Shown here one piece after another: positions 1 to 64,000 of a stretch of DNA of 64,000 bases. Origin of the DNA: Octopus sinensis (Eukaryota); the NCBI RefSeq assembly GCF_006345805.1, contig NC_042997.1, positions 172,112,001 through 172,176,000 on the forward strand, in the 5' to 3' direction. The notes under the pieces were generated by a model. That model was given only the letters and a program-made list of their open reading frames with translations, was not told the DNA's origin and made no database searches. Each line of letters starts with the position of its first letter. Within the stretch, counting starts at the first letter, position 1. Position numbers and translations under genes: made by a program.

Positions 1-60
1 AGGTCCAAGGAAGGGAAGACGGAGAAAGAAAATTCCCAGCGATACACACACGGTCACATA
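1..60 (-). mobile_element. Edge fragment of the same repeat family as the hammerhead-bearing element at 49341-49560
   Basis: The reverse complement TATGTGACCGTGTGTGTATCGCTGGGAATTTTCTTTCTCCGTCTTCCCTTCCTTGGACCT aligns by eye to 49356-49415. It is truncated by the window edge. Confidence 0.55.
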
Positions 61-64
61 CATA

Positions 65-1158
65 CAGGGTGTTGAGCAAAATTTGACGATATTTTATTTC
101 TCCTTTTTTCAAGAACAGCTTGATGTATTGGTGAACAGTCACTGACATTGGAGAACATAAAGTTAGCTGATATGGAGGTCTGGAAACTATTTGAATATTG
201 GAAAACTGCATTGCCTATATCATGATGGCTTGTGCTGGGTACTAAAACATTGACATCATGACTGCTGTTTAATATTTGGTGAATGCTGTAAAGGCTGTTA
301 AGGCATATGGACAGCTGCAACATAGACAACAAATCCATGAACAGCAGGAAGAGACATGCCAGGTGTTCTGACTGCAACCACATGCCAGAGTTCTTCCCTA
401 TATCTTTAAACAGGGTCATAGGCTCAATTCAGATTGTTATGTGAAGCTGCTGGAAACCATGGTCAATCCTTGGCTGGAGAGGCTTGCTGCTGGAAGGCCA
501 TACGTGTGGCAGCAAGATTTGGCTCTTTTCCATACCTCTGGAAAGTGTTAGAAATGGTTGTCGGAGAATTTCCATGACTTTCCCAGAACCAATTTTCTAT
601 GTGTAGGGTGCAGTTGAGAAAGACCATTCTGGCTGCAACACCAAGACTAAGCTGCCAACCAAGATCAAAGAGGTATTCAAAGATTTTCTCAGGGACACAG
701 TGAAGAATTCATGTGCTAGATTCCAAAGTCATCTTGTGGTTGTGGTGGAAGCTGAGAGCAGCTATTTTGAGTAAACTGCTATCTCCCAGCCATAGCCTAG
801 ATGATATTTTTTGATTTTTAAGGTGGCGAGTTGGCAGAGACGTTAGCATGCCGGGCAAAGTGCTTCCTGGTATATTGCCCATCGCTACGTTCTGAGTTCA
901 AATTCCGCTAAGGTCAACTTTGCCTTTCATCCTTTCGTGGTTGATAAATTAAGTACCAGTTACGCACTGGGGTCAATGTAATCAACTTAATCCATTTGTC
1001 TGTCTTTGTTTGTACCTTCTATGTTTAGCCCCTTGTGGATAGTGGGTAATAAAGAAACAGATATTTTTTGATTTTTTAAAATTACTTTTATTTTTGGATG
1101 GACGGTTTTGTTTCATTTTCCTTTTATGCAAACTGTCAAATTTAGCTCAAACACCCAG
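65..1158 (+). mobile_element. Degenerate maT/DD37D-like (Tc1/mariner superfamily) transposon relic
   Basis: TA|CAGGGTGTTGAGCAAAATTTGAC at 63-87 has an imperfect inverse at about 1135-1158. The remnant reads ETMVNPWLERLAAGRPYVWQQDLALFHTSG around 454-540. Confidence 0.75.
820..1059 (+). mobile_element. tRNA-derived SINE family A (OK-like) nested in the maT relic
   Basis: Head AAGGTGGCGAGTTGGCAGAGACGTTAGC with B-box-like GAGTTCAAATTCC. The 17-bp TSD GATATTTTTTGATTTTT lies at 803-819 and 1060-1076. Confidence 0.9.
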
Positions 1159-2171
1159 GATAAGTAGATAGGTTTAGACATATGTAATGTGTGTACAATT
1201 TGCAAATCTAACAGCCAACATCAATATTTTATTAAATAGCAAAATATATCTCATGTCTTTCAACATATATTATGTTAATGAGAAGTTCCTAATTGAATTC
1301 AGCCTACCTTCTCTGTTATTAGGAACTGCTATAATGTTTATTAAATAAATTTTCCATCAACATTGCTGAACATATGCTTGTAATTATTCGCAAATTGTTT
1401 TCAAATAGCTTAATATCTTCCATATATAATTACTAATTTACTATATTAATATATATTAATAATGAATGCCTAATCAATATTAATACTATTTATAAGGTGG
1501 AAAATGTATCTATGAATATCTCTAGCTTGTCACCAGAAGTCTGTTATTTTTACATCATCCATTTACAACTATTGTTGTTGTTATTATTGTTATTATTACT
1601 GCCATTATTGTTGTTGTTATTGAATCATTATTATTGAATACAGACATTATCATAATTTTTTTACTGATATTATTTAAAATCAATTATCATTAATATACTC
1701 ATATATTGGATATAAATATAGATATATTTTCTATATGTAATTATGTATAATCAGATGCTCAGTTGGAATTTGTACCAATTGCCACAGTTTCTTCATATGA
1801 GAAGAGGAGATAATTCCAAGTATCAGGAATTTTCCAAAATTGACATTCCAATTATGGGAAAAGCGACAGTCTGAATGTCAAAATACAACAGGACAGTTGT
1901 GTACTCATGTTTCTACCTCAGTAGCTGTCATCAGCACAGCAATTATCCTACCTCATCTCTAACAGAACGGACATATGCAAAAAAATGTAGAACCTATTTG
2001 TAGGTTAAGTAATACTTTAAATATTATTTAGAAATGACAAATATTTGCAAAAGTACCTATGGTTGATCTACCATAAATAGTAGCCATTCTCCTTTATATC
2101 ACCCTGACATATATTAAAACTTAAAAGACAAATTGAATAATGAGGTACTATGTACACTGTATACCGTTTTA

Positions 2172-2562
2172 TTCTTTTACTTGTTTCAGTCATTTGACTG
2201 CGGCCATGCTGGAGCACTGCTTTTAGTCGAGCAAATCGACCCCAGGACTTATTCTTTGTAAACCTAGTACTTATTCTATCAGTCTCTTTTGCCGAACCGC
2301 TAAGTTACGGGGACGCAAACACACCAGCATCGGTTGTCAAATGATGTTGGGGGGACAAACACAGACACAGACACACACACACACACACATACATATGTAC
2401 GATGGGCTTCTTTCAGTTTCCATCTACCAAATCCACTCACAAGGCTTTGGTCGACCCGAGACTATAGTAGAAGACATTTGCCCAAGGTGCCATGCTGAAG
2501 GACTGAACCCGGAACCATGTGGTTGGTAAGCAAGCTACTTACCACTCAGCCACTCCAGCGCC
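2172..2562 (-). mobile_element. SINE family B (CORE-like domain GGCACCTTGGGCAAGTGTCTT, internal CA/TA microsatellite; OR-type)
   Basis: Full-length copy matching the other family B copies (e.g. 30717-31116): tRNA-like head, core domain and GACTGAAACAAGTAAAAGA tail. Confidence 0.85.
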
Positions 2563-2879
2563 TAATAAATCTAATAGGATGGCTACGTCTGGAACACCTT
2601 TGATCCTAAGTCTGCTCAATTTCATGAGGTGACCTGGGTATAGCTTAGTAAGATTTGGCAGACAGATTTGTCCAAAAGTATTTCCTTTAGCAAATTACAG
2701 AGATTAAATCTTACCAGTTGTATAAATCTTAGAGAGAGTTCAAGTTCAGCCAGGGTGAGATTCCAAACAAGCATTTTCATTAATTAGCATTGCTCAAATC
2801 CAATCCCGCTACAGAGTGTATCACAGGACAAGAGTGTCCAAGCATGACCCAACACTCACAGTCAATCCAGCTCTCACTC

Positions 2880-2893
2880 AGTCTCTCTCTCTT

Positions 2894-2926
<33 letters not shown>

Positions 2927-2962
2927 AGCACACACACACACACACACAAACACATGCGCACA
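2880..2962. repeat. (CT)n(CA)n microsatellite
   Basis: Visible directly in the sequence. Confidence 0.95.
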
Positions 2963-3294
2963 CATGTAATATTAGTATTGATTACTTCCCTCACAATTCA
3001 CATCTGTTCAGTATGGATTCATTACAGAGAAGATTATCACGTCTTCAATGGAATTCCATTAAGACCATAATTCTGCCAATTTATTGATTCCATCAGAAAA
3101 TCGATTCTTCATGAAAGCACATAAAGTATTTTACCATTGTTCTGTTACAAGACAACAATTGCATCAATTAGAGTAAATACGGAATCAGACTAAAGTAATG
3201 AGTCGATGATAAAATTGATGTGGTTTCATTTAAAAATAGAAGCAATTGAATCTAACCTTAGGCTTGACAGTATGCAGATGGTTAATACTCAGAG

Positions 3295-3314
3295 AGACAC
3301 ACACACACACAAAC

Positions 3315-3379
<65 letters not shown>

Positions 3380-3405
3380 AATATGTGTATGTATATATAT
3401 ATATA

Positions 3406-3449
<44 letters not shown>

Positions 3450-3735
3450 TGTGTATGTATATATATATAAATATGTATATATATATATAAATATAAATAT
3501 GTATATATATATATATGCATATGCACATGCATACACATGCATCATATATATCTATATCTATATATATGTGTGTGTATACATATAATATATACAGATATAT
3601 ACATATAATGTATGTATATATGTATGAATATATATATATATATATTTATATTCATCTATATATATATTTGTATGTGTGTGTGTGTGTGTGGTGTGTGTGT
3701 GTGTGTGTGTGTGTGTGTCTGTGAATATATGTATA
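3295..3735. repeat. Compound (CA)n/(TA)n/(GT)n microsatellite block
   Basis: Visible directly; it is the source of the spurious YI/CV-rich ORFs. Confidence 0.95.
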
Positions 3736-3737
3736 TA

Positions 3738-6700
3738 GAGGCATCAAGCTGTTGGATCAGGTAATGAAGGTTACGGAGAGGGTTATAGCCCAGTTAATTA
3801 GAGAGAGAGTTAGCTTAGATGATATGCAGTTTGGGTTCATGCCAGGGAAAAGTACTACTGATGCTATATTCCTGGTAAGACAGCTGCAGGGAAATACCTA
3901 GCCAAAGGTAAGCCCTTGTACCTGGCTTTTGTGACTTAGAGAAAGCCTTTGACAGGGTCCCCCGATCCCTTATCTGGTGGTCAATGAGGAAACTAGGGAT
4001 AGATGAATGGTTAGTGAGAGCTGTGCGAGCCATGTACAGAGACGCAGCTAGTAAGGTGAGGGTTGGAAACGAGTACAGTGAAGAATTCCGGTAGAGGTTG
4101 GGGTCCACCAAGGTTCCAGTCAGTCCTCAGCCCCCTCCTATTTATCATAGCCCTCCAGGCAATAACGGAAGAATTTAAGACAGGATGCCCCTGGGAGCTC
4201 CTCTATGCTGATGACCTTGCTCTAATTGCTGAGTCACTATCAGAACTGGAGGAGAAGTTCAGGTGTGGAAACAAGGATTAGAATCGAAGGCCTTAGAATC
4301 AACCTAGCCAAAACCAAAGTCCTAATAAGTAGGAAGGTGGACCAACCACAAACGACTTCAGGTAGATGGCCCTGCTCGATCTGTAAAAAAGGTGTAGGTA
4401 GAACTCTATAAGGTGCACCAAGTGTAAGCTATGGACACATAAGAGGTGCAGCAATGTCAAGGGAAGGCTAACTAAGAAAATAGTTTTGTCTGTGACAGAT
4501 GCTCAGGAGAAATAAACACTGGAATGTGCAGAGTCCAACTTCTACCACGTTCCAGGGAGACAAACTAGAAGTAGTTGATAGCTTCCGCTACCTAGGAGAC
4601 CAAGTCAGTAGCGGGGGTGGTGTGCTGAAAGCGTAACTGCTAGAGTAAGATAGCCTGGGCAAAGTTTAGAGAGCTCTTACCCCTGCTGGTGACAAAAGGT
4701 CTCTCGCTAAGAGTAAAAGGCAGACTATATGATGCGTGTGTACGTACAGCCATGCTACATGGTAGTGAAACATGGGCCGTGACAGCTGAGGATATGCGTA
4801 AGCTTGCAAGAAATGAAGCCAGTATGCTCCGATGGATGTGTAATGTCATGTTCATAATCGTCAGAGTGTAAGTACTTTGAGAGAAAAGTTGAACCTAAGA
4901 AGTGTCAGTTGTGGTGTGCAAGAGAGACGGCTGCGCTGGTATGGTCATGTGACGAGAATGGCTGAAGATAGTTGTGTGCAAAAGTGCTACACCCTAGCAG
5001 TTGAGGGAACCTGTGGAAGAGGTAGACCCAGGAAAACCTGGGACGAGGTGGTGAAGCACGACCTTCGAACTTTAGGTCTCACCAAGGAAATGACTGAAGA
5101 CCGAGTCCTATGGAAGTGTGCTGTGCATGAGAGGACCCGGCAGGACTAGTCAGGCCATATCCCGTGGCCCCTACCTGGGACGTAGTCGATCCACCTGTGC
5201 ATACCTTCCTTCTTGTGACACTTGTGAAGACCTGCTGAGGCAAGTGAAAATCAATCAAAATAGATGAACATCAATGGAATTTGTATCTTTGTGGTACCAG
5301 TGCCTGTGGCACACAAGAAAACCATCCGAACGTGGCCGTAGCCAGTACCGCATCGACTGGCCTCCGTGCTGTGGAACATGGTGGCACATAAAAAACCCAT
5401 CCGAAGACCCGCAAGACTAGTCAGGTCATAACCCGTGGGCCCTACCTGGGACGTAGTCAGTCCACCTGTACATACCTTCCGACTTGTGAAGACCTGCTGA
5501 GGCAAGTGAAAATCAAATCAAATCAAATCAAAACAAATCAAAATAGATGAACATCAATGGAATTTGTATCCTTGTGGTACCAGTGCCAGTGGCACACAAG
5601 AATCCATCCGAACGTGGCCGTAGTCAGTACCGCTTGTGGTACCGTGCCGGTGGCACACAAGAATCCATCCGAACGTGGCCGTAGTCAGTAACCGCTTGTG
5701 GTACCAGTGCCGGTGGCACACAAGAATCCATCCGAACGTGGCCGTAGTCAGTACCGCATCACTGGCCATCGTGCTGTGGGCACATAACGAACACCATCCG
5801 GTCGTGGCCGTTCGCCAGCCTCATCTAGCACCAGTGTCGGTGGCACATAAAAACACCTTCCGAAGACCCGGCAAGACTAGTCAGGCCATAAACCATGGCC
5901 CCTACCTGGGACGTAGTCAGTCCACCTGTGCATACCTTCCTCCTTGTGATACTTGGGAAGGCCTGTTGAGGCAAGTGAAAATCAAATCAAATCAAAACAA
6001 ATCAAAATAGATGAACATCAATGGAATCTCCTTCTTGTGACACTTGTGAAGACCTGTTGAGGCAAGTGAAAATCAAATCAAAACAAATCAAAATAGATGA
6101 ACATCAATGGAATCTGTATCTTGTGGTACCAGTGCCGGTGGCACACACTTTGTGGTACCAGTGCCGGTGGCACACATGAGAACCATCCGAACGTGGCCGT
6201 AGCCAGAGAACCATCCGAACGTGGCCGTAGCCAGTTCCGCATCGACCGGCCTCCGTGCTGTGGGCACGTAACAAACACCATCCGATCATGGCCGTTCGCC
6301 AGCCTCATCTGGCACCTGTGTCGGTGGCACATAAAAACACCTTCCGAAGACCCGGCAAGACTAGTCAGTCCACCTGTGCATACCTTCCTTCTTGTGACAC
6401 TTGTGAAGACCGGCAAGTGAAAATCAAATCAAATCAAATCAAATCAAAATAGACAAAATAGATGAACATCAATGGAATTGTATCTTGTGGTACCAGTGCC
6501 TGTGGCACACAAGAAATCCATCAGTGCCGTAGTCAGTGCGGTGGGCACATGACAAACACCATCCGATCGTGGCCGTTCGCCAGCCTCATCTAGCACCTGT
6601 GTCGGTGGCACATAAAAACACCATCCGAAGACCCGGCAAGACTAGTCAGGCCATAACCCATGGCCCCTACCTGGGACGTAGTCAGTCCACCTGTGCATAC

Positions 6701-7338
6701 CTTCCTTCTTGTGACACTTGTGAAGACCTGTTGAGGCAAGTGAAAATCAAATCAAAACAAATCAAAATATGAACATCAATGGAATTTGTATCTTTGTGGC
6801 ACGTGGCACATAAGAAAACCATCCGAACGTGGCCGTAGCCAGTACCGCATCGACTGGCCTTCGTGCTGTGGGCACGTAACAAGCACCATCCGATCGTAGC
6901 CGTTTGCCAGCCTCATAAAAACACCATCCGAGCGTGGCCGTCTGCCAGCCTCGTCTGGCACCTGTGTCGGTGGCACATAAAAACACCATCCGAGCGTGGC
7001 CATCTGCCAGCCTCGTCTGGCACCTGTGTCGGTGGCACATAAAAACACCATCCGAGCGTGGCCGTCTGCCAGCCTCGTCTGGCACCTGTGTCGGTGGCAC
7101 ATAAAACAACATCCGAGCGTGGCCGTTTGCCAGCCTCGTCTGGCACCTGTGTCGGTGGCACATAAAATCACCCACTACACTCTCGGAGTGGTTGGCGTTA
7201 GGAAGGGCATCCAGCTGTAGAAACACTGCCAGATCTGACTGGACTGGTGCAGCTTTCGGGCTCCCCAGACCCCAGTTGAACCGTCCAACCCATGCTAGCA
7301 TGGAAAGCGGACGTTAATTGATGATGATGATGATGATG
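3738..7338 (+). mobile_element. 5'-truncated RTE-clade LINE: frameshifted RT C-terminal half, concatemerised 3' UTR and (GAT)n tail
   Basis: Translation across frameshifts gives RGIKLLDQVMKVTERV, QFGFMPGKSTTDAIFLVRQ, F.DLEKAFDRVP, SVLSPLLFII, LLYADDL, FRYLG, WYGHVTRM and GRPRKTWDEVVKHD, with a stop at 5149. The 3' end reads GGCGTTAGGAAGGGCATCCAGCTGTAGAAAC followed by (GAT)n. Confidence 0.9.
5134..7170 (+). repeat. Tandem array of five 3'-UTR copies with nested 62-bp subrepeats
   Basis: The unit start GACCCGGCAAGACTAGTCAG recurs at about 5134, 5404, 5863, 6346 and 6627. 62-bp units start at 6922, 6984, 7046 and 7107. Confidence 0.9.
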
Positions 7339-7339
7339 T

Positions 7340-7382
7340 ACGTGTATATGTATATATGTGTGTGTAAATATATATGTATATG

Positions 7383-7437
<55 letters not shown>

Positions 7438-7530
7438 GCACACACACATACATACATGTGTACCTTTATGTGTGTGTGAGAGTATATATATATATATTAT
7501 ATATATATATACATACATACACACACACAC
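7340..7530. repeat. Compound (TA)n/(CA)n microsatellite
   Basis: Visible directly in the sequence. Confidence 0.9.
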
Positions 7531-8357
7531 AATTATGTGTAAAAATGAAAGAAAAGAGCTCTGAATACTATATGAAGAACACTTTATATTTATTGCAAAA
7601 CATTCAGTGAATTCAACTTCATCTTTATTCAGAGTTTAACACAATTTAAACGCACAATGTATATACTTGTGATACTGCAGATGATATCATGGAAGTTGAT
7701 GGTAGTGGCAACTTACTACAATAACTTCTGAAGAACCACAGACAGATGCCTCATGCATAACTGTGTGAAATTGAGTGATGATAGGGTGAATTTACCAATT
7801 GTCTTCACAAACACATACATACTTACACATATATGTTTATATATAAACAAGTGAACAAAAAATATATATTTATAGTACAAGTGTTTATTTGGCAAAAATA
7901 AAAAAAATAATAATGAATAAAATGGCTGTCCCTAAGTATGACAATATCTGTTTCAACACATGATTTCACATCAGGAATCTTGTAAAATGAATTGATAAAC
8001 AGAGAATGGAGTGAGTGGAGCAAGAACATACATGGAAACGAAAAGTGTCACTGAAGAGGTCACAGGTGAGTGACAAAAATTTTCCAAACAATGAACAGGC
8101 ATCAAAATAATAAAAATAATAAAATAACACTAATAAGCAAATGAAAAAATATAAATATAGTGTGTTTGTTTATTTGGCAAAAAAAAATAATAATAAATAA
8201 AATGACCATTCTGAATTACAACAATATATATATGTATATATATATATAAGTTCAGTAAAATTTAGATTCAGATGAATGTGGTACTAAAGTTAAAGGCGCC
8301 AGAATTTAGTATGGTATAATCCATATAATAATGCCATTTTGAATTATATATATATAT

Positions 8358-9102
8358 ATCATCATCATCATCATTGTTTAACGTCCGCTTTCCATGCTAG
8401 CATGGGTTGGACGGTTCAACTGGGGTCTGGGGAGCCCGAAGGCTGCACCAGGCCAGTCAAATCTGGCAGTGTTTCTACAGCTGGATGCCCTTCCTAACGC
8501 CAACCACCCCGAGAGTGTAGTGGGTGATTTTATGTGCCACCGACACAGGTGCCAGACGAGGCTGGCGAACGGCCACGCTCGGATGGTGTTTTTTATGTGC
8601 CACCGGCACAAGTGCCAGATGAGGCTGGCAGACGGCCACGCTCAGATGGTGTTTTTATGTGCCACCGACACAGGTGCCAGACGAGGCTGGCAGACGGCCA
8701 CGCTCAGATGGTGTTTTTTATGTGCCACCGACACAGGTACCAGACGAGGCTGGCAGACGGCCACGCTCGGATGGTGTTTTTTATGTGCCACCGACACAGG
8801 TGCCAGTCGAGGCTGGCGAACGGCCACGGTCGGATGGTGTTTGTTACGTGCCCACAGCATGGAGGCCAGTCGATGCGGTACTGGCTACGGCCACGTTCGG
8901 ATGGTTTTCTTATGTGCCACCGGCACTGGTACCACAAAGATACAAATTCCATTGATGTTCATCTATTTTGATTTGGTTTGATTTTATTTGATTTTCACTT
9001 GCCTCAACAGGTCTTCACAAATGTCACAAGAAGGAAGGTATGCACAGGTGGACTGACTACGTCCCAGGTAGGGGCCACAGGTTATGGCTTCACTAACCCG
9101 TG

Positions 9103-9105
<3 letters not shown>
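8358..9105 (-). mobile_element. RTE 3'-UTR-only copy, same subfamily as 3738-7338, in inverted orientation
   Basis: It has a (CAT)n tail at its start and is the reverse complement of the 6650-7338 segment, including the 62/63-bp units. Confidence 0.9.
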
Positions 9106-9149
<44 letters not shown>

Positions 9150-9689
9150 TATATATATATTAAAGATAAAAAGAGAAGACAAATTGTACCAGGAAAAAAT
9201 TTTATATTACCTCAACAATTGTTTCATCTTCAAGATGCACTGCTCCCTTGTGGGCATGGAACGATGCAATATTGCCACATGCAAGTCACATTGCATAGAA
9301 GGCTCCTCATATGGGATAATAAGGTTTTTTTAAGCAGGGAGATTTACATTTGAGTTTCATTGTATTGAGAGATTTTAGCAGTTAGACAGATACACAGACA
9401 AACAAACGTGCACATTCATATGATTAAATCAATACAAAGGTGTATAGATGCACAGATTAATATTTATACTCATGGGTATGTGCCAGCATACACCACCACA
9501 TGTATGTATAGCAGTCAATCACACACACAGCTATACACATACAGGAACACACCTATACACATGGATACATATCTCAGGGCACAAAGATTCACTCACCTGG
9601 AACTTACCCTGAAATAAGGTTTCGATACTGTGTTTAACAGGTATTTTCTTGACCTTAATTCTTCAACCTTATATATATATATATATATG

Positions 9690-9837
9690 TAGGTCCCGGG
9701 TTGAGTCGGGGTTAACCACAGTAAATAAGGTACTCAATACATAGCAGAGTAAATTAATTTATTTTATAGAAGGAGCTTCTACAGGACTAGAACTGTTTCA
9801 TTCAAATGAAACAGTTCTAGTCCTGTAGAAGCTCCTT

Positions 9838-9843
<6 letters not shown>
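9690..9843. mobile_element. Short element in (TA)n ending in a perfect 80-bp palindrome; Penelope-like terminal remnant suspected
   Basis: 39-bp arms at 9764-9802 and 9805-9843 with a 2-nt spacer, flanked by (TA)n on both sides. The PLE assignment is inferred from the geometry only. Confidence 0.5.
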
Positions 9844-9885
<42 letters not shown>

Positions 9886-9889
9886 TATA

Positions 9890-9956
9890 ATTATCCCATA
9901 TTAAAATAAATTTGTTTGAAATTTTAAGGTGTTTCCATTATTTTGTCCAATCCCTG
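9890..9956 (+). mobile_element. Solo right end (TIR) of a Tc1 family related to 24696-25750
   Basis: GGTGTTTCCATTATTTTGTCCAATCCCTG|TA is the reverse complement of CAGG(G)ATTGGACAAAATAAT(G)GAAAC, similar to the TIR at 24696. Confidence 0.6.
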
Positions 9957-10039
9957 TATGTATATATAATACATAGAGTACATTTATACAATATGTTTAT
10001 AATGAACTTCTATGCAAGCAGACAATAGTACATTAATCC

Positions 10040-10665
10040 AAGTAACGTGTGTTACAAAATCGTTAATAAATTAGGATTAGCAGACAGAATGCAACCATTT
10101 CAATCTAAGTGCCCAATATTCAACATGAAAGACCACATATCGAACTTCAATGAAAACCCTATGTTTAAATTGATTAGCCTTAAAATCAAACATAGATTCA
10201 ATAAAAAGGTATTAGATAGGATAAGGCCTAAAGTGCAAAACTACCTCCACCTTATTCTCTGGCTAAAAATGAAGGAATTATCGGATTGGTTTGTTAACAT
10301 AGCTAATGATCATAGAACTTCTTCCTGCAATTTAATATAGACAATTATTACTCTTCTATCTCCCTTCTAAAAAGAGCCCAGGAAATTTATTGATATAACT
10401 AAAGAGGAAATAAATATAATTTTAGTTGCTCAGAAATCTATAATTCTTTTAGGAATTCAAAGAAAAATAACTTTGACATAATGAATGGATCTTTTAACTC
10501 TGTACAAACCACTGATTTGGAATGTTCTTGCTTTATAATTTATAGGATCAATTCCAGAAGATTATACCATGATAACACTCTCCTGTCTATTAGTAATTAT
10601 ACACCATCATCATTGAAAAAGACTTTGTATAGGACTGCACAAATCGTTCAAGGAATACAATCTTT
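10040..10665 (+). mobile_element. Highly degenerate Penelope-like element reverse transcriptase fragment
   Basis: Remnant motifs appear in the expected order: FNMKDHISNF.ENP..KLIS (KDHK.NF..P..RLIN-like), WFVNI, FNIDNYYSSIS (FDI.EFYPSIS-like), MNGSFNSVQTTDL (MGSFD.AE..DL-like) and LYHDNTL (LYRDDGL-like). Confidence 0.55.
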
Positions 10666-10679
10666 CTATAGCTTTTGGT

Positions 10680-11050
10680 GAGGAATGATACTGGGAATGT
10701 TGGGTGTCTGAGAAGGTGAGATGGCTTCAAGGTCAAGGATTACTGATAGCATTAAAGTGGAAAATGAAATATGTACAGTTTTGCGCTCATATGATTTTAG
10801 CAGCTGAGTGAATAGGACTGTAGTTAGAAGTGTGATGGAGGGATGGGTGCTGGGAAGATGAATAGTTAGGATTGCTTGACATTGAGTGTAGGGGCAGAGA
10901 CAAAACAATGTACTTTTAGGACCTCATTCTTGTTGAAATGGAGGGATCTTGTTAAACACAGTGAAACGCCAATCATCTTGGGCCTTTGTTATCCTGCTAC
11001 GGTCAACTTTGTCTCTTATCTTTTTGAGGTCAATAAAAAGAATACCAATC
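10680..11050 (-). mobile_element. Possible very old non-LTR RT fragment
   Basis: The minus strand reads FIDLKKIRDKVDR (FIDL.KA.D-like), followed by a weak GVPQGSVLSPTLFN-like remnant. The match is weak. Confidence 0.25.
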
Positions 11051-11440
11051 CAGAGTGATGAGCTGATAGAACTGTAAAAATATCTGGCCAGATGTCTTAT
11101 GGTATTTGTTCCAGCTCTTTGTGTTCTGAGTTCAAATCCTGCTGTGACCTACTTCAGTGGTAAACTTAATCTATTTCCCAGTTTAACACAACCACCTGGC
11201 ACTTTGGGAACCTTTAGCAGAGTCCACTCTATCGTAAGTATTGAGGCCAGGACTTACGTTTGAGGATATTTTCCATCCTTTCTCCCACTGGTCATGAAAG
11301 CCCAACAAAGAGTCATGACTACTGCTTTCTCTTCTGACTAAAAGAAAAAGAGAGAGAAATCATATAACATGTAAAATAACAAAAGAACACAATGACTAAT
11401 GTAGTTCTGGTTCTGTAGCAGTGTTTTCATCATAGAACTA

Positions 11441-12006
11441 TTTGGTTGTCCGGAAAGTTCATGCTAATTTATAGTAGCTTACCTTTCAACATATTTTAGA
11501 ACGTGATTGAGTCCATAAAATAGGATTTGACTACACCTCCATTTAGAGCATAGTTTAAGCTATCTTTTCGTGGAAGAACGTTTATGTTCCTATAACCTGT
11601 TTCAATTCTGTAACCCTTTAAAATGGAAGATAAGAAAGTTCATTTTTGGCACTTGATGCTTTGGGAACCAGACAAAAATTGCTGCAGCTTGGCTGGGATG
11701 TGTTACCCCACCCTCCATATTCACTAGATATTGTTCCTTCAGATTTTCACTTATTCAGGTCTCTGCAGAATAGTCTTAATGGTAAAAATTTCAATTCCTT
11801 GGATGACATAAAAAGATACCTTGATGAATTATTTGCCATGAAACCACCTCAATTCTGGGAAAAGGGCATTTTCAAGTTAAAGGAAAGATGGAGACACACT
11901 GTGCAACAAAATGGTTCGTATTTGGTTGATTAAAAATGTAATTGCAAGTATTTATTGACCTTTTTCTTTCCTTTAAAAATCGGCACGAACTTTCCGGACA
12001 ACCCAA
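11441..12006 (+). mobile_element. Internally deleted mariner (DD34D-type) transposon
   Basis: TIRs TA|TTTGGTTGTCCGGAAAGTTC and GAACTTTCCGGACAACCCAA|TA. The ORF at 11646-11933 has the mariner C-terminus GWDVLPHPPYSLDIVPSDFHLFRSL...GIFKLKERW. Confidence 0.9.
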
Positions 12007-12149
12007 TATTTTCTGAATGGAATGCCAACAGCTCTATCGAACTTGCCCAAAAGACAGTCTTCATGATCATGTTCTCCTTAGAAGACTTAACACTATTGTA
12101 ACATTTCATTTTGAATTGCAGCATTAGAGAATTAGTTTCTGTTTATTTT

Positions 12150-12365
12150 ATATCTTTTACTTGTTTCAGTAATTGGAATGTGACCAAGCTGGGGCACCAC
12201 TTTGAAAAGATTTTAGTCAAACAAATGAACCCCAGTACTAATTATCTTTTGAGTAGAGTACTTATTCTATCAACTCTTTTGCCAAACTTGATTTACAAGG
12301 ACAAAAACAAATTAACACCAGTTGTCAAGTGGTTGGTGGAGTGACAAATACACACACACATACAC
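12150..12365 (-). mobile_element. SINE family B, 3' half
   Basis: Degenerate match to the family B tail. Confidence 0.65.
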
Positions 12366-12384
12366 ACATGCATATATATATTTA

Positions 12385-14117
12385 GAAGGTTGTTTGTTAT
12401 GGTTGGTCTGGTCAGAGAGTAGCCATTGGTTTCACACCAATAAAGTGCTTAGCTGTTTAGGCAATTCATCAGAATCAAATGATCAGAAGACAGTCATTAT
12501 TCCCATATCTGTGGAACACAGTGATTTAGAAATCGCAAATTCTTTTGTACACAAAGTTTGGATTGATTTGGAAGCCTGTGGCCAGAACGTTTCCACTATA
12601 TCAAAGAGGAAAGAAAATATTCTAAATGTTCAAACACCATAAGGACACTGCAGCTTATTCACAGAGTTCAAGACATTATCAATGTTGATCCCAGAAAATC
12701 AATGAATGTAATCACCCCAGAGCCAACAATGGAGTGGACTATTGGAACTGTGTTGCATAGGGACAATTTTTACAAGCCATATCACCTCTGGAGATATGCT
12801 GTGACTGCGAAGACCTGACAAATAAATGAAGTGCATTCATGGCTCACAGGATGGCTTGCTGTGCTTACTTTGGATCATAGGGTGACCTGCTGTGCTTGAG
12901 GAGATCTATTGAGTCAAGTACACCAACATCAAAATAAAAATCAAATAGAAATTGTAGTTGTGATACCTGTGCTGGTGGCACGTAGAAAACACCATCCAAA
13001 CATGGCCGATGCCAGTGCCACCTTGACTAGCATCCATGCCGGTGGCACATAATAAGCACCAACCGATTGTGGACATTGCCAGCCTCCTCTGGCCTCTGTG
13101 CTGGTGGTACGTAAAAAGCACCCACAACACTCACGGAGTGATTGGCGTTAGGAAGGGCATCCAGCTGTAGAAACACTGCCAGATCAGACTGGAGCCTGGT
13201 GCAGCCTCCTGGCTTCCCAGACCCCGGTCAAACCATCCAACCCATGCTAGCATGGAAAACGGACATTAAATGATGCTGATGATGATGATGGTGATGATAT
13301 ATACTGGGTAGAGACCAATTCATGTCTACAAAACACAGGAAGTTCATTTGATTTGTACCAGGAAGTTACTTAACAGGTTAAAATCTTTGATGAACATGGC
13401 ATGCTTTGGTTCTTCTCTGATGAGAAAACTTCATCCAAAAACCAAAAGTCTAATGGAAGAAATAACAGATGGTTGCGTATAGATCTTTCTGATGTCTGCA
13501 GAGTGATGCACTCTAAGTTTCCAACAACTGTAATGACTTTAGGAGTGGTGAGCAATGAAGGTGTTGTCATACCACCTCACATTGTTCCACAGGGTCTTAG
13601 AATTAATGCTGCCGGATATGCTGAAGCACTAAAGACAGTTGTTAAACCCTGGATGGATGAAGTAAATAGTGGAAGGTCGTATATATTTCAACAACACTCA
13701 GTACCTTCTCATGAAGCCCATGTAAAATAAAACAATCAGACGATCTTTACAATCATGTAACATCAAATTTGAGGTTTCCAAACTTAATGAATTTGAATCT
13801 CATGAGCAACTACATTTGGCATATTATTGAAAAGACTAATCAACATCCTCACAATACCATATCTTCAGTGAAGACTTCCACTGTCTATGTGGTGTCTGAA
13901 ATGAATAAAGACCATTTAATGATGACATATTAATGGTTTCAATCCTGCAGTGAAGCAGTCATTGCAGCTGAAGGTGGATTCATCAAATAATCTGATGAAG
14001 AAAGTTTATCAAGAACATGTGCATAATGTTTTATGAAAATACTCTTGAATTTTTGTAAGATTAGAATAATTTTATTGAATTACCAAATATATATCCTCAG
14101 CTATCATTTGCACCCTG
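12385..14117 (+). mobile_element. Degenerate maT/DD37D-like transposon interrupted by an RTE 3' fragment
   Basis: N-terminal remnant RVQDIINVDPRKSM, then WFFSDEK, KFPTTVMTLGVVSNEG and SYIFQQHS. The right end is GCACCCTG|TA. The reading continues across the insertion (YKP|YILGRDQFMS). The left end is approximate. Confidence 0.7.
12781..13298 (+). mobile_element. RTE LINE 3' fragment (second subfamily)
   Basis: ORF-end remnant LWRYAVTAKT, GGTGGCAC-type repeats, the conserved GGCGTTAGGAAGGGCATCCAGCTG box and a (GAT)n tail. Confidence 0.85.
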
Positions 14118-15024
14118 TAGTTTGAAACATATTGTACTGCAACGAAAGTTTTAATTCTTAAGGGACACCAGCAACAACGATAACCACTGTTGTAATAAGA
14201 AGCTTTGTGTGATTACAATCAGTATTAATTTTGAATAGCTAATTATTGCAACATTGATATAAGCAACAATCCAATTCTTGTCTATTTGCAGTTGTTCACT
14301 AGATGATAGATAGCATTTTCCAGAATTCAGCTAACAGAAAGTAGTTTCAAAAGTTTCAACAGATGCTGCACGGATTTAGCTTAATATTAAACTTCAATTC
14401 ATTATTATTTTCATCTTAATGCAAAAGCAATTTTCGTAATTTTCCCATTTAGTGAGATCTTAATAATTATCTCACACTGCAGCTGCACACAGAACTGACT
14501 TAACCATTTAAGCCTCATTAAATTATATATTTTCATTTATAAATGCAGTGATGTAATCTTAATGTCACAAATTTTAATTATTTATAAATTATTACTTGAA
14601 TTATTACTTGACTTCGAATTATTACTTGACTTTGAGTGTGATGTATTGCTTGTTTGCTTGCTTGCATGCTTACTTGCTTATTTATTTATTATCTGATACG
14701 CTCTCTAAAGATAGGTTTAAAGAGTGTATCAGTTCACCAGTTTATAGAAAGTTCTTTCAATAAATAGAATAGGCTGAGAGCTGGAGCAAAAGAACACCTT
14801 CAATACAACGAAGCATGTTAGATAGGAAAATTTGCTTGTTTCTTTAAATTTTCAATAGAATTATTTTCTTGTTTTCCCAACATACATGAGAAATGAAATA
14901 AGTAACTAAATAAATAAATAAATAAAAACAAACGCATTGAGGAAGATGTTTTATGAATGAAATGAAAATACTTATTATACTGTTTCAACATCGTTTTACG
15001 CCTTTTTTTATTTATCAATGTGTG

Positions 15025-15074
15025 TGCGTGCATGCGTGTGTGTGTGTGTGTATCTATGTATATATATATATATA

Positions 15075-15128
<54 letters not shown>
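15025..15128. repeat. (GT)n/(TA)n microsatellite
   Basis: Visible directly in the sequence. Confidence 0.9.
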
Positions 15129-15130
<2 letters not shown>

Positions 15131-16020
15131 GAAAGATTTGAATACTGAAGTTAGAGAATAATGTGAATAATTGGTTACAGAAAGAGAGGAAAGAAAAATA
15201 TTTCTTTAAATGAAAAATACATTACAAGAAAGAGTTTGAAAAAACAATTATTCCTACATTATATTTACCAAATTTTTTTCTGCCAGATTTTATAATTGAC
15301 ATTTTAAATACAGAATTTCCGTGGCTTTTTAATGTAATCAGTCTATTACACAGATAAAATGCAAATAAAATGTCTAATTCAAATGAAAGATACTTTCCAT
15401 TAAACGCAAATAATAAGAAAAATAATAGCGTGCATTATTTTCTCTGAGACTAGTCTTGTTCTTTTTCGCCTTTTTTTTATTAAAAGATGCCACACCATTT
15501 TGTCACTTCTTGTAGGTTCCATCTTCATTTCTACATAGCTAGATTCACTAACATGATTTCTATTACTATTACTCTGCACTTCTGCTTGTCTCCAGCCAGT
15601 TCCTGCTTTTAACAACCTCTGCTCTTTCTAGTCAATGATCGAGCTACTATATGGTTGCATGACCGGCTAGAAATAGCAGTCAAATCTTCTTGAAATCACA
15701 GCCTATTATATCAAAAAATGATATCTTGGATAATTTGATCCTGAATTTCTTTGTACATTGGAAAAAGAGGTGGTAGTCACACTTGGATGCTTTTGATTCC
15801 TGCTTTGCATGATTAGTGTTGACCAGGTGTTTAACGACAGAAACAACAACAACAAAAAACTCAGCAGTTCTGTTTTTCTGACCTTGCATCACTGCTTGCT
15901 CAACCAGGGTTCCTTTACATGAAACAAGATGCCTGATGAAAAATGAGATGGTCATAAACTGGAGCACTTTTGATCATAGATTTGCACACTGAAAGCTGGC
16001 ACAAAACTGAACAACAAATA

Positions 16021-16190
16021 GGCACAGGTGTGACTGCATGGTAAGTAGCTTGCTGACAAATCACATGGTTCCAAGTTCAGTCGCACTGTGTGGCACCTTG
16101 GGCAAGTGTCTTCTACTATAGCCTCGGGCCGACCAAAGCCTCGTGAGTGGATTTGGTAGACGGAAACTGAAAGAAGCCCGTCATATATAT

Positions 16191-16226
<36 letters not shown>

Positions 16227-16440
16227 ATCTTGTGTTTGTCCCCCCAACATCGCTTGGCAACTGATGCTGGTGTGTTTACATCCCCATAACTTAGTGGTTC
16301 GGCAAAAAGGGACTGATAGAATAAGTACTAGGCTTACAAAGAATAAGTCCTGGGGTCGACTTGCTTGACTAAAGGCGGTGCTCCAGCATGGCCACAGTCA
16401 AAAAGACTGAAACAAGTAAAAGAGTAAAGAGTAAAAAGAG
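16021..16440 (+). mobile_element. SINE family B, full length
   Basis: Head GGCACAGGTGTGACTGCATGGTAAG, core GGCACCTTGGGCAAGTGTCTT and (AAAGAGT)n tail. Confidence 0.85.
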
Positions 16441-16701
16441 TAACAATAACAAATACAATGACAGTAATAAGCATTGTCACAACTGCGATGCTTTCATCAT
16501 AGGTTTTATTTTACAATGACTGATCTGGGTCTACATGACATCATCAAAGTTTACTTCAAGCCAATGAGAGAAGGATTGTACATTGGTGAGTAACCTGGTA
16601 GATATAGTAATCAAATTCTCCTCAAATCATGCACTACCATATTAAATCAATAAAGGACACATAGGAAAATATAGACATATGAAAATAAATATACAGATAT
16701 T

Positions 16702-16900
16702 CTTTTATTCTTTTACTTGTTTCAGTTATTTGACTGTGGCCATGCTGGAGCATCACCTTTAGTCAATCAAATTGACCCCAGGACTTATTCCTTGTAAGCC
16801 TAGAACTTTTTACTGAACTACTAAGTTATGGGGTCATAAATACACATCAGTTGTCAAGTAACGGTGGGGGTACAAACACAGACACACAAATATGTATGTA
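16702..16900 (-). mobile_element. SINE family B, 3' half
   Basis: Matches the family B tail. Confidence 0.7.
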
Positions 16901-16924
16901 TGTATATATATATATATATATATA

Positions 16925-17243
16925 TATGGGACAAAAACGCAAAACATTTGGATAGCTAGAGGGTACAAAAACAGACAACAAAACAACCAGATTGACAATA
17001 CAAAGAAAACAAGGATAGGTCATTTGCAGTTTTCTTTCTTCAGTCAAGCACCAGATTATCCTGGCAAATTTGGCTGATTATTCTTGAGATTGCTCCAATC
17101 TGGCCAGCCCCAAGGAAAAACTAAGCTAAAGGCATTAGATTCCTTGGAAGAAAGCAACGAATGTATACTAAAACAAGAACGGAAAAAACAGACAATGTTG
17201 CACAAATATAAATACAATAAAAAATACAATAAAAATAATAATG

Positions 17244-17287
<44 letters not shown>

Positions 17288-17660
17288 AAATAAAATACAA
17301 AATGGGACAAGAACCAAAACATCCGGACAACTAGGTGATACAAAAAGGGACAACAAAACATCCAGATAGACGATACAAAAAGAAAAAACAAGGATGGGTC
17401 ATTCGAAGCCTTTTATCTTTAGTCAAGAACCGGATCATCCTCGCAATTTCAGCTGATTATTCTTGAGATTGCTCCAGCCTGGCCAGCCTCAAGGAAAAAC
17501 TAAGCTAAGAGCATTAGATTCCGTGGAAAAACGTATCAAATGTATACGAAACAAGGACGGAAAAACAGATGATGCTACTCAAATATAATACAAAAATACA
17601 ATAAAAAAACAATAATAATAATAATAACAGGACATAACAACAGGTGTCTTTCGACTGGGG
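16925..17660. repeat. Two diverged tandem copies (about 370 bp) of an unclassified repeat separated by (TA)n
   Basis: The block GCTGATTATTCTTGAGATTGCTCCA...GGCCAGCC.CAAGGAAAAACTAAGCTAA.GCATTAGATTCC is shared at about 17073 and 17452. Confidence 0.75.
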
Positions 17661-18291
17661 ACGAATTGAATTCAGCTGGCATGTGTGGAAATGAAGCCTT
17701 ACGGCAGAGGGAAGAATATCGATGTGGCAGTAACCGTGGTCAGATGCAAAAAAGGACTATAATAAAAAGCAATTACTCAAGGTGTTGTTCTATGGGATTG
17801 AACCTGGGAAGCAAGCTCTTCAACCACAAAGTCTGTACCTATCCTATACACACACAAACACACATACATGCATACATAGCACACACACACATGCGTGCGT
17901 GCGCACACACACACACACACAAACACACATGCACATACATTGAGTGAGCTTATAATCATTAGGTCATATATAGACAAAACATCAGAGAAGAGAAGATGAG
18001 TGGATATGTTCATTAAGGTGTGAAATGAGAGTGACTTATGGTTAGAGATGGGGTAGGAAGTAATATGAGGAAGTATAGGTAGAGCAGTATAATAAGCCTG
18101 TGGATAGATCAGGAAATAGGGAAATGATGTGCAAGATGGGAGAGTTAGGGTGGGAGAGGAACAGAGTGACAGAGATGGAAGTTAGAGGTATGTAGGAGTG
18201 ACTATAATGAATCTGTGATGATGTTGAGAATGATAGCAAAGGCGAAAGGGTGTTAGAGATGAGGTATGTGATTTATGCATGATACAAAATG

Positions 18292-18522
18292 TTTCTTTAT
18301 TACCCACAAGGGGCTAAACATAGAGGGGACAAACAAGGACAGACAAACGAATTAAATCGATTACGTCGACCCCAGTGCATAACTGGTACTTAATTTATCA
18401 ACCTCGAAAGGATGAAAGGCAAAGTCGACCTCGGCAAAATTTGAACTCAGAACGTAACGGCAGACGAAATATGGCTACGCATTTCGCCCTGCATGCTAAC
18501 AGTTCTGCCAGCTCACCACCTT
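18292..18522 (-). mobile_element. SINE family A (OK-like), full length
   Basis: Reverse-complement match to 820-1059 and 44727-44962. Confidence 0.85.
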
Positions 18523-19399
18523 ATCATGTAAGCAGGTCTTTACTGAATCTAGTATCAATTTTTTTATTTCAAAATTTTATGAAAAGCTCAAAGGTTTCAG
18601 AAGGCATCTGATGAGTAGCTGTTATGATTTTTAAGTCAGTTCTTTCGTACCATTTTGATAATCAGTTAATTGCTTAAGATGTTTCATTTGAGTTTCAGAC
18701 AAAACTGGTTATATCATTTGTAGCAATTTAATGCCGAAGAGGTATCATGTGACGAAATACATTTTATTGCCAAGATTTCTGATAATAACTGCCTATATGT
18801 TTATGTGTGCATGCATTTGATCATGAGATTTCATGCAAGAGGAGAAAATATGGGAGATCATAAGGAACGTAATGCTACAGATTAATGACATATTCATAAA
18901 TAAATATCAATAAATTGAAATTTATTTATAAGTGAAAGGTTCTAAACAAACTGCAATTTGTTTCAATTTATCAAGCAAATATAGAATAAGTTCATGTAAG
19001 AGAATATATACCAAAGGAAAAAAAGACTAAGCCACCAGTATTAGTTGATAGCTTGTACCAAACTTTTCAGGTGTCTGTGTAGTCATGAGCAGACATAGAT
19101 ATCTTTTCTACCACATGCTCTGGACGCAAGAGAACATAAAGGATGTGAGATCTGAAGAAAGAGAGAAAGATATACAGGCAGATGGCTGAAATTCATTTCC
19201 AGCAGAGTGAACAGGATCAATGTGAAATGAAGTATCTTGCTCAAGTATACATCTCCTTGATCCAGAAATTGAACTCATGACCTTATGGACCTGAGCTCAA
19301 CACCCTAATTTTTAAGCCACTTGCTTGATTCAGTTATTGGATAGCCATGCAGGAGAACTGCTTTGAGGTGTTTAATCTCACAAATTGATCCCAGAATTT

Positions 19400-19760
19400 A
19401 TTTTTAAGTCTGGTACTTTGTCTATTGGTCTTTTTTACTGAAGCACAGTGTAGGGATGCAAACAAACCAGCACCAGTTGCCAAGTGGTGTGGGGGAACAA
19501 ACACAAAAGCACACACTGACACATACATTCACACATGTTTCTCACACACACACACATATTCAATGGGCTTCTACACAGTTTTCATCAACCAAATTCACTC
19601 ACACACACATATTCAATGGGCTTCTACACAGACTTCATCAACCAAATTCACTCACAAGACATTTGTCAGTCTAGGGCAATCATAGAAGAGACTGGCCCAA
19701 GCTACTGCACTGCTGGACTGAACTAAAAACGCCGTGGCTGCAAAGCAAGCAAGCATCATA
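19400..19760 (-). mobile_element. Degenerate SINE family B with an internal tandem duplication of about 52 bp
   Basis: CACACACATATTCAATGGGCTTCTACACAG...TCATCAACCAAATTCACTCAC occurs twice. Confidence 0.6.
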
Positions 19761-19855
19761 ACCACATGGTCATTTCTCCACCAATAAATTTCACAAAGAT
19801 TTTGTTTAAAAATGATGTGAATATAATGAGATAGAGAGAGATAATGAGAAAGAAG

Positions 19856-20131
19856 TGTGGTGTGGTGATGAGGGAGTGTGACAGAGAGGGAGGGAGCGGA
19901 AGTGGGTCTTGCAGGTCTCGCAGGGCGCATGCGCCGGCGGAAGCGGAAGTGAGAGACAGAACGCACGTGCGGCATCGACCAGGGCAGTCAGACACGAGAA
20001 CGACGCCAAGACGACAAGACGCTAGCAAGTTGGCTCAAGGCGAATCCGGCTTCATCTCTGCAGGTAAGACCAAATTACACTTCTAATTCTTTTCCTTGTT
20101 CTGTTACGCTCCTTTCACCACACTTATCACA
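19856..20131 (+). repeat. 5' LTR
   Basis: Direct repeat of 23701-23976. Confidence 0.97.
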
Positions 20132-20143
20132 AGCTATTTCGGC
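20132..20143 (+). promoter_or_regulatory. Putative primer-binding site complementary to the 5' end of tRNA-Phe(GAA)
   Basis: AGCTATTTCGGC abuts the LTR. Its reverse complement GCCGAAATAGCT equals nt 1-12 of human/Drosophila tRNA-Phe as I recall it. Confidence 0.7.
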
Positions 20144-20184
20144 AAAATAATCACTCGGTTTCGTAAAAATAAAAAATAAAAATT

Positions 20185-20940
20185 ATGCAGACTGCTATGA
20201 TTTCACGCGACCCTATAACACCGTTTTGCGGCGACACCGACGTGGTCGCTTGGTTGAGGAGGGTGAAGTTGGTGGCGAAGCTACACGGCATAGCTGACCT
20301 GGCTAGTTTTATGCCGTTGTATTTGGATGGCCCGGCGTTGGCGTTATATCTGGAGATGGAGGAGACGGACCAACGCAGCGCGGACAAGGTGGAGATCCGA
20401 CTTATGGAGGCCTTCGCGGAAGGAATGTTCGAAGCGTACACTCGACTGGGTAGGATGAGGTGGACAGGACAGCAGGTGGACGTGTTCGCCGGCAAGCTTA
20501 GAAGGTTGGCAAAACTTGCGGGATATGAGGGAGAGTCGCTAGAACGCACAGTCAGGTTAGCGTTCGTGACCGGCTTTCCCGACATCATGTCGGTCGAGCT
20601 ACAGAAGCTCCCGAACGTGCGTTCGATGCCGATGGCCGAGATTATATCACGGGCACGTGTACTGGTGTCGTGCAGCAAGTTGACGTCGGTAGCAGCGACT
20701 GCAACGTCGAAAAGTGGCCCAGCTAGGAGCAACGGAGAGGGGCTGGGGAAAGAACGCATGCGATCGTTTAAGGGACAGTGTTTCCGGTGCCAGGGCCCAC
20801 ACATGGTCCGTGACTGCGCGTCGCCCAAGCCTGAGGTGATTTGCTACCGGTGTCGAGAGCCGGGGCATGTGGCCAGCGAGTGTCTGCGGGGAAACGGACC
20901 GCGGGAGACTACTGCGCCGGTAGTTGTCCCTTTGGATTAG
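20185..20940 (+). CDS. gag: Gypsy Gag with two zinc knuckles
   Basis: Intact 251-aa ORF with CFRCQGPHMVRDC and CYRCREPGHVASEC. Confidence 0.92.
   Translation: MQTAMISRDPITPFCGDTDVVAWLRRVKLVAKLHGIADLASFMPLYLDGPALALYLEMEETDQRSADKVEIRLMEAFAEGMFEAYTRLGRMRWTGQQVDVFAGKLRRLAKLAGYEGESLERTVRLAFVTGFPDIMSVELQKLPNVRSMPMAEIISRARVLVSCSKLTSVAATATSKSGPARSNGEGLGKERMRSFKGQCFRCQGPHMVRDCASPKPEVICYRCREPGHVASECLRGNGPRETTAPVVVPLD
20889..20930 (+). promoter_or_regulatory. -1 ribosomal frameshift signal (G GGA AAC plus stem-loop)
   Basis: The heptamer at 20889-20895 is in gag phase, followed by a 7-nt spacer and the hairpin GGGAGACTAC/GTAGTTGTCCC. The pol frame is -1 relative to gag. Confidence 0.7.
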
Positions 20941-21623
20941 TAGCGGCGCGTTTCTCATCGTTACCTGTGGTCGACATTCTGGTGAAGGGGAAGATGTCGC
21001 GAGCCCTGGTGGACACGGGCTGTACGACGACCCTGATGACCACAGAAGTGGCAGAGACGTGGAGTGGAGGAAGCAGTGTCAGGGCAGTCGACGGAAGAGA
21101 AGTGCACTGCAAAGGGGTTACAGATGCGCAGATTGTGGTGCAGGGACTGCAGCTAACGTTGCGAGCGATTGTGGTCGGTCACTTGGTGGACGAGATCGAC
21201 GTGGTGATGGGGATGGATGCGATCACCCGTCTGGGAGGTGTTACCGTCAACGAGGCTGGCGTAACGTTTGGGCTAGCAGGGAAGCCGTGTAGGGCGAGAC
21301 CACGCACCGACGACAACCGTGAGGAAATGGATGCGGCGCACACCATTGAAGACCAGGATTTTCAGGCTGTCTTTGATGGCGAGAGGTGGACAGTGGAGTG
21401 GCACTGGAAGGGAGAGCCCCCGATGTTAAAGAAGAAAGTGGGCTGCTATCAGCATACTCTAAAAGGAGATGCCAGAAGTGAGTTTGAGGGGGAGGTGGAG
21501 CGGTGGATTAAGGAGGGCATACTGATCCCCTGGGAAAAAGAAGAGAGCGGAGTCCTGCCACTGATGGCGGTGATACAGCCCACAAAGCGTAAGGTCGGCA
21601 TACCTTCAGGTTCATGTGGCTGA
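20889..21623 (+). CDS. pol: Gypsy Pol N-terminal part: aspartic protease and start of RT, frameshifted by a deletion near 21597
   Basis: ALVDTGCTTTL, VVMGMDAI and WIKEGILIPW; the frame breaks after QPTKRKV. Confidence 0.88.
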   Translation, partial: GKRTAGDYCAGSCPFGLVAARFSSLPVVDILVKGKMSRALVDTGCTTTLMTTEVAETWSGGSSVRAVDGREVHCKGVTDAQIVVQGLQLTLRAIVVGHLVDEIDVVMGMDAITRLGGVTVNEAGVTFGLAGKPCRARPRTDDNREEMDAAHTIEDQDFQAVFDGERWTVEWHWKGEPPMLKKKVGCYQHTLKGDARSEFEGEVERWIKEGILIPWEKEESGVLPLMAVIQPTKRKVGIPSGSCG

Positions 21624-23664
21624 GAAACTATGGAGGTACCAGCTCGTCAGGTATAGGGGCCGGACGTACTGTCTGACCAGGTTGGGATTCGGGCTGAATT
21701 CAGCTCCGAAGATTATGGCAACAATTCTCAAGGCCGTCCTGGGGAAGGTGGACAGAGTAAAAAGGGCCACCAATTCATACATCGACGACATTCTGGTGGA
21801 TGAAACCGTGATACCAGCAACGGAGGTCATAGGCCACCTGAAGAGTTTGGGACTGATCGCCAAGCCGCCAGAGGCTATGGAGGGAGGTGCTGCACTGGGC
21901 CTCAAGCTATGGAGAGACAAAGCCGGCGCCTTGGTCTTCCGGCGAGGGAATGAGATCCCTGAACTGGGCGCCAGCATGAGTAGACGGGAGCTGTTCTCTG
22001 TGTGTGGGAAGCTGGTGGGACACTACCCGATTGCAGGCTGGCTCCGGACAGCATGCAGCTTCATCAAGAGACGAGCCGAAGGAGTGAAGTGGAATGATAA
22101 AGTGGGGGAGAGGACGATCAACATGATGCAGGAAGTCCTGGTCAGAGTAAGAGCAGAGGACCCGGTGAGGGGCAGCTGGTACGTTCCCAAATCAAAGAGC
22201 GGGATCGTATGGTGTGACGCCAGTAGCATCGCAATAGGGGTTGTCTTGGAAGTGGGAGGTGTCACGGTGGAAGATGCAGCCTGGCTCAGGAAGATGGATG
22301 ACTGCAGTCACATCAACGTGGCGGAGTTGGAAGCCGTGCTGAAGGGGGTGAACCTAACCTTGAAGTGGGGGTTGCACACCATAGAAATCAGGACTGATTC
22401 AGCCACTGTACTTGGTTGGGCGATGGCAGTCATCACCATTGAGCGGAGGGTGCGGACCAAAGGGGCTGCAGAGATGCTGGTAAAGCGTCGATTGGGGATA
22501 CTGCGTGAACTGACCACTGAGTTCAATCTGAAGCTGAGCGTGATCTTTGTGCCTTCCGAGAAGAACAGGGCAGACGTCCTGACCAGGGTTAAGCGAGCCT
22601 GGTTGCAAGTGCCAGAGGATGCGAAGCAGGATGTAGCTGCAGTATGCCATCTGAGCGACTCGGAGTTGCGGAGACTGCACACCATGCATCACATGGGTGT
22701 GGACAGGACGTTGTTCCTGGCCAGAAAAGTCGACTCCGACGTAACAAGACAGAGCGTGCGGAGAGTGGTTAGCAGTTGTAACAGGTGCCAGTCCATCGAC
22801 CCTGCTCCGGTCGTGCATGAAGCGGGAAGTATTCCAGTGGACCAGGACTGGAGACGACTGGCGGTGGACATAACACACTACCGGCAGGGGACATACCTCT
22901 CAATGGTTGACTGCGGACCGGGGCGGTTCGCCATATGGAGGGAGATGAGGTCAGGAACCGCAGAAGAAATTGCGAAAGTGCTGAACGAGATATTCCTGGA
23001 ACGAGGCCCTGTGGATGAACTGCTTCTGGACAACGGCACTGCATTTCGCTCGGAGGCGCTGAGAGAAATGCTTGATGAGTGGAAGGTCAACTGCTTCTTC
23101 AGGGCGGCATACCGGCCAAGTGGAAACGGGGTGGTGGAAAGGCATCATCGTACCATCAAGGCCATGGCAGAGAGGGGTCACATTTCACCAGTCGAGGCCG
23201 TGTTTTGGTACAACATGTCGCCCAGATCAGGACAGGCCGAGGAGTCGGTGCCACACAGGGCAATATTCAGGTACGAGTGGAGGCATCCGTGTACTACATC
23301 AATGCAACCCGGGGCAGAGGAAGAGCAAGCCTTCGTGCAGGTCGGGGAGGAAGTCTGGGTGAAACCCCCGAACGCACGGTGTACATCGCAATGGGGAAAG
23401 GGGACAATAACCTCCGTAAATTCAAAGAATAACATCTCGGTAGATGGTATGCCACGCCACGTTTTGGACATACGGAGGATTGTCCATGCCCCGGAGGATG
23501 GGACAAGCAACAGTGGGCAAGACGATAACAACAGACAGGATGACGAGGTCGGCAGCAACACGCCAGAAACAAGTCCTAGGGTCGCACTGCGACCACAGAG
23601 GGAGCGGCACCCTCCTCCCTGGTTGGCTGACTACGAAACCAGTTTCAGGTGCGGGAGCGAGTGA
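21598..23664 (+). CDS. pol: Gypsy Pol remainder: RT (YIDD), RNase H, integrase (HHCC, DDE, GPY/F-like)
   Basis: AYLQVHVAEKLWRYQ, LGFGLNSAPKIM, YIDDILV, WCDASS, NVAELEAV, RTDS, H..HHMG...CNRC, AVDITH, LDNGTAF and NGVVERHHRTIK. Confidence 0.92.
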   Translation, partial: AYLQVHVAEKLWRYQLVRYRGRTYCLTRLGFGLNSAPKIMATILKAVLGKVDRVKRATNSYIDDILVDETVIPATEVIGHLKSLGLIAKPPEAMEGGAALGLKLWRDKAGALVFRRGNEIPELGASMSRRELFSVCGKLVGHYPIAGWLRTACSFIKRRAEGVKWNDKVGERTINMMQEVLVRVRAEDPVRGSWYVPKSKSGIVWCDASSIAIGVVLEVGGVTVEDAAWLRKMDDCSHINVAELEAVLKGVNLTLKWGLHTIEIRTDSATVLGWAMAVITIERRVRTKGAAEMLVKRRLGILRELTTEFNLKLSVIFVPSEKNRADVLTRVKRAWLQVPEDAKQDVAAVCHLSDSELRRLHTMHHMGVDRTLFLARKVDSDVTRQSVRRVVSSCNRCQSIDPAPVVHEAGSIPVDQDWRRLAVDITHYRQGTYLSMVDCGPGRFAIWREMRSGTAEEIAKVLNEIFLERGPVDELLLDNGTAFRSEALREMLDEWKVNCFFRAAYRPSGNGVVERHHRTIKAMAERGHISPVEAVFWYNMSPRSGQAEESVPHRAIFRYEWRHPCTTSMQPGAEEEQAFVQVGEEVWVKPPNARCTSQWGKGTITSVNSKNNISVDGMPRHVLDIRRIVHAPEDGTSNSGQDDNNRQDDEVGSNTPETSPRVALRPQRERHPPPWLADYETSFRCGSE

Positions 23665-23700
23665 GGAAGCCGGTTCAGTGATCTATAGATCAGGGGGGCG

Positions 23701-23976
23701 TGTGGTGTGGTGATGAGGGAGTGTGACAGAGAGGAAGGGAGCGGAAGTGGGTCTTGCAGGTCTCGCAGGGCGCATGCGCCGGCGGAAGCGGAAGTGAGAG
23801 ACAGAACGCACGTGCGGCATCGACCAGGGCAGTCAGACTCGAGAACGACGCCAAGACGACAAGACGCTAGCAAGTTGGCTCAAGGCGAATCCGGCTTCAT
23901 CTCTGCAGGTAAGACCAAATTACACTTCTAATTCTTTTCCTTGTTCTGTTACGCTCCTTTCACCACACTTATCACA
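23701..23976 (+). repeat. 3' LTR
   Basis: Direct repeat of 19856-20131. Confidence 0.97.
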
Positions 23977-24695
23977 AGAAGGGAGAAGGAAACAGAGTGA
24001 TACTGGTCAATGAATGAAAAGTAGAAGACAAGGAGAAAACAGGATATAGATGGAAGTGGAAGAAGCAAAAAAACATATATCTAAAGTGTTAATATTAGAA
24101 CTGGTAAGATATTTAAACATTCAAAACAAAAAGCTGGAATAATAACATTATGTGAAATGAGAGGTTTTTGATTACATAAATAAATAGATAAATTGATTTT
24201 GATATTAAAATGGGTAATGGGTTAATTAGATTAAATAAAATAATTTCATTTAATTTAATATCATTTTATTTTATCTGTTTGACTTATTCTGCCTTTAAAT
24301 TTCGAAATCTCATTTTATTAAAGCTTAATTCAATCTTATTTCCCTTTTTCTTTTCCCATTCACTATTTCAATATTTTAATTTTTTTTTTAATATGTTAAT
24401 ATTTTATTTATATTTTGACTTCTTCAGAATTAAAGTTTAACTCAAGTGTTTCTTCTTCATAGGCACTTATTGCAAAGGAGATAATCATTTCTTTATAATA
24501 TTTAGTGGGATTAGAAATTTGAATTTTAAACTAAGGAATAATAGGGAAAAAGACGCACACAATTCACATATTTATTTTTTGCTCTTTAATTTAAAAATTT
24601 TTTTCATATATTACAAAATTCTTAAAATTTATAGTTTATAGTAGTAGACATGTAGTTTAATTTCTCTCCCCACCAGTAATGAGAGCACTAATAAA

Positions 24696-25750
24696 CAGGA
24701 GTTGGACAAAATAATTGAAACGCCTAGCATCATAACATCAAAATTTTAAAATATCTATAAAACTGTCAAAAGCTTGTTTATTTTTATGTTTTTTGATTTA
24801 TTATTAGTGTTGCCTAATATTTTTTGCTAAAATTGCTGTTTCTTTTCAGATATCATCAGAAAAAGGGAATTTAAATTCATTAAAATGACAGATCTATCAG
24901 ACTTTCAAAGAGGTCAAATTGTTGGTGCTCGTATGGCAGGGACTAGCGTAATGAAAACAGCCGAAATGTTCAGTGTATCAAGAAGTACTGTCTTGAAAGT
25001 AATGATAACCTTTGATGAAAAGAGAAAAACCTCCTCATCGAAACAGAACTCCAAAAGAAAAGCAAAACTTTCAGATAGGGACCATCAAATTCTTACACGA
25101 ATTGTTAGAAAGTATCACAATAGTACAGCTCCCAAAATTACTGCAGAGCTTAATGACCACCTCAAGAACACAGTTTCCACAAAAACTGTTCGCCGGGAGC
25201 TGCACAAAGCCGGATTTCATGGGAGGGCTGCAATCAGAAAACCACTACTTCAAAAACAAATGTTGCAAAGCTTTTAGAGTGGAGTAAAAACCTACAGAAT
25301 TGGTCCCTAGAGCAGTGGTAGAATGTTATTTTCTCAGATGAGTCATCCTGTACCACCGGCCAAGTATATGTGCGGAGACAGCCTTCTTCCAACTGTTAAA
25401 CATGGAGGAGGATCTGTGATGATCTGGGGGGATATATCTCGGATATCCACCAGCCCCATGGCAGAATTAATAGCCAAGACTATTTAAGCATTTTATCTGA
25501 TCAAATTCCTCCTATGGTTGCGGAACGGTTTCCGGGGGAAAATGCAATCCTTCAGGATGATAATGCACCAATTCACACAGCTAAAGTTGTTACTGAACGG
25601 CACGAGGAACATTCTAGTGAAGTTGAACATCTTATCTGGCCACCACAGTCCCCAAATCTCAATATTATTGAATATTTATGGTACATTTTAGAAAAACAAG
25701 GAGTCGATATCCTCCACCATCATCACTACAAGAACTGGAGACTTTTCCCT
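24696..25750 (+). mobile_element. Tc1-like (DD34E) transposon, frameshifted and 3'-truncated
   Basis: Left TIR CAGGAGTTGGACAAAATAATTGAAAC; MTDLSDFQRGQIVGARMAG, VIFSDES, LQDDNAPIH and WPPQSPNLNIIE. Confidence 0.88.
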
Positions 25751-25971
25751 ATATAGCTGATGGTGGACTTCAGTGAACAGACATAAATTTCCTGTGCTCA
25801 GCTGGTCTGTCACATGATGGGATAGATAGCCCTTGCAAAGCTAGAAAGGCTAAATTGATGTGTAACCCATCATGTGACCAGGTCATGTGACCACTTATAG
25901 AAAGCACAATGTATGATCCAATATGTGCTTATTTAAAAGTAAATAAACAAACTGTGAACATATTCTTGCTA

Positions 25972-26353
25972 CATCATCATCATCGTTTAATGTCTGCTTT
26001 CCATGCTAGCACAGGTTGGACGATTTGACTGAGGTCAGGCGAATCACATGGCTGCACCAGGCTCCAATCTGATCTGGCAGAGTTTCTACAGCTGGATGCC
26101 CTTCCTAACACCAACCACTCCGAGAGTGTAGTGGGTGCTTTTACGTGCCACCAGCATGAGGGCCGGTTAGGCAGTACTGGCAGTGGTCTCGCTCAAATGG
26201 TGCTTTTTATGTGCCACATGCACAGGAGACAGTCCAGCGACCCTGGCAACGACGTTGCTCGAATGTTTTTTCCCGTGCCACCAGCACAAGTGCCAGTAAG
26301 GCAATGCAGGTAACGATCACGCTTGAATGCTGCTTTTTACGTGCCATCAGCAT
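25972..26353 (-). mobile_element. RTE 3' tail fragment
   Basis: (CAT)n tail, CAGCTGGATGCCCTTCCTAAC box and GTGCC repeats. Confidence 0.85.
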
Positions 26354-26848
26354 GTACTTTTAAGATAATACAGTGATACAGCAGCTCTCAGTACTAAGCC
26401 ATTACAACACAAGTCTTACAGTGAATCTACATCAATTACAGGAAATAATATTTCTTTAATGCACCAATTTATATATACACTCTGTATTTGTTTGAATGTT
26501 TCAGCATGTCATCTGAATTTCATTTTCAAAACTTATATATACTTTAATATATTTTTAATGTATTTATCTCTTTATTTATGGAATCAAAGACCTCTCATTC
26601 CAAATATATTATTATTCCTACTGTTAGCTTTGAATTCTTAAACATCTTCTCTACATGAATATTAACTCTTAAATTTTTTTATTTCTCCATATTCAATTTG
26701 TTCACATCATGCTCTTCATTTTCTTCTACTCCTCATCCATCATTCTACACTCTTAAGTTTAAATTCTTTCCCCTCTTCTTTTTCTCCATTAATCTCACTT
26801 TCTTTTTTTCCCCTCCATCCTCCCTTCTCTCTCTCTCTCTCTCTCTCA

Positions 26849-26891
<43 letters not shown>

Positions 26892-28069
26892 ATACACACA
26901 CACTTACTTTCTCCAGATAAACTTTGTTAGGTATTTATAGACAGAAAAATCCATGCCTTGGAGTCCCTCTCTCTTCTTCTTATTCTCTATTCCTTTCCAT
27001 TGTTTTTCTTTGCAAAAGAATGGTCTCTCTTTGCTCTTTACTCTTTTACTTGTTTCAGTCATTTGACTGTGGCCATGCTAGCCACCTAGCCACACACCTT
27101 CACAGAGTTATCTGGGAACTAAACAACACAACTCATCACAGACCACCATTATACAGAACACAGTTCTTTAGAAATATATGAAATACATCAATATGTATAA
27201 ATACATTCTTCAACCCGTCATTTTGTCCGACACAATTTGTTTCTCTTATTCCACCTACAAACAGTGAACATTTGCTCTGTTCTTCCTTTTTCGAACTGGC
27301 TTCTGTTTCAATATATGTTAGTAAGTATTTATGGAAAATAAATACATTAAAATTAATTGATCTAATAAAAAATACTGTCATTGAGGAAAAAAATAATCAC
27401 TTTTATTCAAACAAATATACTTATAATACAGAATATTTCCAGAATGGCGATGATGAATGTACATATAGATGAAATAATACAAGACTTTATCTATGTCATA
27501 GCTGTTAAAATACCAAACTATAGTCAAAATAACTAAATGTCTGAGATGTGTATATGTCAAAGTGTCTGGGAATAGCTTCTGTTAATTATATAACAGTTAA
27601 TTATATCATAATTATATCATAGGTTTTGGCTGATTAACCTCATTTTTAGCGATGAAAATATATTTTTATTGATTATATATCAGTTTCCAATTGGCATCTG
27701 GTGTTCTGTTCATGGATGTGTGCATCATACTAGAATGGATTCCTTTGTAATTGCTTGTGGAATATGAAATGTAATAAGTATGTGCTTTATTTATATAAGG
27801 ACCTACATCTCACTGTTTATCAATATACCCAACAACTTCTTCCATTTACTCTTATAATTAGAATTCTACAGACCATGCATAAAGAAAAAAAAAAGATAAA
27901 GTTCCTTCTTGAGTTGTATAGACTCATAGGACCAGATTCCCAATTTCCATGGTATGTATATTTCTCACCATTTTTGCAAGTTGAGTGGACTGGAGCAATG
28001 TGAAATGAAGTGTTTTGCTTAAGAACACAATGTAGCAGCTGGTCCAGGAATCAAAACCACTATCTTACA

Positions 28070-28388
28070 CAGTTCTATATTTAAGTGATGAGGAATTATG
28101 TACATTATTTACATTATTTACATATGGCATAGTGGTTTAGAGTGCGGGCTACTAACCCCAAGATTCCGAGTTTGATTCCAAGCAGTGACCTGAACAATAA
28201 CAACAACAACAACAACAATAATAATAACAACAACAACATTTAAAAATACATTAGGAATGAGAACCCAGGTTCAAAATTTCCCCAAGACACCTGATGAAGG
28301 TTGGAGGGTATATCAGCCGAAACATTGTGTTAAGAACACACACGATGAGGACAAATATCGGTCAAATGTAAATAATGTAAATAATGTA
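28070..28388 (+). mobile_element. tRNA-headed, hammerhead-ribozyme-bearing element with an inverted Penelope-style tail
   Basis: 12-bp TSD CACTATCTTACA (28058-28069 and 28389-28400); inverted tail at 28070-28122; A-box TGGCATAGTGG at 28125; B-box-like AGTTTGATTCC at 28169; (AAC/AAT)n; HHR at 28286-28331. Confidence 0.75.
28286..28331 (+). ncRNA. Minimal type I hammerhead ribozyme motif (family 1)
   Basis: Stem I GACAC/GTGTT, core CTGATGA plus an extra A, stem II GGTTG/CAGCC, then GAAAC and ATT (GTT in the sister copy). Confidence 0.75.
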
Positions 28389-28489
28389 CACTATCTTACA
28401 ATCATGAGTTCAACACTCTAACAACTAAGTCACATGCCTCCACACAGACCATACACCTTACGTAAGAAATATCAATATTTTAAGGAACT

Positions 28490-28705
28490 AAGGTGGTGAG
28501 CTGGCAGGACTGTTAGCATGTTGGACAAAATGCTCTGTAGCATTTTGCCCATCTTTATGTTCTGAGTTCAAATTCCACCAAGGTTAACTTTGCCTTTTGT
28601 CCTTTTAGGATCAGTAAAATAAGTACCAGTTGAGCACTTGAGCTGATGTAATCGACTTACCCCCACCCCTTCGAACTTGTTGGCCTTGTGCCAACATTTG
28701 AAACC
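28490..28705 (+). mobile_element. SINE family A variant
   Basis: Head AGGTGGTGAGCTGGCAG with the alternative tail GGCCTTGTGCCAACATTTGAAACC. Confidence 0.75.
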
Positions 28706-28715
28706 TGTATTTTAA

Positions 28716-28937
28716 CCTTTTTGATACCAAGCCGGCCAAAACCGCCTCTGGTTCTGTAGTACAAATGTCTTGTTTTCATAATTATTGAATTAAAATCTTC
28801 CACCAAACCTTAGTAACAATTTATGTTCCCAACACTAGCTTAATGATAACTAAGTTCTTTTATTAAATTTTTTGTTATATTTAAAATTAATTGATTGAAA
28901 CACAGAGCATCTCAAAATAAATATGGTAACAAAAGGG
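28716..28937. mobile_element. piggyBac-type MITE
   Basis: TTAA|CCTTTTTGATACCA ... TGGTAACAAAAGGG|TTAA. Confidence 0.75.
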
Positions 28938-29449
28938 TTAAGGAATTAAGTTTCTATGAAAATAGCCACAAGGTTAACTGTCAAAATCACAGACTTAGGC
29001 TTCTCATAATGTACAGTCACAGAAATGGGGATAACTTATAATAATCACTAGCAATCAATACTCAGTCTTAATACAATCCAGTGAATCCACTACCACTGGT
29101 CTATGTCCTGCCTGCTGTGATTATATGATCACCATAGCAACATCTCTGACAAACTGAAAGTATTTAAGCAGATTCTAACAGGCTTTAACCATTCCTCATT
29201 TGGTATAATTACACAATCATAATATACAGCTATGATATCATCCCAGTTTTTTCTACTGATGCAATTTAAACAAGATGTCAACATGAATATCTCTCATCAC
29301 ATTTACTATCTGAAAGGATCATAAACCTTATTTTAGCAGCTAATTGTTCATCAACTGGTGTTTTAAATTAGAATAATAAACAGCAAGAAAGAACTCTGGA
29401 GGGATTCATTTTATGTCGAAAATTGCTGGTAGGAAACTTTCTAGTAATA

Positions 29450-29663
29450 TTCACTTCAAATTTTGGCCCGAGGCCAGCAATTTCAGGGGAGGAAATAAGT
29501 TGATTAAATCGACCCACAGTGCTCAACTGGTATTTATTTAATCAACCTTGAAAGGATGAAAGGCAAGGCTGATCTCAGAGGGATGTAAATTTGGAATGTA
29601 AAGATGGATGAAATGCTGCAAGAATTTTGCCCGGCATGCTAACAATTCTGCCAGATTGCCACC
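29450..29663 (-). mobile_element. SINE family A variant, degenerate
   Basis: Reverse-complement match to the family A head and body. Confidence 0.7.
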
Positions 29664-29688
29664 TAACTACCACCCTACCACCCTTAAT

Positions 29689-30337
29689 AATCCTTTCTGC
29701 TATATGTACAAGGTCTGAAATTTCGTGGGAGAAGTTAAGTTGGTTACATTGACTCCTGTACTTATCTGGTACTTATCTTATCGACCCCAAAAAGATGAAA
29801 AGCAAAATCAACCTCAGAGGAATTTGAACCTAGAACATTAACTATTTACTGTTTTACTGTCTTACTTGTTCCAGTCATTTGACTGTGGCCATGCTGAAGC
29901 ACCGCCTTTAGTCAAGCAAATCGACCCCAGGACTTATTCTTTGTAAGCCTAGTACTTATTCTATCGGTATCTTTTGCCGAACCACTAAGATACAGGGACG
30001 TAAACACACCAGCATCGGTTGTCAAGCGATATTGGGGGGACAAACACAGACACACAAACATATACACACAGACACACAAACATATACACACACACACATA
30101 TATATGTACATATATACGACAGGCTTCTTTCAGTTTCCGTCTAGCAAATCCAGTCATAAGGATTTGGTCAGCCTGAGGCTATAGTAGAAGACACTTGCCC
30201 AAGATGCCACTCAGTGGGACTGAACCCAGAACCATGTGGTTTGTAAGCAAGCTACTTACCACACAGCCACTCCTATGTTAAGATAGACAAAATGTTGTTT
30301 GACATTTTGCCTGGCATGCTAACGGTTCTACCACCTT
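29689..30337 (-). mobile_element. SINE family A variant interrupted by a family B SINE
   Basis: The body at 29689-29840 and the head at 30280-30337 flank the family B copy. Confidence 0.65.
29860..30275 (-). mobile_element. SINE family B, full length, nested
   Basis: Matches family B. Confidence 0.85.
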
Positions 30338-30716
30338 AAATTTTCAAATTATATTGCAGTCTTTAAGAATAACTGCAAAGGTTCAGTTATCAGGGCCCAC
30401 TGTTGAGTTCCTCCAATTTGCTAGATTTATTTATGCTGCTAACTGATAACAAATCCACAGAATTGCCATACAGACAGAGTGAAACCAGTGCAAAACAATC
30501 ATGTCTGTTTTGTTTCTACTAGAATTATTTTAAAGAGATTAAATTCTGAAGATTGCAGTTCAATAATGTTATTCCGATAACATTATTGATAACATTAATC
30601 AATAGCTGTACAGAAAAGCCATCACAAGGAAATCTTATTTTTGCAGGAATTTTAGTGTATTTTTCCCTTATTACATCAGAAAAATCTTATATACAGCCAA
30701 AATATATCAACATATA

Positions 30717-31116
30717 GGCGCAGGAGTGGCTTTGTGGTAAGTAGCTTGTCTACCAACCACATGGTTCCGGGTTCAGTCCCACTGCGTGGCACCTTGGGCA
30801 AGTGTCTTCTACTATAGCCTCGGGGCGACCAAACCCTTGTGAGTGGGTTTGGTAGACGGAAACTGAAAGAGGCCCGTCGTATATATGTATATATATATAT
30901 ATGCGTGTGTGTGTTTGTGTGTCTGTGTCTGTCCCCTAGCATTGCTTGACAACCGATGCTGGTGTGTTTATGTCCCCGTTACTTAGCGGTTCGGCAAAAG
31001 AGACCGATAGAATAAGTACTGGGCTTACAAAAGAATAAATCCCGGGGTCAAGTTGCTCGATTAAAGGCGGTGCTCCAGCATGGCCGCAGTCAAATGACTG
31101 AAACAAGTAAAAGAGT
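30717..31116 (+). mobile_element. SINE family B, full length and well preserved
   Basis: GGCGCAGGAGTGGCTTTGTGGTAAG...GGTTCAGTCCC...GGCACCTTGGGCAAGTG...GACTGAAACAAGTAAAAGAGT. Confidence 0.9.
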
Positions 31117-31209
31117 ATATGATTACAATTTCACATTTCTTTGAAAAAGAGTGAAAAAAAAAGGGGATTCTATTTGTATATTTATTTATAGCTTAGTTTT
31201 TTTTAATTT

Positions 31210-31429
31210 CTTTTATCTTTTATCCTTTATTTGCTCCGGTCCATTAGATCGCGGCCATGCTGGAGCACTGCCTCGAGGAGCTTTTAGTCAGACTTATCGA
31301 CCCCAGTATTTATTTCCTTTTTAAGCCTGGTACTTATTCTATCAGTCTCCTTTGCCAAACCACTAAGTTACAGGGATGTAAACACAACACCAGTTATCAA
31401 GCAGTGGTGGGGACAAATGCAGGCATAAA

Positions 31430-31460
<31 letters not shown>
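31210..31460 (-). mobile_element. SINE family B-related 3' half
   Basis: Tail and body match ending in (CA)n. Confidence 0.65.
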
Positions 31461-31469
<9 letters not shown>

Positions 31470-31481
31470 CATGTGTGTGTG

Positions 31482-31625
31482 TGGAGGCATATGACTTAGT
31501 GGTTAGGGTGTTGGACTCATGATCGTAAGATTGTGGTTTTGATTCCTGGACAAGACAATGTGCTGTGTTCTTGAGCAAAACAATTCACTTCACATTGCTC
31601 CAGTCCACCCAGCTGGCAAAAATGT
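31482..31625 (+). mobile_element. SINE family D 5' part
   Basis: tRNA-like head GGAGGCATATGACTTAGTGGTTAGGGTGTTGGACTCATGATC followed by TTCTTGAGCAAAAC. Confidence 0.7.
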
Positions 31626-31712
31626 CCAGGCGAGGAATATATGCAACACAGAAACTGCAAAAATCGGCCCTCATGTGTCAGTATGACTCAAGAAGGTAAC
31701 TTTACCTTTACC

Positions 31713-31715
<3 letters not shown>

Positions 31716-31748
<33 letters not shown>

Positions 31749-31842
31749 TGTGTGTCTGTGTGTCTGTGTGTGTGTGTGTGTGTCTGTGTGTGTCTGTGTG
31801 TGTGTGTGTGTGTATGTGTGTATGTGTGTGTGTGTGTGTGTC
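31716..31842. repeat. (GT)n/(CTGT) microsatellite
   Basis: Visible directly in the sequence. Confidence 0.95.
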
Positions 31843-32449
31843 TTCTGATTTGGACATTGTGAATATGTCTGGCCTTGAGGGAAATATTACCTTATTTGGA
31901 AGCAGGTGATGGTTGATAACAGCAGGAAGAGCATCCAGCCATAAAACAAAATCTACCTCAATAAACTCTGTCCAACCCATACAACCATGGAAGAGTGGAA
32001 AAAAACCATACCACCATGGAAACAATAAGGAGGAGGTGGGCTTGGTTTAACCGAAGCTCATGAAAGAATACACTTGCCCAAGGTACTGCCTGGAGGAACT
32101 GAACCCCAAAAAGCCACACACTTAGAAAATGAACTTCTTACCCTCACAGCTATGCCTGTACAACACAAAAAATGACAATATATGTTAAGCGGATTCAAAC
32201 ACACTGGCTGTGTGTCTTCAGTTCCATAACTTATCCAACACACAACCATTTATCATAGCTTACTTAATAATGGCATATTATATGCAAATTGATATTAATT
32301 TGTCTTGTAATTAGAGAAAAAATCAATAATTTGTATGTTTTATACTCATTGTCCATATAAGACCACTTATAAAAATATTTCAAACAATTTCCTGTCTTTT
32401 TTGTTCAACAAATCAGAGTTATTTTCTTTATAGTTTGAATGTTTTTTTT

Positions 32450-32664
32450 TCCTTTTATGTATGTATGTATGTCTATATATGCATGCAAATGTGTGCTTTG
32501 TATATATGTTATGTATGTGTATGTTTCTATATATGTGTATATGTATATGTGTGCATATCCATGTGTGAGTATTATGTGTGTTCATATGTGTATGCTTATA
32601 TGAGTATGAGTGTCTAAGTGTATATGCATAAGTGTGTGTGTGTATATATATGCATAAATGTGTG

Positions 32665-32712
<48 letters not shown>

Positions 32713-32900
32713 TGTATGTATGTATGTTTGTAAGTATGTATGTATCAGTGAATATGTGTAAGTATATATGTGTATATAAGTGAGTGTGTGTTGGTGTGTG
32801 GGTGTGGGGTTGCCTGTGTGCGTATATGTGTATGTGTGTGTGTGTACATGGATGTGTATGTGTATGTATGTGTGTGTGAGTGGGTGGGTGTGCGGGAGAG
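32450..32900. repeat. Degenerate (TATG)n/(TG)n low-complexity block
   Basis: Visible directly in the sequence. Confidence 0.9.
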
Positions 32901-32959
32901 AAATGGAGAAATGTCTGGTGTATGTAAAAGAAAACAATGAGAGATATAGAAAGGAAGTG

Positions 32960-33145
32960 AGTAACCGATGCTGGTGTGTTTATGTGCCCTTAACTTAGCG
33001 GTTCAGCAAAAGAGATTGATAGAATAAGTACTAGGCTTACAAAGAATAAGTTCTGGGTTCGATCTGTTCAACTAAAGGTGGTGCTCCTGCATGGTCACAG
33101 TCAAATGACTGACACAAATAGAAGAATAAGAGAATAAGAGAATAA
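32960..33145 (+). mobile_element. SINE family B, 3' half
   Basis: Matches the family B tail and ends in (AGAATA)n. Confidence 0.7.
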
Positions 33146-33149
33146 AAGA

Positions 33150-33525
33150 ATATGTATGCAAGAAAGAGAGAGCGAGAGAAAGGGAGAGAGAGAGAAAGAG
33201 AAAAAGAGAAAGAGAGAGAGAAAGAGAGAGAGAAAAAGAGAGAGAGAAAGAGAGGGACATATGGAGGAAGAGAAGGTGTATGTATAAGAGAAAGACACAG
33301 GGAGAGAAAATGGAGAGAGAGCAAGTATGTGTATGTGAGAAAGAGAGGAAGAAAGGGATAGATATGTGTGTGTGTTGTATGGGTAGTGTATGTGTGTTGT
33401 GTGGGTACTGTGTGTGTGTGAGACAGTGGAAGAAAGAAATAGAGTAAAGAGTGTATATGTATGTGAGGAAGAGAGAGAGACAAATGGTAACACATCTGTG
33501 TGTATGTGTGTGTGTGTGTGTGTGG
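33150..33525. repeat. (GA)n/(GT)n low-complexity block
   Basis: Visible directly in the sequence. Confidence 0.85.
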
Positions 33526-34026
33526 ATCCGTCTGTTTATGTGTCTGAGTTGTTCTATGCCCTCCCCCCACTCCACTATAGCATTTCTGTAAAATATGAAA
33601 AAAAAAAAGGAAAACAACATAATATGAAAGAACTTTCACCCTAACCCAACCCACAAAATAATAATTAAAATAATTTTCAAAAAAAAAAAAAAAATTTCAA
33701 ATGAAGCCTGGCAAACTTATCCTATTGTACCAAAATACCAAAATCTGAAGAGTTTGCCAGACACGACTGCTAGGGATAAAGAAATATTCTTCTCAGATTT
33801 TCTTTTCTTTTTTTTTTTTTTTTTTTTTTTCGCTTTTCAAATTTTACTAGTAGTGCACAATTTATTAATAAATATCCCAGCATTTTGCACTGAGACAATT
33901 AATAGAGTGGAAACACATTAATGAAACAAATAAGTAAATTATCAAACGGAATGATTAATAATAATAATAATAATAATTGTGTACAGTGCTCAGGTGCACT
34001 ACAACTCATCTAAAGTGTATATATAA

Positions 34027-36800
34027 TCAGGTGTAGTTTCGGCGGATTTCGGAAAGCATGAGGGCCTTAAAAGATGCAGTGTCATGGCAGTCAACAACTG
34101 ACGCAGGCAGTTTATTCCATGCTTCAGCAACTCTGAGCGTGAAAAAATGTTTCCGAAAGTCATGGGAGCTGTATTGTTTTCTGACTTTGTAGGCATGTCC
34201 ACGTGTGTTAGACACATGGAGATCAAAAAGGTGTTCAGTGTTGTTGTTGGTGAGGTGGTTGATAACTTTGTGGGTGTTTACCAAGTCTGTCGCCAACGCC
34301 GGAGCTTCAGTGAATCCATGCCCAGGGAAACAAGGCGCTCAGAATATGGTAGGTGTCTGATGGAGGGTATGCGTTTGGTTGCACGTCTCTGGACAGATTC
34401 CAGGAGGTCAATGTTCTGTGCAAGATAGGGGTTCCAAACTGATGATGCGAATTCCAAGTGTGGTCGTACCATAGCTGTATACAGTTTTAAATAGATGGCT
34501 GGAGAGCGGCTAACAAAAGACCTGCTGAGTGATGCCAAGACACCCTCGGCCTTCCTGACAATCTTAGAGATATGCTTTGACCAACGCAAATCACTGCTGA
34601 CAGTGATGCCTAGGTCACGCTCGCAAGAGGATTTCTTGATATCAGTGTTGTGGAGGAGTATATGTGAACGCAGGGTTTTTTCTCCCAAAATGCATGGTGG
34701 TACACTTGTCCACAGCCAGTTTCAGTTGCCAGTCTGTGATCCATTGCTGCATTGTGTCTAGGTCTGATTGCAGGAAAGAGTTGTAGACATCAGGATCTGT
34801 CCTCTTGATTTCAAGGTACAGCTTGATGTCGTCTGCATATTTCAATACTGTGGCATTCTTTAAATTGGCATCTATGTCGTTAATGTATGCCACAAACAAG
34901 AGGGGACCAAGGACAGATCCCTGTGGTACACCCGATGACATCTCATATGGTGTAGAGTGCTGTCCTAGAACTGTGACTACCTCCTTTCGGCTGAGGATGA
35001 AGGATTTCAACCAGTTAAAAAGGTCATTCCCCACACCCTTGCAGAGAGTTCACCATAAGCCTTTTGTGTGGCACAGAGTTGAAAGCCTTAGCAAAGTCAA
35101 GGTAGACAACATCCACCCATGAGCCACTGTCAGTAATCTGAGTAATGTCCTCAAGGAACTCGACAAGCTGGTCACTGCAGCTGGAGTTAGGTACAAATCC
35201 ATATTGTGAGGGTCGGATGAGACTGTGAGAGCTCCAGAATTCCAGAGTGTTTCTCTGACACACGATTCCATCAGTTTTGCAATACAGCTAGTGAGACTGA
35301 CTGGGCGATAGTTGACAGGTGATGTGCGGTCGCCCTTTTTGAACAGAGGAATGACACTGGCAGTTTTCCACTGCTCCGGAGTAGTAGCACCATTGTTGAG
35401 ACAGTACTGGAAGAAAATAGAAAGCTGGTGTAAAAGGAAGTGCCTGCCACGTTTGAGAAGCAGGTATGTAACTCCATCGAGACCAGGGGAGGCATAGTTG
35501 CGCTTATTTTGAAGGTGACGTCGCAGCATTGCAGGTGTAAATTCCATAGTTGTTATGGAGTTTGCTGTTAGTGATGGTGAAGATGGTACATTTTGACTTT
35601 CAACAGTGAATATGTTTGCATAGCACTCGGCAATGAGTTTTGCGCATTCCTTGGGGTCGTCAGTGATCTGGTTTGTGTGAGGGTTGCGAGAGGGGCCCAC
35701 TGAGGAGAGTGAGGTCTCTGCTTTGAGTGCACATATTTCCAGAAAACCTTGCTGTCAGGATTGGCTGCTACGCACTGTTCAAATTCAAGCACTGCTTTTT
35801 TTGTCACTTGCTTGAGATGGTTGGAGGATTTATTCCGCTTCTTCCTGTTGGTGTCTGATTTATGCAACCTGTATTCCCGTTCAGCAGTCCGACGTTCCCT
35901 CCTGGCAAGTCGGACCGCTGAAGTTCCCAAATTGCCCTTTTGGGGCGGTTCTTCTTTTTTGTTTACGTGGCACTGATGCTGCACATGCTGCCCATATTGA
36001 GTCCAGGATACTCTGGAGTATAGTATTCACATCTCCAAGAGTTGTAGAATTCACGCCAGTTTGGGTGCTGTAGTTCAGTGTGGTACAGGTTCCAATCTGC
36101 TCTCTTCCAATCGAAGGAAGCAGATTGGAGATGGTTCAGGGTTTTGTTGCCCGCAAGAGCCAGATTGGCGATGATCATAGCATGATCAGAGTCACCTAGA
36201 GGTTCCTCCGTAGTGCAATTGATAACCGCTTCAGGAGTTGTGGTGAAGAGCAGGTCCAAGGTGTTGTCGCCTCTGTTGGAGAGGTGACTACTTGTGACCA
36301 GTTTGAGTCCAGCACAAGCTCAACAAAATCGTTTGCACTCTGTGGCCAATGGAAGGTCTCCCAATCGATCTCAGGATGATTGAAATCGCCTGCAATAAAC
36401 ACATAAGTGGCTGTTTTCTGGCAGCAGCTCGGAGGACATTGCAAAGCTGTGTGTCCCGATGGTAACTTGGGGGACGATAAACAACGCCAAGCAGGAGTGT
36501 TGACATGGTCATACGCACGTCACAGAAAAAAACTTCTTGTGATTCGTTCAAATCGGCACAAGGAATTACCAAAAATTTGAACGAACGTAGACCATCACAC
36601 CACCACCACGGCGGTTAGTGCGGTCCTTACGGAAGAGGTTGTACCCCGTAATGTTGAAAACCCCATCACAGAGTAAGGAATGCGCCCATGTTTCCGTGAC
36701 AGTGATGAAGTCAGGGTCAACACTTCTGACGTAGGCGTTGAACAAATGTATTTTGTTGCATAAACTGCGAGCATTTAAGGACAACAATTTGTACCCTGCT
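34027..36800 (-). pseudogene. CR1 ORF2 (APE endonuclease plus RT), broken into about eight frames
   Basis: The ORF pieces 36566-36787, 36288-36572, 36196-36444, 35963-36259, 35050-35700, 35024-35263, 34642-35034, 34278-34688 and 34027-34296 are collinear. Confidence 0.88.
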
Positions 36801-36899
36801 CGCAGTTTATGATGGTGTGTAGAGGATGGCAGGTTGTTCTGGCTTAGTTTCCCTGAGTTGCTGTAGTCTTTTTAGTTATTGTGGGTAGAGAGCACTCAG

Positions 36900-38034
36900 A
36901 CCAGCTGGTATCTCTCTTCCACGTTTCAGCAGTCTTGACAAATCTCCAGATTTGTCCATCTTCCCGAAGACTGAAGCTTTCCTGTAGAGCTGAGTTCCTA
37001 TTCAGGGAAGCCACTACACGTAGCTTCGGACGGTAAGCCTGGGCGTGTTCGGAAGGTGGTCCGATTTTCCCGCCCAGCTTTAACTGAGGCCAGATGGTAA
37101 GAGGTTGCCTCAGTGGGGTCCGTAAAAGACAACTTGATGAGCCTAGGTTTTGGGCCAGGTCGTCCAAGGCGGATAGCACCCGTTGGGGGAACGCAGCCTA
37201 GGTCTTTGGCTGAGTTGGCAGCAAAAGCCTGAAGATCAGCCATGTCTTCTGGCACCCCAATGGCAATGACTTCATGGGTGGCAGAATCCGCGGTCTTAAA
37301 TGCGACAAGAGGTACAGGTACAGGGAGGTTCTTTAGCAGAGCATTCCGATAAGACCCCTCATTGTGGAGTCCAACCTGAATGGTTGCTTTTATTCCTGCT
37401 ACTTCCCCTTTTAAAGCACAGATCGATTGTTGCAGTTCTGCAAGAACCGCACTGGTCAATTGGTTGTTGGTGTTGTGCTGCTGTTGCTCTGGTTGTGGTT
37501 GATTTTGTTGTTGTGTTGGTGTTGTTGTGCTGCTCTGGTTGTGGTTGATTTTGTTGTTGCTGCTGCTATGGTTGTGGTTGATTTTGTTGTTGCTGCTGCT
37601 GCTGCTCTAGTTGTTGTGCTGATGTTGTTGTTGCTGCTGCTCTGGTTGTGGTTGATTTTGTTGTTGCTGCTGTTGCTGTTCCGCCTCCTCCACGGGAGTG
37701 GCAGGGGGAGACACAATCGTCGGTTGTGGAGGCACGCAGGCCTGACACTGAAAAGTCCAAGATTTAAGCTGAACCATCTTCCAGAGTCTATCCATCATAG
37801 CATTATGATGGCTCTTTTTTGGCCTGGGATCTTCTGAAAGTCCGTGGCACATTGGAGGCAGACAGAGATGAGACATGTCCCACATTCGACCCAGCGATTA
37901 CGGAACGTATTTTCGGGTTCCGTACAGATGTGGCAGGTGTGATTTTCTGGGCAGTGTTCTATTTTAGAGCAGCGACCAGTCTTATCGCACGCCGCTATGG
38001 ATTTCACCATGGCGATTCTGTTGGTTCTGGTCAT
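36900..38034 (-). pseudogene. CR1 ORF1 (frameshifted): PHD finger, T/A/Q-rich repeat linker, coiled coil and RRM-like domain
   Basis: CHIC...WVECGTC...VCLQC...FQCQAC, LAELQQSICALKGEV, EVIAIGVPED and AIRLGRPGPKPRLIKLSF. Confidence 0.75.
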
Positions 38035-38764
38035 CCGTAGAGACAGAAAATGTAAACAACAATACGATAAAAGTAAAATATAAAATATTTGTTTTTGATT
38101 CGTTTTTTTGTGTATATTCCTTGTTCTTAAATATTGGTGTGTATATACACATGTTTCGTTCTTTTTTGTGTATACCTTTTTTCTAAATATGCGTGTGTAT
38201 ACATAAAGTATTGTGCGTATAGACACGGAGAAAGTTTGTAAACAGAAATGAAATTTTTGATTTTTTTGCAGTGTAGTCCGTCACATTAAATAGTGTGACT
38301 TATTTTCACTCTGCACGTATATACATGTGTGCTACAAGTATCTATGTATGTATGTATGTCACTGCTTTATAAATTTTGGACGTACTTACTGTCGTTCAAC
38401 GATTTCTTTTACCCTCAACTACACGTGGTGAATTCTTCCATTGTAGATCTGTGGTGGTCATCGTCGTAATATTTTCTCTTTAGTTTCCTCGCCAAATTGA
38501 TTATACCCTAATCAAACCATTTGTTTGTCTACTTGTGAATGTGTCTTTGTTTTAGTAACATTGTATTTTCCTCCTTTTCCTTTTTCATTCCCATATTATA
38601 TGGAACTTCGGTGGACAGCTACTCTAAGACTCCAGCTGCCGGTTCGCCTTTAAGAAATATATTTAAGAAATATATTTAAACATGAAATTATTTGCTAAAA
38701 GTGCCTGAAGTAAAACAACAGAAATATAATATTGGATATTTGTTTTAATGTTTGTTATTTGGTT

Positions 38765-38921
38765 GTTCAAAGATTTACATGAACATACATATACATATAT
38801 ACCACACATTTCTCATATATAAATATCATATATATATATATTTCTATATATATATACATATATATGTATTTATGTATGTATATATATATGTGTGTGTTGT
38901 GTGTGTGTGTGTGCGTGTGTG

Positions 38922-38963
<42 letters not shown>
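38765..38963. repeat. (TA)n/(GT)n microsatellite
   Basis: Visible directly in the sequence. Confidence 0.9.
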
Positions 38964-39265
38964 TGGAGGCACAATGGCCCAGTGGTTAGGGCAGCAGACT
39001 CGCAGTCGGAGGATCGCGGTTTTGATTCCCAGACTGGACATTGTGTGTGTTTATTGTTGCAAAACACCTAAAGCTCCACGAAGCTCTGGCAGAGGTGGTG
39101 GCGACCCCTGTTGTACTCTTTTGCCCCAACTTTCTCTCACTCCTTCATCCTGTTTCTTGGGTAATGCTGCGATGGACTGGTATTCCGTCCAGCTGGGGGA
39201 ATCACATATGCCACAGAAACTGGGAAACCGGGCCCATGAGCCTGGCCAGCCTTGAAAAAGGCACA
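38964..39265 (+). mobile_element. SINE family C (tRNA-Arg-like head) with a V-SINE-like GCGATGGACTGG domain
   Basis: Head GGAGGCACAATGGCCCAGTGGTTAGGGCAGCAGACTCGCAGTC is shared with 45408; the 3' part differs. Confidence 0.75.
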
Positions 39266-39305
39266 TAAATATATATATATACCACAAATTTCCCATATAT
39301 ATATA

Positions 39306-39370
<65 letters not shown>

Positions 39371-39529
39371 TTGACTGCAAGGATTGAATAAACTAGATTA
39401 TTTTACCAAACACACATCCATATATCTATGGCTTGCTTCCATTCTATCACTCACCTTGCTGTATATGCATGTGTATGTATTTTCTTACACATACACACAC
39501 ACACACATGCACATATATATATATTTATA

Positions 39530-40779
39530 CGAGGTGGTATCAAAAGGTTTCTGGACTAATTATGTTTAATAAAAAATAACTTATTTACCTAAATTTCAAT
39601 ACCATCTCCTTTGAACTAGTCACCTTACACAGCAATACACCAGTCCCAGCATTTCTGCCACTTTCGGAATCTGGCCTGGAAGTTGTCAATGAGCTCTTTC
39701 TGCAATTCTCTCTGGATCTTGACAATGGTGTTAAAACAGCGACCTTTGAGCTACAATTTTCCTCTTGGGGAAGAGGTGGAAATTCACAGATGTTAAATCT
39801 GGTGAACAGAGTCGGCACAGAAGCAATACTATGTTGTTTTAGGCAAGAAGCTTACGAGTGAGGAGAGCTTGGTGAAGAATCCGGTTGCTTTGGCTAACTG
39901 TTCTTCCTCAAATGCTTCAAAATTTCGCAGTACAACTCTCGATTGATGGTCTGGCCTTAGGGGATGAGTTTTCAATGCACAAATTCCACATTTCTGGGAC
40001 TGGCACTTGTGGAAAATCTTCCAGATCATTCATCATCTTCCAGGGACATTCTTCCACTTTTGAAGAGCTTGTGCTCTTTTACTCTTTTACTTGTTTCAAT
40101 CATTTGACTGTGGCCATGCTGGAGCGCTGCCTTTCGTTGAGCAAATCGACCCCAGGACTTATTCTTTGTAAGCCTAGTACTTATTCTATTGGTCTCTTTT
40201 GCCAAACCTCTAAGTTACGGGGATGCAAACACACCAGCATCAATTGTCAAGCGATGTTGGGGGAACAAATACAAACACACACATATATATATACATATAC
40301 ATATATACGACGGGCTTCTTTTAGTTTCCATCTACCAAATCCACTCACGAGGCTTTGGTCAGCCCGAGGCTATAGTAGAAGACACTTACCCAAGGTGCCC
40401 CACCGTAAGACTGAACCCGGAACCATGTGGTTGATAAGCAAGCTACTTACCACACAGCCACTCCTGCACCTACTCAAAACATTGCATGCAACCCTCTGCC
40501 TCATTGCTGTAAGCTTGCTGAAGCATGCTCAATGTCTTTCTAGCAGACTTACCAAGTTTAACACAAAATTTTATGTTGGCTTTTTATTCCAACTTCCTGT
40601 CCATGACAAAATCACAAACTACAGCACACCCGTGGTCACAAAAACACAAATTTCACACCCTGTGAAGCAACACACTATTTCACAAAGGTCACTGTTAGCT
40701 CTCACTGTGCGCATGGCTGTGTGCTGCCATCTGTTGGCACGCTACAGAACCAGTCTGGAAACTTCTTGATACCACCTCA
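39530..40779 (-). mobile_element. Internally deleted mariner with a nested SINE
   Basis: TIRs TA|CGAGGTGGTATCAAAAGGTTTCTGGACT and AGTCTGGAAACTTCTTGATACCACCTCA|TA. The minus strand reads ANIKFCVKLGKSA...LEDDE and RWDWCIA..GD.F.GD. Confidence 0.85.
40077..40470 (-). mobile_element. SINE family B, full length, nested in the mariner
   Basis: Matches family B. Confidence 0.85.
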
Positions 40780-41129
40780 TATGTGACTTGAAGAAAGTTT
40801 GGTCAGTATTTATTAGTCTAAAGACCATCTAGAAACTTTCTCATTTGTCCTCCTTCACTCCATAGACTGATGGCTTTAATATTTTGGTAATTAAACTTTT
40901 GCCAATCAAGGAAATGCCATGGATCTGTTATGGTGGTTACCATGGATCAATCATGACCTGATAATGTGGAAAGAAAAGGTTTTATTAAAAATGATTCAGA
41001 AATTAATCAATGTCTCTCAAATCAATTTCCAGCCCTACCCAATTCCTCCCATCCTTTATTCCCTCTACTTTCATCTCCATGCATAAAGTTGCTTCTCTCA
41101 ATGCTCTTGCAAGCCGCATGGTAACGTTA

Positions 41130-41310
41130 CTAGTACTGGTGGCATAAAAAGGAAGGGCATCCAACTGCAGAAACCATATCAAAGCAGATACTGAAACACA
41201 ATGCAATCATTGTGCCCATTGGATCCAGCACAGAACATGGACATTAAATGATGAGGATGATGATTATGACAACAATGACGACGACGACGACGATGATGAT
41301 GATGATGATT
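41130..41310 (+). mobile_element. Degenerate RTE 3' tail with (GAT/GAC)n
   Basis: GGAAGGGCATCCAACTG box followed by GGACATTAAATGATG. Confidence 0.6.
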
Positions 41311-41335
41311 TGTCGTCTTCCTCTTCACCTTCTTC

Positions 41336-41388
<53 letters not shown>

Positions 41389-41712
41389 TTAACATCTGTT
41401 TTCCATACAAACATGGGTTGGATGGTCTGACAGGAGCTGGCAAACCAGAGGGTTGCACCAGACCCCAATCATCTGTTTTGGTATGGTTTCTATGGCTAGA
41501 TGCCCCTCCTAATGCCAACCACTTTACAAAGTGTACAGAGTGATTTTTATGTGACACCAACATAAATGCTTTCTTACATGTTGCAGGCACAAGGTGCATT
41601 TTTACATAACACTAGCACAGGTGCTCTTTACATGATGCTGACATGGGTCCTCTTTGTGTAATGCCAGCAGAGGGGCTTCTAATGTGTCACTAACATAGGT
41701 AGTTTTTACATG
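41336..41712 (-). mobile_element. RTE 3' tail with an array of about 28-bp degenerate units
   Basis: (CAT)n tail, conserved box and repeated TTTACAT.(G)CAC.AGC units. Confidence 0.75.
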
Positions 41713-41999
41713 GCACTGTTAAATGAATATTCTTAAAGCTTCTCAAATGAGTATTCTTAGACCTTTGCTTGTTTCTGTTTTTGCATTTTTCTATCTATTT
41801 TCAGTACAAACATGGACAAGATGTTTTGTCCTTACTGCAGATAGTTGGAACTGAGAGGTTGTACAAGTTAAATAGCCTTTTTATCATTGATTAGTCAACC
41901 TTAAAGTCAACTACATAGTTGAAAGTTCTCTGAGGACCTTGAATTTTTTAAAGATGTATGAGTGGTGTAAATTGCAGTATTCCAGAGGAAAATATCGGG

Positions 42000-42790
42000 T
42001 TCACATTTTGACACAAGGCCAGTATTTTCATGGGGTGGGTTAAGTCAATTACATCGACCCCAGTGCTCAAATGGTACTTACTTTATTGACCTCAAAAGAA
42101 GGAAAGGCAAAGTCAACCTCAGCAGGATTTGAACTATGAACGTAAAGACAGACAAAATGCCACAAAGCATTTTGACCAGTATGCTAACGATTCCGCCAGC
42201 TCACCACATTATTCCAGAGGAAAATATTCTCTTCTACTTCTAGGCACAAGGCCTGAAATTTAGTGGGAGGGTGCCAGTCGATTAGATCGATCCCAGTACA
42301 CAACTGGTACTTAATTTATCAACCCCGAAAGAATGAAAGGCAAAGTCGACCTCGACAGAATTTGAACTCAGAACATAAAGACAGACAAACTACTGCTAAG
42401 CATTTTGCCCAGCATGCTAATGTTTCTTATTTCTCTACTGCCCGCAAGGGGCTACACATAGAGGGGACAAACAAGGACAGAGAAATGGATTAAGATGATT
42501 ATTTGGCAGTGTTTCTACAGCTGGATGCCCTTCCTAACGTCAACCACTCCGTGAGTGTTTCTTTATTGCCCACAGGGATCTAAACACAGAAAGGACAAAC
42601 AAGGACAGACAAAGGGATTAAGACGATTACATCAACCCCAGTACATAACTGGCACTTGTTTAATCAACCCCGAAAGGATGAAAGGCAAAGTCGACCTCGG
42701 TGGAATTTGAACTCAGAACATAGCAGCAGACGAAATACCACTAAGCATTTTGCCTGGTGTGCTAACATTTCTGCCAGCTCGCCACCTTCC
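42000..42790 (-). mobile_element. Cluster of 3-4 SINE family A copies or fragments plus a small RTE-box fragment
   Basis: Repeated TGAAAGGCAAAGTCGACCTC...GAATTTGAACTCAGAAC at about 42105, 42335 and 42680. Confidence 0.8.
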
Positions 42791-43294
42791 CAGATGAAAA
42801 TATTGAGATTCCATTGGGGAAAGTGTCTTGCAGTTGAAGATTTCTTTGCCTTTGTTTACACTGTTTTGGCTAGATATATCATTATTACTTATTTTTAGTT
42901 TAATGTAGATATTAAGGATGCTGATCTTGAATTAATGTAAGACTATTAATGTTATGCCATAAATTGTATTTTATACAATATTATTTTTTTCTTGTTATCA
43001 GATGTGGTAGGGAAATCAGGTTAGTGAACTGTTAAAGGGGAATAAATAGGTTAAGGCGATTCTATATAAAGGTTGTAGCTATTTGAAATTGTAACTGATT
43101 ATTCATTAGTCTGACACTTCAGCTGTAGAGTAATTGTGTTTTAAGAGACATATTCCATTATAGCAATCATTTTAGATAATAAAAAAGAAAAATATGAAGG
43201 GTAATGGATAGTGGAATTAGTAGAAGCTCAGACTAAATATCTTGTGGTATTTTAGTTAAATCATATCTTTTTTTCTGAGTTTAGATCCCAGTAA

Positions 43295-43496
43295 AGAAAC
43301 CTTTTATCAGTTGCATATAAAAATGTAATAGGTACATATTGAGCATCCTGGAGAATTGTCAGCAGTCTAGAGTAAAAGAGGGAGAAGCTAAAGGTAGTAA
43401 ACAGTGAGTAAATTTGATTAGAACCTACAGAGAAAGAACTGAAGATGAACTTCCAGATATTTGCAATGATCATCATCATCATCATTGTCATCGTCG

Positions 43497-43534
<38 letters not shown>

Positions 43535-44065
43535 GTTTAACATCCGCTTTCCATGCTAGCATAGGTTGGACGATTTGACTGTGGACTGGCGAACCAGGCT
43601 CCAATCTGATCTGGCAGAGTTCTACAGCTGGATGCCCTTCCTAACGCCAACCACTCCGAGAGTGTAGCGGGTGCTTTTATGTTTTAGCTATTTTGGATTA
43701 CAAACTTTTAACTTATGCTTCAACTGAAGAATCTAGAGTGGTTTTTTTACAAAATGAAAGGTGATTACCATCGCTACTTGACAGAATTTGCCCCTGGGGA
43801 GGAGTGTAAGGATGTTGCTAACAATAGTATAATTGCCAACAAATTGGCAAGTGAATATACCATTAAGGACCTACTTCTCACCCACATGATACAATTAGAC
43901 TTGGCACTCAATTTCTTTGTTGTCTATTATCAGATCTTCAATACACCTGGCCCTGCTTGTCACCTGGCCAAGTCTGCATTTGATGAAGCAACTGCTGAGT
44001 TGGATACACTGAGTAAAGAGAGCTACAAAGACTCCACCCTTATAATGCAGCTACTGAGAGACAAC
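43295..44065 (+). pseudogene. YWHAE: 14-3-3 epsilon-like processed pseudogene interrupted by an RTE tail
   Basis: RNLLSVAYKNVIGTY*ASWRIVSSLE*KE...ICND | VLAILD...ESRV(fs)[16 protein letters not shown]...[14 protein letters not shown]...[33 protein letters not shown]. It has no introns, has stop codons and has a frameshift. Confidence 0.88.
43471..43680 (-). mobile_element. RTE 3' tail inserted in the 14-3-3 pseudogene
   Basis: (CAT)n tail and conserved box; the insertion splits codons ND|V. Confidence 0.88.
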
Positions 44066-44726
44066 CAGCCTGCAGTCATTCTGCCTTTCAGCCATATAAG
44101 TTGTACAATGGTGTCAATAATAAAGTACATGTAGTGTATGCAGGAGATTTGAAATAAGGACACCTACCTTCTCTTTGTCGACGCAGACCTCTCCAGTGGT
44201 AATGCACCATTTCATGTGGCCTGACCTGAACGCTAGAAATAGCAGCTGCTTTTCCCCTACCTTGACAAAGTGCTCACACGTCCTACTCTGTCAGCTGCCC
44301 CGGTCAAAGAGGCCCAATGCTCCCAAACCAAATACTGTGGTTGTTTTAATTGACCACTGGTCTCCTTTGTGATATTTGTGAATACATACTTGTGTTAAAT
44401 GCAGTTATTTCCACCATTTACTGATAAAGTAAAAAAGAAGCTCTGCATTAGGAATTGGTAAAATACCTGACCAAAAATAAAGAAAAACATGCAGTGTTCA
44501 TTTCCATCATTTTACATTCTAATTTCAAATTCTGCTAGAGTAGACTTTACCTTTTAATCTTCTCAGGCCAGTGGTGAAGAAAATAAAGGACCAGTAAAAT
44601 ACTAGGGCTATGGATTTAATTGACTGTTCTTCTCCCTGTCCTATACTTTGTTGGGCTAAAGCTGTCATCATCATCATTTTAATGCCAGCTTTTTCATGTG
44701 TGTATGTGTCAGATGGAATTGGCATT

Positions 44727-44962
44727 AAGGCGGCGAGCTGGCAGAAACGTTAGCACACCGGACGAAATGCTTAGCGGCATTTCGTCTGCCGCTACGTTCT
44801 GAGTTCAAATTCCGTTGAGGTCGACTTTGCCTTTCATCCTTTCGGGGTCAATTAAATAAGTACCAGTTGCGCACTGGGGTCGATATAATTGACTTAATCC
44901 CTTTGTCTGTCCTTGTTCGTCCCCTCTGTGTGTAGCCCCTTGTGGGTAGTAAAAGAAATAGG
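44727..44962 (+). mobile_element. SINE family A (OK-like), young full-length copy
   Basis: AAGGCGGCGAGCTGGCAGAAACGTTAGCAC...TAAAAGAAATAGG with an imperfect GGAATT..CATT TSD. Confidence 0.9.
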
Positions 44963-45407
44963 AATTCATTGAGGCAGACTTTCCACAGCCAAATACTGAC
45001 TTCATCTCAGAATCCATTTGTACTATTTGTTTGTTTTGTATATATTACCATTGTTGCTATTTGCATCCTCTGCAGTGGTATTCACAATGCATTTGGACAT
45101 GCATCCGCAATAGTTCTTCAGGGGAATACTTTTTTTACTTTGTGTTAACACTGAATCTGCCAAGCAAACAAATGGTGTAAACTGTTTCTTGTGTTTAGCG
45201 TAAACTGGAAAGATTCAGAACAACAAGTATCAAGCAACAATAAAACAAAACAATAACTGTTTGAGAATTAATTTAAATTAGGGAAGAGAGTAATTTCAGC
45301 TCAAATGTCATAACATTTTACATTTTCTGTTTAAGAATTTTCTTTCATTGAATATTTTTAATCAAAGCTTCAGTGATTCATTCTGTCCAGTTGTATGCCA
45401 TAATAGT

Positions 45408-45788
45408 GGAGGCGCAATGGCCCAGTGGTTAGGGCAGCGGACTCGCGGTCATAGGATCGCGGTTTCGATTCCCAGACCGGGCGTTGTGAGTGTTTATTGA
45501 GCGAAAACACCTAAAAGCTCCACGACGCTCCGGCAGGGGATGGTGGTGATCCCTGCTGTACTCTTTCACCACAACTTTCTCTCACTCTTACTTCCTGTTT
45601 CTGTTGTACCTGTATTTCAAGGGGCCGGCCTTGTCACTCTCTGTGTCACGCTGAATATCCCCGAGAACTACGTTAAGGGTGCACTTGTCTGTGGAGTGCT
45701 CAGCCACTTACACGTTAATTTCACAAGCAGGCTGTTCCGTTGATTCGGATCAACCGGAACCCTCATTGTCATAACTGACGGAGTGCTT
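45408..45788 (+). mobile_element. SINE family C (tRNA-Arg(TCG)-like head), full length
   Basis: A-box TGGCCCAGTGG, anticodon arm GCGGACTCGCGGTC, B-box GTTTCGATTCCC and 3' hairpin TTCCGTTGAT-TCGG-ATCAACCGGAA. Confidence 0.8.
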
Positions 45789-45834
45789 ACATCCCATGCA
45801 ATAATGAGTAGTACACTGTTTGACAATACATATA

Positions 45835-46198
45835 CATCGTCATTGTCATCGTCGTCGTCAATCATCATTAATCATCATCAATCATCATCAATCATCATCA
45901 TCATCATTTAATGTCTGTTGTCCATGCTGGCATGGGTTTGGATAGTTTGACCGGCTAGAAGGTTGCACCACACTCCAATCTGATTTGGCATGTTTTTTTT
46001 TTTTTGACTGGATGCCCTTCCTAATGCCAACAAATCTGAGAGTGTAATGGGTTCTTTTACATGTCACTAGTACAGGTGCCATTTGCATGACGCCGGTATC
46101 TGCCATGACTGTGATTTTGCTTGGCTTGATGGGTCTTCTTCTCAAGCATGACATGATGCCAAAAGTCTTGGTCATTGTCTCCGTGAGGCCCAACACTA
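45835..46198 (-). mobile_element. RTE 3' fragment (further subfamily)
   Basis: ORF-end remnant [10 protein letters not shown]...LEKKT, conserved box and (CAT)n tail. Confidence 0.8.
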
Positions 46199-46344
46199 TA
46201 TAAAGATAAATATAGATATAGATATATGTATGTATGTAGGTATGTATGTATGTATGTATATGTATGTATGTATGTATGCATATATATATGTATGCATATG
46301 TATGCATGTATGTATGTATGTATATATGTATATATGTATGTATA

Positions 46345-46533
46345 TGTTGTCATGTTAGTGCCACATAAAAAAAGCACCCAGTACACTCTGTGGAGTGGTT
46401 GGCATTAGGAAGTGCATCCAGCTATAGAAATCATGCTAGAAAATACAAGGGAGTTTGGTGCAGCCCCTGGCCTTACCAGCTCCAGCCAATTGTCCAATCT
46501 ATGCTAGGATGGAAAATGGATGTTAAATGATGA
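46345..46533 (+). mobile_element. RTE 3' tail fragment
   Basis: GGCATTAGGAAGTGCATCCAGC box and GATGTTAAATGATGAT end. Confidence 0.7.
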
Positions 46534-46795
46534 TATAGTGTGTGTGTGTGTGTGTGTGCGTGTGTGCATATGTGTGCACGCATGCACATGTATGTGTGTG
46601 CATATGATTACACCTCACTTGCTTTGTGGAGTAAAAAAGGGTTAAGTGAAAATCTAATAAAAGTTAGGGATGGGCAGAGCATCCCTCTTCAATAACATAT
46701 CAGTTTTACCATGCAAACATTACAAAATAGGCATAAAATAAACACTTAAACAGATATTTTGTGTATGCACACACACACACACACACACACACATA

Positions 46796-47671
46796 CAGTA
46801 TGTGATGGGTAAATTATTGCCATTTTATATTTTTAATTTTACACATGCACATTGTTTGTTTGGGATTTTGTCAACTACATAGTATTGTAGGGTCAGTTGG
46901 GCACCATCTGTGAAAAAAACAGCACCATGATGCAATTCACACTGCCAGAAATTTGGCAACGTCATGCTGCACTGCTTGGCATTCAAGCTGGAAACTCCAA
47001 TACAAACATTACTGAGTGTTTGGGCCTCAATCTGAAGACAAGTACCAAAAGTGATAAAAATCAAACATCCAGCCAACGTCATGGTGTTTGGAGTGATCAC
47101 TAGTGATGACAACATTCTTCCACTTATCTTCCCACACAACCGCAGACTCAATACAGAGATCTACATCAAGTGCCTGGAGGCAGTAGTGCTGCGCTGGGTG
47201 AAGAAGGTGGCTGCTGGAACACCTTATGCTTGGCAACAGGACTCTGCACCATGCCATACAAGCCGAAGAATCCAGTTATGGCTGTCAGACAATTTCTGCA
47301 ACCACATCACCCCTAACATCTGGCCACCTAACTCCCCAGACTGCAGCCCCTTTGATTATTATGTGTGGGTTGCAGTTGAGCGAGAGACCAACAAAACTCC
47401 TTGTAACACCAAAGATAAACTGAAGGCAAGGATTATGGCCACATTCACCAACTGAAACAAAGAGACCACCCAGAAGAGTTGCAGGAGATTCTGAAGTTGT
47501 CTGAAGGCTGTGGTTGGAGCCAGTGACGATTTTATTGAATAAATCTACTCTTTAGTATTTTGAGATATTTCTATGTAATTTTGGTAAATATATCCATTAA
47601 AATGAGATGTCAGTGTTATTTTCATTTTCATTTTTATGTAATTTAGTTGACAGTTTATTCATTACACCCTG
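46796..47671 (+). mobile_element. Internally deleted maT (DD37D) transposon
   Basis: TA|CAGTATGTGATGGGTAAATT ... ATTACACCCTG|TA. There are 37 residues between the D of QQDSAPCH and the D of SPFDYYVW. Confidence 0.88.
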
Positions 47672-48009
47672 TATATATGCTTATATATCACTTTACCTCA
47701 TTAACACTAGGATATTGACACTCTCATGATAGATCTTTCCTAGTCCAGGATTTGTTGTATTCGGAAAAACAAATTGGATTAGCTTCCAGTTTCCAGCTCA
47801 AGAGCATCATGATGACTTTGAATTATTACCCGAAGGTAACCAAACATTGCTTTGTTAATCAACAGTGTTAGTGTTTACAGAGATAACTGAGAGTTTTGTC
47901 TGTAAGCAAATTGAAATAGCTTTCACAGTGCACAAATTCTTCAATATTCTTGTAGGTGATCCATAATCCATCATTTTAGCACAAGTATGTGCTGCTATGA
48001 ATCTAGTAT

Positions 48010-48190
48010 CTATTCATCTATGTCAACATATATGTACGTGTGTGTGTATACACATACATACATATACACATACATACACACATATACAGATGATAGATAG
48101 ACAGATAGATAGATAGATAAATAAACAGATAGATTGATAGATAGATAGATAGATTGATAGATAGATAGATACATATATACATACATACAT
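48010..48190. repeat. (ATAG)n/(TACA)n microsatellite
   Basis: Visible directly in the sequence. Confidence 0.9.
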
Positions 48191-48745
48191 GTTGGCTGCC
48201 CCCTTGTTATTGAGTATGGCCATTGCACGAAGCTTAATCAATGTTGTTATTGTGCAATGCCTGTGCAAGAAGATTTTTTTTAAAGTGAGGAAAAGCTGTG
48301 CTCTGAGTCAATCCCACTCACTAAGCAACAGCAGCCATAATCCGAAAAGAACAAGTCAACATCATCGGTAACCACTGATCCACAGGTTTTATGTCGGAGT
48401 TATCCCAGTTACCTGAGTTACCTTCTCCTAGAAGGATGCCCTAACAAAGGCTAGGAGTCCTTCACTCCCAATGGTTTAACCGTGCGATCGGGTATTTAGT
48501 CCGATTATTTCTATGTCCCCACACATGATACAGCCTTAAGACATTTATTGGATGGCCGTTGACTTTCAAGAGTTCCTCCGCCCTTTGACGGGTTTTGTTT
48601 TTCATCCCGCAGGGTGACCAATAAACACCCTCCTCACCAAGCAAGCTTGGTGGGGTTGCCAGTTTAGTCACCGACGACCCGACCATGCAACAGGTTGTAC
48701 TGGGTTATATGTTATCAGTAGCACTCAAAAGTGACCTGAGATAAA
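48191..48745 (-). mobile_element. Short RTE-5'-UTR-like non-autonomous element embedded in (TACA)n
   Basis: The minus strand has GGCATCCTTCTAGGAGAAGGTAACTC, resembling the RTE 5' UTR motif as I recall it. It has (TATG)n on both sides and no RT sequence. Confidence 0.5.
48659..48716 (-). ncRNA. Candidate HDV-like ribozyme
   Basis: GAUAACAU-AUAAC-CCAGU-ACA-ACCUGU-UGC-AUGGUC-GG-G-UCG UCGG UGA-CUAA-ACUGG fits the P1/P2/P3/P1.1/P4 order. P1 has a bulge and P3 has one mismatch. Confidence 0.45.
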
Positions 48746-48747
48746 GA

Positions 48748-48827
48748 TACATACATATATACATACATACATACATACATATATACATACATACATACAT
48801 ACATACATACATACATACATACATACA

Positions 48828-48861
<34 letters not shown>

Positions 48862-48890
48862 CATACATACGTATATACATACATATATTG
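48748..48890. repeat. (TACA)n microsatellite
   Basis: Visible directly in the sequence. Confidence 0.95.
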
Positions 48891-49340
48891 TTTACATATT
48901 AATTGACCAGTTGGAAGACAGATATGCATCTGCCACTAAGTCTGATGAGCCATCTATAAGGCCTAGTGCTTTATGGATGTGAAGCCATTGGTCACTCTAT
49001 GGCCGGACATATATTTAACTATTTGTAAATACTTTACTGCTCTATTCTTTAGAGTATGCTTCTTTTTTGGCTATATGATTCACTGATTATATATCTGGCT
49101 ACCTCACATTATATAAAGGTGAGTGAGGGTAATTGGGAAGGAGATAAAGATGGTAGCGTTGGGTTGCTAATATTACATATACATTAGTACTTTGGTTTCC
49201 AAACAACTCTGGTCATGAATAAATTGAGCTTTATCTCCTGTCTTTCTCATATTCATTTAATACAGCAGTACCTCAGTTTATGAATGCCTCTGATCACAAA
49301 TAAATCATGCTTTATATATATATATATATATATGTATGTA

Positions 49341-49560
49341 TATATGTCTTTCAAAATGTGACCTTGTGTGGACCGTTGGCGATTTTTTTTCCTCTGTCTT
49401 CCCTTCTCTGGATCTTTCCTTCTCCTATGTTTCCGACGAAGAGCTCCGCTTGAAACGTTAAACCCTCCTTCTTTCCTTCTTTCCTGAGCGTCCAATAATA
49501 CTATATTTGTTCCACGTCCTCGCGTTGTTGTGTTTTTTTGTGTTTTTTGTTTGGATTAAC
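49341..49560 (+). mobile_element. Hammerhead-bearing short element between (TA)n tracts (Penelope-like terminal remnant suspected)
   Basis: Flanked by (TA)n, with a homolog at 1-60. Confidence 0.55.
49429..49463 (+). ncRNA. Minimal type I hammerhead ribozyme motif (family 2; U4C variant)
   Basis: Stem I GTTT/AAAC, core CCGACGA plus A, stem II GAGC/GCTT, then GAAACGTT with palindromic ACGT. Confidence 0.6.
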
Positions 49561-49624
49561 TATATATATATGAATGTATACACACACACACACACATACA
49601 CATATATATATATAAATATATACA

Positions 49625-50278
49625 TGGATGAGGAGAGATGTGTGAAGAAGTGCCACACCCAAACTGTTGAAGGAATCCGTGGTAGAGGTAGACCCAGGAA
49701 GAATGGGATGAGGTGGTCAAGCATGACCTTTGTACGTTGGGCCACACAGAGGCTATGACAAAAGACTGAGATTCTGGAGATATGCTGTGAATTCGAAGAC
49801 CCTACAAATGAAGTGAGTTTATGGCTCACAGGACGGCCTGCTGTGCTAACCTTGGATCGTAGAGTGAATGCTGTGCTTGAGGAGATCTATTGTGTCAAGT
49901 ACGTCAACATCAACATCAAAATAAAAATCAAATGAAAATTGTAGTTAAGATACCTGTGCCGGTGGCAAGTAAAAAGCGCCATCCGAACGTGGCTGATGCC
50001 AGCGCCGCCTAACGGGCGTCTGTGTTGGTGACATGTAAAATGCACCATTTGATCATGGCCATTTGCCAGCCTCCTCTGGCCCCTGTGCCGGTGGCATCTA
50101 AAAAGCACCCACTACATTCATGGAGTGGTTGGCGTTAGGAAGGGCATCCAGCTGTAGAAACACTGCCAGATCAGACTGGAGCCTGGCACAGCTTCCTGAC
50201 TTCCCAGACCCCGGTCGAACCATCCAACCTATGCTAGCATGGAAAACGGACGTTAAATGATGATGATGATGTTGATGA
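49625..50278 (+). mobile_element. RTE 3' fragment with RT C-terminus (same subfamily as 12781-13298)
   Basis: CVKKCHTQTVEGIRGRGRPRK, shared 3' UTR and (GAT)n tail. Confidence 0.88.
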
Positions 50279-50344
50279 TAATGATAAAGCACGATTTATT
50301 CATGATTAGAGTTGTTTGAAAACCGAGGTACTACCGTAGTTGTA

Positions 50345-50562
50345 AGATGGCAAGCTGGCAGAATTGTTAACCACACCAGGAAAAATGCTTCATGGCATTT
50401 CTTCTAACTTTATGTTCTGAGTTCAAATACCACCAGGGTTGACTTTACCTTTCGTTCTCTCAGAGTCAATACAATAAGTACCAGTAGAACACCAGGGTCA
50501 ATGTAATCAACTTATCCCTTTTCCTGAAATTGCTGGCCTTGTGCTTATAGATTTGAAATCAA
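50345..50562 (+). mobile_element. SINE family A variant
   Basis: Head GATGGCAAGCTGGCAGAATTGTT with B-box-like GAGTTCAAATAC. Confidence 0.7.
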
Positions 50563-51536
50563 TACTACATATAATTCATTTGGTAACTAATGTTTTACTA
50601 AAGACATTTTCAATTACATCTAAAATTCTATTTATTTCTATATTTGTTTTGTGTCATAACTATATATTTAAACAAACATTTTTCAGAGTGTCTTTTGGTT
50701 ACGTATTTGTGACTGCACTGGACCATACAGTGATATATTTGTTTATTTTGATGACTGAAATTCTATACTATTTACAAATGTATATGTAAATTTGAGTTTG
50801 TTATGTGACTTTGATAACTTTTTTTTTTTTCACAAAATTTAACAATCATGATACTTGTTTGACTCACAGTTTGTAGTAAAATCTTTACCAAAAAAATAAA
50901 ACAATTTCGAAATACAGCTGACTATGGTTTCAATGCAAAGCAAATACATTTCATTAAATAACTGCTAAAATATTGTGAGTTAGAGTAATAGCTCTAAGTT
51001 AAAATCAATAAGTTAAAAGCAAGTGCATACACACACGCACACACACACACACACATACATGCACCCACACATATGCACACACACACACACAGACACGTGT
51101 GTGTATGCATTCACACATACACACAAATTCAATATATTTTCATTTTCAAATGTAAATTTTTTTTTTCCCAGAATTCATTATGTTTTCATCAATTTCCTGT
51201 TTGCTATTCCGAAAATTATAGATTTGAATCACACAAATTCTTATGATTGTTGGTTTAAAAACTATTTTCAAACTTAAACAAATAATTATATTTACTTTCA
51301 TAGTAACACACATTGTTAAAGTGCAGGAAAATAACTAGTCTATGATATATCCATGATATACAGTCAAGGATATACTTTGTTTAAACTGCAAGCAATTTTC
51401 TATTAAACTACTTGAAGAATAAAGACTAGCAGTTTCTTACACTTGATCTGGAAAAAAAATTGTTCAACAAAGGAAATTTATGCTTCACTGTTGAGATGAG
51501 AATAATGTTAAAAATTATACAGACCTGCTCTTTTAC

Positions 51537-51903
51537 TCTCTTTTACTCTTTTATTTGTTTCAGTCATTTGACTGTGGCCATGCTGGAGCACCGTCTTTAG
51601 TTGAGCAAATCGACGCCAGGACTTATTCTTTGTATCGGTCTGTTTTGCCGAACTACTATGTTACAGGGACGTAAACACACCAGCATTGGTTGTCAAGCGA
51701 TATTGGAGGGACAAACACACACACACACACATATATACATATATACGACGAACTTCTTTCAGTTTCCGTCTACCAAATCCACTCACAAGGCTTTGGTCGG
51801 CCCAAAGCTATAGTAGAAGACACTTGCCCAAGGTGCCATGCAGTGGGACTGAACCCGGAACCATGTGGTTCATAAGCAAGCTACTTACCACACAGCCACT
51901 CCT
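51537..51903 (-). mobile_element. SINE family B, full length
   Basis: Matches family B. Confidence 0.85.
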
Positions 51904-51932
51904 ACGTCTCAAACATTTTCCAGAAAACTGAA

Positions 51933-52105
51933 TATTTTATTTTATAATTAGGCACAGGCATGGCTTTATGGTAAAAAACTTGCTTCCCAACAACCTGATT
52001 CTTGGTTCAGTCCCACTGCAAGGCACCTTGGGCAAGTGTCTTCTACTACAGCCTCAGGCTGACTAAAGCCTTGCAAGTGGGTTAGGTAGAAAGAAATTAA
52101 AAGAA
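51933..52105 (+). mobile_element. SINE family B, 5' half
   Basis: Head and core domain, facing away from the preceding copy. Confidence 0.7.
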
Positions 52106-52123
52106 ACCTAGTGATAATATATA

Positions 52124-52776
52124 CAGGGTGCAGTGAACAAACTGTCATCTAAATTACACAAATATGAAAATAACACAAGGAGTTTTGTTGGTCTCTCACT
52201 CAACTGCACCCCACACGTGATAATCAAGAGGGTTGCAGTCTGGGGAGTTAGGTGGCCAGATGTTAGGGGTGAAATAGTTGCAGAAATTTTCTGACAGCCA
52301 TGACTGGATTCTCCTGCTTGTGTTGCATGGTGCAGAGTCCTGTTGCCAGACATAGGGTCTTTCAGTAGCCATCCTCTTCATCCAGGACAGTATTACCTCA
52401 TCCAGACACTTGATGTAGGCCTCCATATTGAATCTGAGGCAGTGTGAGAAGATGAATGAAGGCATAATGTTGTCATCACTAGTGATCACTCCAAACACCA
52501 TGATGTTGACTGGATGTTTGATTTTTATCACTTTTGGTACATGTTTGTATTGGGGTTTTTGGCACTTCATGTTGGAGCTTCCGGCTTGAATGCCAAGCAG
52601 TACAGCATGTCATTTACAAATTTCTGGCAGAGTGAATTATGTCATGGTGCTGTTTTTCTCACAGATGGTGCCCAACCGACTCTACTATACTGTGTTGTCG
52701 GCAAAATCAAAAACAAATAATGTGCCTGCATGAAATTAAAAATATAAAATGGTGACAATTTACCCATTACACCTTG
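52124..52776 (-). mobile_element. Internally deleted maT (DD37D) transposon, same family as 46796-47671
   Basis: TA|CAGGGTGCAGTGAACAAACTGTC ... TTACCCATTACACCTTG|TA, with YVWQQDSAPCN...WPPNSPDCNPLDYHVW. Confidence 0.88.
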
Positions 52777-53027
52777 TATGTATATACCTGCATGTGCATG
52801 TCTTAGAGTCTGTGATTGTCCCCCACCACTACTTGACAATCTGTGATGGTTTGTTTACATTTCTATAACTTGGCAGTTTGGCAAAAAGAGACTGATAGAA
52901 TAAGTACCAGTCTTTAAAAAAAGGTTAATTACTGGGGTTGATTCATTTGAATAAATGTCCCTGAAGCCACATTTTTCACTTCACCATATATGCATTTCTT
53001 TCACTCCAACAAATATGCATTTCTTAT

Positions 53028-53255
53028 GGAGACACATGGCTTAGTTGTTAGGGTATTGGACTCATGATCATAAGATTGTGGTTTCGATTCCTGGAACGGG
53101 CGATGCATAGTATTCTTGAGCAAAACACTTCACTTCACGTTGCTCCAGTCCATTCAACTGGCAAAAGTAAGTTATCCTGTGATGGACTGGCATCCCATCC
53201 AGGGAGGAATGTATACACCAGAGAAACCAAGAAACCAGCCCTACACTCCTTACAG
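53028..53255 (+). mobile_element. SINE family D with a V-SINE-like domain
   Basis: tRNA head with GGTTTCGATTCC and the domain CCTGTGATGGACTGGCATCCCATCCAGGG. Confidence 0.75.
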
Positions 53256-53299
53256 AGTAATGTGGACTAACCATATTCTTTTATTCTGTTATTCTTTTA

Positions 53300-53552
53300 A
53301 TTACATTATTTACATTTGATGGATATTTGTCCTCATCTTGTTGTTAACACAATGTTTCGGTTGATATACCCTCCAGCCTTCATCAGGTGTCTTAGAGAAA
53401 TTCCCCCAAGACACCTGATGAAGGCTGGAGGGTATATCAGCCAAAACGTTGTGTTAACAACGAACAAGATGAGGTCAAATATCCATCAAATGTAAATAAT
53501 GTAAATAATGTAAATAATATACATAGTTCCTCATTTCTTAGATATAGAACTG
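53300..53552. mobile_element. Head-to-head inverted pair of hammerhead family 1 segments with a one-sided tail
   Basis: 10-bp TSD TATTCTTTTA (53290-53299 and 53553-53562). HHRs at 53346-53391 (-) and 53410-53455 (+). The tail CATAGTTCCTC...ATAGAACTG is on the + arm only. Confidence 0.8.
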
Positions 53553-53554
53553 TA

Positions 53555-53760
53555 TTCTTTTATTTGTTTCAGTCATCTGACTGCAGCCACGCTGGAGCAC
53601 CATCTTTAATGGTTTCAGTTGAACAAATCAACTCCAGGACTTATTTTGAAAGCCTAGTACTTATTGTATCGAACTCTTTTGCCAAACCACTAAGTTAGAG
53701 GGACATAAACACACCAGTACCAGTTGTCAAACGGCAATAGGGAGGCAAACACAAAGACAC
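53555..53760 (-). mobile_element. SINE family B, 3' half
   Basis: Matches the family B tail. Confidence 0.65.
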
Positions 53761-53777
53761 ACTGACATAGACATATA

Positions 53778-54520
53778 CATTTTCATCATCCTCATTTAAC
53801 GGCCATTTGCCATGCTGGCATGGGTTAGACAGTTTGGCTGGAGCTGATGAGCTGGTGAGCTGCACCAGGTTCCAGTCTGATTTGGCATGGTTTCTACAGC
53901 TGGAGACCCTTCTTAACACCAAACTCTCCATGAGTGTAATAGGTGGTTTTATGTGCCACCAGCATGGGTACCATTTACATGATACCAGCAACGACCATGA
54001 CTACAATTCATTTGCAAGACTCTGGCAGCGACCCTGACAATTAATGAGTGCCATCTACATGGCACTGGCAATGATGAAAACCAACGACCATGATTCCCAA
54101 GGGGCCAATTTACATAGTACCATCGATGACCATGACTACAAAGCACAAGTGTCCTTTACATGGCACTGGCAATGACGAAAACCAACGACCATGATTCCCA
54201 AGGGGCCAATTTACATAGTACCATCGATGACCATGACTACAAAGCACAAGTGTCCTTTACATGGCACCAGCATTGACTACAACAATTCACAGGTGCCATT
54301 TACATAGTACCATCAATGACATGACTATGATGTACAGGTATCATTTACATGGCACCAGCAGTGAAAAAACACGTGGCACCAGCAGCAAACGACCGCAATT
54401 ACGATTCATGGGTGTCATTTACATGACACTGGCACGGCCACAACTACGATTTCACTTGACCTGAAATGTCTTCTCCCACACAGCATATCGCCAGAGCTAT
54501 CCATGAGACCCATGACAGCC
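53778..54520 (-). mobile_element. RTE 3' fragment with a modular repeat array (101-bp tandem duplication)
   Basis: ORF-end remnant LWRYAVWEKT, repeat starts at 54057, 54158 and 54259, and the conserved box. Confidence 0.75.
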
Positions 54521-54536
54521 TTTTTTCAGTTTCTTA

Positions 54537-54768
54537 TTTCTTTACTGTCCACAAGGGGCTAAACATAGAGGGGACAAACAAGGACAAACAAATGGATTAA
54601 GTCGATTACATCGACCCCAGTGCGTAACTGGTACTTAATTTATCAACCCCGGAAGGATGAAAGGCAAAGTCGATCTCAGCAGAATTTGAACTCAGAATGT
54701 AACAGCAGACGAAATACCGCTAAGCATTCCACCCAGCATGCTAACATTTCAGCCAGCTCACCACCTTT
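54537..54768 (-). mobile_element. SINE family A, full length
   Basis: Matches family A. Confidence 0.85.
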
Positions 54769-55019
54769 AGCCTTCTTTCAGATTCTGTCTACCAAATCTA
54801 CTCACAAGTCTTTCATTGTCACAAGGATATATTAGAAAACACTTGCCCAAGGTGCCATGCAGTGAGATTGAACCAGGAACCAAATGGTCAGGAAGCAAGC
54901 CTCTTACCACTCAACAACACCTGCACCTATTTTCATTTATTGGCATATACATGGAATATTTCAGTAATAGAATGTCAACTCTATTTGTTCTTAAATGTCA
55001 TCGCAATAGTTTTTCGCTG

Positions 55020-55400
55020 TGACTTTTGAGAGCAGTGAAAGTACTCTGGTTTCAATGTCAGTGTTATATAATGGACTGGGCTGCTATCTCATTTTGTATT
55101 GTCCTACTACTTTTATGACGGTTATTATTTATTAATGGTGGGTATTTAATATTTCCCTAATAGCAATTTGATTTCAGTGTCTTGTTATGGTGCAACATAG
55201 ATCAGTTAAAAGTGAATTTTCTGATAAAGAACTTATTGATTTTTGAGAAGGACTTCTTGATGATTAGGAATACATTTTGCATGATGTTAGATGGGTCCAT
55301 CTGGATATAAGATGAGGTGCAGCTCATATGTTACTCAGATTAAGTTACATGCCAAGCAAGTTTATTGCTGTAAGGTTGTAAGAACTTCCGTCTCTCTTAC
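55020..55400 (-). mobile_element. Possible degenerate Penelope-like thumb/linker fragment
   Basis: PSNIMQNV..I (HPP.I.KNIP-like), HNKTLKSNCY*GNIKY (YN.ALK.SGY.E..KY-like) and SPLYNTDIET (NPPY..NV.T-like). Confidence 0.35.
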
Positions 55401-55619
55401 AAACACTTACCAAGTGATCATGTAATGTTATTCACTATTCAATAGTAACAAAGTAAAAGTAAACTACAGCTGCACAAAGACCATGTTAAATGTCACCAAA
55501 ACTCACAATGCAAATATTTTGCAAAGAAATCAAGAGCAAAAAGAATCAATATGCAAAGGCCAAAATGTGAAACCTTGTCTCTTGACTGACAATGTTTTGT
55601 AAAGAGTATTTCATATTGC

Positions 55620-55968
55620 GCTGTAAAGTAGCGTAAAGACCCCCTTTTGTTATGAATGACCATGGGATTGCATCTAGAAAGTTCCCCTCCAAGGCACAAG
55701 TACAGGCAAGGTTGTTTTTATGGAAGACCAGCAGTCATCCATGCAAACTAGTCTCCCTTATCCATGCCCCCTATGGTATGCAAGGGAAAGGCAAAGGCTG
55801 GCAAAGCTTGGTTCCAGTGACGTCACAACTCATTTCTACAACTGAGTGAATTAGAGCAATGTGAAATAAAGTGTCTTGCTCAAGAACACAGCACACAGCC
55901 CTAACCTTGAATTGAACTCACTACCTCATGATTGTAAGCTTGATGTTCTAAATACTGAGCCATGAACC
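55620..55968 (-). mobile_element. SINE family D-related copy with a different 3' part
   Basis: The minus strand has a tRNA-like head followed by GTGTTCTTGAGCAAGACACTTTATTTCAC. Confidence 0.6.
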
Positions 55969-56080
55969 TTGCATTGATTTCTCCCAAAATAATACCTTAT
56001 ACAAGAACTATCCAAAATTTCCTGCAGCAGAGTAACTCACCATTCTATTATGGAAAACAGGACAGTGCTGTCCAAATATA

Positions 56081-56468
56081 TCTTTATATATAAAAGTAAG
56101 GTTGTGTGTCTGTCTCCTACGATTTAGATTCCTAACTACTCCCACATTTTGCGGTGCAGTTTAACCAAAAGCAGGTATCTTATAGTCGTGATTCATATCG
56201 AGCCCTTCTGGGTCTACGATGAGTCTACGATTTTAAAAATAATTTACCATCATTTTTTTCCATTTTAATGCATTTTTTAGGTATTATATAAGGGAAGTAA
56301 CCCTCTAAAAATGTCTACGATGAGTCAACGATTTAAAAAAAAATTTACCATAATTTTTTTTTCCCATTTTTAATGCATTTTTTTGCTATTTTTTTGGCTA
56401 TAACTCTCTAAAAATGCTTTATAGTTATTTCCCTTACAAACCTGAGCAACGCCGGGCGATACTGCTAG
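56081..56468 (+). mobile_element. Non-autonomous Helitron
   Basis: A|TCTTTATATAT start, subterminal hairpin CC(T)GAGCAACGCCGGG and CTAG|T end, with no TSD and an internal duplication of about 100 bp. Confidence 0.8.
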
Positions 56469-56729
56469 TTTGAAAATAAAAACAGAATGGAATAACCACA
56501 TGTAATACAAGTACAGGTATTACAAATCATCATACTTTGGTCTTCCTCTTAAAGAAAGTTATAAACTACAAGTTGGCAATAAACCCACCCAATAGGGTTG
56601 TGAAAGCCCTTCCCCACTGTATGATTTAGAGTCATTTTGGGGTGGATTCTAGAATGTAGACAAACAACACAACTGAGGTGCATGTGACCTGATGAGCTAC
56701 AGAGTGAGCACTGAAATTATGATTATTGT

Positions 56730-57010
56730 CCGTTGCCAGCCTCGCCTGGCCCTCGTGCCGGTGGCACATAAAAAGCACCATCCGTTCGTGGCCGTTTGCC
56801 AGCTCTGTCTGGCACCAGTGCGGGTGGCACATAAAAAGCACCCACTACACTCACGGAGTGGTTGGCGTTAGGAAGGGCATCCAGCCGTAGAAACACTGCC
56901 AGATTTGACTGGGCCTGATGAAGCCTTCTGGCTTCACAGACCCCAGTAGAACCGTCCAACCCATGCTAGCATGGAAAACGGACGCTAAACGATGATGATG
57001 ATGATGATGA
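56730..57010 (+). mobile_element. RTE 3' tail fragment
   Basis: GGTGGCACATAAAAAGCAC repeats, conserved box and (GAT)n tail. Confidence 0.85.
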
Positions 57011-57357
57011 ATCAGGTAACTCTCCTGTTAGTTGTTGCAAAACTACTGAATGGAAAATCACCTGGGAGGGGAGTTGATAGTTAGTTATTGGTATAGAAAG
57101 CTCATGTTCTACAGGGCAACCTTTGTAAACCTGTTCAAAAGAACAAGAAATACTGATGTATCAGGCTGGTTGACAGTTACATATACAACACAAGCAACTA
57201 AAAACCAGGAGACACATGTGACCAAAAGCTACAGACCAAGAGCACGTCCAAATTAAATGTATAAATTCTTTCTACTATAGGCGGTGAGCTGGTAGCAACG
57301 TTAGCGCACCAGGTGAAATACTTAACAGTATTTTGCCTGTGTTAACATTTTGATATA

Positions 57358-57532
57358 GGTGTAGGAGTGGGTGTGTGGTAAGAAGCTTGCTTACCAACCA
57401 CATGGATCCAGGTTCAGTCCCACAGTATGGCACCTTGGGCAAGTGTCTTCTACTATAGCCTCGGGCCGACCAAAGCCTTGTGAGTGGATTTGGTAGACAG
57501 AAACTGAAAGAGGCTTGTCATATATATGTATA

Positions 57533-57568
<36 letters not shown>

Positions 57569-57816
57569 TGTATGTATGTATGTATGTATGTACGTATGTG
57601 TGTGTGTGTATAGGTTTGTGTGTCTGTGTTTGTTCCCCCAACATCGCTTGACAACTGATGCTGGTGTGCTTACATCCCCGTAACTTAGCGGTTCAGCAAA
57701 AGAGACTGATAGAATAAGTACTAGGCTTACAAAGAATAAGTCTGGGGTCGATTTGCTCAACTAAAGGCGGTGCTCCAGCATGGCCACAGTTAAATGACTG
57801 AAACAAGTAAAAGAGT
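57358..57816 (+). mobile_element. SINE family B, full length with expanded (TATG)n
   Basis: Matches family B. Confidence 0.85.
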
Positions 57817-58223
57817 ATAGGCATAAGGCTTGAAATTTTGTGGGAAAGGTTTAGTTGACCTCATCGACCTCAGAGTCTTTCATATTGCACTGACCTCCTA
57901 AAATAGGAGCTTACAGAAGACTTATCCTTAACTGGTACATATTTTATCAACCCCCAAAAGGGAAAAAGCAAAGTTAACCTCAACAGTATTTGTACTTAGA
58001 ATATAAAGAACCAGAGGAAAAGTCACTGAGCATTTTACCTGGGGTGCTAATGATTCTGTCAGCTCACTACACCTTTGTGGTGTACAAATTATACACAAGT
58101 TGCTGGAAGGCATTCATCCAGGACTACTGCAAAACACAATGTAGAGACTGATGAGCAGGCAAGAGGAAAGAAAGGAGTTTGGTGCCATGTCATATATTTC
58201 CTCATCAACAAATCTGTCTTTAA

Positions 58224-58244
58224 CCCTTTAGCATTTAAACCAGC

Positions 58245-58320
<76 letters not shown>

Positions 58321-58762
58321 GTTTAACGTCCACTTTCCATGCTAGCGTGGGTTGGACGATTTTGACTGAGGGCTGGCGAACCAGATGGCTACACCAGGCT
58401 CCAATCTTGATCTGGCAGAGTTTCTACAGCTGGATGCCCTTCCTAACGCCAATCAGTGTAGTGGGTGCTTTTTATGTGCCACCGGCACAGAGGCCAGTCA
58501 GGCGATACTGGCAACGACCTCGCTCGAATCTTTTTACACATGCCACTGGCACAGGTGCCAGTATATCTAACCAAAATATTTTGTCTGTTTTATGCTCAAA
58601 CTGGCCAGATCCAGCTTCTCACACCTACCCTACAATGTCAGTCTAAAATTAAACAATCCAATAGTTGAAATCTCTCAAAGCTACAAGATAATGCAGGATT
58701 AATTCAAAATAATGTGAATAAATAAGCATTGCATTTGACAGAGGAATCTGAATGCCAAAGAG
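58224..58762. mobile_element. piggyBac-type MITE interrupted by an RTE tail
   Basis: TTAA|CCCTTTAGCATT ... AATGCCAAAGAG|TTAA. Confidence 0.7.
58246..58560 (-). mobile_element. RTE 3' tail fragment with long (CAT)n
   Basis: Conserved box and tail. Confidence 0.85.
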
Positions 58763-58869
58763 TTAAGGAAGCAAAGCAGTATCACAAAACATGCTGACAG
58801 TATGGCTAAACTAGAAGAAAGCATTTGTCTCTCTTCCTTACTCATGGTCAATAGGATCACAATACCTTG

Positions 58870-59065
58870 CTGAGGTTCCAATTGATAAAGTCCTTGACAT
58901 TAAGAAACTGACAACAATATGGCTCACAGAACTAATGTTAAGAACTGATGCTATCGCTATAGTCACTAACGGAATTAAGTTATCAACAGGAATATTTCAG
59001 GGAGACAGCTTTTCTGTACTGCTCTTTGTCTTTGCAGTGAACCCCTTGTCAGCCCTGTTAAGGAT
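58870..59065 (+). mobile_element. RT fragment of an early-branching (R2/R4/NeSL-like) non-LTR element
   Basis: IKKLTTIWLTELMLRTD...IKLSTGIFQGDSFSVLLFVFAVNPLSALL (GIFQGDSLS.LLF motif). Confidence 0.6.
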
Positions 59066-59396
59066 AAACAAAAGTTTCTTGATAAAAGGTGCTGATGAAT
59101 GGAATGTCTTTAAGCTGTACTCAATATTCCTGACACCAACAAGCAATTAGTTTAAATTTGGAGATATGCTATTGTTTAGAATTTATTCATACATGTAGAA
59201 ATTCGTAATCCTATGTGTATATTTAGGTGTATCATCTTCAGGTCATAGGGGTTCACAAAAGAAGTTTGTTAGGTTGAAAGTATATGGTAATTAGCAGATG
59301 AGTCATTTCGCTTCGTTGTTGTTGGTTTTATTTGGATATTAATGAGATATTTAACCTTTTGTTTTAAGAAATATGGAGGTTAAAGAAAAACAAATT

Positions 59397-59553
59397 TGTG
59401 AGTGGCTGTGTAGCAAGAAGCTTGCTTCTGAACCACATGGTTCCAGGTTCAGTCTTACTGCATGCTACCTTGGGCAAGTGTCTTCTACTATAGCTTCAGG
59501 CTGACCAAAGCCTTGTGAGTGGATTTCATAAACGAAAACTGAAAGAAGCCTGT

Positions 59554-59591
<38 letters not shown>

Positions 59592-59754
59592 TGTATGTAT
59601 GTATGTATGTATGTATGTATATGTATATATGTGTGTGTATGTCTTTTTGTCTGTGTTTGTCCCCCACCATCGCTTTGACAACTGGCGTTGGTGTGCTTAC
59701 ATTCCATAACTTGGTGGTTCAGCAAAAGAGACTAATAGAATAAGTACTAGGCTT
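59397..59754 (+). mobile_element. SINE family B, 3'-truncated into (TA)n
   Basis: Matches family B. Confidence 0.8.
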
Positions 59755-59768
59755 ATATATATATATAT

Positions 59769-59812
<44 letters not shown>

Positions 59813-59813
59813 A

Positions 59814-59845
<32 letters not shown>

Positions 59846-60081
59846 ATAGATACAGAAGGTGTCCATGAATTACCTTTACAATTTGAAAAATTCAGAAAAA
59901 AAATGAAAATTAAGGATAATTCAGCAGATTTTATTGGCAAACATAAAATTTTATTAGAAACATCTGAACACTTTTAAGCAGGTTGCATACAGCACACCTA
60001 GATGATACAATATGATAAATTGTGAAAGTTGTAAAGAAAATTACGAACAACCTGTGTGTGTATATGTATATATATATATAT

Positions 60082-60665
60082 ATCATCATCATCATCATCA
60101 TCGTCGTTTAACGTCCGTTCTCCATGCTAGCATGGGTTGGACGGTTCGACCGGGGTTCTGGGAAGCCAGAAGGCTGCACCAGGCTCCAGTCTAATTTGGC
60201 AATGTTTCTACAGCTGGATGCCCTTCCTAACGCCAACCACTCCGTGAGTGTAGTGGGTGCTTTTACGTGCCACCTGCACAGGTGCCAGGCGGGGCTGGCA
60301 ACGGCCACGGTCAGATTGGTGTATTTTATGTGCCACCGGCACGGAAGCCAGTCGAGGCGGTGCTGGCATCGGCCACGAGTCGGATAGTGCTTTTTACGTA
60401 CCACCAGACCAGGGATCCTGGCTGGTTCAATTCGATTTCGATTTCGATTTCGCTTGCCCCAACATGTGTTCACAAGCAAAGGGGGTTGGCAAGGGTGCCT
60501 GTCGTACGGTTGCATTGGAGTATTTTACGTGCCACGGCCCCGAGTCGGATAGTGCTTTTTACGTACCACCAGGCCAGGGATCCTGGCTGGTTCAATTCGG
60601 TTTCGATTTCGATTTCGATTTCGCTTGCCTCAACATGTCTTCGCAAGCATGGGGGGTTGGGATGG
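60082..60665 (-). mobile_element. RTE 3' UTR fragment with a 165-bp tandem duplication
   Basis: GAGTCGGATAGTGCTTTTTACG...(TTCGAT)n CGCTTGCC recurs at 60377 and 60542. Confidence 0.85.
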
Positions 60666-60914
60666 GTGTCATATATATATATATTGTCCTTGCCTTTGAA
60701 ACATGGAGTAGATGAAACAGGGACAACTGAAGAAGGGGAATATTCTTTATGTTGTATGTCTCATTTCTCTGTATGTTTTTTCCATTCGATAAAAAGTTCG
60801 TTTCTATGTTTTTGTTTTTATGTTTTCGTTTCTCATTGTGTTCAACTTTTTTTTGATGTCCTGTACCCATATATGCATATATATATACATATATATGTAG
60901 GTATGTACATATAT

Positions 60915-61340
60915 CCTCATCATCATCAGCATCATCGTTTAACGTCTGCTTTCCATGCTGGCATGGGTTGGACGATTTGACTGAGGACTGGCGAACCAGA
61001 TGGCTGCACCAGGCTCCAATCTTGATTTGGCAGAGTTTCTACAGCTAGATGCCCTTCCTAACGCCAACCACTCCAAGAGTGTAGTGGGTGCTTTTACGTG
61101 CCACCGACACAAGAGCCAGTCAGGTGGTACTGGCAATGGTCACGGAAAATCGTGTTTTTTTTTACGTGTCACCTGCACACTGGCACAAGTGCAAGTAAGG
61201 TAACGCTGGTAATGATCATGCTCGAAAGGTGCTTTTTACATGCCACCGAAATGAACGCCAGTTAGCCACTCTGGCAACGATCACACTCGGATGGTGCTCT
61301 TAGTGCTCCCCTAGCACAGATGCCAGTCATCGAATTTGAT
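60915..61340 (-). mobile_element. RTE 3' tail fragment
   Basis: (CAT)n tail, conserved box and GTGCC repeat units. Confidence 0.85.
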
Positions 61341-61376
61341 GTATGTATATATGCATATAGCTATATATTATTTATA

Positions 61377-61438
<62 letters not shown>

Positions 61439-61879
61439 GTGAGTGAGGGAGAGAGTGAAACAGACAAACAGACACATAGAGTAAGAGAATAATACACCAT
61501 TTTTTTTTTATACAGACACTCTACAACCAAAACTTACAACAAACCTCTTTTAAATTACATTATCTCTATCTAAGTAAATATACTTATTCAGTTAAATTAT
61601 AACCAATTTCATATCTATTATATTTATGAAAGATTGTATATATAAGTACCTCTACGATTAAACTAACTAACCAGTTGAATTATAGGTCAGAAACCTTCAT
61701 GAAAATAACCACACTGAAATATTTCATTATTCAACTAAATGAATACTGTTCTGTCTAACAGTATTTAATGGAAATTTATACTTGTATGGAGGAAATATAA
61801 TTATATGTTGGTTTAGTTGTTATTTGTGAGTCTTTTTAAATACAATGGCTTCCTGTAATATTTTCCTATTATGTGGACG

Positions 61880-62360
61880 TATGTGTATGCTTGTATAAGT
61901 GTGTGTGTGTGCATGTGTTTGTCTGTGTATGTGTCTATATCTGTTTCTATTATTAGTAGATATGTGAGTAGATATACATATACATACATACATATATACA
62001 TATATATATAAACATATATATATATATATTTACGTATAATATATATATATATATACACACACACATATATATATATATAGATAGATATTTACATATATAC
62101 ATATGCATGTGTGTGTGTGCATGTGTATGTGTGTGTATGCGTTTATATCTATTTCTATTATTAGTAGATGTGCGTGTAGATATACGCGTACATATATATA
62201 TATGCACACACACATATATATACATATCTACATATATATGTGTGTGTAGGTATGTATGTATGTATGTATGTATGTGTGTGTGTATATATATACATATATA
62301 TACATATACATCATATACATATATATATATATACATATACACATACATATTTATATATGC

Positions 62361-62454
<94 letters not shown>

Positions 62455-62495
62455 CACATATATATGTATGTATCTATGTATCTATGTATGTATAG
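61880..62495. repeat. Large compound (TA)n/(TG)n/(TATG)n block
   Basis: Visible directly in the sequence. Confidence 0.9.
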
Positions 62496-64000
62496 AAGGT
62501 CTTTCAGATAAATTGAGAAAATTTTGCAATACATAAAACTGGTTATAAATACTAAAATAATGGTAGTAGACAGATATAATTTTAATGTAACATTTAACAC
62601 AGCAAAAACATTTATCACTCAATATGGCCATCCTTTTAAGGCAGCGAGCTTGTAGAAACGTTAGCATGCCGGGCAAAATGCTTAATGGCATTTCATCTGT
62701 CTTTACATTCTGGGTTCAAATTCTGTCAAGGTCAACTTTGTCTTTCATCCTTTCGGATCGATAAATTGAGTACCAGTTGCATACTAGAATCGATCTAATC
62801 AACTAGCCCTCTCTCCAAAAATGTCAGGTCTTGTGCCTAGAGTAGAAAAGAATATGGCCACCCTTTTGGGCAATTACTACCACCATATGAGAACAAAATT
62901 TTCTTGCAGCTACCGCAGCCTCTGTCATTTTCATTTACACATAATGGAGGTCTTCAAACTGTTAACACTCGAGTGTAGTGAAGCATTGGTCTTTGCTTGA
63001 AGTATGCCCAATAAAAAGTAATCAAGAAGGTTGAGATTGGGACTATTATTAGGCCAGGTGTTGGCCCTCATAAAAAATGGCACCTTCTCACCAAGGAAGG
63101 CCTGTGTTGCTTTTGACTCATGGCATGCTACAGAATCCTGGGTAAGGACCACATTGTTAAGCCAACTTTTGTTCCATCCAAGCTAACAGAAAGTTATTTA
63201 GGATGTCCAGATACTCCTTTGTGCCAATCTTCTCGCCAGATTCAATGAAGTGTGAATCCATGACACTTCCATCACTCACCACAGCTTCAAATACCATCAC
63301 AGGGGCAGGATTCTTAGTCTCAAACACGGGGAGAACGTCAGAAGAGTTGTATACAGTCTCTTGAGAATTGCTGGGATTCAGCTCAGCATTCACAGCAAAC
63401 TTCTTCTCATCCATGAACACAAGAGTTTTTCCTGCACCTAGATGCTTGATGAATGACAGAAGCTTTGGACACCTCTTGGCTCTGATAGCTTTGGCCTTGG
63501 CTGTTAAGAGGTGATGGCATTGTCGAACATAGTTAGTCATGCCAAGATTCCTGTTCACAGCTCTGGATACCATGGAAAGGGACACTTTGCATTTCTTTGC
63601 AAGAGTTGTCATGGATGTGGATGGGTTAGCTTCAATCAAGTGTTTGAGGCCAGCAAGAAACTTTGAATTTTGCTTGGAATCACTTCAAGCCATGTATTTT
63701 TTTCTATCAATCTTTGGGCATCTCTTGGCTCTGATAGCTTTGGCTAAATAATTTCTTTAAATTATTTACTGTTGCTTTTGGCAGTTCCATCAACTTAGCA
63801 ATTTTATTGGCAGTGTGTCCGGCATGTACCAAAACAACAATTCTGCTGTTCCATGACTTTCCGTTGTTAAATCAGTTTTCTAGTTACCTGAAAAATAAAG
63901 AGGGGCATTAGATTTTCAAGCAAGCAAGGTTTTCTCAAAAACTGAAATGTTAAACCCTCAAAGACAACTGCTTAAACTTAGTCTCAATTAATCTGCAAGA
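62496..64000 (-). mobile_element. maT (DD37D) transposon relic with a nested SINE; the 5' end is near or beyond the window edge
   Basis: MIEANPSTSMTTLAKK (HTH), VFMDEKKF, PVMVFEAVVSDG and TQDSVACH-(37 aa)-DYF. Confidence 0.85.
62638..62850 (+). mobile_element. SINE family A variant
   Basis: 17-bp TSD AATATGGCCA(T/C)CCTTTT at 62621-62637 and 62851-62867. Confidence 0.88.

Follow-up and report, generated by a model that had tools for sequence, protein, structure and literature searches.

The window analysed here, a 64,000-nucleotide stretch of Octopus sinensis DNA (GCF_006345805.1, contig NC_042997.1, positions 172,112,001 to 172,176,000 of the forward strand), contains a 4.1-kb LTR retroelement at 19856-23976 on the plus strand, to which all coordinates below refer. 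A direct repeat of about 279 nt at 99% identity lies at 19855-20133 and 23700-23978, and reading of its ends resolves two 276-bp LTRs (19856-20131 and 23701-23976), which run TGTGGTG...ATCACA and differ, by eye, at 2 positions. The LTRs are flanked by a 5-bp target-site duplication, AGAAG, at 19851-19855 and 23977-23981. Between them lie a gag ORF of 251 aa (20185-20940) with two CCHC zinc knuckles near its C-terminus (Pfam zf-CCHC, E = 1.1e-6), and a DTG aspartic protease domain (20970-21230) matched by Pfam gag-asp_proteas and Asp_protease_2 on aa 44-130 of the ORF at 20841-21623. The remaining pol ORF of 682 aa (21616-23664) encodes the C-terminal part of RT with YIDD (21778-21789), DUF7047 (21979-22152), RNase H (about 22288-22419), and an integrase zinc finger and DDE core (22666-23118). 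A polypurine tract core, AGGGGGG (23692-23698), is followed by CG and then by the 3' LTR; the block gatcaGGGGGGcg followed by TGTGGTG is shared with one related locus (L002; L-numbers denote the loci of relatives retrieved in this study), and similar blocks occur in L001, L004, L080 and L345.

This copy is defective. In a tblastn alignment of an intact relative, P0002, aa 4-227 align to 20991-21596 in frame 2 and aa 271-950 align to 21589-23661 in frame 3, whereas residues 228-270 have no counterpart. The junction at 21589-21596 thus marks an internal deletion with a frameshift, in which about 43 aa of RT, including motif A, are missing, and the copy can neither make its own RT nor demonstrate function on its own. 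As its nearly identical LTRs suggest a recent insertion, either it was mobilised in trans or the deletion came later.

The twelve bases directly after the terminal CA (20130-20131) of the 5' LTR, AGCTATTTCGGC (20132-20143), do not begin with TGG. As the initial annotation noted, their reverse complement, GCCGAAATAGCT, equals nt 1-12 of tRNA-Phe(GAA) in human, according to a published primer, GCCGAAATAGCTCAGTTGGGAG (PMC10505166), and in Drosophila, according to a 5' probe, GCTCTCCCAACTGAGCTATTTCGGC (PMC7038984). The LTR side (ACA) cannot pair with tRNA nt 13-15 (CAG), such that the pairing ends exactly at the LTR boundary. By our arithmetic, a fixed 12-mer would match the 5' end of one of about 50 tRNA families by chance roughly 3e-6 of the time, and the same match recurs in many diverged relatives. 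We also considered whether the 12-mer might be host DNA from insertion into a tRNA-Phe gene, but rejected this because it lies inside the element, between the 5' LTR and gag, while the target duplications flank the LTRs.

The pol ORF has more than 700 homologues with E below 1e-10, the best of which are 60-68% identical (66-68% for intact relatives), including proteins of Argonauta hians, Oratosquilla oratoria, two Petrolisthes crabs and Aplysia californica, together with many contigs of about 4 kb from metagenome and sequencing-run assemblies. A search of IMG/VR with the window's pol, in contrast, found no relatives. We retrieved DNA for ten of these homologues, and for 75 more distant loci from JGI metagenomes using a 16-protein alignment as query. 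In six genomic copies with both LTRs and a 5-bp target duplication, the site begins at the first base after the 5' LTR: the window element (AGAAG), Oratosquilla L003 (CAGAA), Aplysia L004 (GATCA), Petrolisthes L080 (TAAAC), and Argonauta L001 and L345 (both TCAGT).

More broadly, about 50 distinct relatives (32-68% pol identity) carry AGCTAT-NNN-GGC directly after the (A)CA of the LTR end, 0-51 nt upstream of the first ATG downstream of the site. Named here by the three variable bases, the TTC version AGCTATTTCGGC is found in 16 elements (the window element, Argonauta twice, Aplysia and 12 metagenome loci), CGC (AGCTATCGCGGC) in 10, CAC (AGCTATCACGGC) in 9, CTA (AGCTATCTAGGC) in 5 (Oratosquilla twice, Petrolisthes, L002 and L347), CCC (AGCTATCCCGGC) in 2 distinct elements, CCG (AGCTATCCGGGC) in L050 and L051, and TAC (AGCTATTACGGC) in L047; single loci carry AGCTAGCCGGGC (L034), AGCTACCTCGGC (L033), AGCTAACACGGC (L064) and CGCTACCGAGGC (L055), the last of which reads CGCT rather than AGCT after the LTR. 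Information content is about 1.6-1.9 bits at the ACA of the LTR and 1.1-2 bits across the site except at position 8, and falls to about 0.1 bit from the first base after position 12, position 12 being the one that pairs with tRNA nt 1. As most of these sites were collected with a motif search, the values for the fixed positions are inflated; however, with an anchor that does not depend on the motif (the double CCHC of gag with at least 850 nt upstream), all 15 loci available have the site at the expected distance, 13 matching at 8/9 or better and two at 7/9. The most distant relatives, at 32-35% identity, carry decayed versions at the same place, and no relative with an available 5' leader has a TGG-type site. 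The feature belongs to a whole family and is not, as initially annotated, tied to tRNA-Phe.

Indeed, other members match the 5' ends of other tRNAs. The site AGCTATCCGGGC is the exact complement of nt 1-12 of tRNA-Lys(UUU), which begins GCCCGGATAGCT (zebrafish 5' fragment and probe; PMC4688932), and AGCTAGCCGGGC is the exact complement of nt 1-12 of tRNA-Lys(CUU), which begins GCCCGGCTAGCT (PMC12140204; PMC8216282), while CGCTACCGAGGC matches human elongator tRNA-Met, GCCTCGTTAGCG, at 11 of 12 positions. Three exact matches to the 5' ends of three different tRNAs, at the same position in related elements, cannot reasonably be coincidence. The partners of five common variants (CTA, CGC, CAC, CCC and TAC) were not identified, although their complements keep the general tRNA layout of G1, a 7-nt acceptor strand, U8, A9 and G10-C11-U12. 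The 15-mers made by adding CAG to the complements of four of these (CTA, CGC, CAC and CCC) begin real tRNA genes in IMG/VR contigs. All 11 tRNA genes there that begin GCCTAGATAGCTCAG are tRNA-Phe, one being a eukaryote-type gene on a giant-virus-like contig, whereas the complements of CGC, CAC and CCC begin Thr, Phe, Ile and Met tRNA genes of the phage or bacterial type. Such 5' ends therefore exist, but these are not the tRNAs of the hosts. ARAGORN found no tRNA-Phe in the window or in 60 loci; the only tRNA was a tRNA-Val(CAC) near the Oratosquilla copy, and widening that locus to 22 kb revealed no more.

The variants appear to follow the host rather than the element tree. All copies from named molluscs are TTC and all copies from named crustaceans are CTA, yet in a neighbour-joining tree of the RNase H-integrase region the clade of the window element interleaves TTC elements (the window element, Argonauta and Aplysia) with CTA elements (Oratosquilla, Petrolisthes and L002). 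Although the tree is rough and there are only four named hosts, this pattern suggests that the site adapts to a host RNA and is not simply inherited with the element, and it could serve as a marker of horizontal transfer and host adaptation. As tRNA-Phe of Drosophila, a pancrustacean, begins GCCGAAA (PMC7038984), the crustacean partner of the CTA variant (complement GCCTAGATAGCT) is probably a different tRNA or isodecoder.

Together these findings lead us to favour, with moderate confidence and in the absence of experimental evidence for the primer, the cut or the nuclease, an interpretation in which the 12 bases are the minus-strand primer-binding site (PBS) of a widespread family of LTR retroelements (gag with two CCHC knuckles, then PR-RT-DUF7047-RNase H-IN), and pair with the first 12 nucleotides of a host tRNA rather than with its 3' end. 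Those 12 are the 5' strand of the acceptor stem, U8, A9 and the first three bases of the D stem, and for the window copy the tRNA is tRNA-Phe(GAA), judging from the human and Drosophila sequences. By the logic of LTR replication, the last base of U5 is the first base copied from the primer, whose 3'-OH must then sit opposite 20132, corresponding to tRNA nt 12. A full tRNA annealed by its 5' end offers no 3'-OH there, so a cut between nt 12 and 13 is required, after which the 12-nt RNA left on the template would be extended into U5 and R. The 12-bp duplexes are predicted at -18.7 kcal/mol (for the window copy) to -25.5 kcal/mol, and the zinc knuckles of Gag probably help annealing. We infer that the most likely nuclease is the element's own RNase H, cutting at the end of the RNA-RNA duplex, although a cut after nt 12 lies inside the D stem, where host nucleases do not usually appear to generate 5' tRNA fragments. 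During plus-strand strong-stop synthesis, copying of the primer would run off the 5' end of the tRNA, which would explain a PBS of exactly 12 nt.

The main alternative, which we consider unlikely, retains the pairing but invokes a ready-made host 5' tRNA fragment of about 12 nt, selected and annealed by Gag, with no cutting by the element. It shares the complementarity evidence, 5' tRNA fragments are probably abundant in animal cells, and the two CCHC knuckles could act as annealing chaperones. Described 5' fragments, however, seem to end in the D loop or later, at 14 nt or more, and extra unpaired 3' bases could not be extended; the ACA of the LTR end does not pair with tRNA nt 13-15. Moreover, the same end at nt 12 is used with tRNAs of different sequence, including G12 in the Met-like L055, which fits measurement from the duplex end better than a sequence-specific host cut. 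Less likely still, the 12-mer may be a cis element with another role, such as tRNA capture for packaging, dimerisation or translational control of gag, with the real primer binding elsewhere or not being a tRNA. The gag ATG often lies only 0-20 nt downstream, placing the motif in the translation-initiation region; yet the motif starts exactly where the minus-strand primer should end in every copy with defined LTRs, conservation ends exactly at the first nucleotide of the tRNA, and no alternative PBS was seen, either of the TGG type or as a self-complement.

The unassigned variants leave a slim possibility that the primer is another small host RNA whose 3' end happens to read ...GCC-NNN-AUAGCU, but three variants equal the first 12 nt of three different documented tRNAs, and all variants keep tRNA positions G1, U8, A9 (G9 in L033 and L055) and G10-C11-U12 (G12 in L055), a 3' end for which no RNA class is apparent. 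Self-priming of the Tf1 type, in which the 5' end of the element's own transcript folds back on the PBS and is cut, is the least probable, despite a similar primer-site length and the lack of a TGG start, and here the argument of the initial annotation against it holds across the family. For 42 motif sites (41 loci, including the window element), the best complement of the element's own 12-mer anywhere in the locus, counting G-U pairs as well, was 7-10 of 12 at scattered positions not in the LTR, equal to the shuffled means of 8.3-9.4. In the window element the best is 8/12, below the shuffle mean of 9.1, and the window has no reverse-complement copy with 2 or fewer mismatches.

In Tf1, Tf2 and Tj1 of fission yeasts, and the Tf1/sushi group, a short PBS without a TGG start also lies directly after the LTR, and the primer is the 5'-terminal piece of a longer RNA (11 nt in Tf1, 12 nt here) that has to be released by a cut at the end of an RNA-RNA duplex, which in Tf1 is made by the element's RNase H (PMC4600332); here, however, the piece would belong to a host tRNA. 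Copia of Drosophila and Ty5 of yeast likewise use a host tRNA that must be cleaved internally, with the 5' fragment serving as primer (PMC5371799), but they appear to use initiator tRNA-Met cut in the anticodon loop, with pairing to the anticodon-stem region at roughly nt 25-39, and have IN before RT, whereas here the PBS pairs with nt 1-12, the cut would lie in the D stem, and the tRNAs are Phe, Lys and others. In conventional priming (retroviruses, Ty1, Ty3, most Gypsy and BEL/Pao elements), a host tRNA is again the source, the PBS abuts U5, and lineages use and can switch between different tRNAs; that PBS, however, is TGG followed by the complement of the tRNA 3' end, often 18 nt in retroviruses and shorter in some retrotransposons, and needs no cleavage.

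The reviews we consulted list three ways to start minus-strand synthesis, namely a tRNA 3' end, a tRNA cut in the anticodon loop, and self-priming. We found no description of a PBS complementary to a tRNA 5' end and no paper on DUF7047, although a prior description cannot be excluded as subscription journals and Repbase lay outside the search; a BEL/Pao survey and the Sinbad paper do not mention PBS at all. It is possible, though tentative, that a large and so far unnamed lineage marked by DUF7047, present in molluscs, crustaceans and many unidentified organisms in environmental DNA, starts reverse transcription by a fourth mode, in which the 5'-terminal 12 nt of a host tRNA (Phe, Lys or others, tracking the host) is annealed to the PBS and clipped at the duplex end by the element's own RNase H. 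This mode would link the other two unusual ones, and would provide a concrete role for very short 5' tRNA pieces and for RNA-duplex cleavage by a retroelement RNase H. Such elements would go undetected by PBS finders that test only tRNA 3' ends, and would be untouched by silencing through 3' tRNA fragments while being open to priming or inhibition by 5' tRNA fragments.

The initial annotation labelled the element Gypsy, which is unproven. The pol order PR-RT-RH-IN fits Gypsy (Ty3/Gypsy, Metaviridae), but is shared by BEL/Pao and retroviruses and does not discriminate. RVT_1 scores only 27.9 bits, below its cut-off, there is no Gypsy-type RT_RNaseH hit, and the RNase H instead matches RVT_3 and RNase_H. 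The BEL/Pao (Belpaoviridae) signatures Peptidase_A17, DUF1758, DUF1759 and DUF5641 were likewise not reported at E up to 0.1 for an intact pol (P0002) and gag, and the LTR ends TGT...ACA are compatible with that group but not specific. The family may thus be a separate lineage; a family-profile search of all solved structures finds retroviral integrases best (top E = 1e-15), and HIV-2 RT at 2.5e-5.

The copy in the window carries an internal deletion of about 43 codons with a frameshift at 21589-21596, which removes RT motif A, although its LTRs differ at only 2 of 276 positions. It is a non-autonomous copy, probably either mobilised in trans or damaged after insertion. The block gatcaGGGGGGcg|TGTGGTG, which spans the polypurine tract and the first LTR bases, is identical between the window (23680-23708) and the relative L002 (3935-3960), although their pol proteins are only 66% identical. 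This block is a strongly conserved cis element for plus-strand priming and the integrase end. In many relatives, including the loci L020 (position 3607) and L037 (position 224), the gag ATG lies 0-20 nt after the PBS, and in two it abuts the PBS directly. As these elements therefore have almost no leader between PBS and gag, any packaging signal must lie elsewhere.

In Oratosquilla oratoria (CM102924.1), a tRNA-Val(CAC) gene (L003:2095-2167, equivalent to L106:8095-8167, where L003 and L106 denote the locus of the Oratosquilla copy) lies about 195 bp upstream of the 5' LTR of the element. This proximity could be due to chance or may hint at integration near pol III genes. No other tRNA gene occurs within 22 kb. 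In Argonauta hians, two unrelated insertions on different scaffolds, L001 (2625-2975 and 6681-7031) and L345 (785-1139 and 5258-5612), have the same 5-bp target duplication, TCAGT. In L001, both LTRs end CAAG, with two extra bases (AG) after the usual CA, and the PBS follows directly. Some metagenome contigs, such as L024 (positions 55 and 4116) and L055 (1-90 and 3873-3962), are tandem or circularly permuted, with either an LTR-internal-LTR-internal arrangement or terminal overlaps inside coding sequence, consistent with assemblies of tandem copies or of one-LTR circles.

A eukaryote-type tRNA-Phe(GAA) that begins GCCTAGATAGCTCAGTTGGGAGAGC was found at 2329-2403 of L100, a locus from the 134-kb contig IMGVR_UViG_3300046655_000646, where it sits in a tRNA cluster (Thr, Ser, Phe, Ser). 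The neighbouring genes encode a Ser/Thr kinase, a SWIB domain, a cold-shock domain and a PhyH dioxygenase, and the contig looks like a giant virus. Within the window itself, a dispersed repeat of about 100-400 bp occurs in two or three copies at 68-91% identity on either side of the element (16002-16402, 30698-31094 and 32963-33105), and may be a SINE or MITE-like repeat. Short-period repeat arrays with about 8-nt spacing are present at 14976-15144, 31670-31896 and 32566-32784, and just upstream of the element, at 19540-19650, a unit of about 55 nt (cacacacatattcaatgggcttctacacag...) is duplicated in tandem.
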